Source: Rickettsia typhi (lineage in GTDB: Bacteria > Pseudomonadota > Alphaproteobacteria > Rickettsiales > UBA1997). From it: a stretch of 62,937 bases of DNA. Each line of letters starts with the position of its first letter. Within the stretch, counting starts at the first letter, position 1. Where the stretch lies: contig CAMAWV010000003.1 in the NCBI GenBank assembly GCA_945862075.1, positions 1 through 62,937 of the forward strand. The letters are read 5' to 3'. The notes beneath the pieces are model-generated. The model ran no database searches, was not told the origin of the DNA, and saw only the letters and a program-made list of their open reading frames with translations. Of this stretch, positions 1 to 62,937 are shown piece by piece. Position numbers and translations under genes: made by a program.

Positions 1-3000
1 TGTGGCAGGGGTTGGGGTGTTGTTTGTATTATTGCAAGTATAACTTACAGTAGGTGTTCCGCTATAACCACTAGCACAAATTGCTCCTGTAATTGTTACA
101 GGTGTTGTAGTGTAGCTATAAGTAAAGACACTTGGCAGATTATAGCCAGAGGTTGTAGCAACAGTGCAGGTGTTTATAATACAACCGCCAGGGTCTATGG
201 CAACAATAGTGCCATCTGAATTTTTATTATTGCAGATGTAAACAGCTTGATTATCTCCTCCGTAGCCAGTATAACCAGCTAAACAATGTTGTGAGCCACC
301 GAATAACCACATGTCATCTCCTGCATCGCTATTTCCTGCTCTATTTCCTCCATAAGGAACCATTCCGCCAATTTTAGTATAATCATAGCCAGCAACTCCA
401 GTATTTACAGAACATAGATTTACTTGACAATATGCACTCCAAGTGCCATTTGCTCGGCAAAATGGATGAGATCCACTAGTGCTAGATCCGAAACCTAAAT
501 TGCCATTACAAGTGGCTGTAATTCCATAATTAACTCTTGTGGTAGAATAATCGCTATTGGCAAGAGGGGTGCATGTGTTGATAGTGCAACTACCATTTAC
601 AAGTGCGGTTCCGCCATAAGTAGGGCAGTTGACAGTGATGGTGCCAGTATAACCAGTATCACAAGTAAGAGATTGTCCAGAAGTAAACACTCCAGAAACA
701 GATCCTGTGTATCCTGTAACGGTAGATATACCATTACACACTTTTGGTAAACTCCATTTTGTAGCTAAATAATTTTGTACGCCGTTTATTTGTGCCGCAG
801 TAAGTGCAGTGTTGTAAATTAATATTTCGGCGATGTTGCCTTGGTAATTAGATCTTAATAACAAACTACTTCCAGAATCAATAGTGGCAGTTGTTGTTTG
901 ATTAGGAGTTGATTGATTATGATAAAAATTAATATTTGTGCTGTTGCTACTGATAGCAGTAATATACTTATTGTTAGCGATTAGAGAACAACCACTGCAA
1001 GATGTGGTGTTTATTTTTATTTTACTACCATCAATCAAAATGCCCGCTGATCCTTGTGAGATAATAGTAGAATTAACAACATCTGTTGGTTGATGCACTG
1101 CAATTAATGTATAGGTTGTTGCACCACCTGCTAAAGGTAAATTAGTAGTTGCAGAAAGAGAATTAGCTGCATCAAAACTAATAGCTGGTTTGCCTAAACC
1201 AAATCCGTTGGCATTATAAGTTGGTTGATTTGCTAGTGTTGCTTGAGTTAATTTGCTAGATGCAGTTTTTCCCAAACTAAACCATTCCCCCACTTTATTA
1301 CTAGCATCTTTTATAATAGTATTGTCATTCCTTGCATCTAACCACAGAGAAGGAGCGATATTTAGAGAAGGGTAACAACCTTTTAGCATAAGAGCATTGT
1401 TTTCTCCGTTAAGAGAAGAGCAAGCATATGTTATTTCAAATGATGAATCTTTAAAATAACCAGAAGCACAAGCAATAGCATTTGTCACAAAAAAAGTATC
1501 AATATCAAGAGTGCGTCGTAATGTTGCAGCAGAAGAACCCGGAACTTGATAAGCCGACCATCCTGTTGCAGAATCCACACTTACTACACAATCAGAAAAT
1601 CCAGGACAATATCCAGGAAAACCACTTGCTAATAAATTGTTGCAATCAAGCTTTGCAGATCCTGAATTTTTTTGCAAATCACCTCCTCCTGGACATTTAA
1701 CAATCTTTCTTAAATAATCATAATCGGCATTATCTAAAATATGTCCATCATCTACTAATGTAGCACCAGAGCCAGCAATACCAATGATATCATTACAAGT
1801 TCTACCAGAACCGCCTCCACCCCCTCCAGCCACTGCAAGTTGTAAAATTTTTTTCGAATCTGTTGGATGAGCTAAAGCAATTACACTTACCTCCCCACCA
1901 CCTCCAGCATAACCAAAATTTTTTTTATAAAGAGCATAATCTTCGCTTTCACGATGCGAACCTCCAGCAAAAAATCTGTAAGGATTAACTTCGGTAGAGT
2001 TTTTTCCGCCAGCTCCCACAATAATTTTCAGAGTATAAGTTTCATCACTCTTGTAGCCTGAATGATTTCCGATTGTAAAACCATCCGATTTTTCAATTAT
2101 AAGCAGTGTAGCATCTTTGCCATTATTATTATAAGATGAAATTGCTCCAGACCCAGAAGGGGCTGTAAAAGAATATGCTGCACCACCACCACCACCCACC
2201 ATTGTGATTTTAGCAATTGCATGTGTTGCCGGAATTGTTAAATGATAAATACCTTCATTATTATATTCTAATAATTCTCCATCTAAAAAATTAATAACAA
2301 CTTTACCTTGCTTGCCATTTTCAGGAACAGAGAGCGGTAGTGAGAGCGTTGGTTGATTTACCTTTGAACCACCACAGCCATTATTATCTGTCGGGCAATT
2401 GATAGCTTGGTTAGTTAGGGTTAGAGTTCCACCAGTAAAACAGCTCTCGCAAACTACATTAGAACCATTCTCGCCTTGCGAATTGTAGTTACTTTTTATA
2501 ACTGCGATAGTGGCAAAAGAACGATAAGTAGTAAATATTTTATTGGCAATTTTATTAAAAATAGCATCAACAAATCTATTGCCAGTAAATATAAAATCAA
2601 GTTGTGCTGATTTTGTTTGACCACCGTTTACTGTTTTATCATTACTGCTAGGAGGATAGTTTTTGTTATTATTTACCACTCTTACTGCATTTTTTAATGA
2701 ACAACTATTTTGAGTATTAAACTCCACAAAACCAGATTGAGTAGCGGTAAATAAAATAAAAGGATGAGCGATTATTTTTAAACTATTACACTGAGAAGCA
2801 CTTTCTGTTGTTATATTTAGTGTTGTGTTTGGATATACTATTTGTATATCACTATCTGGTATAACAAAATAGCTTTTATTAGTATCATCGGTAATAGTTC
2901 GTGTAAATTCACATTGCGCAGGAATTATAAACTGCACGTATAAAGGTATTGAAGAGTTCTTATATGGAGAATTAGCATTATTAGATTCTGTTATTAATGA

Positions 3001-5067
3001 TTTTAAACTACTATATAAAAATTTAACAGATTGTCGGCCACTACCTGTAAACACATTTTGCTCTGTAGACGCTCCATAACCACTAAAACCAAGAGCTTCT
3101 GTTGTTGGTGGCGAAACAGCGGCAACAATAACTCTTTTACTATAATTAGCAATTCTCACCTGTTCTGCTTCAGATTTATATGATGTTGTTATTTGATGTT
3201 TAGCACCACCAATTGAAACATAACAACTATTACCTTTGATAATTTGGTTAGAAGTGTCGCAAGCAAAATCTGATTTCGATATTGATGATGTTGGTTGTAT
3301 TTTTATATAGCATAAACTTTGGCACAAATCACTAAGATCTTCATTAATATGAGATATATTTTGTTTTTCTAAATCAGTAAGCGAACGATAGAAATTTAGT
3401 TTATTTTTAACTTCAGAATTAACGGAAGCAATATTTAAAGATACATCTGGTTTATATTGAGTTTGTTGTGTAAAAAGAAAATCCTGCGGTGTTGAGCAAC
3501 TATCATTAAGTAATGAAAAATTATTATAAGCAAGTAAACTTGAAGCAGATGAAGGAACCTTATGACAAAAAGTGGTTGTTGAGCCACCTAAAGTAATATT
3601 ACCAGTTGCTTGAATTTCTATTTTTGAACCAGCCGATATTTGCAAACCGCCACTTGAATTTGGCGAGACTTTTAAAGTAGTAGCTTTCCAAGGTGGCATA
3701 AATTTATCTTCAGAATCAATATTTTCTACCGATGGTATTAAAAAACATTGAACCCCTGCTCTTTCGCAAGTATTTTTTAAATCATTAATCGTTTTTGCAG
3801 GAGATACAGATATATCGTCATAGATAAAAGATTTACTATTAATAATTTCTTTTAATTTAATTTTATATTCAACACCAGAGTTGACTATTTCTAAAATAGA
3901 ATTAGTGCCAAAATGATGTTGGGTATCGGTGTTTATTCTTCTTTCGGCAGTATCAATTCCACCACTTGGCTTGATTTTGATATAATCAAATATCGCTACT
4001 GCCGTCGCACCATTTAATGGCGATTGAGTTGATGACAATGATAATGATGAAAAAATTTTTGTAAATTTATCTTTACTAACAATACTTGATAGGGTAATTA
4101 TGCAAGTAAATTCTGTTCTTCCTGTGTCATAAGTACAGCTATCAAAACTATCTATCAATATTTGTTTTTCTGTAGAATCAAAAACAATTGCTAAAGCTAA
4201 TTTTTTTTTGTTATCAGGGTTTTTTAACTGACCAAAAACCGTTGTTAACTCAGAACCATTATCATTCCACGTAAAAGTGTAAATAGGCTTATCGCGATTG
4301 CTTGCATTGAGACTAGCCTTAAGATTAGTGGTGGCAACAAATAAATTACCATCTAGGTTATGTTTTAAAATAGATGTTCCAGTGTAAGGGTTAAATATAA
4401 TATTTTCAGGTACCGAATCCGAAATACCAACAACAGCGGCTTGATTTTTGATTGGTAATCGGCTTGCAACATGGCTACAAGCCCTCTTTTTTCTGCATCG
4501 CTCAACACAACTCGTTATGCACTGATTTTTAACAGAATCAAGATCTAGATTTAAGGAGGGTGATATCGGGGCTTTTGCCCAAGAAGCTGCATTATAAGCA
4601 AATAAGTAATTAGCCGGAACAATAGGAGAAGTGGTTGAAAAGTTACAGCCCTTATTTTTATATGCCACTGCTTCATCAGGTTTTATGCAACTCAATTCAT
4701 TTATCTGAAGTTCGGGTGATTCGCTATCGTTATTCAAAAAGCGACAATTTCTTATAAAAGCGGCGCCATTAGCTTCTATATAGCCGTCGTAAGATTCTTC
4801 ACAAGATTGGTCGTTTGCTCCATTTAAGCAATAATTTAAATCTTTATTCGAACTAGAAAAACCACTTGCTTCTACTACTCGATAAGAACATTCATCATCT
4901 ACATTAGTGGGAGATCTAAAAGATAATACATCAAATCTTTCGATATCTTCAAAACCAAAATCATCTGCTTCAATACAAACGCCCTTTCTGTTATCACAAG
5001 CACACAAAACAAAAAGGCAAGCAAGTAAAAATATTTTTAATGAGTGAGTTTTAATATTATAAAACAA
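1..5067 (-). CDS. Giant predicted surface lipoprotein, partial (C-terminus beyond left window edge); poly-Gly domain, LamG-like domain, Cys-bounded Sushi/CCP-like modules
   Basis: The minus-strand frame in register with base 1 has no stop from 5085 to 1. I read every plus-strand triplet and none is TTA/CTA/TCA. An in-frame TAA lies at 5088-5086. TTG at 5067 gives MFYNIKTHSLKIFLLACLFVLCAC/D, a signal peptide plus lipobox-like LCAC. It is missing from the ORF track because no stop lies inside the window. Confidence 0.8.
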   Translation of the reverse strand, partial: MFYNIKTHSLKIFLLACLFVLCACDNRKGVCIEADDFGFEDIERFDVLSFRSPTNVDDECSYRVVEASGFSSSNKDLNYCLNGANDQSCEESYDGYIEANGAAFIRNCRFLNNDSESPELQINELSCIKPDEAVAYKNKGCNFSTTSPIVPANYLFAYNAASWAKAPISPSLNLDLDSVKNQCITSCVERCRKKRACSHVASRLPIKNQAAVVGISDSVPENIIFNPYTGTSILKHNLDGNLFVATTNLKASLNASNRDKPIYTFTWNDNGSELTTVFGQLKNPDNKKKLALAIVFDSTEKQILIDSFDSCTYDTGRTEFTCIITLSSIVSKDKFTKIFSSLSLSSTQSPLNGATAVAIFDYIKIKPSGGIDTAERRINTDTQHHFGTNSILEIVNSGVEYKIKLKEIINSKSFIYDDISVSPAKTINDLKNTCERAGVQCFLIPSVENIDSEDKFMPPWKATTLKVSPNSSGGLQISAGSKIEIQATGNITLGGSTTTFCHKVPSSASSLLAYNNFSLLNDSCSTPQDFLFTQQTQYKPDVSLNIASVNSEVKNKLNFYRSLTDLEKQNISHINEDLSDLCQSLCYIKIQPTSSISKSDFACDTSNQIIKGNSCYVSIGGAKHQITTSYKSEAEQVRIANYSKRVIVAAVSPPTTEALGFSGYGASTEQNVFTGSGRQSVKFLYSSLKSLITESNNANSPYKNSSIPLYVQFIIPAQCEFTRTITDDTNKSYFVIPDSDIQIVYPNTTLNITTESASQCNSLKIIAHPFILFTATQSGFVEFNTQNSCSLKNAVRVVNNNKNYPPSSNDKTVNGGQTKSAQLDFIFTGNRFVDAIFNKIANKIFTTYRSFATIAVIKSNYNSQGENGSNVVCESCFTGGTLTLTNQAINCPTDNNGCGGSKVNQPTLSLPLSVPENGKQGKVVINFLDGELLEYNNEGIYHLTIPATHAIAKITMVGGGGGAAYSFTAPSGSGAISSYNNNGKDATLLIIEKSDGFTIGNHSGYKSDETYTLKIIVGAGGKNSTEVNPYRFFAGGSHRESEDYALYKKNFGYAGGGGEVSVIALAHPTDSKKILQLAVAGGGGGGSGRTCNDIIGIAGSGATLVDDGHILDNADYDYLRKIVKCPGGGDLQKNSGSAKLDCNNLLASGFPGYCPGFSDCVVSVDSATGWSAYQVPGSSAATLRRTLDIDTFFVTNAIACASGYFKDSSFEITYACSSLNGENNALMLKGCYPSLNIAPSLWLDARNDNTIIKDASNKVGEWFSLGKTASSKLTQATLANQPTYNANGFGLGKPAISFDAANSLSATTNLPLAGGATTYTLIAVHQPTDVVNSTIISQGSAGILIDGSKIKINTTSCSGCSLIANNKYITAISSNSTNINFYHNQSTPNQTTTATIDSGSSLLLRSNYQGNIAEILIYNTALTAAQINGVQNYLATKWSLPKVCNGISTVTGYTGSVSGVFTSGQSLTCDTGYTGTITVNCPTYGGTALVNGSCTINTCTPLANSDYSTTRVNYGITATCNGNLGFGSSTSGSHPFCRANGTWSAYCQVNLCSVNTGVAGYDYTKIGGMVPYGGNRAGNSDAGDDMWLFGGSQHCLAGYTGYGGDNQAVYICNNKNSDGTIVAIDPGGCIINTCTVATTSGYNLPSVFTYSYTTTPVTITGAICASGYSGTPTVSYTCNNTNNTPTPAT

Positions 5068-5119
5068 GATACCAAAATGATTATATTACAGAGAATGTTT
5101 TTTATCAAGTAATAAAGGA

Positions 5120-5133
5120 ACCGTTGCAACGGT
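5120..5133. repeat. Perfect 14-bp palindrome ACCGTTGCAACGGT between the znuC-like stop and the giant ORF start
   Basis: Read directly; the sequence equals its own reverse complement. It lies 53 nt upstream of the TTG at 5067. Function unknown (operator candidate). Confidence 0.5.
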
Positions 5134-5218
5134 CTTTAAGATTTTATGGTAATTATAAAAAAGTAATTTAGCAAGAAAAATTTTATTATAAAAATGTTAC
5201 ATCTAGAATGATATTTCA

Positions 5219-5968
5219 CTAATTTTCATGTTTATGATAATGAATATGTTGATATAAGGCAATCTCAAGATGCTGTTTTGCTAAATCTACTCCAAATAAA
5301 TTAAGATATTCTGGGTTTTGGCTAATATCTTGCGGACTGCCATGACAACAAATATGCTGATTGATACAAAAAACATGATCTGTTTTTTGCATTACCAAAT
5401 TAAGATCGTGAGAAACTAATAAAATCGAACATTTCCAAGTATTTTTAATATAATTCAACAAATAATAAAATCTATTAATTGCCATAATATCCATAAATTG
5501 AGTTGGCTCATCTAAAACTAACATAGTATTTTGCTTGTTAGTAAACTCTATTTGGCTGGCGATTGCTCTTAATAACATAATTTTTTGCAATTGCCCGCCA
5601 GAAAGTTGCGATAATTGCTTGGTTAATAAATCAAATACTTGCATCTGGTTTATTAAATCAAGGAAGAACTCATCATTTAAAGCTTTTTTATTAGTTAAAT
5701 TTAGTAAATCAAGAGAAGTCATTGGAATATGATAATCTAGATTGATTTTTTGAGGCATGTAACCAAAATGTATTTTTTTTTGCCGAATAATATTGCCAGA
5801 TGTTGGTTTAATAAGATGCAAAATAATTTTTAGCAACGAAGTTTTGCCACCACCATTTGGACCGATAATTGTAGTAATTTGTTCTTGTTTGATATTTAGA
5901 GATATATTATTTAAAATTTTCTGCTTATTTAATTTTAAACTAATATTTTCTAAAGTAAGTAATGTCAT
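5219..5968 (-). CDS. znuC: ABC transporter ATP-binding protein, zinc/manganese (ZnuC-like) type
   Basis: Walker A GPNGGGKTS, signature LSGGQLQK, Walker B LVLDEPTQFMD, His-rich C-terminus HIHYHKHEN. Confidence 0.7.
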   Translation of the reverse strand: MTLLTLENISLKLNKQKILNNISLNIKQEQITTIIGPNGGGKTSLLKIILHLIKPTSGNIIRQKKIHFGYMPQKINLDYHIPMTSLDLLNLTNKKALNDEFFLDLINQMQVFDLLTKQLSQLSGGQLQKIMLLRAIASQIEFTNKQNTMLVLDEPTQFMDIMAINRFYYLLNYIKNTWKCSILLVSHDLNLVMQKTDHVFCINQHICCHGSPQDISQNPEYLNLFGVDLAKQHLEIALYQHIHYHKHEN

Positions 5969-5979
5969 AAATAAATTTT

Positions 5980-6831
5980 CTATTTAAAAATGGAAAATGG
6001 CATTAGAACAATATTATCAATTAATCGCACATTTTCTAAAACGACAGCAATAAAAATTCGAGCTTGTGTTTTGTTGTTTAAAGAAATTTCACTTGGGTTT
6101 ATAAGAGCAAGATCTTGGCTATCACGAATCTCGAGATATTCTATTTTATCAAAACCTTTGTTTAAAAGATGATGAGAAATATCGCTTATATTAGTTGGAT
6201 TTTGCGCTACTTGCAACAAAGCTTTATAAATATTACTAGCAATAAGCAAACCATTTTCTGAAAGTAAAGAATTACGCGAAGAGAGTGCTAAACCATTGTT
6301 ATTTCTTACGGTTGGGCTAGCAATAATTTGCAAATCAAAATTAAAGTATTCTACCATTTGCCTTATAATGGTAAGTTGTTGAAAATCTTTTTCGCCAAAA
6401 ATAGCAAAATTTGGCTTTACAATATTAAAAAGCTTGGCAACAATCAAACAAACTCCTGCAAAATGTTTTGGACGAAACTTGCCACATAAACAATTTTCAA
6501 GGCTTTCCGCAGGCGAAATGGTAAAATGATCTTGATTTGCTGGTAAAATTTCAGAATCACTAGGGGCGAAAACTACATCAACATTTTGCTCTTGTAATAA
6601 TTTTAAATCGGCAGATAAATTTTTTGGATAAGATTGATAATCTTGTAAATTATTAAATTGTTTTTTATTTACAAAAATACTTACCACCACAATTTCAGCT
6701 ATTTCTTTTGCATGTTTTACTAAAGAAAGATGACCAAAATGCAAAGCTCCCATTGTTGGAACCAAGGCGATAGTTTTATCTTGTGTAGCTAAAAAAGTTT
6801 TTAATTGTTTGATAGTGGTAAAAATTAGCAT
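5980..6831 (-). CDS. panC: Pantoate--beta-alanine ligase
   Basis: LVPTMGALHFGHLSLV HIGH-like motif, length 283 aa, FGEKDFQQL motif. Confidence 0.9.
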   Translation of the reverse strand: MLIFTTIKQLKTFLATQDKTIALVPTMGALHFGHLSLVKHAKEIAEIVVVSIFVNKKQFNNLQDYQSYPKNLSADLKLLQEQNVDVVFAPSDSEILPANQDHFTISPAESLENCLCGKFRPKHFAGVCLIVAKLFNIVKPNFAIFGEKDFQQLTIIRQMVEYFNFDLQIIASPTVRNNNGLALSSRNSLLSENGLLIASNIYKALLQVAQNPTNISDISHHLLNKGFDKIEYLEIRDSQDLALINPSEISLNNKTQARIFIAVVLENVRLIDNIVLMPFSIFK

Positions 6832-6836
6832 AGATT

Positions 6837-8021
6837 TTATCTATCGATCTCTCCAAATACAATATCTTGCGTTGAAATTATGGTTACAACATCGGCCAAT
6901 AAATGACCTTTAGTCATGAATTCTAAACCTTGCAAATGTGCAAAACCCGGGGCACGCAAACGGCATCGATATGGTTTACTGGTGCCATCTGCTACTATAT
7001 AAACTCCAAATTCACCTTTTGGAGCTTCGACCGCCGCATAAACTTCGCCAGCAGGAACTTTATAACCTTCGGTGAAAAGTTTAAAATGAGCAATTAAACT
7101 TTCCATTGATTCCTTCATGTTGTGGCGACTTGGAGGAGCAATTTTAGGATCTTGACAAAACACTGCTCCATCGGGCATTTTATTTAGGCATTGCTTAATT
7201 ATTTTTAGAGATTCTCGCATTTCTTGCACTCTAATTAAATAACGATCGTAAGAATCGCCGTTTTTACCAATGGGAATGTCAAAATCTAGCTCGTTATAAA
7301 CCTCATAAGGTTGATTTTTACGCAGATCCCAAGCAATGCCAGAGCCTCTTAACATTGGCCCAGAAAAACCCCAATCAAGCGCCTGCTCTACTGAAACAAC
7401 ACCAATATCAACTAGTCGTTGTTTAAAAATACGGTTATCATTTAGTAAATTTTCGAGATTATCGATTTTTGCTTCGAATTCGCAAATAAAAACGTGTATT
7501 TCGTCAAGCAAACCAATAGGCAAATCAAGAGCCACACCTCCTGGCCTTATGTAGGCTGAGTGCATGCGAGAGCCAGAAACTTTTTCGTAAAAAATCATGA
7601 TTTTTTCTCTTTCTTCAAATAGCCATAAAAGAGGAGTCATGGCACCAACATCGAGAGCTTGAGTGGTAATATTCATGATATGATTTAAAATTCTAGTAAG
7701 CTCTGAAAACAACACTCGAATAAAACTAGCCCTTCTTGGAACTTGGCATTTTAAAAGCTTTTCAACAGCCAAAGCAAAAGCATGCTCTTGACACATTGGC
7801 GAAACATAATCGAGCCTATCAAAATAGGGCACAGCTTGTAAATAAGTTTTGTATTCAATAAGTTTCTCGGTGCCACGATGCAACAAGCCAATGTGAGGAT
7901 CGGCCCTAGTTATAACTTCACCATCAAGCTCAAGTATTAGCCTTAAAACACCATGAGCTGCAGGATGTTGAGGGCCAAAATTAATAGTGATATTTTTAGA
8001 ATTTACTTGATTTTGCAACAT
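6837..8021 (-). CDS. nuoD: NADH-quinone oxidoreductase subunit D
   Basis: [22 protein letters not shown], and C-terminal DIVFGEIDR are canonical NuoD/49-kDa subunit motifs. Confidence 0.95.
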
Positions 8022-8053
8022 AAATAAAAAGAAAATTTGGTTTTGTTACAAGA

Positions 8054-8072
8054 CTGTTGTTGCAACAGCCCC
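8054..8072. repeat. Hairpin/palindrome CTGTTGTTGCAACAG followed by CCCC; member of the TGCARCAG intergenic motif family
   Basis: 6-bp arms CTGTTG/CAACAG with a 3-nt loop. TGCAACAGCCCC matches TGCAGCAGCCCC at 43683-43694 in 11 of 12 positions. Confidence 0.45.
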
Positions 8073-8215
8073 ACGGTTACTTTAAATATTAGAAATAGTA
8101 TAAATTAGTAGTTATGTTTTTGCAACGATATTATATCTATTTTTATAAGAAATTTATCTCATCTTTACATAACTTATTTAACACAAAGATTTATTGTAGA
8201 TTGCAAAAAATTTGA

Positions 8216-9439
8216 TTATTCGTAAGCAATTGCTAAACTAGAAATTTTAGCAATTAGTTGTGTAACCAAATTTAAATCATTATCATTTTGTTGTAAAAAG
8301 TGTTGTTTTGGCAATTGTAAAACCGATAAAAACTCCGATCCTACCGCATTTAAACTATTACTAGAATTACGACTTTTATTTATTCTTAAAAAACTATCAA
8401 TAATTTTTCCACACATTAAATATAATACTATTTCACTAGGAGCAGAATCAACAAAATCAGCAGTTACAACACCTTCTTGCAAAATAATATTATGATTTTC
8501 TACCGAATTTTTTAGCATATGCATTTTATTTCGTTCTTTTTTATTAATATGCAAAATTTCTTCTGGCTCAAAAACTGGCCACACCGCCATGCCATAAGTG
8601 CCGTTATCGGCTTTTAAATAGCAATAAGGTTGCTCATTGATATTATATTGCTGATATTTCTGCTTAATTTTATCTAACAAAACTTGAGTTTTTTTCGCTA
8701 AATCTTCAAGCCCTAATTTATGTTTAAAATCAATGTTTGTGGCGAAATCGTGATAAGTTGAAAGCAACCAAGCATCGATATTAAGAATTTCGGCAACTTG
8801 TTGAGCTAGTAAATTATAATGATTAAAATGATTATTTTTGCTTCGTTGATACCAACCAAAATTTTGACTAGGTATAATTGGTTGCTTGAGATTAAGAAAT
8901 ATTTTAGGCAAACCAGCAGTAAGATCGTTATTTAAAATCACAAGATTTGGTGTAAAATCAAGAACTGGAATAGTTAAAAAATTATTAACAACGAGTAAAG
9001 GCCAAATTTTAAGCTCTTTTTCTAATGCAAGATTTGGCAAATTGATAGTAAAAATCTGCTCTTGTTCTAATTGCCAGTTTGCCATATAAACTTCACCATA
9101 ACCAGATAGTAAATGCTCCAAAACCGCCAGATTTTCAAGATAATGAATGTTTCTAGAATGATTTTCGGTGATGATTAAAATTTTTGAGTAATGTTGTTGT
9201 TGAGAAAAGAATATATCTAGCATTTTGTTAGCCTCAAGCAAACCCTGCTTGCTTAAATTATTAAAACCAGCTGGAAAACAATTGGCATCGACAGGAGCAA
9301 TTTTAAAACTTGATCGACGAACATCAAGCGAACTATAAAAAATTGCCGGATTATTATGAAATTTTTGTGTAAAAAAATTAAACAAATTATCTTGATTTTT
9401 TCTAATAGCAGAGGCAATAATTTGAATAATATTTGACAT
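8216..9439 (-). CDS. gshA: Glutamate--cysteine ligase, rare GshA (T. ferrooxidans-type) family (tentative)
   Basis: N-terminal FYSSLDVRRSSFKIAPVDANCFPAGFNNL resembles the motif I recall for the minor proteobacterial GshA family. Size is about 400 aa. Confidence 0.5.
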   Translation of the reverse strand: MSNIIQIIASAIRKNQDNLFNFFTQKFHNNPAIFYSSLDVRRSSFKIAPVDANCFPAGFNNLSKQGLLEANKMLDIFFSQQQHYSKILIITENHSRNIHYLENLAVLEHLLSGYGEVYMANWQLEQEQIFTINLPNLALEKELKIWPLLVVNNFLTIPVLDFTPNLVILNNDLTAGLPKIFLNLKQPIIPSQNFGWYQRSKNNHFNHYNLLAQQVAEILNIDAWLLSTYHDFATNIDFKHKLGLEDLAKKTQVLLDKIKQKYQQYNINEQPYCYLKADNGTYGMAVWPVFEPEEILHINKKERNKMHMLKNSVENHNIILQEGVVTADFVDSAPSEIVLYLMCGKIIDSFLRINKSRNSSNSLNAVGSEFLSVLQLPKQHFLQQNDNDLNLVTQLIAKISSLAIAYE

Positions 9440-9449
9440 TTGGCAAATT

Positions 9450-10598
9450 TTAAAGATTTATATATGTTTTTAAATGATATTTTTTCTTAGTAAAAGCCAA
9501 AATAAGCCCAAAGGCAATTCCAGTGGCCAGCATTGAAGAGCCGCCATAACTAATAAATGGTAAAGTCATGCCCTTGGTTGGAAACAAGCCTAAACTTACT
9601 CCAATATTAACAATTACTTGCATGGTAAATTGCACCATTAAACCGCACAATGAAAGATAAATAAAAAAATCTTTTTCACTTAATGCTTTATAAACTATTC
9701 TAGCAATTAAATAAATAAATAACAATATAATAAAAATGCAAAATAAAATACCAAATTCTTCGGCAATAGAAGCGAAAATAAAATCGGTATGCACATCTGG
9801 TACAAATTTTTTTACCACTCCATTACCCATTCCTTTACCTAAAAAAGAGCCGTTTTGAAAGGCATCAAGCGATCTTTCAACTTGATAATTTTTTTGACTT
9901 GCATCAAGAAAGCGATTGATACGATCTTCAACATGCGGCAAGGTCAGATAAGTAATCACCGAGCCTAAAATAAATAAAATAAACAACGAAAAAACCACAA
10001 ACAGCGGAATGCCGTATAAAAAAAGTTGAGTTGCCCAAATTGCCACAAAAGAAATAATCATACCAAAATCTGGTTGTAAATAAAGCAAGGAAACAAAAAT
10101 CGCCAGCAAAAAAAATGAGCAAAAATACTGTGTTTTAGCACTATAAACACTTAATTTAGCAAAGCAATAAGAATGAAAAATAATGAAAAAAGTTTTGGCA
10201 AATTCGGATGGTTGTAAATTAAAGCCAGCAAAATTAAGCCAACGAGTTGCTCCTTTAATTTTTGAGCCAACCAACAAAACTAACAACAATAAAAATATGG
10301 AGCAACCAATGCCTAAAATCGCCAAAAACCTAATTTGCTCTTTTTGCAAAAAAGAAATAACAATCACTAAACACAAAGATAAACAGGCAAAAACTAATTG
10401 TTTTTTGATAAAAAACAATCTATCGACATCGATTTTTTTAGCAACCACATGGCTAGAGGTAGTGGTAAAAATTAAACCTAAAGCAATTAAAATAACTACA
10501 ATAGTGAAATTAATTTTATCTATATCTAACCACCAAGATTTAAAAAAATTAAGGTTTCTTCGATCAAAAAAATTATATTTGTTGCTGGAGTTGTTCAT
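9450..10598 (-). CDS. SEDS-family peptidoglycan glycosyltransferase (FtsW/RodA)
   Basis: Ten-TM profile, QPSEFAK motif, C-terminal GMTLPFISYGGSS motif. Confidence 0.85.
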   Translation of the reverse strand: MNNSSNKYNFFDRRNLNFFKSWWLDIDKINFTIVVILIALGLIFTTTSSHVVAKKIDVDRLFFIKKQLVFACLSLCLVIVISFLQKEQIRFLAILGIGCSIFLLLLVLLVGSKIKGATRWLNFAGFNLQPSEFAKTFFIIFHSYCFAKLSVYSAKTQYFCSFFLLAIFVSLLYLQPDFGMIISFVAIWATQLFLYGIPLFVVFSLFILFILGSVITYLTLPHVEDRINRFLDASQKNYQVERSLDAFQNGSFLGKGMGNGVVKKFVPDVHTDFIFASIAEEFGILFCIFIILLFIYLIARIVYKALSEKDFFIYLSLCGLMVQFTMQVIVNIGVSLGLFPTKGMTLPFISYGGSSMLATGIAFGLILAFTKKKYHLKTYINL

Positions 10599-10604
10599 AA
10601 AAAA

Positions 10605-10681
10605 TGGTGGGTGGTAGAAGACTCGAACTTCCGACCTTTACGATGTCAACGTAACACTCTAACCAACTGAGCTAACCACCC
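10605..10681 (-). tRNA. tRNA-Val (anticodon GAC), CCA encoded
   Basis: Reverse complement is GGGTGGTTAGCTCAGTTGGTTAGAGT...TTACG TTGACAT CGTAA...GGAAGTTCGAGTCTTCT ACCACCC A CCA, which folds as a cloverleaf. Confidence 0.9.
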
Positions 10682-10820
10682 AAAAAAGAATAACAAAAAC
10701 TAAATTTTTACTTATCTTATTTAACTTTGCAAGCAAAAATTATAAAAACAAACGATTGGACTATTTATTTATTTTGGTTTTGGCTATTTTTACCTAGTAT
10801 TTCTTGCATTAATTTAAAAG

Positions 10821-10840
10821 AAATTTGTGATGCAACAGTT
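10821..10840. repeat. Intergenic motif copy A: AAATTTGTGATGCAACAGTT
   Basis: 19/20 identical to 36904-36923. Lies between tRNA-Val and the stop of the m5C MTase gene. Confidence 0.5.
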
Positions 10841-10857
10841 CCACTATGTTCTCAATG

Positions 10858-11988
10858 TTATTTTTGGCAATCTAATATTTTTATTAAACATCTACCGATA
10901 TGATAAGCCAAATTTACTGGAACCGCATTTCCTATTTGTTTGTATTGCGAAGAGATAGAGCCTTGAAATTGCCACTCATCAGGAAAAGTTTGTATTCTTG
11001 CATACTCTCTTATATTTAGAGGTCTTGTTTCGGTTGGATGGCATCTTTCTGTTTGTTTTTGTGAAGGGCTGCAGGTTAAGGTAAGAGATGGCTCCTCTCT
11101 GCTTAGTCTTCTAGCTATTCCAGTTCTGCCACCTGTATGATAAAAACTTGTCATCATATATTCTTTTTGTATATCTTCTGGAAGATCTCTCCAATAGCCA
11201 CCTTCTGGCACCATATCAAGTATTTCTTTTTTTTTCTTTGGATACTGTTGCCCAAAAGACACTGGGCAGTTTTTTAAAGCATCACCAACTGTAATAATAT
11301 ATTTTTTTTCTTCCGGAAAAATAAATGGCAAATCTAAATCTTTTCTTATAGCCATAATTATTAACCTCTCTCTTTTTTGCGGAACATCTAAATATTGAGA
11401 TTTCAATACTTTATATCTTACATTGTAACCAATTTCTTGCAATATGTTTATCATGATATCTAATGTTTTTCCGCCATCATGTTGTAATAAACCTTTAACA
11501 TTCTCACCTATGGCAATTTTTGGCCTCACCTCTTTTATACATCTTGCAAATTGAAAAAATAAAGCACCACGACTATCTTCAAAACCAAGATTTTTACCAG
11601 CATAACTAAAAGCCTGACAAGGAAAACCGCCTTGCACAACATCTATATTGTTATATTTTGTAAAATCTATGTTGGTTATATCGTCATGAATAATATTGAT
11701 ATTTTTAGCTAGATTAGTTCTTAAGGTTGCAACAGCATCTTTATTGAGCTCATTTAATAAAGCATGATTTAAGCCAGCATTTTCAAAACCTAAAGCCGCT
11801 CCTCCGGCTCCAGCAAATAATTCTATTACCTGATAATTAGTTTTTTGTGAAGATTTTAATATTTGATACCTACCGAAATTTGGTTTAATAATATTTTTGT
11901 TATTCATATTATGATTATTAAAATCAAATAATTCTAGGTTTTGATTAAGAGAGAAGTTATTTTTATTTGTGGTGAGATTATGTTTCAT
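10858..11988 (-). CDS. DNA (cytosine-5)-methyltransferase (type II RM, M subunit)
   Basis: m5C MTase motifs in order: I ELFAGAGG, IV GGFPCQAFS, VI ENVKGL, VIII QKRERLI, X GNAVPV. Confidence 0.9.
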   Translation of the reverse strand: MKHNLTTNKNNFSLNQNLELFDFNNHNMNNKNIIKPNFGRYQILKSSQKTNYQVIELFAGAGGAALGFENAGLNHALLNELNKDAVATLRTNLAKNINIIHDDITNIDFTKYNNIDVVQGGFPCQAFSYAGKNLGFEDSRGALFFQFARCIKEVRPKIAIGENVKGLLQHDGGKTLDIMINILQEIGYNVRYKVLKSQYLDVPQKRERLIIMAIRKDLDLPFIFPEEKKYIITVGDALKNCPVSFGQQYPKKKKEILDMVPEGGYWRDLPEDIQKEYMMTSFYHTGGRTGIARRLSREEPSLTLTCSPSQKQTERCHPTETRPLNIREYARIQTFPDEWQFQGSISSQYKQIGNAVPVNLAYHIGRCLIKILDCQK

Positions 11989-11994
11989 AGATTT

Positions 11995-12705
11995 TTATTT
12001 ATTTTTTATAAATGCTTGATTAAATATTTTTTCAAACAAGGGATCAGAAATAATTTTTTCACTATCATTTTTTAAAATATCAGATAATATAGCAGGTATT
12101 GCTTGATATATTTGATATATTGCATTTTTATCGCCTGTAACTATTTCATAGAAAGAGTTGCCATCTATTTCTATTATATTTAGATTTTGCAATCTTTTTT
12201 CTTTTGTTTTATTATCAGAAGGTGTAAATGGTTTGTTAATTATTTTTTTTGAAATAATAGAAACATAATATGCACTATAGCCATAATATTTATTTTCTAA
12301 TAAATTATTAAGGTCATCATAAATAGCTATTTTATGATTTCCTTTAGTTGTATTAAATTTATTTTTTACTTCTGCTATTATTTTTCTTTCTTTATTTATC
12401 ACATCAATAATCCCTCCTGTTTCTAAGTTTTCCCATCCCTCAATACTTCCTAATAATTTTTGATGAAAAGGACCTATTTCATTTTGAAATGTTTTTTGAA
12501 TTTGTCTGATTTTTTCAAATTGCAACCATTCTGTTAGAGAAATATTATGAAAAGAAGCATCAAATATCGCAGAAAAAGGATCAATTATATTACGATATAA
12601 ATCAACATCTTTTGCTTTTACCGATTTCTGCCAAGCTAAAACTATATTATAACATAAATTATAAAGTTTTTCGTATTTTAAAAATTTAATTTGATAATTA
12701 TTCAT
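11995..12705 (-). CDS. Putative type II restriction endonuclease (PD-(D/E)XK; Eco47II/Sau96I-like candidate)
   Basis: Ends 6 nt upstream of, and co-directional with, the m5C MTase. IDV-x10-AEVK fits D...(D/E)XK. Size 236 aa. Family assignment is from memory only. Confidence 0.5.
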   Translation of the reverse strand: MNNYQIKFLKYEKLYNLCYNIVLAWQKSVKAKDVDLYRNIIDPFSAIFDASFHNISLTEWLQFEKIRQIQKTFQNEIGPFHQKLLGSIEGWENLETGGIIDVINKERKIIAEVKNKFNTTKGNHKIAIYDDLNNLLENKYYGYSAYYVSIISKKIINKPFTPSDNKTKEKRLQNLNIIEIDGNSFYEIVTGDKNAIYQIYQAIPAILSDILKNDSEKIISDPLFEKIFNQAFIKNK

Positions 12706-12762
12706 AAAAGATTTGTTTACCTAATTTCTGTTTAAATAATTAACATCTTTTTAAAATACTCT

Positions 12763-14046
12763 TTAAAAAAAACGAAATTGCCCTTTTTGGTTGCCAGCAT
12801 AAATTGCTTGCAAGCCAAGCTCATGCTCAATGCGTAGTAACTCGTTATATTTAGCAGTACGATCAGATCGGCACAATGAGCCAGTTTTAATTTGCCCGGC
12901 ATTGGTGGCGACCGCTAAATGCGCTATTGTAGCATCTTCTGTTTCGCCAGAGCGATGAGAAATAATATTGTTGTAGTTATTTTGTTTTGCTAAATCAATA
13001 GTTTGTAGGGTTTCGGTGAGGGTGCCAATTTGGTTTGGTTTAATTAATACCGCATTTGCTAAATTTTGTTTGATTCCTTGAGCTAATATTTGAGGATTAG
13101 TTACAAATAAATCGTCGCCTACTAATTGCACTTTTTTACCAAGTTTAGAGGTAATATTTTGCCAACCAGAGATATCGTCTTCGGCCATAGGATCTTCGAT
13201 AGAAAAAATAGGGTAAGAATCAACTAGCTTTTGATAATAATCAATAATTTCTAGGCTGGTTAATTTTTTATTTTCGCCAACTAAATTATAAATAGAATTT
13301 TCATAAAATTCGGAAGAGGCACAATCAAGAGCCAATAAAATATCGGAGCCAATTTTATAGCCCGCTTGATGCACCGCTTCTGATATAAAATCGAGAGCTT
13401 GTGTTGCCGAAGAAAAATTAGGAGCAAAGCCACCTTCATCGCCAACACTGGTGCTATAACCTTTTTTATGTAGGTTATTTTTTAAACAAAAAAATACTTC
13501 TGCTCCTGCGCAAATTGCATCAGACATTGAATTTGCACCAACTGGGGCAATCATGAATTCTTGAATATCGATGCTATTATTGGCATGTTTTCCGCCATTT
13601 ATGATGTTCATTAACGGAACAGGTAAAACTCTAGCAGAATTGCCACCAAGATAAGAAAATAAAGAAAGTTTAGCATTATTTGCATAAGCTTTTGCAACCG
13701 CTAAAGAAACTGCTAAAATAGCATTGGCACCAAGTTTAGATTTGTTTTTTGTGCCATCAAGATTTATTAAAATATTATCGAGTTCTTGTTGCGAACCACC
13801 AAAACCAGCTAATTTATTAGCTATAATGATATTAACATTTTCAACTGCCTTTAAAACAGATTTACCGAAATAAAATTGCAAATTATTATCGCGTAGTTCA
13901 CAGGCTTCTAGCTTGCCAGTAGAGGCTCCAGAAGGCACTGAAGCCGTGGCAGAAACACCATTTGACAAACTTACTTTTGCTTCTAAAGTAGGGCAACCTC
14001 TAGAATCTAAAATTTGATAAGCAATAATTTTTGCTATGTTTAGCAT
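12763..14046 (-). CDS. eno: Enolase
   Basis: [39 protein letters not shown] motifs. Confidence 0.95.
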
Positions 14047-14134
14047 AGTTTAAATATGTTTTTAAAATTTTTTCAAATAACAAAGTGCATAATAAAATTT
14101 ATTCGAAGAGATAAAAATATTTTATTTTTATTGG

Positions 14135-14581
14135 TTAAAATGGAATTTCATCGTCGTTATCTTCGAGAGCAACTTGATTATGTTTGCCACCAGAAGATTG
14201 ATTTACTTGATAATCGTTGCCAGAATTTTGACGATCATTTCGATCGAGAATTTGTAAAACAGAACTATAGTTTTGTAGAACAATTTCGGTAGTAGTTTTT
14301 TCGTTACCTTGGTTGTCAGTCCATTTGCGACTTTGCAAGGCTCCTTCGATATAAAGCTTATTGCCTTTTTTGACATAATTTTTAACAATACCAACTAACC
14401 CTTGAGAGAAAATAACAATTCTATGCCACTCGGTTTTATCTTTTTTTTCGCCACTGTTTTTATCTTTCCAGCTTTCAGAGGTAGCCAATGAAAAATTAGC
14501 AATTTCTCTGCCATCTTGTGTGGTTCGCACTTCTGGATCTTGCCCAACATTACCAACCAATATTACTTTATTTATAGACAT
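14135..14581 (-). CDS. ssb: Single-stranded DNA-binding protein
   Basis: NKVILVGNVGQDPEVR OB-fold start and acidic tail ending DDDEIPF. Confidence 0.95.
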   Translation of the reverse strand: MSINKVILVGNVGQDPEVRTTQDGREIANFSLATSESWKDKNSGEKKDKTEWHRIVIFSQGLVGIVKNYVKKGNKLYIEGALQSRKWTDNQGNEKTTTEIVLQNYSSVLQILDRNDRQNSGNDYQVNQSSGGKHNQVALEDNDDEIPF

Positions 14582-14722
14582 AATTAAATTTTAATTTATT
14601 AAAAAATCCCCAAAATAAAATTGTAAAACAACAAAAATAAAAGCCAAGCACGATTTTTATTTATTTTTAAATTTGACCAATAAAAGTTTCGATACTTTAT
14701 AAAAATAACACATTGTATTTTA

Positions 14723-15517
14723 CTATAATTTAGAAGAAGTTTTCACCGCCTCTGCTATGGCTTGTTTAAAAATATTTTTTAGCTGGTTTTGATTTTTTAA
14801 AACCTCTAAAGCACTTGCGGTTGCCCCTTTTTTACTAGCCACCATTTGTTGCAAAAAAGCAGGAGATTGAGTGTTTTTTTGCATCATCATAGACGATCCT
14901 AGAAATAAATCGATAATCAATTGCGGTTGATTTATTTGGTATTCGCTAGCAATTTGGTTGAAAATTTCTTGCAATAAAAATAAATAAGCCGGGCCACAAC
15001 CAAAAATAGCAGTGGCAATATCAAAATCGGCTTCTTTTGACAAAGCAAAAAGTTGCTTACCAAAAATTTGGTGTAGTATTTTTGAATCTTGGTTTTCAAG
15101 GTGTTGATTAGCAAAATAAGCAACAATTCCGCAATTTACCTCGATATTTAAATTTGGCATAATACGTATAATTTTTGTATTTTTGACAAAAATCTGTTCA
15201 TAAAATTCTAGTTTTTTGCCTGCCAACATTGTGATAATAACAGTTTTTGGCTGTAAAAATTTTTGTTTAGCAAATAAAGGTAATATTTCTAGGGCTTGTT
15301 GGGGTTTAATTGCCAAAAAAATAATGTCAGCAATGTAATTGCTTGGCAGATCGGAGCAATTGGCAAAATAAGCAACTTGGTTAGGTAAATTATTGATAGT
15401 TGGCTTAATAATGCTAATTTGACTAGAACTTAAGTGATTTTGTAAAGTTTGCACAACCGCTCTTCCCATGTTGCCACAACCTAAAAATAAAATGTTTAAA
15501 AAATTATTGTTTGACAT
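14723..15517 (-). CDS. proC: Pyrroline-5-carboxylate reductase
   Basis: N-terminal Rossmann motif LGCGNMGRA, IRIMPN motif, C-terminal KKGATASAL. Confidence 0.85.
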   Translation of the reverse strand: MSNNNFLNILFLGCGNMGRAVVQTLQNHLSSSQISIIKPTINNLPNQVAYFANCSDLPSNYIADIIFLAIKPQQALEILPLFAKQKFLQPKTVIITMLAGKKLEFYEQIFVKNTKIIRIMPNLNIEVNCGIVAYFANQHLENQDSKILHQIFGKQLFALSKEADFDIATAIFGCGPAYLFLLQEIFNQIASEYQINQPQLIIDLFLGSSMMMQKNTQSPAFLQQMVASKKGATASALEVLKNQNQLKNIFKQAIAEAVKTSSKL

Positions 15518-15523
15518 AAAAGA

Positions 15524-16267
15524 CTATAAAAATTTGGCAAAAAATAAAGAAATTTCCAGTAAAAATAACATAATTATTGCTAAAATAAGTTGGCTAAAAA
15601 TATCAGGCGGAGTGAGTACGGCAGAAATAATAAAAATTGCCACAATAAAATAGCGTCTTTTATTTTTTATACTGGCAATACTGATAACTTTAGTTTTGAT
15701 GAGTAATAAAAGCACCACAGGGGTGAGAAAAGCCAAGCCAAAACCAATCAAAATATCTAATACAAAATCAAGATAGTTACTAATTTTTGCCTCTAAAACT
15801 AAGTTAATCTGGGCTATATTTGCTTGAAAAAAACTAGTTTCATAACTAGCAAAAAATTTTAAAGCCAACGGAATAACCAAATAATAAGCAAAAATTGCTC
15901 CCATAAAAAATAACAGCGGAGCTATTAATAACAATAAGAAAGCTACTTTTTTTTCTTGCCAATAAAGAGCAGGAAGTAAAAACAAGTAAAGTTGTAAAAA
16001 AGCCACAGGAATAGTGATAAAAACAGCAGAGTAAGAAGCTAACCTAATATAACTAAAAAAAACCTCAGAAGGGCTAGTAAAAATTAGTTTTCGCCCCCCT
16101 GGCGAAACAGATAAAAACGGCTCTAGCAAAAAAGCATAAATTTGTTGCGAAAAATAATAAGAAACTGCCAAAGAAAATAAAAAAAAACCCACAACCCAAA
16201 TTAATCTAAGACGCAACTCGGCAAAATGTTGAGAGGCGGAATTTTGCGGAACCTCTAACGAAAACAT
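15524..16267 (-). CDS. tatC: Sec-independent protein translocase TatC
   Basis: HFAELRLRLIW start, six-TM profile, PPDIFSQ motif. Confidence 0.9.
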   Translation of the reverse strand: MFSLEVPQNSASQHFAELRLRLIWVVGFFLFSLAVSYYFSQQIYAFLLEPFLSVSPGGRKLIFTSPSEVFFSYIRLASYSAVFITIPVAFLQLYLFLLPALYWQEKKVAFLLLLIAPLLFFMGAIFAYYLVIPLALKFFASYETSFFQANIAQINLVLEAKISNYLDFVLDILIGFGLAFLTPVVLLLLIKTKVISIASIKNKRRYFIVAIFIISAVLTPPDIFSQLILAIIMLFLLEISLFFAKFL

Positions 16268-16911
16268 ACTTCTTTTAGATTAGCAATGTTGCTAGCATAA
16301 TTGTTGCTAGAAAAAACGTAAGAACCAGCTACCAAAACATTTGCTCCTGCTTTTACTACTAAAGGTGCAGTTTGTAGATTAATGCCACCATCAACTTGTA
16401 TCTCAATATTTTTGCCACTATTTTTGATAAGTTGATGAATATTGTTAATTTTTTGCAATTGACTTGTTAAAAATTGCTGACCACCAAAACCAGGATTGAC
16501 CGTCATGATTAAAATCAAATCGAGTTTATCAAGCAAATATTGCACTATATTTTCAGGGGTTGATGGCACCAAAGAGAGCCCTGCTTTTTTATGATGAGAT
16601 TTGATTAAATCAAGAGTGCGATCGAGATGAATACAACTTTCGCTATGAATAGTAATAATGTCGCAACCAGCATTGGCAAAAGCCGGAATATGATTTTGTG
16701 GGTTGTTTATCATTAAATGAGCATCAAATGGTAATTTAGTGATTTTGCGTAAAGATTTAATTACCTCGTTGCCAAAGGTGATATTTGGCACGAAACTGCC
16801 ATCCATTACATCGAGATGTAAATAATCGGCTTTTGCTTGTTCTAATAATTTAATTTCATTGCCAAGTTGTGAAAAATCAGAAGAAAGTAAAGAAGGAGCG
16901 ATTTTAATCAT
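16255..16911 (-). CDS. rpe: Ribulose-phosphate 3-epimerase
   Basis: MIKIAPSLLSSDF...HLDVMDG...MTVNPGFGGQ. I chose the internal ATG at 16911. The track's 45-aa N-terminal extension overlaps the upstream gene. Confidence 0.9.
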   Translation of the reverse strand: MIKIAPSLLSSDFSQLGNEIKLLEQAKADYLHLDVMDGSFVPNITFGNEVIKSLRKITKLPFDAHLMINNPQNHIPAFANAGCDIITIHSESCIHLDRTLDLIKSHHKKAGLSLVPSTPENIVQYLLDKLDLILIMTVNPGFGGQQFLTSQLQKINNIHQLIKNSGKNIEIQVDGGINLQTAPLVVKAGANVLVAGSYVFSSNNYASNIANLKEVCFR

Positions 16912-17326
16912 TTTGTTTTTTTGAACAATTAAGCGCCACCAAATCGTAAATAGGATGTTCGAGGCTAGAAACAGATGGGCTTGAGGCAAAAAGCCAACCA
17001 AAAAATATAGGTTTTTTGGTATCTTGATAAATTTCGCTAATTTCAAGCAACATTTTACTTTCTGGTTTTTGGTAAGCTGGGGCTTGCCAGCATTTATGCA
17101 AGGTTATTTGCAGGTTACTGATGATTATTGGTTTTTTTAACTGTAAAAAAATCTTTTCAACTTTAGCGGTATTTTTATTTAGCAATTGCACATTACCAGA
17201 GCTAGAAAAAACAATAGGCTCTTCTACTATCTTAGTATCGGCGGTGATATTTTCGGCGAAAACCACAGAAAAACCAAAAAATAAGATAAAAAATAAAGTT
17301 TTTAAAAGCAAATTACTTAATTTCAT
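16904..17326 (-). CDS. DUF2155-like secreted protein
   Basis: Signal peptide. FFGWLFASSPSVSSLEHPIYDLVALNC resembles the conserved DUF2155 core. Conserved position next to mlaD in alphaproteobacteria (from memory). Confidence 0.6.
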   Translation of the reverse strand: MKLSNLLLKTLFFILFFGFSVVFAENITADTKIVEEPIVFSSSGNVQLLNKNTAKVEKIFLQLKKPIIISNLQITLHKCWQAPAYQKPESKMLLEISEIYQDTKKPIFFGWLFASSPSVSSLEHPIYDLVALNCSKKQND

Positions 17327-17801
17327 TTGGCGAATTTTGATTTGATGTTTTATTGTTATTACTAAAAATAAATTTCCCTAAAAGTTCTTCAAAATTTACC
17401 GAAGATTGAGTAAAAGATATTTCTTGATTAGGTTGTAAAAATTCGCTATCACTACCCACGGCAATTGCTAAATATTTAGAACCAAGCAAACCTTCGGAGG
17501 CAACTTTTATAGAAGAATCGGCAGGAATTAACACATTTTTATCGAGTTCAAAATGAATAATCGCTTGATAAGTTTTGACATCAAGCTCTTGTTTTGTTAC
17601 ATTGCCAACTTTTACTCCTGCAATTTTCACATCGGCACCAGTGTTAATGCCATCGGCCGTGCTAAATTTAGCAAATAAAAAATAATTTTCGCTATTTTTT
17701 AATTGATGAGTTTTAGAAAAAGACGAAAAAAAGAAAAAACCAGCAACAAATAAAACCAAGGTGCCAATAAAAAAATCAAAGTAGTTGTGAATTTTTTGCA
17801 T
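17313..17801 (-). CDS. mlaD: MlaD-like MCE-domain protein (outer-membrane lipid asymmetry)
   Basis: N-terminal TM plus an MCE domain (GINTGADVKIAGVKVGNV...ASEGLLGSKYL). Confidence 0.7.
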   Translation of the reverse strand: MQKIHNYFDFFIGTLVLFVAGFFFFSSFSKTHQLKNSENYFLFAKFSTADGINTGADVKIAGVKVGNVTKQELDVKTYQAIIHFELDKNVLIPADSSIKVASEGLLGSKYLAIAVGSDSEFLQPNQEISFTQSSVNFEELLGKFIFSNNNKTSNQNSPNEIK

Positions 17802-17813
17802 AGTGATATATTA

Positions 17814-18143
17814 TTATTTTGGTTGCCAAAAGTTTGGTGCAGAATTGGTTTTAGCTGTGAGTTTAGGATGATAGGCATCTGCAGTGCCTGTAAGATTTGG
17901 CTGATGATTAATCTGCCAAGAATAGGTAAGTTGATTAGTTATTGGTAGTTCATTAGTGGTGTAGTGTAGCCAAGAATGCCAATTGGCAACAACTTTTGAA
18001 GCCTCTGGTTTGCCTTGATAAACCACAAATCTTTTTTTGGTTTTGGCATTTTGATAGTATTCGTTGCCGTAAGAATCTACCCCAACTTTTTTATTGTTGC
18101 AACGAATACAAATTTTATTTAAAATATCAGTGATAATTTGCAT
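17814..18143 (-). CDS. NDUFA12-like (complex I accessory-type) protein
   Basis: VGVDSYGNEYYQ...RFVVYQGKPEASKVVANWHSWLHYT matches the NDUFA12 pattern. Confidence 0.7.
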   Translation of the reverse strand: MQIITDILNKICIRCNNKKVGVDSYGNEYYQNAKTKKRFVVYQGKPEASKVVANWHSWLHYTTNELPITNQLTYSWQINHQPNLTGTADAYHPKLTAKTNSAPNFWQPK

Positions 18144-18269
18144 AGAAAAAACATAATTTGTTATTAAACAATTATGCTTGATTTTTTTCTAAAAGCAAGC
18201 GGTTTTTTATAATAAAATCTGCATTAGTATTGTTTATAAAATTTTCTTAAAATGCTAACGAAAAGTTGC

Positions 18270-18298
18270 TTGACTATTATATTTAAGCATTTTATAAT
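18270..18298 (+). promoter_or_regulatory. Sigma70-like promoter for tRNA-Gln: TTGACT, 17-nt spacer, TATAAT
   Basis: TTGACT at 18270-18275 and TATAAT at 18293-18298, 14 nt upstream of the tRNA 5' end. The AT-rich background lowers specificity. Confidence 0.4.
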
Positions 18299-18312
18299 TT
18301 TTAGCTTAGTTT

Positions 18313-18387
18313 TGGGGTGTAGCCAAGTGGTAAGGCAGCGGTTTTTGGTACCGCCACCCGTAGGTTCGAATCCTGCCACCCCAACCA
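18313..18387 (+). tRNA. tRNA-Gln (anticodon UUG), CCA encoded
   Basis: TGGGGTGTAGCCAAGTGGTAAGGCAGCGG TTTTGGT ACCGC...GGTTCGAATCC...CACCCCA A CCA. Confidence 0.9.
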
Positions 18388-18576
18388 CTAAATAATGCAA
18401 TAATACCATTTTTATGCCAAAAAATAATACTGGATCTACCGCAAATAGGCAATCAAGCACTGGCAATAAATCTACTTCAAATCAGCAAAATCATAATTCT
18501 AATTCAAGCCTAGGTAAAAAAAACGACAATCCCAAACCAAATAAAGTAGATATGCGCGGAATTCAAACAAAAGGAA

Positions 18577-19284
18577 TTAAGAAATAATTTTTTTAAAACC
18601 ACTAAATATCTTCTCTATCTTAGTGCGGTGAATCCAAGAAAATGTCCCCAGAATAGATAAAAGAGAAATAATAATTTTAACAGCTTTAGATTGAGTGCAG
18701 TTTATTAGTAAAAATGTAACCACAAAACTAACCATAAAACAAATTGCAAGTTTTAAAAAAGATGCCTTCCTTTCATTAGAAATTATGCTAACATTGATTC
18801 TTTTTGCATAATCAACTAAAATATAAGCTTTTAGAGATTTGAATTTTTCTTTTTTAGTTGTGAAAGTTTCTTTTTCTAGAAAAAAATTTGGATGCACACC
18901 GCAAGATCCATACTCATTAACCTGCAAACAAAGAAGGTTTCCTATCAATCCTATTATCAAAAAGAAAATCGGCCACCACCAAATTATTTCATTAGTCAAT
19001 GAAAAAACCTGAAACTTGTCTATTTTTATGTTAATTATAGCGATCAAAATCGAAATAATTAAGAGCTGTGCGGTCAGTAATTTACCAGCTTTATCTTCGA
19101 GATCTTTTTTAGTTTTTAAACAATCTTCTAGCATTTTTTCTGCTTCTTTGAGGCCGTTATCAACTAAATCTTCTTCAAAATCTGTTAATTCATAAATATC
19201 ATCTTCCGATAAAATATTATTATTGGTTTTTATTTTTACAGTCTCTACACCAAAAAATTTTTCTAATAACTTCAACATTTTCAA
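18577..19284 (-). CDS. Hypothetical 4-TM membrane protein with acidic coiled-coil N-terminus
   Basis: ORF of 235 aa starting 4 nt after the SulP stop. Hydrophobic segments lie at about aa 70-87, 100-122, 178-195 and 200-217. No family recognised with confidence. Confidence 0.5.
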   Translation of the reverse strand: MKMLKLLEKFFGVETVKIKTNNNILSEDDIYELTDFEEDLVDNGLKEAEKMLEDCLKTKKDLEDKAGKLLTAQLLIISILIAIINIKIDKFQVFSLTNEIIWWWPIFFLIIGLIGNLLCLQVNEYGSCGVHPNFFLEKETFTTKKEKFKSLKAYILVDYAKRINVSIISNERKASFLKLAICFMVSFVVTFLLINCTQSKAVKIIISLLSILGTFSWIHRTKIEKIFSGFKKIIS

Positions 19285-19288
19285 CCAG

Positions 19289-20557
19289 TTATTTTTTTGA
19301 TATTTTTTGCAACATTATATGCACCAACAAGCCAGCAAAAACCCCAATCAACAAATCAATAGCGATAGTTAAAATAACTACTGTTAAAATTACCCACAAA
19401 GAGTTTTTTGATTCTTGATACATATGTTTGATAAGCTTAAAGTTTATCAAGTTAATGCCAATCATTATTAAAATTGCTCCTAAAATACACAAAGGTATAA
19501 AATTAATAAGATGAGCAAAAAACAACACCATCAGGAGCAAAAACAAGCCATGAAAAAAGTTTGACCAAGAGTTAGTTGCTTTATATTTAATATTAGCAGA
19601 AGATCGAACAATTTCGGTAATCATAGGCAAGCCACCAACAGCACCGCACAAAAAATTACCGCATCCGATGGCTTTTAGATCTTGTTGTAAATTGGTAGTT
19701 CTGTTTTGTGGATCGAGTTTATCAACCGCAATTGCCGAAAGCACTGTTTCTATGCTACCTACTGTATAAATTGCAAAAACCGAAATCGCAAATTCAAAAC
19801 TAAAAAACTGGTCAAAATTTGGTAATGAAAAAGCAGAAAGCAAAGAGCTAGGGATGTTAATAAATAAAGATTTAGCTGGGTTAGAAAAACTATTAAATAA
19901 ATAATGATTATTGTTGTTAATATCTAAAAAAAATGCCAGAACCGAGAAAAGGCAAATTGTTAATAAATAAACAGGAATTTTACTTAAGAAATTATGAGTA
20001 ACTTTTTTTTGCCACCATAAAATAAAAAAAATAACTGCAACACTAATAGCAAAAACTTCAATTTTCATACCTAAAAAAGCTTTCGGCAAATCTAAAATTA
20101 ACTGCACTAAACTATGTTTTGGGGGTTGATAAGCAAATATAATAAATGCTTGCTTGATAACAATAATAGCACCAATAGCCACCATCATACCACGTATTAC
20201 TTCTTCTGGAAATTTTCGCAATAAAGTTGGAAGCTTGGTAAAACCTGTAATTATTTGCAAAATGCCAGCAACAACAATTGCCCCTAAAGTTGCCTTGTAG
20301 CCAATTTGCATATCACCCTTGCCCAATCTCTCAACACAATCAAGCACAATAACAATCATACCAGCAGCGGGGCCATTAATTGCTAAAGATGCACCACTAA
20401 TTCTTGAAACCAACAAACCACCAATAATGGCAGTAATGATACCAGCTAAAATGGGAAAATTAGAGGCATTAGCAATAGCCAAACATAAGGGTAGAGCAAT
20501 AAGAGAAACCGATAATCCAGAAATAACATTTTGTTTTAAATTAGTATTGCTAGACAT
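19289..20557 (-). CDS. SulP-family inorganic anion transporter lacking a STAS domain
   Basis: GLSVSLIALPLCLAIANASNFPILAGIITAIIGG is a typical SulP N-terminus. The 422-aa protein ends within the TM region. Confidence 0.75.
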   Translation of the reverse strand: MSSNTNLKQNVISGLSVSLIALPLCLAIANASNFPILAGIITAIIGGLLVSRISGASLAINGPAAGMIVIVLDCVERLGKGDMQIGYKATLGAIVVAGILQIITGFTKLPTLLRKFPEEVIRGMMVAIGAIIVIKQAFIIFAYQPPKHSLVQLILDLPKAFLGMKIEVFAISVAVIFFILWWQKKVTHNFLSKIPVYLLTICLFSVLAFFLDINNNNHYLFNSFSNPAKSLFINIPSSLLSAFSLPNFDQFFSFEFAISVFAIYTVGSIETVLSAIAVDKLDPQNRTTNLQQDLKAIGCGNFLCGAVGGLPMITEIVRSSANIKYKATNSWSNFFHGLFLLLMVLFFAHLINFIPLCILGAILIMIGINLINFKLIKHMYQESKNSLWVILTVVILTIAIDLLIGVFAGLLVHIMLQKISKK

Positions 20558-20636
20558 ATTGATGAAAAAAAGTTATAATTTGATTAATAAAAATACTCAT
20601 ATAAATTGCTAAACTGATAGCAATAATAATAGCCAT

Positions 20637-21992
20637 TCACATAGTAAAAGGAACAACTTTATTTTGCAAATCTAATTTTGTTGGGTTTTGGTTAAAAAAA
20701 CCAGCTTTGACAATAGGGTAAATATAAAGAATATTGATAAAACTACCAATTAATAAAAAAATCAACGAAGAATAATGGTGAGTTTTCCAGTCGGCAAGTA
20801 TTATGTAGTCTTTACCAAAAGAGCCCGGCAATAGTGAAAAGCCAATAATAAAAGCACCGCAAAAAGCACTGCAAGCAATCAAATATTTAACATTTGGAGC
20901 GAGTTTTGTAGCATCTGAAGTAGAATGAACTCCGTAAATAGTTGCAAAAATTCCAGCAACATAAAATAATACAATTTTACAAAGAGAATGTGAAATAATA
21001 TACAAAGTTCCAACAGTAATTGCTAAAGGAGTTGCTAACATAAAAGAAGATAAAATATAAGATAGTTGACTTACTGTTGAATAAGCGAATCTTCTTTTTA
21101 CAACTGTTGTTTTTAAAGCTCGATAAGCAACATAAATTGCAGTAAAACCGCATAGATAAAAAATCCAGCCACCAGTAAAAAAATTATCATTGAGTTTTTT
21201 TATGTAATCTACTCCAAAAATATAAACTATAACTTTTAAAATAACAAGAGAAGCCAATTTAACTGCAGCCACAGAGTGCAGTAATCCACTTACAGGAACA
21301 GGAGCTATTGTTGATTTTATAAGCCAACGATGAAAAGGTATGATGCAATTTTTTGACAAACCAAACACCAATAAGAACAAGATTACACTAGAAATAGTGT
21401 TATTATTAAGAGATTGTAATAAGTTGTTTTTTGTAAAATCAAGATTGCCAGTATAATGATAAATCAAGTAAAAAGCTGGCACCATGAAAACTAAATCAGA
21501 GCCAAGATGAGTAAATAAATAAAGATTTTTGGCCTTAATGGCTTCTTTGCTTTTAGTTAAAATAATCAGTGGAGCAGTAAATAAAGTAAGTAAAGTAGTG
21601 AAAATAAAGGTGGTAATTAAATCGCCAGCATAACAGATGCCAAAAACTGAAAATATAGAGAGGGAAAGATAACGAAAAAAACTGTTTATTTGTTGTTTAT
21701 GTATGTTTAAAGTTGCATAAGAATAAGAGTAAAGATTGGTAACAAACCACACAATATTAACCAAAATACCAAAAAAATAAGCATAAATATCGCACATAAA
21801 TTTTAGCTTGAGAAAACCAAAATCGATAACATAAATTTGCGAACTAATTTCAAGATTATAGCTTAAAAGAAAGCTACAACTAGCAATGAAAAGAATAAAA
21901 AATAAATAGATTTTGTGATAGTTTCTTGCAAGATTACTGCTAAATATTTCTATCAGTGGTAAAAATACTAGTATAGCTAGGGTTGTATTCAT
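20637..21992 (-). CDS. Orphan proton-conducting membrane subunit (NuoL/NuoN/MnhD family)
   Basis: PFHRWLIKSTIAPVPVSGLLHSVAAVKLASLVILK and HSLCKIVLFY match the Proton_antipo_M core. It is not adjacent to other nuo/mrp genes. Confidence 0.7.
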   Translation of the reverse strand: MNTTLAILVFLPLIEIFSSNLARNYHKIYLFFILFIASCSFLLSYNLEISSQIYVIDFGFLKLKFMCDIYAYFFGILVNIVWFVTNLYSYSYATLNIHKQQINSFFRYLSLSIFSVFGICYAGDLITTFIFTTLLTLFTAPLIILTKSKEAIKAKNLYLFTHLGSDLVFMVPAFYLIYHYTGNLDFTKNNLLQSLNNNTISSVILFLLVFGLSKNCIIPFHRWLIKSTIAPVPVSGLLHSVAAVKLASLVILKVIVYIFGVDYIKKLNDNFFTGGWIFYLCGFTAIYVAYRALKTTVVKRRFAYSTVSQLSYILSSFMLATPLAITVGTLYIISHSLCKIVLFYVAGIFATIYGVHSTSDATKLAPNVKYLIACSAFCGAFIIGFSLLPGSFGKDYIILADWKTHHYSSLIFLLIGSFINILYIYPIVKAGFFNQNPTKLDLQNKVVPFTM

Positions 21993-22288
21993 GGGCTTTG
22001 ATGAAACTTTTTTAGTTGTGTTTTTATAATATTGTGTTAAACTTCTTTAAATGTCAAGAAATTTTCTTTGTTATTTAATACAAATATGAGAAAACTAATT
22101 ATTTATCTATTATTAGTAATTATAATACCCATTCCCATCTTATAAATAATCAGTATTAGATAGTCTTAATATGCAAAACATAATCTTTATTTTTTTAACG
22201 AGTTTATTTTATTCACAACAATCTTTTTTACGATAAATATTCTATTAATTTCGCAATCATGCGAATATGGTAGTGGCTTTAAAAATGC

Positions 22289-22317
22289 TTGACTAAAAAA
22301 CTTATTGGCTTTAAAAT
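22289..22317 (+). promoter_or_regulatory. Candidate promoter: TTGACT, 17-nt spacer, TAAAAT
   Basis: Read directly, about 78 nt upstream of the ATG at 22395. AT-rich context, so weak support. Confidence 0.3.
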
Positions 22318-22394
22318 TTTAAAATGTTTAAATCGTGCTTTTGTTTTGCACTTTTGTTGCATGCTGAAATTTATGTTAATTTTTTATAAACAAT

Positions 22395-23639
22395 ATGATA
22401 TTTAAAAAAATTATTCTTGGCTTGATGTGCTATATATTATTTGCCTGCGCCAAAACTAGCATCAATAATTCAGTTCAACAAGTAAAAACTAGCGAAACTT
22501 TGCAAAAATTACAATCTGTTATCGAAGCAAAAAAGCCACTAACCACAGCTCAACTTCAGCAAAATTTACAATCAACTCTTGCTTCTGCTCTTATTAATAA
22601 ATTTGATAGCCCAACTAAAATAGAAGTTTTCGTTATTACTAATCGCCAACAAAAAACTAACAATTTTGGTTGTTCTAATAACGATTTCAGCAACGATTTA
22701 CATCACCAAACAAAATATGGTTCTTGTGTGGTTTTAACTTCTGGAAGAAGAGTTGTTGGCGAAGTTACTGCTAACGAAAATACCATCAATACTAGCTTAA
22801 AAGTTTTACAGGCCAATACACTTGATAAACAACAATTTTTTGCTAAACTTCAAGAAAATCAAAACAATGCTCTTGCTACTCCTTTAATTTATGTGCATGG
22901 CTTTAATACTAAATACGAAGAGGCGGTTTTAAGAGCCGCTCAATTAGCTTACGATTTAAAATATCAAGGTCCTGTTATTGTTTTTAGTTGGCCCGCTGGT
23001 TCTACAGGCGAAGGTTTTGACGAAGTTATGCTGAAAAAAACCTATCAAATCAACAAAATAAATGCCATAGGCTCAATAAATCCGTTTATCGAATTTTTAC
23101 AAGAAATACAAAAACAAGGCATCAAAGCCAATTTTATGGTGCATTCTATGGGGCATCAAATTGTACTTACCGCACTAAATCAAATTGGGCAACAACTCCC
23201 CCAGCTAAATCCACAAAACAACAACGAAACATCTGCAAACAAAATCTTAACAACTTCTAACCAAATTATTCAAGAATTATTTTTACTAGCTCCCGATTAC
23301 GAAGCAAATTTATTTCAACAGAATTTAGCCACCATTAAACCATTAGCAAATCGCATCACTTTATATTGCTCACAAAACGATAAGGCAATTGCTGCCTCTA
23401 AAATCACTAACAATAATCAGCGACTAGGCGAATGCTTAAAAATTAACGATCCAAATCTTGATATTATCAATGTAACTAATATCGATAACAGTTTAATGGG
23501 CTTGGGGCATAGCTATTTTAAACATAAACCAGTGCTTACCGATATTTATTTAGCTTTATTGGGTTTTGAAGCTAATCATAGGCTTTTTATTAACAAAGCA
23601 AGTAGTTTAGAGCCAGAGAAATTCACTATTCGTCCATAG
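22395..23639 (+). CDS. Lipoprotein, alpha/beta hydrolase of the DUF900 type
   Basis: Lipobox LFAC. IYVHGFNTKYEEAV and nucleophile-elbow-like VHSMGHQ. Confidence 0.6.
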   Translation: MIFKKIILGLMCYILFACAKTSINNSVQQVKTSETLQKLQSVIEAKKPLTTAQLQQNLQSTLASALINKFDSPTKIEVFVITNRQQKTNNFGCSNNDFSNDLHHQTKYGSCVVLTSGRRVVGEVTANENTINTSLKVLQANTLDKQQFFAKLQENQNNALATPLIYVHGFNTKYEEAVLRAAQLAYDLKYQGPVIVFSWPAGSTGEGFDEVMLKKTYQINKINAIGSINPFIEFLQEIQKQGIKANFMVHSMGHQIVLTALNQIGQQLPQLNPQNNNETSANKILTTSNQIIQELFLLAPDYEANLFQQNLATIKPLANRITLYCSQNDKAIAASKITNNNQRLGECLKINDPNLDIINVTNIDNSLMGLGHSYFKHKPVLTDIYLALLGFEANHRLFINKASSLEPEKFTIRP

Positions 23640-23691
23640 AAAAATGGTAAAAAAGTAAAAATAATTCCCCTTAACTTTAATCTTTAAAAAT

Positions 23692-24156
23692 ATGTCAAAA
23701 TTTGAACAAAAAATTTTACAACTAGGCATAACTTTACCAGAAGCAACCTCTCCTGTTGCAAATTATGTAAGTTTTGTAAATTATCAACAACAAATAACTA
23801 TTTCTGGGCAGTTGCCAGTAGAAAATGGCAAAATAAAATTTACAGGCAAAGTTGGTTCACAAATAGCCATAGAACAAGCAAAAGAGGCTGCCACTTTATG
23901 CACTATCAATCTACTTGCTCAGCTAAAAAAAGCCTGTCAAGATAATTTAGATTTGGTTTCTCGTTGTTTGAAATTAACTATTTTTGTTAATGCTGATGCC
24001 GATTTTACTCAACATTCTGCAGTTGCCAATGGTGCTTCTGATTTAATCTGCCAAGTTTTTGGTGAAGCAGGTAAGCATGCTAGAGTAGCAGTTGGCGCCG
24101 GCTCTTTACCTTTTGGGGCTTGTGTTGAGGTTGAGGGTTTGTTTTTGATTTCTTAA
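23692..24156 (+). CDS. RidA/YjgF-family protein
   Basis: 154 aa with a YjgF-like core and C-terminal ARVAVGAGSLPFGACVEVEG. Confidence 0.8.
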   Translation: MSKFEQKILQLGITLPEATSPVANYVSFVNYQQQITISGQLPVENGKIKFTGKVGSQIAIEQAKEAATLCTINLLAQLKKACQDNLDLVSRCLKLTIFVNADADFTQHSAVANGASDLICQVFGEAGKHARVAVGAGSLPFGACVEVEGLFLIS

Positions 24157-24158
24157 AA

Positions 24159-26273
24159 ATGCACAAAATAACAATTTGTTCTTTTTATAATTTTCGTAAT
24201 GGTTGGCAAAAACTTATTTTTGTTCTGCAATGTTTATTTTTATTGTGGTTAAGCTTAAATAATGCTTATGCAAAAAAAGAGCAAGAGTTCTCTACCGATA
24301 AGCTATGGCAAAAATTTTCTAAAAGTCAAGTTGAAACAGTAAAAAAAATTAATGAAGCTTTACAAAATAAAAACTTCGATACCGCTTCGCAACTTGCTTT
24401 GCAATTGCAAAAAAACATTAAAAATCCCGAAACTAGCCTAGCTTCCGCTGTACTTGATATTGTTTTATGGAATAAATACAGTGGTAATGTTGAAAATCGC
24501 AATATTGCATTTACCGATATTTCTGGCTTTGTGTTAGATAATCCTTATTTGCCAAATATTAATCAGTTAAAACGAAATGTTGAAACATTGGCAATATCTA
24601 ATAATATAGACTACGAAATATCAAAATATTACTTTGCCATTAACCCACCTGGAACTGCCGATTCTAAAATTTTTGCCGTTGAATCTGAAATTGATTCAAT
24701 TATTCGTTCGCATCTCACCGAACAACAAAAAACTGAACAAAAATTTAACATTCAAAATCGTATAGCTCAAATCTGGATAAAAGAAGATTTTTCTTTATTG
24801 CAAGAAGAAAATTTTTTAATAAAATACAAAAATGTTCTGCACGAATCCGATTATATTGAAAGAATTGAGCGATTACTTTGGGACAACAAAATTCAAGATG
24901 CTACAAGAATTTTGAAATTTATTAACACTGAACATCAAAATCTTTTTAATGGCATTTTAAAAATTACTGAAAATCCAAAATACATAGATAACATTATTAC
25001 CAATATTCCAAGAAAATTAAGAAATAACGAATTACTTTCTTATAAAAGAATTATTTGGCTTAAATCACAAAATAAAATTGACGAACTAATTGATCTATTA
25101 ATTGATTTACCTAAAACACAAAAACCAGAAAAATGGTGGTCTTTAAGAAGGCTTTATGGCAGAGAAATGTTAAAACAAAAACAATATAAAAAATCTTATA
25201 CTATTATTAGCAATCATAACTTGCCAACATTTTCTTCGGATTTTTGGGAAGCCGAATGGACTTCTGGCTGGATAGCTCTTCGTTTTTTAAAACAACCAAA
25301 AACTTCTTTATCGCATTTTTCTGCATTACACAACAATGTTTCTATGCCAGTTACTGTTTCTAGGGCATTATATTGGCTTGGCATGGCATATGAAGAGCTA
25401 GAAGATAAAGAAAAAGCTTTAAAATTTTACAAAGAAGGCACTAATTATCCTACTTTTTTTTATGGTCAATTGGCAATTCATAAGCATCGCACCCTAGATC
25501 CTGTTGGTTCCGAAAAAGACATCATTTTACCAAAAAGTCCAGACATTACCTCTCGAGATATGCTTAAAATATCAGAATCAAGAGGGGCTCAAATTGCTTA
25601 TATTTTAGCTATGTCAGGCGATAAAGTTAATGCTACTAAAATTTTTGAATGGTTGGTTAATAATGCTCCAACAGAAGGACAAATAGCAGTAATTATCAAA
25701 ATAATCAACGAAATCGGCGACAAGCAAATTGATGCTAAAATAGCGCGTATTGCTGCTAGAAAAAATGTTTTCTTTATCAGAGAAAAATTTCAAATTGTGC
25801 AAGAGGTCTATCAAGATGAATATGCTCCCTTGGTGCATGCTATTATCAAGCAAGAAAGTGGCTTTGCCAAAATGGCAGTAAGTAAAGTTGGGGCTTTAGG
25901 TTATATGCAATTAATGCCTGGTACTGCAAAATTAGTAGCAAAAGAATTAGGTATAAAATATAATCAAAAACAACTCACTGACGATATAAAATATAATGTA
26001 AGACTCGGCTCTTTTTATATTAAAAAATTAATCGACGAATTTAACGGCTCCGAAATGCTGGCTATAGCCTCTTATAATGCAGGTCCAAATGCTACTAAAC
26101 GCTGGATTAACGAATTTTATGATCCTAGGCTTGAAAAAGATTATAACAAAATTATTGATTGGGTTGAACTTATCACCTACTCTGAAACTCGTAATTATGT
26201 GCAACGAATCATTGAAAATATGATTGTTTATAAATATTTGATGTCACGAACTAACTATGATCAGCTTCAATAA
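24159..26273 (+). CDS. slt: Soluble lytic murein transglycosylase (Slt70-like)
   Basis: Signal peptide, long helical U-domain, and an SLT catalytic domain IIKQESGF...GYMQLMPGTA...ASYNAGP. Confidence 0.85.
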   Translation: MHKITICSFYNFRNGWQKLIFVLQCLFLLWLSLNNAYAKKEQEFSTDKLWQKFSKSQVETVKKINEALQNKNFDTASQLALQLQKNIKNPETSLASAVLDIVLWNKYSGNVENRNIAFTDISGFVLDNPYLPNINQLKRNVETLAISNNIDYEISKYYFAINPPGTADSKIFAVESEIDSIIRSHLTEQQKTEQKFNIQNRIAQIWIKEDFSLLQEENFLIKYKNVLHESDYIERIERLLWDNKIQDATRILKFINTEHQNLFNGILKITENPKYIDNIITNIPRKLRNNELLSYKRIIWLKSQNKIDELIDLLIDLPKTQKPEKWWSLRRLYGREMLKQKQYKKSYTIISNHNLPTFSSDFWEAEWTSGWIALRFLKQPKTSLSHFSALHNNVSMPVTVSRALYWLGMAYEELEDKEKALKFYKEGTNYPTFFYGQLAIHKHRTLDPVGSEKDIILPKSPDITSRDMLKISESRGAQIAYILAMSGDKVNATKIFEWLVNNAPTEGQIAVIIKIINEIGDKQIDAKIARIAARKNVFFIREKFQIVQEVYQDEYAPLVHAIIKQESGFAKMAVSKVGALGYMQLMPGTAKLVAKELGIKYNQKQLTDDIKYNVRLGSFYIKKLIDEFNGSEMLAIASYNAGPNATKRWINEFYDPRLEKDYNKIIDWVELITYSETRNYVQRIIENMIVYKYLMSRTNYDQLQ

Positions 26274-26808
26274 AATTTTTAAAAATATTTGTACTTTTTT
26301 GCAATACTTATGGCAAAAAATTATTAATTTATTTTTTGGCAAAAAAAAGTCTACTATCAATAAAGCCATAATCATTTGGCAATTAAACGGCAATACTTCT
26401 AGTAACAAATTTTTTAGCAATCAAAATATTGTTAGAAGCAAGAAAATTCGCCCCTTTAAAAGAAAAGTTAGAGGTCTTGATATTGAAAATGGCGGGCTTG
26501 AAGAATCTGATAATAAAAATCAAAAACATGTCAAAGATGCTTGGGATGATAGAGCAAAAAATTTATTAAAAGTAGGGCAAGTAAGCCCAATAAGCTCAAG
26601 CAATAAAAAAGCAATGTTACTTTGGCATGCTAAACTACTAAAAATACAAAAAAATATAAAATTATTGGGCAAACAAACTATAAAAAACAATAAAAAACTC
26701 GATATACCAAAACATACTAGCTATAATTCTGATGTTAGTAAAAATACAACTTTTGCTCAAAAAATTGTCGCCAATAAAAAATCTGATAACCATAACATTA
26801 TCAGATAA
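26257..26808 (+). CDS. Hypothetical Lys/Asn-rich basic protein
   Basis: ORF only, overlapping the slt end by 17 nt. No recognisable motif. Confidence 0.35.
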   Translation: MISFNKIFKNICTFLQYLWQKIINLFFGKKKSTINKAIIIWQLNGNTSSNKFFSNQNIVRSKKIRPFKRKVRGLDIENGGLEESDNKNQKHVKDAWDDRAKNLLKVGQVSPISSSNKKAMLLWHAKLLKIQKNIKLLGKQTIKNNKKLDIPKHTSYNSDVSKNTTFAQKIVANKKSDNHNIIR

Positions 26809-26832
26809 TATTAATATTGCTATTTGTATAGA

Positions 26833-28845
26833 TTAGTTAGCTAAAATTTTAGTTATAAAATCAAGAGCAGGCAAAATTTTATCAGAATTTACACCAAAGC
26901 CCATCGCTAAATCTTTTTTACCGCCACCGCCTTTACCTTGTAAAATTTCTACAACATTGCCAATATTTTGCCCAGCATCAAAATTAGCCACCGAACTTGC
27001 TAACAAAACATTAACTTTACTATTATTTTCGATACCAAAAAAAACAATAACTGCTGGCATATGAACTTGATTTGATTTTTGATAAATACTTAAAATATTG
27101 CGTAAATCGGCAATTGAAGCATTATGAAAAGTTTGATGAATCAAATAATAATTAGCAAAATTTTGAATGTTAGTATTAACAATACTTTGTTGCCAAAGTT
27201 GTTGTTTTAGCTGGAGAATTTCTTTATCTTTTTGTTTTTGTTGCTGTAAAAAATCAATTCCAATTTGATTAGTTTTTTGCAAAACTAATGTAGTTGCTTG
27301 TTGTTGAGTATGATGAATAATATTTTCTTGATTTTCATCGATGAAAAAACTATTGTCATCAAAACCAACTTTATTTGATAAAAACTGACTTTCGGCAATT
27401 TTTGCTTCTTCAAATTGTTGTTTGATTTTTAAAGAATCAAGCAAGGCATAAAGTTTTTGCTCTTGCAATTTTAAATGTTGCAGAGCATAAAAACCAGTTT
27501 TTGCGGTAATTCTTCTGATGCCAGAAGCAATACCGTTTTCATTGATTATTTTAAATAAACCAATATTACCAGTGTTAGCAACATGGGTTCCCCCGCATAA
27601 CTCGTGCGATTGCCCCATTTGCACCACTCGAACTGTATCGGCATATTTTTCGCCAAAAAGAGCTTCGGCACCTTCTTGTTTTGCCTGCTCCAAGCTCGTT
27701 ATTTTAGTTTGCACAGGAGAATTTTGCCTGATGTAAAAATTTATTAACTCTTCTATTTGTTGCAATTCTAGATGATTTACCGCTCTGTTAAAATTAAAAT
27801 CAAAAGTGAGCTGATGCGCATCGACATTTGAACCTTTTTGAGTAATGGCATTGCCTAAAACTTGCTTTAAAGCCTTGTGTAAAAGATGAGTAGCAGAATG
27901 ATTTTGAGCTCGAAGTTGGCGATTTCTCTGATTTACCAAGGTTGTCACTTGATTTCCTACTGCAAATTTTCCAACTCCACAAGCAACTAAATGCAAAAAT
28001 AAACCACCTGCCACTTTTTTGGTTTCTTTAATATCAAGATAGCTTGATAATTTTTGATAACTAAGATTTTCTTGATAATTTTCTTGTAAAATAATGTTGC
28101 CATCATCGCCTTTCTGCCCACCAGAAGTAGCATAAAATGAAGTGTTGTCTAAAATTATGGCGATTTGTTGGGAGTTTTCTTGATTAAGATTAATATTTTC
28201 TACCAATTTATTGCCCACCAAAATTCCTAAAATTGTTGCTTTAGCAATAGTTGAAGTATGATAGCAATTTTGTGTGTTGCCAAATTGTTGTTGCAAAGCA
28301 AAAAATATAGCATCTTCAGCCTGTTCGCCACTACCTATCCAGCTATTTTTGGCTTTTTCTTTTTGTTGTTGCATGGCTTGCTCAAACTCTTGCAAATTAA
28401 CTGTAATGTTTTTTTCTTGACATATTTGCTGAGTTAAATCAAGCGGAAAACCATAAGTATCGTAAAGTTTAAAAGCAACTTCGCCTGATAATTGTTGATT
28501 GATTATTTGAGTTTCATCAAGTATTTTTAAGCCTTTTTCAAGTGTTTCTAAAAATTTTTGTTCTTCAAAAAATAAAGTGTTGGTGATGGTATCTTTTGCT
28601 CTTATTAACTCTGGATAAGCCTCGCCCATTTCGGCAATTAAAGTATCAACCAATAAATGCATTAGCGGTTTTTTTTTGCCAAAATTATAGCACTGCAACA
28701 TTGCTCTACGCATAATTCGACGTAGCACATAACCCCTACCTTCGTTGCTTGGCAAAATACCATCGGCAATTAAAAAACAAGAAGAACGAAGATGATCGGC
28801 GATAATTTTAAATTGTGGATTTATAGACAAATTGTTGGCAAGCAT
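26833..28845 (-). CDS. alaS: AlaRS-derived protein lacking the aminoacylation domain (tRNA-recognition, editing and C-Ala domains only)
   Basis: Begins MLANNLSINPQFKIIADHLRSSCFLIADGILPSNEGRGYVLRRIMRRA, which in E. coli AlaRS lies near residue 280. It keeps YDTYGFPLDLT, FYATSGGQ, HSATHLLH, CGGTH and GKGGGGKKDLAMG. I chose the ATG at 28845, just after the EamA stop. The track start at 28902 overlaps EamA. Confidence 0.85.
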   Translation of the reverse strand: MLANNLSINPQFKIIADHLRSSCFLIADGILPSNEGRGYVLRRIMRRAMLQCYNFGKKKPLMHLLVDTLIAEMGEAYPELIRAKDTITNTLFFEEQKFLETLEKGLKILDETQIINQQLSGEVAFKLYDTYGFPLDLTQQICQEKNITVNLQEFEQAMQQQKEKAKNSWIGSGEQAEDAIFFALQQQFGNTQNCYHTSTIAKATILGILVGNKLVENINLNQENSQQIAIILDNTSFYATSGGQKGDDGNIILQENYQENLSYQKLSSYLDIKETKKVAGGLFLHLVACGVGKFAVGNQVTTLVNQRNRQLRAQNHSATHLLHKALKQVLGNAITQKGSNVDAHQLTFDFNFNRAVNHLELQQIEELINFYIRQNSPVQTKITSLEQAKQEGAEALFGEKYADTVRVVQMGQSHELCGGTHVANTGNIGLFKIINENGIASGIRRITAKTGFYALQHLKLQEQKLYALLDSLKIKQQFEEAKIAESQFLSNKVGFDDNSFFIDENQENIIHHTQQQATTLVLQKTNQIGIDFLQQQKQKDKEILQLKQQLWQQSIVNTNIQNFANYYLIHQTFHNASIADLRNILSIYQKSNQVHMPAVIVFFGIENNSKVNVLLASSVANFDAGQNIGNVVEILQGKGGGGKKDLAMGFGVNSDKILPALDFITKILAN

Positions 28846-28855
28846 ATTTAACAAG

Positions 28856-29740
28856 TTATTTAAAAATTTTGTGGTAAAAAAAATCAAGCGAAAGAGCGAC
28901 AATAATTAATAACAAACCAATAGTACTGATAAGTTGAAATTGATAATTTTCAAAAAAACTCGAAACTGCAAGAGCAATAACAGGATAAACCAAGGCGGTA
29001 TAATTAGCTTTAGCAGTGCCAATTTTTTGGATTAAGTAATACAAACACACAAAAGCTAAAATTGAAGCAAAGAAAATTTGATAAATCAACGAACCAACAT
29101 AAGAATAGCTAGAATCAAAATTAAATTTATAGCCCAAAACCAAGCTATAACACAAAAAATAAATAGCCCCAAATGCCGAAGCAAAAGAAATAGTAGTAAA
29201 GAGCGGAGTATGATTTTTTTTACTGTTGCAGGCCACCAAATAATTACCAAACGAAAAAACCAACATCATTAAAAAAGCATAAACAAAGCCAATTATTGGC
29301 AAGCCACTATTATTTTGCAAAACTTTTGGCAAAATAAAAAAAGCCAAACCAATGGTGCCAATAAAACCACTTAATAAAATTTTTTTACTAATTTTATGAC
29401 CATCAAGCCAAGCTTTTATTAACTCAGAGCTAATTACCGACAAACTAAAAATAACTGCAATAATACCACTTGGAATAATTTTAGTAGTATGATAACCAAT
29501 AAAAAAATTTAACGAAAAATTACAAAGAGCAATAAATAACAGATAAATAAATTCGTTTTTTTTTAGTTTTAGCCTAGTTTTGGTAAAAAAACAAACCGCA
29601 AACATAATGATTGAAACTGCAGAAAACCGATAAAATAAAGATATTTCTGGTGCAACAAGTTGAGTTGAGATTTGCAATTTCATTGCAAACCAACTAAAAC
29701 CCCAAGCTAAACACATTCCGATAAATGCTAAAATAATCAT
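28856..29740 (-). CDS. EamA/DMT-family transporter
   Basis: Ten-TM profile formed by two EamA-like halves. Confidence 0.8.
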   Translation of the reverse strand: MIILAFIGMCLAWGFSWFAMKLQISTQLVAPEISLFYRFSAVSIIMFAVCFFTKTRLKLKKNEFIYLLFIALCNFSLNFFIGYHTTKIIPSGIIAVIFSLSVISSELIKAWLDGHKISKKILLSGFIGTIGLAFFILPKVLQNNSGLPIIGFVYAFLMMLVFSFGNYLVACNSKKNHTPLFTTISFASAFGAIYFLCYSLVLGYKFNFDSSYSYVGSLIYQIFFASILAFVCLYYLIQKIGTAKANYTALVYPVIALAVSSFFENYQFQLISTIGLLLIIVALSLDFFYHKIFK

Positions 29741-31515
29741 TATTTTTCTATGATGATGTTAATTTCAAGAACTGGTTTTTTACCCATTAAATCGTTAAAA
29801 ATTTTTAATAATTTGCTTCTGATAGATTTTTCGAGTTCTTGCACTATTTTTGAGTAATCAAATGATTTTTTCTTTTTTAAAAAATTAAAAGAAAAAGAGC
29901 TTTCATCGAGTTTAACCTCTTTTGCTTTACCTCTTAATAAAGAATCGAGTTCTTTGTAAATTAAATCGGTGGTAAATTTATCTTGTTTTAAATTATAAGA
30001 ACCAACACAAATTATTTTGGATTGTTTTTGCCGAGCTAAATATTTATCGAGGTGTAAAGCAACAAAAACCGCCCCACTATCTTGGAGTTTTTTGCGTTCT
30101 CTAATGATTTCGCAGTTTAAATCAAGCAACTGTTTGCCATCAACTCCTAAATAACCAGACTTAACAAAACCTACTGATGTAGAACTATTAGGATTTTGTG
30201 AGTTAATTTTAATTACCAAGCCATTTTCGGCTTGAATGATTTTTGGCACACCGCACTCAAGAGCTAACTCACAATGTGTTTTAGTGTGAATAAACTCGCC
30301 ATGCACAGGAATGGCAATTTGCGGTTTTGCCAAATCATACATAATACGCAATTCTGCCTGTGAAGGGTGCCCTGAAACATGCACAAAATGATCTTTTTCA
30401 GTCATGACATCGATTTGTTTTTTTGCTAATAAATCGAATAATTCGAATATTTTTTTTTCGTTACCTGGAATGATTTTAGAGGAAAAAATCATTAAATCGC
30501 CCTTGCTAAAATGAATAACAGGATGAGAATTAGTGGCAATTTTTCGCACTGCAGCCATAGGCTCACCTTGACAACCTGTGCAAATAACTAACACTTCGTT
30601 TTTATTATAAAGCTTTAACTCTCTTTCAGAAATAAAATGACAATTTTCAAAATCATAGCCACTTTTTTTACCCACTTCATAAAGCCGATGCAATGAAAAA
30701 CCAGCTAAAATAACTTTTCGACCAATTTCGGTGGCAATTTTGGCAATTGTATGAATGCGTGCTAAATTAGAAGCAAAAGTAGTAACTCCAATAATGCCTT
30801 GCCTGTTAAGCATTAAAGATTTTAAAGACATATAAAGCTCTCCTTCTGAACGAGAATGCCCAGGATTGATGGCATTAGTTGAGTCGCACACCATAGCTAA
30901 AATTTGGTTGCTATCACCATAAGCCTTTATGGTAGCAAGATCGCTAGGCTTGCCTACTACTGGGTCTGGATCGAGCTTCCAGTCGCCAGTATGTAAAATA
31001 TTGCCAACTTGTGTTTTGATAAGCACTGCTTGCATTTCGGGCACAGAGTGGGTAAGGCCAATAAACTCTAGTTCAAAAGGGTTTAATTTAAGATTTTTAC
31101 CAGTAATTTTATGTAACGGAACCTCTTTGGCAAATTTAGTTTCAGACAATTTGCTTTGCAAAAAATTAATAGCAAAATTACTAGCATAAATAGGGGTTTG
31201 TAATTCTGGCCACAAATGCACCACAGCCCCTAGATGATCTTCGTGGATATGTGTAATTACCAAGCCAAGCAGGTTTTTTTTAATTTGTTGTAAAAAAGAA
31301 ATATCAGGCACCATCATTGAAACACCAGGCACATCGTAAGCAAAACCAACACCACAATCTATCATTAGCCACTTGCCGTTTAGATGGTATAAATTAAGAT
31401 TCATGCCAATTTCATTTGCACCACCAAGTGGTAAAAAGAGCAAATCTTGCTGATGGTTTTTTAAGTTAAAATTCATATCTTGTGTTTTAAACAGTGTTGA
31501 TGCCAAGTTTAGCAA
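29740..31515 (-). CDS. rnj: Ribonuclease J (metallo-beta-lactamase/beta-CASP)
   Basis: [28 protein letters not shown]. The alternative start ATG at 31476 would remove the overlap with bioB. Confidence 0.85.
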
Positions 31516-32491
31516 ATAATTTTTGATCTTTTTGAGTTTGCGGATTATTAGTGGTTAATAATTTTTCGCCGTAAAAAATAGAATTAGCACCAGCAAAAAA
31601 GCATAAAGCTTGAGTTTGTTCATTCATTTGTTCTCGCCCTGCTGAAAGCCTAATTTTGCTTTTTGGCATTAAAATTCGAGCAACAGCAATAGTTTTGATA
31701 AACTCAAAGTGATCAAAATCAGCCACATTTTCAAGTGGAGTGCCGGCAACTTTTACCAACATGTTAATTGGCACCGACTCAGGTGGAGTTGGTAAATTAG
31801 CCAAAACTAGCAACATTTTTGCTCTATCTAAACACGTTTCACCCATGCCAACAATGCCACCAGAACACACATTTAAACCAGCATCACGCACATTTTGAAG
31901 AGTTTCTAAACGATCATTAAAATTTCTAGTAGTAATAATTTGCTCATAAAACTCTGGTGAAGAATCGATGTTATGATTATAATAATCAAGCCCAGCTTCT
32001 TTTAAAGCAAGGCTCTGTTTTGCGGTAAGCATACCAAGAGTCATGCAGGTTTCAAGACCAAGTTTTTTTACTTCAGTAATAATTTCACAAATATTTTGCA
32101 CATCACGATTGTGTAAACTTCGCCAAGCTGCCCCCATACAAAATCTGGAAGCCCCACTTTGCTTGGCAGAAACTGCAGCCTCTTTGATAGTTGCAAGGCT
32201 TAATAAAGCCTGTTTTTCTAAACCAGTGTTGTAGTGCGCAGATTGTGGGCAATATTTACAATTTTCAGGGCAAGAACCAGTTTTAATGCTAAGTAAAGTG
32301 CTAATTTGCACCTCATTTTGGTTTTGATGTTGACGATGAATTTGGGCTGCTTTAAATAATAAGTCATTAAAAGGTAAATCAAACAACTCTAAAACTTCTG
32401 ATAACTGATTATTATTTATGCCAGCAGTAACAGATTTTTGATTAAACTCTTGTTGTATATCTTGGCAAAAGCTGTTGTTTTGTTGGTGCAT
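31487..32491 (-). CDS. bioB: Biotin synthase
   Basis: Radical-SAM [11 protein letters not shown], plus YNHNIDSS and [10 protein letters not shown] motifs. Confidence 0.95.
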
Positions 32492-32501
32492 AATTTTTGA
32501 G

Positions 32502-32816
32502 TTAAAATTTTAAACCCGGAGGTAATGGCATGCCAGCGGTAGCAGATTTTAGCATATCGCTTGATTGATCGTCGGAATTTTTTTTGGCATCGTTAAAAGC
32601 AGCAATTATCAGATCTTCGAGAACTTCTTTTTCATCAATAACAATCAAACTAGGATCGATAGTGATTTTTTTTGCTACCCCTGCTCCATTAATTAATACT
32701 TTTACCAAGCCACCACCAGCAGAACCAGTAAATTCTTTACTAGAAAAATCGTCTTGTATTTTTTTCATTTTATCTTGCATTTGTTGCGCTTGCTTCATTA
32801 AAGATTTGATATCCAT
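32502..32816 (-). CDS. ybaB: YbaB/EbfC nucleoid-associated protein
   Basis: 104 aa, [16 protein letters not shown]...GGGLVKV... Confidence 0.9.
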
Positions 32817-32869
32817 AGTGTTTTAAATTAAGTTAATCAATGAACTAAATTATATTTTACAATAATTTT

Positions 32870-32925
32870 AAAAGCTAGTAAAAAATTAAAAAACTACTGT
32901 ATCAATTAATTTTGTACTAGCTTTT
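32870..32925. repeat. Perfect 11-bp inverted repeat AAAAGCTAGTA / TACTAGCTTTT with a 34-nt spacer, upstream of the orphan MTase
   Basis: Arms at 32870-32880 and 32915-32925, read directly. Lies in the divergent ybaB/MTase intergenic region. Confidence 0.45.
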
Positions 32926-32985
32926 TTATTGATTTGTGATAAAATTTTCAAAACACCAATTATTATCATCAAAAAAAACCAAATT

Positions 32986-34158
32986 ATGCAATCCTCTGTT
33001 AATCAAAATCATTTACAGCATAGCGAAAAAATAAATTTAGGGGCATTTTATACTCCTTTAAAATATGTGCAAATAGTGTGGAATTTAATTGAGCCTTTTC
33101 TTAATCAAAATTCTGTTATTTTTGATAGTTCTTGTGGCTACGGAAATTTTTTTATCAATAACACAAAAAACTATTCTTTAAAAGCAAACGACATAGATGC
33201 AACAGCATCTAAAATTGCCAAAAATAATTTTTCTCATCTCGAAATTTTTAATAAAAATGCACTTTATAATGTTTCAAGAGAACAGTTTAACATTAATAAA
33301 AATCAACATTTAGTTATTATAGGAAATCCGCCCTACAACGACACTACTTCTATAATCAAAAACCATCTAAAACAACATAATTTACCCATTGATAATGTTA
33401 TAAAAACCAGAGATTATGGTATTTCTTTTTTACTATCTTATGCCAAATTAAATGCCGATATAGTTTGTGTTTTACATCCGCTATCTTATTTAATCAAAAA
33501 ATCGAATTTTAATTTATTAAAAGATTTTACCAACAATTATCAACTAATTGATGGTATCGTTATTGATAGCTCAACCTTTAAAGAAACCTCCAGAAGTATA
33601 TCTTTTCCAATAATTATCGGCCTGTATTTAAAAAATAAAAACGGCATGAATTATGATTATATTAAAAATTTTACCTTTAAAACCTTTAATAATAAATCTT
33701 TTACACTGCAAAAATTCGATTTTATCTCAAACTATATTACTAAATATCCATTAAAAAACTCTTCTCCAAATAAAGACGATATTTTATTTTGGACAATGCG
33801 CGATATTAATGCCCTCAAAAGAAACAAAACTTTTGTAAAAAATTTTTGTTATAATACTATTATAGTAGATAAAAAAAAGCTCGAATATTATATTTATGTT
33901 GATGTTTTTAAGCAATTTAGCAATCTTATACCTTATTATTTTGGCAATCTCGATGTTTTTATTAATCATCAATATTTTCAAGAATATAAACATTTTTTTC
34001 TTACAGAATGCCTAGCAAGAAATAATTTTTTACAAAATTTTATTAATACCGATGCTAATATTTCAAAACTAGAAGCAACAAAAAAAATACAACAATATTT
34101 TGAGCAAATTGTAAAAAATAACTACGAAAACTCTTGTGTAATGCAAAATATTTCATAA
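32986..34158 (+). CDS. Orphan N6-adenine DNA methyltransferase (gamma-class, NPPY)
   Basis: GAFYTP, motif I DSSCGYGNF, motif IV IIGNPPYND. No adjacent nuclease. I preferred the ATG at 32986 over the track's TTG at 32929. Confidence 0.7.
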   Translation: MQSSVNQNHLQHSEKINLGAFYTPLKYVQIVWNLIEPFLNQNSVIFDSSCGYGNFFINNTKNYSLKANDIDATASKIAKNNFSHLEIFNKNALYNVSREQFNINKNQHLVIIGNPPYNDTTSIIKNHLKQHNLPIDNVIKTRDYGISFLLSYAKLNADIVCVLHPLSYLIKKSNFNLLKDFTNNYQLIDGIVIDSSTFKETSRSISFPIIIGLYLKNKNGMNYDYIKNFTFKTFNNKSFTLQKFDFISNYITKYPLKNSSPNKDDILFWTMRDINALKRNKTFVKNFCYNTIIVDKKKLEYYIYVDVFKQFSNLIPYYFGNLDVFINHQYFQEYKHFFLTECLARNNFLQNFINTDANISKLEATKKIQQYFEQIVKNNYENSCVMQNIS

Positions 34159-34173
34159 CCAACTTTAAAAAAT

Positions 34174-34899
34174 ATGACAACCCTAAATCAAAACGAAGTA
34201 GATAAATTCTCGGCCATAGCCAGCGAGTGGTGGAGCGAAAACGGCAAATTCAAGCCACTACACTGTTTTAACCCAATTCGCTTGCAATTTATTAGCAAGC
34301 ATATTGCAGGGCATTTTGAGCTAAACACTAATCAACAGTATTTTTTAAAAGGTTTAAGCCTGATCGATATTGGTTGTGGTGGTGGCTTGGTGGCAGAGCC
34401 GATGGCAAATTTAGGAGCAGAAGTGCTGGCGATAGATGCTTCGGCAACCAACATTGAGGTAGCCAAAATTCATGCCAAGCAAAGTGGCCTAAACATTAAC
34501 TATAAGCAAGCAACTCCCGAGCAAATTGCCCAAGAAAATCAGCAGTTTGATGTGGTTTTGGCTCTTGAAATAATTGAACATGTTGAAAATGTTGAGTTAT
34601 TTTTGCAAGCCTGTTCTGATTTGTTAAAGCCAAACGGAGTGTTGTTTGTAGCAACAATTAATCGCAATTTAAAATCATTGCTTTTTGCAAAATTTGGAGC
34701 AGAATATGTGCTACGATGGTTACCAATTGGCACTCATCACTGGCATAAATTTTTAAAACCTGCTGAAATTGTTAATTCGGCACAAAAATTCAATCTAAAC
34801 TTAAAGCATTTACAAGGCTTTAGCTACAATATTTTTAACAACACTTGGCAAGAAAGCCAAAATATCGATATTAATTATTGCTTATCATTTACTAAATAA
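34174..34899 (+). CDS. ubiG: Ubiquinone biosynthesis O-methyltransferase
   Basis: FSAIASEWWSENGKFKPLH, SAM motif DIGCGGGLVAEPMA, GTHHWHKF. Confidence 0.9.
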   Translation: MTTLNQNEVDKFSAIASEWWSENGKFKPLHCFNPIRLQFISKHIAGHFELNTNQQYFLKGLSLIDIGCGGGLVAEPMANLGAEVLAIDASATNIEVAKIHAKQSGLNINYKQATPEQIAQENQQFDVVLALEIIEHVENVELFLQACSDLLKPNGVLFVATINRNLKSLLFAKFGAEYVLRWLPIGTHHWHKFLKPAEIVNSAQKFNLNLKHLQGFSYNIFNNTWQESQNIDINYCLSFTK

Positions 34900-34903
34900 T
34901 TTT

Positions 34904-35518
34904 ATGACTATTTTTTTTCACAACAACGATTTACCAAATCACTTTACCGCTAGCAGTGCGGTAGCAATTGATAGCGAAACTATGGGTTTAAATATTAATC
35001 GTGATCGCTTGTGTTTATTGCAGTTTAGCAACGGCGACGGTTCAGCTCATTTGGTGCAGTTTGAACATGGCAATAACTATCAATGCCCAAATATCAAGGC
35101 TTTACTTACTAATTGGCAAGTGCAAAAAATTTTTCATTATGCTCGGTTTGATTTAGCTTGCTTGCAACACTATTTGCAAGTAGAAACTCAAAATATTTAT
35201 TGCACTAAAATCGCTTCGAAACTAGTACGCACCTATACCGAATCACATGGTTTAAAAAGCTTGTGCGAAGAATTACTTGGCATTGAAATTTCAAAAAAAC
35301 AACAAAGCTCTGATTGGGGCAACGAAACCATTTCAAAAAAACAACAAGAATATGCGGCTCACGATGTGCTTTATTTGCACCAACTCCAACACAAACTCAC
35401 CAATATGTTAAAGCGCGAAGGTCGATACAACTATTTTTTAGAGTGCCTCAAATTTTTGCCAACTAGAGTAAAGCTTGATTTGGCAGGTTTTGAAATAATC
35501 GATATTTTTGCTCATTAA
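34904..35518 (+). CDS. 3'-5' exonuclease (short RNase D-like, DEDDy)
   Basis: AIDSETMGL (ExoI), HYARFDL (ExoII), YAAHDVLYL (ExoIII). Confidence 0.75.
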   Translation: MTIFFHNNDLPNHFTASSAVAIDSETMGLNINRDRLCLLQFSNGDGSAHLVQFEHGNNYQCPNIKALLTNWQVQKIFHYARFDLACLQHYLQVETQNIYCTKIASKLVRTYTESHGLKSLCEELLGIEISKKQQSSDWGNETISKKQQEYAAHDVLYLHQLQHKLTNMLKREGRYNYFLECLKFLPTRVKLDLAGFEIIDIFAH

Positions 35519-35522
35519 ACTT

Positions 35523-36905
35523 ATGTCAAACAACAATATTTTAGAATTTGGAGTTGCCGATTTTTCGCAAACTATCAAAAAACACATCGAAACCTCTTTT
35601 GAATATGTTGCTATTAAAGGTGAAATTAGCGGTTACAGGCCACACAGTAGCGGGCATATTTATTTTAAACTCAAAGAAGGTGATTTTGTTTTAAATGCAG
35701 TTTGTTTTAAAGGCAAAGCAAGTAAAATTAATTTTGCTCTTGAAAATGGCTTAAAAGTTAAAGCAACAGGCAAAATAACCACTTTTGGCTCTCGCTCCGA
35801 ATATCAAATTATTGCCGATAGCCTTGAACTAGATGGCATTGGCGCCATGATGATGGCGGTTGAAAAACTCAAAGAAAAGCTTATTTTAGAAGGTTTATTT
35901 GATGAAAAATATAAAAAATCAATTCCTTTTTTATCAAATATCATTGGCATTATTACTTCACCTACCGGATCGGTAATTGAAGACATGAAACATCGCATTG
36001 AAGCCAGATTTCCTACTAACATTTTGTTATACCCAACTTTAGTGCAAGGCAACGAAGCCGCAAGGCAAATAATTGCTGGAGTGCAATATTTTAATAACCT
36101 CTCCACAAATAAGCCCGATTTAATAATCATTGCTAGAGGCGGAGGCTCTTTTGAAGATTTAATGCCATTTAACGACGAAGCCCTAATTAGAGCAGTTTTT
36201 GCTTCAACAATTCCAGTTATTTCGGCAATTGGTCATGAGCCAGATTTTACCTTGCTTGATTTTGTTGCCGACAAAAGAGCTCCAACTCCCACAGCAGCAG
36301 CTGAAATTGTCACTCCTGAAAGAGCAAATTTGCAAGAAAAAATAACCAAAGCAAAAGAAATAATTAACAGAGTTTTTATTAATTATTTGCAAAATAAACA
36401 CAAAGATTTACAAAATTTACAAGAAAAACAAAAAAGCATTGTAGCTAATTTTTTTACTTTACAACAACAAAAACTCCTTAAAAACACTCTGCCAAATTTA
36501 AACCATATTTTTAGCAAGTTGCAAGAAAAAATCACACATTGCAAACAAATTATTGCCAACAATCTTGAAAAAATCCTACAAAATAAACAAGCAAAACTTG
36601 ATAAATGCAAAATTGACAACAATTTAATTGTGCTAAAAATCAATAATTTGAAGCAATTATTAGTTGAAACACACAACAAAATTACCACAAAACTTGATTT
36701 TCATCTGGAAAGAAAGCAAAACTTACTTCAAAATAACCAAAAAATGCTAGATTCTTACCACTATGAAAATGTGCTAAAAAGGGGTTTTGCCATTGTTTAT
36801 AACGAGCAAGAACAGGCAATTACTAACATTGCCACTGCTAAAAAGCAAGCAAACCTCATTTTGCAAATGCAAGATGGCAAAATATTGGTAAAAAATGAAA
36901 AATAA
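35523..36905 (+). CDS. xseA: Exodeoxyribonuclease VII large subunit
   Basis: OB-fold start GEISGYRPHSSGHIYFKLKE, ARGGGSFEDL, AIGHEPDFTL. Confidence 0.9.
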   Translation: MSNNNILEFGVADFSQTIKKHIETSFEYVAIKGEISGYRPHSSGHIYFKLKEGDFVLNAVCFKGKASKINFALENGLKVKATGKITTFGSRSEYQIIADSLELDGIGAMMMAVEKLKEKLILEGLFDEKYKKSIPFLSNIIGIITSPTGSVIEDMKHRIEARFPTNILLYPTLVQGNEAARQIIAGVQYFNNLSTNKPDLIIIARGGGSFEDLMPFNDEALIRAVFASTIPVISAIGHEPDFTLLDFVADKRAPTPTAAAEIVTPERANLQEKITKAKEIINRVFINYLQNKHKDLQNLQEKQKSIVANFFTLQQQKLLKNTLPNLNHIFSKLQEKITHCKQIIANNLEKILQNKQAKLDKCKIDNNLIVLKINNLKQLLVETHNKITTKLDFHLERKQNLLQNNQKMLDSYHYENVLKRGFAIVYNEQEQAITNIATAKKQANLILQMQDGKILVKNEK

Positions 36906-36923
36906 ATTTGAGATGCAACAGTT
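36904..36923. repeat. Intergenic motif copy B: AAATTTGAGATGCAACAGTT
   Basis: 19/20 identical to 10821-10840. Overlaps the xseA stop, upstream of nusA. Confidence 0.5.
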
Positions 36924-37042
36924 TTATAATAATAAAATATTTTGTCTTTTTGCAAAAACATGCTTGCTATTTTGAATGCAAAATTTTAATATTAGCTTAT
37001 TATCTTATTTCCATAACCCAAATTAACATTAAAAAAATAACT

Positions 37043-38329
37043 ATGTCGGGCAATTTAACCATAATGGGCAGTAAAGAAATTTTATTAGTAGCAGAAAACA
37101 TCGCACACGAAAAAGGCATCTTATTGCAAGAAGTAATCGAGGCAATGGAAGAAGGCTTAAAATCAGCTGCCAAAAAAAAATATGGCATACATCTCGATAT
37201 TGAGTGCAAAATCGATCGCAAATCTGGGCAAATAAAGTTATTTAACAAACTGCAAGTTGTTGAAGATTCTATCGAAAACTTCGATAACCGCAATCATGTC
37301 ACTATTTCTCATGCCAAGCAAGAAAACTCCCAAGTTGAAATTGGTGATGTAGTTATTCAAGAGTTACCACCTATCGATTTAAGCCGAGTAGTTGCCCAAG
37401 TTGCTCGAAATGAAATCATTAAAAAAGTAAAAGAAGCCGAAAGAAACAAAGAATATAAAGAATTCAAAGATCGCATTGGTGATATTGTTTCAGCTGTAGT
37501 TAAAAAAACTGGCATCAAAAATATTGTAATGGATCTCGATGGTTACGAAGCTGTGTTACATGAAAGTGGCTTAATTCCAAGAGAAAACTTTAAAGTTGGC
37601 GATCGTGTTCGTTGCTACATTGAAGATGTTAGGCAAGAAATGATAGGGGCTCAAATATTTTTATCTCGAACTCATCCACAATTTTTAGTAAAACTTTTTG
37701 AACAAGAAGTTCCGGAGCTTTACGAAGGTAATATCGAAGTTAAATCAGTTGTGCGCGATGCTGGCTCAAGAGCGAAAATTGCTATTTACTCTCGAAGAGA
37801 CGATATTGATATTGTCGGTTCTTTTATTGGTATTCGTGGTAGCAGAGTTCAATCGGTAAGTTCTGAGTTAAAAGGTGAAAAAATAGATATCATCAAGTGG
37901 TCGGGTAATGTTGCCGAATTAGTTATTTCAGCACTTACTCCTGCTAAAGTTTCTAAAGTGGTAGTTGATCAAGAAAACAATCTCATCGAAGCTGTGGTAA
38001 GAGAAGATCAGTTAAGTTTAGCTATTGGTAGAGGTGGGCAAAATGTTAAATTAGCATCAAAATTAGTTGGTTACAAAATAGATGTCATGACTGAAGAACA
38101 AGAATCAGCCAGAAGAACCACCGAATTTAATCAAGCATCAAAATTATTCATCGAAGCTCTTGATGTTGAAGATATGATTGCTAATTTATTGGCAAGCGAA
38201 GGCTTTTTAACTGTTGAATCTATCGTTGAAGCCGAAATATCCGAAATAGCTTCTATCGAAGGCTTTGATGAAGATGTTGCTAAAGAAATTAAAAATCGAG
38301 CAATCGATTATTTACAAAAAATTGCTTAA
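37043..38329 (+). CDS. nusA: Transcription termination/antitermination factor NusA
   Basis: N-terminal EILLVAENIAHEKGI, S1 and two KH domains (GIRGSRVQSV, GRGGQNVKLA). The ATG at 37043 replaces the track's 45-aa TTG extension. Confidence 0.95.
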   Translation: MSGNLTIMGSKEILLVAENIAHEKGILLQEVIEAMEEGLKSAAKKKYGIHLDIECKIDRKSGQIKLFNKLQVVEDSIENFDNRNHVTISHAKQENSQVEIGDVVIQELPPIDLSRVVAQVARNEIIKKVKEAERNKEYKEFKDRIGDIVSAVVKKTGIKNIVMDLDGYEAVLHESGLIPRENFKVGDRVRCYIEDVRQEMIGAQIFLSRTHPQFLVKLFEQEVPELYEGNIEVKSVVRDAGSRAKIAIYSRRDDIDIVGSFIGIRGSRVQSVSSELKGEKIDIIKWSGNVAELVISALTPAKVSKVVVDQENNLIEAVVREDQLSLAIGRGGQNVKLASKLVGYKIDVMTEEQESARRTTEFNQASKLFIEALDVEDMIANLLASEGFLTVESIVEAEISEIASIEGFDEDVAKEIKNRAIDYLQKIA

Positions 38330-38340
38330 TACAAGCTTTT

Positions 38341-38427
38341 GCGGTCGTGGCGGAATTGGTATACGCGTAACGTTGAGGTCGTTATGAGGTAACACTCGTG
38401 GAAGTTCAAGTCTTCTCGACCGCACCA
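38341..38427 (+). tRNA. tRNA-Leu (anticodon GAG), long variable arm, CCA encoded
   Basis: GCGGTCG...TAACG TTGAGGT CGTTA, long variable arm, GAAGTTCAAGTCTTC, CGACCGC A CCA. Confidence 0.9.
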
Positions 38428-38463
38428 TTATAAGAGTTTAATTAATTAAAGATATCTTAAACA

Positions 38464-38724
38464 ATGAATGACAATAAAAACACCGCACAAGAAAAAAAAT
38501 TAGAGTCAGTAAATGTTGCCGCAACTCAAGATAAAATGGTTCCTAAGTTCTGCACTGGAATTAATGTAGGGTTGTTAAAAAGTAAAAATGTGGTTCTAAC
38601 AATGGTATATCACGAAGATCTTAATCAAGTTGCCGTTATTGATAGAATAGTAATTGATTTAGACCATGCAAGAGAATTAAAAAATGTTTTAGATCATCTT
38701 TTAAAGGTGGATGATAATGTATAA
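38464..38724 (+). CDS. Small hypothetical protein (DUF3467-like pattern, tentative)
   Basis: 86-aa ORF 37 nt after tRNA-Leu. RIVIDLDHARELKNVLDHLL resembles the DUF3467 C-terminal pattern (from memory). Confidence 0.35.
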   Translation: MNDNKNTAQEKKLESVNVAATQDKMVPKFCTGINVGLLKSKNVVLTMVYHEDLNQVAVIDRIVIDLDHARELKNVLDHLLKVDDNV

Positions 38725-38947
38725 GCAATATTATAATATATCACTTACATCACTTCACCTAGAGCCTCTTGTGTTTATTGAATCTTTTTGTACCCAAAAA
38801 GAAAATAAAATCATTAAAGAAATAAAGGTTGCAAAAAAAGAGCTTAGCCCAATGATGTTAATTATAGATTATATGAAAAAACATATAGATCAAATCGATA
38901 AAGCTAGAATAAATTTAAAATCTCAATACCCAGATTTACTGCCCTAA
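38711..38947 (+). CDS. Small hypothetical protein, overlapping the preceding ORF (possible translational coupling)
   Basis: 78-aa ORF whose start lies inside the previous gene's last codons (ATGATAATGTATAA). Confidence 0.3.
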   Translation: MIMYKQYYNISLTSLHLEPLVFIESFCTQKENKIIKEIKVAKKELSPMMLIIDYMKKHIDQIDKARINLKSQYPDLLP

Positions 38948-59096: not shown

Positions 59097-60520
59097 TTAT
59101 TAAAAAATTCTGGATAAGCTTTTGTTTGATGCAATAACCGATATTTACCATTCTCTTGCTGAAAATATACCTGTAAATATTCATTTAACTCATCTTCAAC
59201 CTTAAAAATTACCATCGTTTCTGGATTTTTTTCTGACACCTTATTATCAGTAAATAAATCGAGTACTGTATATTTTTTATGTCCAAGAGTAAAATTAGTA
59301 GAAAGTTGCATATCTTTGGCAAAAATAACTTCAATTACTGATAATACCCACTTTTTATCGGTTTTTTGAGCAATTGCAGTAAGCGATGTAATATTGGCAA
59401 ATTGCGAACCTAAAATTGCCTCACTGACTTCGGTTAAATTATAAAGATTAAAAACAAAAGTTTCTGGCTTATTTTTAACTTTCCATAAAAAAGTTGTTTT
59501 AAGATTATCAATAATTTTTTTGTTAATTTTTCTTTTGGCAAAAAAACCATCAATTTTTTGAATCAAATCGGGCTGAAATTTGAAATCTTCTCGCCAAGAT
59601 TGCTCATAATTGCGATGATATACAGGTATGAGTTGCCAATTTTCTTTTAAAACACCGACCTCTTGTTTATCATAAGCAAGATTGATATGCCATTTGCTAA
59701 CAAAATTATGATCGATTAATTGATTTTTACCAAAAAACTTACCTTTATTGTGAAAATATTGCATTTTTTTATACTGCTCATTGTTTATCAAATAATTTGT
59801 CAATAAAAAGTTGTCGAGCTGTTGTAAATTTTGCTGGTTGCTACTAACAATTTTTAATAGATCTTGATTTTTTTGTAAATTTTCTGAGGCAAATTTAATA
59901 GCTGTTTTACTATTAGAAACTGCCACTTTAACAATATCGAAGTTACTTTTTAAGTTATTAGTGGCAAATTCTAGCAACAAGCCATTATCAGTAAAAGCAT
60001 TAAGAGCAATGCTTTCTATTGCTCTTACCCTATCAGAAGCATATTGATAATTATCGGCATCGAGATCGATCATTTTAGCAATAAACTCTTGGTTATCAAG
60101 AAGCTTCCATGTGGCAAATTTTAATACATTTCTGCTTAATAAAGCCGATTCGGCAATAAAAATAGCATTTCCTCTTACCTCTGGCGCAGCATATTTTAAA
60201 ACTTCTGGCTTAATTTTGATTAACCTTTGAATAAAAATTTTATCTTGTCTTAAAATATCGGAGGCATCTTGAAAATAAACAGGATCAATAATTGCCACCT
60301 GAAAAATCAGGTTTCTATTTTGACTAAAACACACAGGCAAATCAGAAATTGCATTAGGATTTTTAAGCTCAACTTGTTGTAAAATTTGATTAAAATATTT
60401 TTCTTGATTGCTACATAATGCTGATTTTGCCGATAAGTAATTGCCAGTGGTTTGTTTAGCAAAAACTGGTAAATGTTGCCAAAAAAACAATACAAATAAA
60501 CAAAATCTAACAAAAAACAT
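59093..60520 (-). CDS. Secreted DUF4116-repeat protein (tentative)
   Basis: Signal peptide from the ATG at 60520 (MFFVRFCLFVLFFWQHLPVFA). Repeated ..LKYA/FA..L..N/D..F/I motifs are typical of DUF4116. The track's longer start overlaps nuoK. Confidence 0.55.
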   Translation of the reverse strand: MFFVRFCLFVLFFWQHLPVFAKQTTGNYLSAKSALCSNQEKYFNQILQQVELKNPNAISDLPVCFSQNRNLIFQVAIIDPVYFQDASDILRQDKIFIQRLIKIKPEVLKYAAPEVRGNAIFIAESALLSRNVLKFATWKLLDNQEFIAKMIDLDADNYQYASDRVRAIESIALNAFTDNGLLLEFATNNLKSNFDIVKVAVSNSKTAIKFASENLQKNQDLLKIVSSNQQNLQQLDNFLLTNYLINNEQYKKMQYFHNKGKFFGKNQLIDHNFVSKWHINLAYDKQEVGVLKENWQLIPVYHRNYEQSWREDFKFQPDLIQKIDGFFAKRKINKKIIDNLKTTFLWKVKNKPETFVFNLYNLTEVSEAILGSQFANITSLTAIAQKTDKKWVLSVIEVIFAKDMQLSTNFTLGHKKYTVLDLFTDNKVSEKNPETMVIFKVEDELNEYLQVYFQQENGKYRLLHQTKAYPEFFNN

Positions 60521-60527
60521 TGATATT

Positions 60528-60842
60528 TTAACCTTTAATAGAAGATGCTTGCATAATTTCAATGTTGCCTTTATTATGAAAATAAACCACCAAAATTGCC
60601 AAAGCAATGGCCGCCTCTGCCCCAGCAATTGCCAAAACAAAAATACTAAATATTTGCCCAGAAATATCTTGCAGATAAACCGAAAAAGACACAAAATTAA
60701 TATTAACAGCCAAAAGCATAATTTCGATAGACATTAACACAGAAATAATGGTTTTGCGGTTTAAAAAAATACCCATAACCCCTATGCAAAACAACAAACC
60801 AGATAAAATAACAAAATAATTTTGCGGAATTTGATTGATCAT
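60528..60842 (-). CDS. nuoK: NADH-quinone oxidoreductase subunit K
   Basis: 104 aa, three TM segments, SIEIMLLAVNINFV and GAEAAIALAILV. Confidence 0.9.
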   Translation of the reverse strand: MINQIPQNYFVILSGLLFCIGVMGIFLNRKTIISVLMSIEIMLLAVNINFVSFSVYLQDISGQIFSIFVLAIAGAEAAIALAILVVYFHNKGNIEIMQASSIKG

Positions 60843-60854
60843 AAACAGTATATT

Positions 60855-61481
60855 TTAAAGGTTAATACCAGAACCAGAAGCAACTTTTACCACTTCTAGA
60901 GAATCTTTTTTAGAACGAGCAACTTGTTGAGAAATATTTTGTTTTTTTGCCAAAGGATTATCTGTTTGCAAGGTAAGCACAATCGCCCCAATCATGGCCA
61001 CAAACAAAATTAAACCCACAATTTGAAACGGAATAATAAAATCGGTGTATAAAACATTGCCAATGTTATGAGTGTTGCTGATGCCGTGATTAATAGCATA
61101 AGTAATTTTTGGTTGATAACTACCAATTGTTGAAAACTCGATGCATAAAAATATTTCGATAAATAACACTATACCAATTAAAGCTAAAAAAGGCTTTTTA
61201 CGATCAATTTGTAGCATAATTTCTTGGTCGGTATTTAGCATCATCACCACAAACAAAAACAGCACCGCAACCGCCCCTACATAAACCACAATTAACAGCA
61301 TAGCAATAAATTCGGCACCAATTAACAAAAACAAACCAGAAGCATTAAAAAAAGCTAAAATTAAAAACATGGCCGAATGCACCATATTTTGCTTTAAAAC
61401 CACTACAAACGAGCTTAAAACCAAAATAGTAGAAAACAAAAAAAATAATAATTCGTTTGGGCTATATAATGCTAAATTCAT
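60855..61481 (-). CDS. nuoJ: NADH-quinone oxidoreductase subunit J
   Basis: 208 aa, NMVHSAMFLILAFFNASGLFLLIGAEFIAMLLIVVYVGAVAVLFLFVVMML. Confidence 0.9.
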   Translation of the reverse strand: MNLALYSPNELLFFLFSTILVLSSFVVVLKQNMVHSAMFLILAFFNASGLFLLIGAEFIAMLLIVVYVGAVAVLFLFVVMMLNTDQEIMLQIDRKKPFLALIGIVLFIEIFLCIEFSTIGSYQPKITYAINHGISNTHNIGNVLYTDFIIPFQIVGLILFVAMIGAIVLTLQTDNPLAKKQNISQQVARSKKDSLEVVKVASGSGINL

Positions 61482-61564
61482 AAAAAATGATGATAATTAT
61501 AGAAAATTATTTCAATTTTAAGCAACAAAAATAACTAGTCAAGAGCAATGCTATTTATCTTGTG

Positions 61565-62937
61565 CTAATCAATAAACAAACTCTCTTCGCCAAGCATATC
61601 AACAATTTTTATAGCAATTTTGCCTTGTGCTTCAAGTGTATATTTGGCTTTTATTAAATCTGTTTTTCGTTTTGGAACATCGCTAAAATGAGTTGTAAAA
61701 ATTTCACCATTGTAATTTGTATCAATCAAAATATAGTCGATCTGGCTTTTAAAGTTGGTGATTTGAGTATCAAATATACTTTTCTCTAGGTTCATTTTTT
61801 GCAAGATCTGATGAGAGAGATAATTTTTAATTTCAATTTCTGCCGTCTTGCCATTTTTTTTGATTTCAATTTCAAATTCGGCTGGTTTAAATTGAATAAC
61901 TCCATCTTTTTGAATGTCGGTTATGCTTAATGTGTTTATGCCAGCACGCATTTTGTTGTGTTGGTTTTTTAGCTCTTCGATTTTAAAATAATCTTGTGTG
62001 CCAGAACAATAAACCAAAACATCTTCATCGCTTTCTTTTTCAAGTGCTTTATCAATTATTTGAGCAATATCAAGAGGGGTGAGGGGCCGATGCAAATCTA
62101 TCACTTTTACAAATTTTTCACCTTTTTTGAAGTTAAAATAATCATCATTTGATTTTTCAAGCCCATATTTTTTAACAATAATATCGGTGCTGTCTTTTAT
62201 TTCTCTAAAATCGTAATTATTAACCTTGTAATGCAAGATTTTTGCTGAAGTTTTTTGTTGATTTAATAAATCTTTGTTGTTTTCATTTATGATTTTTTGC
62301 AATCTTTTAATTGCGGTTTGAATTGAACCTTTATTGCAATCAATACCAATCCATTTTCTGCCTAGTTTTTGAGCAACCGCTTGCGTGGTGCCACTGCCCA
62401 TAAAGCAATCAAGCACAATTGAGCCCTCGTTTGAGCTTGCTTTTATAATCCTTTCAAGCAGGGCTTCGGGCTTTTGGGTGGGGTAGCCTCCATCTCTCTC
62501 ATCTGCCATATTATTAATAAACGGTATTTTCCATACATCACCAAGAGGTTTTCCTTTTAGTTCATCCAAATATTGCTTTCTGCCACCTCTTTTCATATAT
62601 TTTCTACCACTGCCATCCAGATTACAAAATTTATTTTCATAACCTTCTGGGTACTCTCCGTAGACCTTATTAAAAATAATATCGCTATTTTTTTTATACC
62701 ATATTATGGTTTCGTGATCTCTTATAAAATTATCTGCAATACTTTTAAAGCCAGAAACGTTGTCAAAATACCATACAATCTCTCTACAAAAACTCTCCTC
62801 GCCAAAAACTTCATCAAGCAAAAAACGCAAGTGGTGGCTTTTGTGCCAGTCGCAATGCAGATAAATTGATCCTTGGTCGCTTAAAAGCTCTCTTAATAAA
62901 ATTAGCCTTTCATACATAAATTGCAAATAGCTGTCGT
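61565..62937 (-). CDS. Beta-class N4/N6 DNA methyltransferase, partial (N-terminus beyond right edge), with a C-terminal extension of about 230 aa
   Basis: The frame is open to the window edge (..[11 protein letters not shown]..). [15 protein letters not shown] and motif [10 protein letters not shown] are present. The DPPY-type motif is expected upstream, outside the window. Confidence 0.8.

What the first reader, a model, noticed from the sequence alone, without database searches (positions are those of the whole stretch)
1..5067. Giant edge-truncated ORF (at least 1,689 codons) missing from the ORF track: predicted surface lipoprotein
The supplied track lists only one 72-aa ORF in the first 5.2 kb. 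Yet the minus-strand frame in register with base 1 has no stop codon from 5085 down to 1. I read every plus-strand triplet and none is TTA, CTA or TCA. The ORF is missed only because its stop lies left of the window. TTG at 5067 opens MFYNIKTHSLKIFLLACLFVLCAC-D, which has a basic n-region, a hydrophobic core and a lipobox-like LCAC. The product is rich in Cys, Gly, Asn and Thr and is modular (see the next three findings). In a genome that also encodes Sel1/ankyrin proteins, this is the strongest candidate in the window for a host-interaction or adhesion factor. It occupies about 8 percent of the window.
Basis: seen in the sequence. Interest (0 to 1): 0.7.

Follow-up and report, generated by a model that had tools for sequence, protein, structure and literature searches.

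The report
Giant cysteine-rich lipoprotein, orphan family
The first 5 kb of the window really do encode most of a roughly 2,050-residue, disulfide-rich lipoprotein found in only a handful of uncultured low-GC alphaproteobacteria; it looks like an exported binding protein that changes fast at a few hot spots, but its location and target are unknown.

Summary
The minus-strand frame is open from 5085 to base 1 (chance about 1e-56). TTG at 5067 starts a signal peptide that matches the PROSITE lipobox pattern, with Cys24. The ORF runs off the window inside a 192-bp tandem repeat. A 95%-identical syntenic ortholog is 2,053 aa long and is followed by prs.

The gene is real:
- Six lineages at 41-59% identity keep the TTG start, the lipobox, the C-D-N-R-K motif, 329 invariant positions and all 32 cysteines of the mature core.
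- The family is almost an orphan. A profile search of 1.84 billion representative proteins found only 11 hits, all of the same family.

Architecture:
- an 880-aa N-terminal region with no detectable relatives;
- a glycine-rich domain weakly related to ALK/LTK-GRD and Gly_rich_2;
- a LamG-like domain;
- 4-Cys modules resembling Sushi/CCP repeats, five in the window and nine in the full ortholog.

Between the two close strains dN/dS is about 1.5, against 0.16 for nine neighbouring genes. The changes cluster in hot spots.

'Lipoprotein' is well supported. 'Surface-exposed' and 'host adhesin' remain inference, and the invariant Asp at +2 may even mean inner-membrane retention. Both AlphaFold models failed (pLDDT 31).

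The parts
5068..5218 (-). Upstream intergenic region between the ABC-ATPase gene and the giant ORF
   Evidence: It holds a terminator-like hairpin at 5134-5119 and a promoter-like TTGATA-17-TATAAT at 5108-5080 (11 of 12 matches). Promoter-like sites are no more frequent here than in shuffled sequence (6 found, 8.4 expected), so this is only a weak hint. There is no obvious Shine-Dalgarno sequence.
4996..5067 (-). TTG start codon (5067-5065), signal peptide (residues 1-23) and lipobox Cys24 (4998-4996)
   Evidence: MFYNIKTHSLK (basic n-region), IFLLACLFV (hydrophobic core), LCAC (lipobox). It matches the pattern {DERK}(6)-[LIVMFWSTAG](2)-[LIVMFYSTAGCQ]-[AGS]-C in the window and in P0001, P0002 and P0003, and in L084-L087. 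The start is TTG at the same aligned position wherever DNA was held: the window, L001, L082/L083 and L087. In L084 and L085 a Leu codon sits at that position.
2353..4995 (-). N-terminal conserved Cys-rich region (residues 25-905) of unknown fold, the family-specific core
   Evidence: It starts with the invariant D-N-R-K-(G)-V/I-C-I-E-A-D-D-F-G-F-E. Its 28 cysteines are all invariant in six lineages. The most conserved blocks are residues 1-100, 351-500 and 751-800. No Pfam or NCBIfam match passes a cut-off and PDB sequence searches found nothing. A profile search of 1.84e9 representatives found no relatives outside the family. The AlphaFold model had mean pLDDT 31.
3166..3291 (-). Hypervariable patch (residues 593-634)
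   Evidence: 21 of the 84 amino-acid differences from the 95%-identical ortholog P0001 lie here. A 6-codon in-frame indel sits nearby at residues 509-514.
1768..2352 (-). Glycine-rich beta domain (residues 906-1100) with four strand-then-Gly-run motifs: ITMVGGGGGAAY, LKIIVGAGGKNS, FGYAGGGGEVSVIAL, LAVAGGGGGGSG
   Evidence: Pfam Gly_rich_2 scores 14.1 bits on the window sequence (cut-off 24.3). The 76%-identical fragment P0006 scores 25.8 bits on ALK_LTK_GRD (cut-off 24.5). This is the only part of the second model with pLDDT 50-78, and it is predicted as beta strands. It is nearly invariant between the two strains, with omega 0.31.
1591..1767 (-). Conserved linker (residues 1101-1159) with invariant C1125, C1142 and C1154
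   Evidence: Alignment of six lineages.
1375..1590 (-). 4-Cys Sushi/CCP-like module 0 (residues 1160-1231)
   Evidence: It scores 43.7 bits against the family module profile and contains the C..GY motif. Three of its four cysteines (C1200, C1216, C1231) are invariant in all six lineages.
748..1359 (-). LamG / concanavalin-like domain (residues 1237-1440)
   Evidence: It matches phrog_10356 'virion structural protein' at E = 1.3e-9 (3.4e-13 for P0002). Pfam Laminin_G_3 scores 14-21 bits, below the 27.6 cut-off, in the window protein, P0001, P0018 and P0020. It shares the LWLD...QP.Y...FD...IAE.L.Y..ALT..Q...V..YL..KW pattern with the repeated domains of P0019 and P0020. The domain is absent from the P0003/L086/L087 clade.
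1..738 (-). Array of 4-Cys Sushi/CCP-like modules 1-4 (residues 1444-1494, 1499-1547, 1552-1629, 1634-1689), the last cut by the window edge
   Evidence: The modules are joined by C-x-[IVA]-N-x-C linkers and each complete module has exactly 4 Cys. Residues 1508-1519 (bases 511-546) form a second hypervariable patch. Base 1 lies inside a 192-bp tandem repeat of the ortholog, 2.5 copies at 82% identity, L001 14895-15384.

Best explanation
This is a genuine, monocistronic gene for a giant (about 2,050 aa) lipoprotein of an uncultured low-GC alphaproteobacterium. The closest genomes are MAGs labelled Rickettsiales.

Inferred from sequence: the precursor is exported by Sec, lipid-modified on Cys24 and cleaved by signal peptidase II. 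The protein therefore hangs from a membrane by its N-terminus, in an oxidising compartment where its conserved cysteines form disulfides (32 in the core, 4 per module).

My reading of the layout: the membrane-proximal 1,100 residues form the conserved working part. This comprises an 880-aa family-specific region and a glycine-rich beta domain of the kind used for ligand or receptor binding in ALK/LTK and in phage tail-fibre tips. The distal C-terminus is a lineage-variable stalk and tip made of a LamG-like lectin-type domain, a variable number of Sushi/CCP-like 4-Cys modules, and a small terminal domain that differs between lineages.

A few loops change quickly between strains. I take this as diversifying selection on an exposed binding or antigenic surface, so the most likely role is binding an external (host or prey-cell) ligand.

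Shown: the gene is real, it has the lipoprotein signal, the cysteines are conserved, it is modular, and it carries an excess of amino-acid changes. Inferred: the disulfides, the orientation, surface exposure and ligand binding.
For: - Open frame and chance estimate.
- Native codon usage and codon periodicity.
- A 95%-identical full-length ortholog of 2,053 aa in the same gene order, ending 117 bp before prs.
- Six lineages at 41-59% identity share the lipobox, C-D-N-R-K, 329 invariant positions of 1,165 and all 32 mature-core cysteines. A TTG start at the same aligned position was confirmed in the lineages where DNA was held.
- All five indels against the ortholog are in frame.
- 26 C-terminal modules each have exactly 4 Cys.
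- The module profile against PDB gives 20 of 22 weak hits to CCP proteins, the best being DAF at E = 0.023.
- One P0003 module passes the Pfam Sushi cut-off, 26.9 against 20.7 bits.
- Glycine-rich domain: P0006 passes the ALK_LTK_GRD cut-off; the window sequence is sub-threshold for Gly_rich_2. TNF-like plus glycine-rich modules act as receptor-binding tips in phage fibres and as the ligand-binding part of ALK (PMC9608196).
- The LamG-like domain matches phrog_10356 at E = 1e-9.
- Giant ORF: 86 nonsynonymous and 17 synonymous differences. Nine neighbouring genes: 34 and 57. Fisher p = 3e-11. The changes cluster at residues 509-514, 593-634 and 1508-1519, while residues 230-500 and 900-1165 are almost unchanged.
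Against: - No curated family model passes its cut-off on the window's own sequence.
- Both AlphaFold models are unusable (mean pLDDT 31) and the Foldseek search gave nothing, so no fold is confirmed.
- hhalign against human ALK-GRD was not significant. Against human CCP modules it was only weak (P = 0.0019, probability 14%).
- An invariant Asp at +2 is the inner-membrane retention signal in E. coli (my own knowledge).
- No surface-export machinery or conserved partner gene lies nearby, and the neighbours differ between clades.
- Omega above 1 at about 1.5% synonymous divergence could also reflect relaxed constraint, unpurged polymorphism or patchy recombination.
- No expression data exist.
Confidence: 0.55

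Rival explanations
1. It is a periplasmic envelope lipoprotein that never reaches the cell surface. The invariant Asp at +2 keeps it in the inner membrane, and it acts inside the envelope, for example as a scaffold or a binder of cell-wall or periplasmic glycans.
For: C-D-N-R-K is invariant in all lineages, and +2 Asp is the Lol-avoidance signal in E. coli (my own knowledge). No Slam-type, T5SS or other surface-export feature was seen: P0001 has no C-terminal barrel domain by Pfam. In one clade the gene sits next to mltA. Disulfide-rich folds are compatible with the periplasm.
Against: A protein of about 2,000 aa built from an extended array of modules is very long for the periplasm. The excess of amino-acid changes in hot spots and the lineage-variable distal end are more typical of exposed proteins. 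The +2 rule is not universal outside enterobacteria. In Klebsiella PulA the same Asp precedes type II secretion to the surface (my own knowledge).
Confidence: 0.25
2. It is a decaying or unconstrained gene: a large ORF that is still open but no longer under selection in this lineage.
For: Omega is about 1.5 overall. Differences by codon position are 42/41/20, without the usual third-position excess.
Against: The frame stays open for 1,689 to 2,053 codons in AT-rich DNA in both strains, where about 7% of random codons would be stops. All indels are in frame. Residues 230-500 and 900-1165 have omega 0.3-0.6. Six lineages keep 329 invariant positions and every core cysteine. The changes are clustered, not spread evenly.
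Confidence: 0.05
3. It is a phage-derived receptor-binding or tailocin fibre protein, or a polymorphic toxin with a variable C-terminal toxin domain.
For: The LamG-like domain matches a phage virion structural protein family. Glycine-rich domains occur in phage fibre tips. The extreme C-terminal 60-170 aa differ between lineages.
Against: The gene is flanked by housekeeping genes and no phage genes are nearby. The viral contig scan found no relative. It has a lipoprotein signal. No conserved small downstream ORF could serve as an immunity gene. The C-terminal domains have no toxin-family match.
Confidence: 0.05

Closest known systems
Eukaryotic Sushi/CCP (SCR) repeat proteins, e.g. decay-accelerating factor CD55, factor H, CR1 (Pfam PF00084)
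   Same: The modules are 49-78 aa long with four invariant cysteines, a C-x-x-G-Y motif after the second Cys and short 4-residue linkers, and they are strung head to tail. A few modules have the G-T-W motif between Cys3 and Cys4. The module profile pulls almost only CCP proteins out of PDB, and one family module passes the Pfam cut-off.
   Different: The first half of the module lacks the C-P-x-P...N-G signature. The Trp is absent from most modules. The window's own modules do not reach any threshold. This is a bacterial lipoprotein anchored at the N-terminus. The fold and disulfide pattern are unverified.
TNF-like plus glycine-rich domain of ALK/LTK receptors and phage fibre tips (Pfam PF12810 ALK_LTK_GRD, PF21722 Gly_rich_2; Pam3 gp24, S16 gp38)
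   Same: There are four beta-strand-then-polyglycine motifs in about 190 residues. One family member passes the PF12810 cut-off, and the window sequence gives sub-threshold Gly_rich_2 hits. In the known cases this module binds a ligand or receptor (PMC9608196).
   Different: It has fewer and shorter Gly runs. Direct hhalign to human ALK was not significant and PDB sequence searches found no ALK or fibre hit. Here the domain is embedded in the middle of a giant lipoprotein rather than at a fibre tip.
LamG / concanavalin A-like lectin domains of bacterial surface proteins and phage structural proteins (Pfam PF13385; phrog_10356)
   Same: The domain is about 200 aa and has the LWLD...IAE.L.Y..ALT..Q...YL..KW signature, as in the repeated domains of P0019 and P0020. 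The PHROG match has E = 1e-9.
   Different: It is below the Pfam cut-off (14-21 against 27.6 bits). It is optional in the family, being absent from one clade.
Klebsiella pullulanase PulA, a lipoprotein with Asp at +2 that is exported to the surface by type II secretion (my own knowledge)
   Same: Both are large lipoproteins with Asp at +2. In the ortholog locus a prepilin-peptidase gene lies three genes downstream.
   Different: There is no sequence similarity. No type II secretion genes were identified in the sequence available. This is only an analogy for a possible export route.

Membership tests
Bacterial lipoprotein (signal peptidase II substrate, PROSITE PS51257-type) | Basic n-region, hydrophobic core, and a lipobox [LVI]-x-[AGS]-C within the first ~35 residues | tested here: met
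   The pattern matches with Cys at residue 24 in the window protein, P0001, P0002 and P0003 and in L084-L087. K6 and K11 form the n-region.
Bacterial lipoprotein (signal peptidase II substrate, PROSITE PS51257-type) | Actual lipid modification and cleavage by Lgt and LspA | not testable with these tools
   This needs expression with globomycin or lipid labelling. No dedicated predictor (LipoP, SignalP) was available.
Sushi/CCP repeat (PF00084) | About 60-aa module with four invariant cysteines | tested here: met
   24 of the 26 aligned modules are complete and have exactly 4 Cys; two long segments of 8 Cys split into two modules each.
Sushi/CCP repeat (PF00084) | Pfam HMM score above the gathering cut-off (20.7 bits) | tested here: not met
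   The window modules gave no hit. One P0003 module scored 26.9 bits and one P0002 module 14.2 bits. The window protein is therefore Sushi-like only through its family.
Sushi/CCP repeat (PF00084) | Conserved Trp between Cys3 and Cys4, and the C-P-x-P / N-G N-terminal signature | tested here: not met
   The Trp is present in only 4 of 26 modules (one of them in the window, CRANGTWSAYC) and the N-terminal signature is absent. hhalign aligns only the Cys2-Cys3 core (P = 0.0019, probability 14%).
Sushi/CCP repeat (PF00084) | Beta-sandwich fold with 1-3 and 2-4 disulfides | tested here: inconclusive
   The AlphaFold model of this region has pLDDT below 50.
ALK/LTK-type glycine-rich domain (PF12810) / Gly_rich_2 (PF21722) | Pfam HMM score above the gathering cut-off | tested here: not met
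   The window sequence scores 14.1 bits on Gly_rich_2 (cut-off 24.3). The family fragment P0006 scores 25.8 bits on ALK_LTK_GRD (cut-off 24.5).
ALK/LTK-type glycine-rich domain (PF12810) / Gly_rich_2 (PF21722) | Several polyglycine runs, each following a beta strand, packing into a lattice | tested here: inconclusive
   Four such motifs are visible in the sequence. The strands are predicted at pLDDT 50-78, but the Gly runs are not modelled confidently. Foldseek gave no hit.
LamG / concanavalin-like (PF13385) | Pfam HMM score above the gathering cut-off (27.6 bits) | tested here: not met
   Scores are 14.4-21 bits in the window protein, P0001 and P0018. Homology to a real domain family is still supported by phrog_10356 at E = 1.3e-9.
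Polymorphic toxin / contact-dependent inhibition protein | Variable C-terminal toxin domain followed by a cognate immunity gene | tested here: not met
   The C-termini do vary. However, the downstream genes are prs, mltA or unrelated small ORFs, and no toxin family matched.
Autotransporter / type V secreted adhesin | C-terminal beta-barrel translocator domain | tested here: not met
   No such Pfam domain was found in the full-length homologs P0001-P0003.

The most novel reading that the evidence does not exclude
This is the founding example of an undescribed class of N-terminally lipid-anchored giant proteins in Rickettsiales-like bacteria. They combine three module types typical of animal extracellular proteins (Sushi/CCP-like repeats, a LamG domain and an ALK-type glycine-rich ligand-binding domain) with an 880-aa domain of entirely new fold. 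On this reading they serve as a rapidly diversifying ligand for a eukaryotic host-cell receptor.
Probability: 0.2. Interest if true: 0.7.

Novelty: new variant of a known kind. Interest (0 to 1): 0.45.

Why it matters
If the protein is exposed and binds host cells, it would be a candidate attachment or recognition factor for a poorly known group of aquatic, probably protist-associated, alphaproteobacteria. It would also be a rare bacterial use of CCP-like and ALK-type glycine-rich modules. The 880-aa N-terminal region has no detectable relative among 1.84 billion representative proteins, so it may hold a new fold. On the practical side, the case shows that ORF tracks which drop edge-running ORFs can miss the largest gene of a contig, and that this contig probably broke at the gene's internal tandem repeat.

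Tried and rejected
- **AlphaFold2.** I modelled residues 25-900 and 896-1689 with the 4-sequence alignments. Both models had mean pLDDT 31.
- **Foldseek.** Searching the second model against PDB gave no match at E <= 0.001.
- **PDB sequence searches.** The whole-family profile found nothing. The glycine-rich profile and P0006 found only chance Gly-run matches. The LamG region found one uncharacterised protein, 5bmt, at E = 0.004.
- **Family libraries.** NCBIfam gave no hit. The PHROG search hit only the LamG region.
- **Collection scans.** The genome-contig scan with the giant protein found no relative. The viral-contig scan found none.
- **Word-index search with the short module profile.** It scored nothing and did not even retrieve the family itself, so it is uninformative.
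- **Conserved partner gene.** I looked for one and rejected the idea, because the neighbours differ between clades.
- **Promoter scan.** The promoter-like site upstream is not above the shuffled expectation.
- **Other copies of the modules.** A search of all ORFs in the window, L001, L082 and L083 found the modules only in the giant gene.
Full report
**Observation**

Translating the minus strand from 5100 to 1 gives a single stop, at 5088-5086, and then 1,695 open codons to base 1.
- The other five frames of the same stretch carry 89-205 stops each, and none stays open for more than 83 codons.
- With the local base composition about 7.3% of random codons would be stops, so the chance of such an open frame is about 10^-55.6.
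- The ORF lister shows only a 72-aa plus-strand ORF here, because it omits ORFs that run off an end.
- GC at codon positions 1/2/3 is 0.40/0.46/0.19, and codon usage correlates with the neighbouring genes (r = 0.87).

**Start and signal peptide**

TTG at 5067 is the only canonical start upstream of the hydrophobic segment.
- The product begins MFYNIKTHSLKIFLLACLFVLCAC|DNRK and matches the PROSITE-type lipobox pattern with Cys24.
- The start is TTG at the same aligned position in the window, L001, L082/L083 and L087. L084 and L085 have a Leu codon there.
- The lipobox and the residues C-D-N-R-K-(G)-V/I-C-I-E-A-D-D-F-G-F-E recur in every homolog recovered.
- A promoter-like site (11 of 12 matches) ends 12 nt before the TTG. 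Such sites are no more frequent here than in shuffled sequence, so I give it little weight.

**The missing end**

Only three full-length homologs exist among 5.8 billion proteins.
- P0001 is 95% identical and 2,053 aa long.
- It lies in the same gene order as the window (gshA, a nuoD-like gene, panC, an ABC ATPase, the giant gene), and its stop is 117 bp before prs.
- Base 1 of the window falls about 155 nt into a 192-bp tandem repeat of that ortholog, 2.5 copies at 82% identity.

The contig therefore most likely broke at the gene's own internal repeat, and about 364 codons are missing.

**Is it a real gene?**

Long-term conservation says yes.
- A metagenome scan added four loci. Six lineages at 41-59% identity share 329 invariant positions in the first 1,165 residues.
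- These include all 32 cysteines of the mature core.
- All indels against P0001 are in frame.

Short-term evolution is unusual.
- Against P0001 the giant ORF has about 86 nonsynonymous and 17 synonymous differences, giving omega of about 1.5.
- Nine neighbouring genes on the same two contigs have 34 and 57, giving omega 0.16. Fisher's exact test gives p = 3e-11.
- The amino-acid changes cluster at residues 509-514 (a 6-codon indel), 593-634 and 1508-1519.
- Residues 230-500 and 900-1165 are almost unchanged.

This pattern fits diversifying selection on a few loops, or patchy recombination. It does not fit decay.

**How rare is it?**

- A HMMER profile of the conserved core, run against 1.84 billion representative proteins, returned 11 hits. 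All are the same family or fragments of it.
- Nothing was found in one genome per species of GTDB or in viral contigs.
- The neighbouring genes differ between clades, so there is no conserved partner gene.

**Organism**

- The enolase in the window is 68% identical to those of two MAGs labelled Rickettsiales, and about 60% identical to those of other Alphaproteobacteria.
- The window is 31.6% GC.
- It encodes Gram-negative envelope functions such as TatC, MlaD and an SLT transglycosylase, an ankyrin-repeat protein and a DUF4116 protein, and several restriction-modification genes.
- A host-associated lifestyle is plausible but not shown.

**Architecture**

*Residues 25-905.*
- This is a Cys-rich, family-specific region.
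- It has no match in Pfam, NCBIfam or PDB sequences.

*Residues 906-1100.*
- This is a glycine-rich beta domain with four strand-then-Gly-run motifs.
- The window sequence scores 14.1 bits on Gly_rich_2, below the cut-off.
- The 76%-identical fragment P0006 just passes the ALK_LTK_GRD cut-off, 25.8 against 24.5 bits.
- In phage fibre tips and in ALK, the TNF-like plus glycine-rich unit is the receptor- or ligand-binding part (PMC9608196).

*Residues 1237-1440.*
- This is a LamG-like domain.
- It matches phrog_10356 at E = 1.3e-9 and gives consistent but sub-threshold Laminin_G_3 hits.
- It is absent from one clade.

*Residues 1160-1231 and 1444 to the end.*
- These are modules of 49-78 aa joined by C-x-[IVA]-N-x-C linkers.
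- Each has exactly four cysteines and a C-x-x-G-Y motif.
- A profile of 26 modules retrieves almost only Sushi/CCP proteins from PDB, 20 of 22 weak hits, the best being DAF at E = 0.023.
- One P0003 module passes the Pfam Sushi cut-off. The window's own modules do not.
- hhalign to human CCP modules aligns only the Cys2-Cys3 core, with P = 0.0019.

I therefore call the modules Sushi/CCP-like and do not file them as members. The number and order of modules and the extreme C-terminal domain vary between lineages.

**Structure prediction**

Both AlphaFold runs used only four sequences and gave mean pLDDT 31. The Foldseek search was empty. No fold is confirmed.

**Mechanism**

The best reading is an N-terminally lipid-anchored, disulfide-rich extracytoplasmic protein. 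Its conserved membrane-proximal part carries the core function and a probable ligand-binding glycine-rich domain. Its distal LamG and CCP-like array varies between lineages and strains. This points to a binding protein on an exposed surface.

The main rival is a protein retained in the periplasm. The invariant Asp at +2 is the inner-membrane retention signal in E. coli (my own knowledge). The same residue also precedes type II secretion of the lipoprotein PulA, however, and the rule is untested in this lineage.

**Verdict**

The finding is real and modestly interesting. It is a near-orphan giant lipoprotein with an unusual mix of domain types and a strong signal of amino-acid diversification, but it has no confirmed fold, location or ligand.

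Noticed in passing
window 26833-28902 (-): The alanyl-tRNA synthetase-like ORF (689 aa, TTG start) matches Pfam tRNA-synt_2c only from profile position 264 onward, plus the tRNA_SAD and DHHA1 domains. The gene immediately upstream is an EamA transporter, so the N-terminal part of the catalytic domain is not encoded here. It may be truncated, split or a paralog.
   Followed up: no
window 45115-45948 (-): A 277-aa ORF carries only pieces of an MmeI-type restriction-modification enzyme: the end of the N-terminal domain, the helicase spacer and the first 50 positions of the methyltransferase domain. It is probably a gene fragment.
   Followed up: no
window 10858-12705 (-), 61565-62926 (-); L001 20293-21854: Several restriction-modification genes sit in a small stretch. 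An Eco47II-type endonuclease with a C5 DNA methylase lies between ftsW and eno, and there is an N6/N4 methylase at the right end of the window. In the ortholog contig, split N6_N4 methylase ORFs lie next to a HinfI-type endonuclease.
   Followed up: no
window 54449-56698 (-) and 59093-60694 (-): There is a 749-aa ankyrin-repeat protein and a 533-aa protein with DUF4116 repeats, both typical of bacteria that live with eukaryotic cells.
   Followed up: partly
window 6837-8021 (-): A Complex1_49kDa (NuoD-like) gene stands alone between panC and gshA rather than in a nuo operon. In the L082 contig a NuoF-like gene is likewise isolated. Respiratory complex I genes appear to be scattered in these genomes.
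   Followed up: no
L087 10925-11332 (+): A 135-aa ATG ORF overlaps the last 130 bases of the giant gene's homolog in another frame. It is probably spurious, but I did not examine it.
   Followed up: no
L001 17735-18529: A prepilin peptidase gene lies three genes downstream of the giant gene in the ortholog contig. This would matter only if the lipoprotein were exported by a type II secretion or pilus-related system.
   Followed up: no
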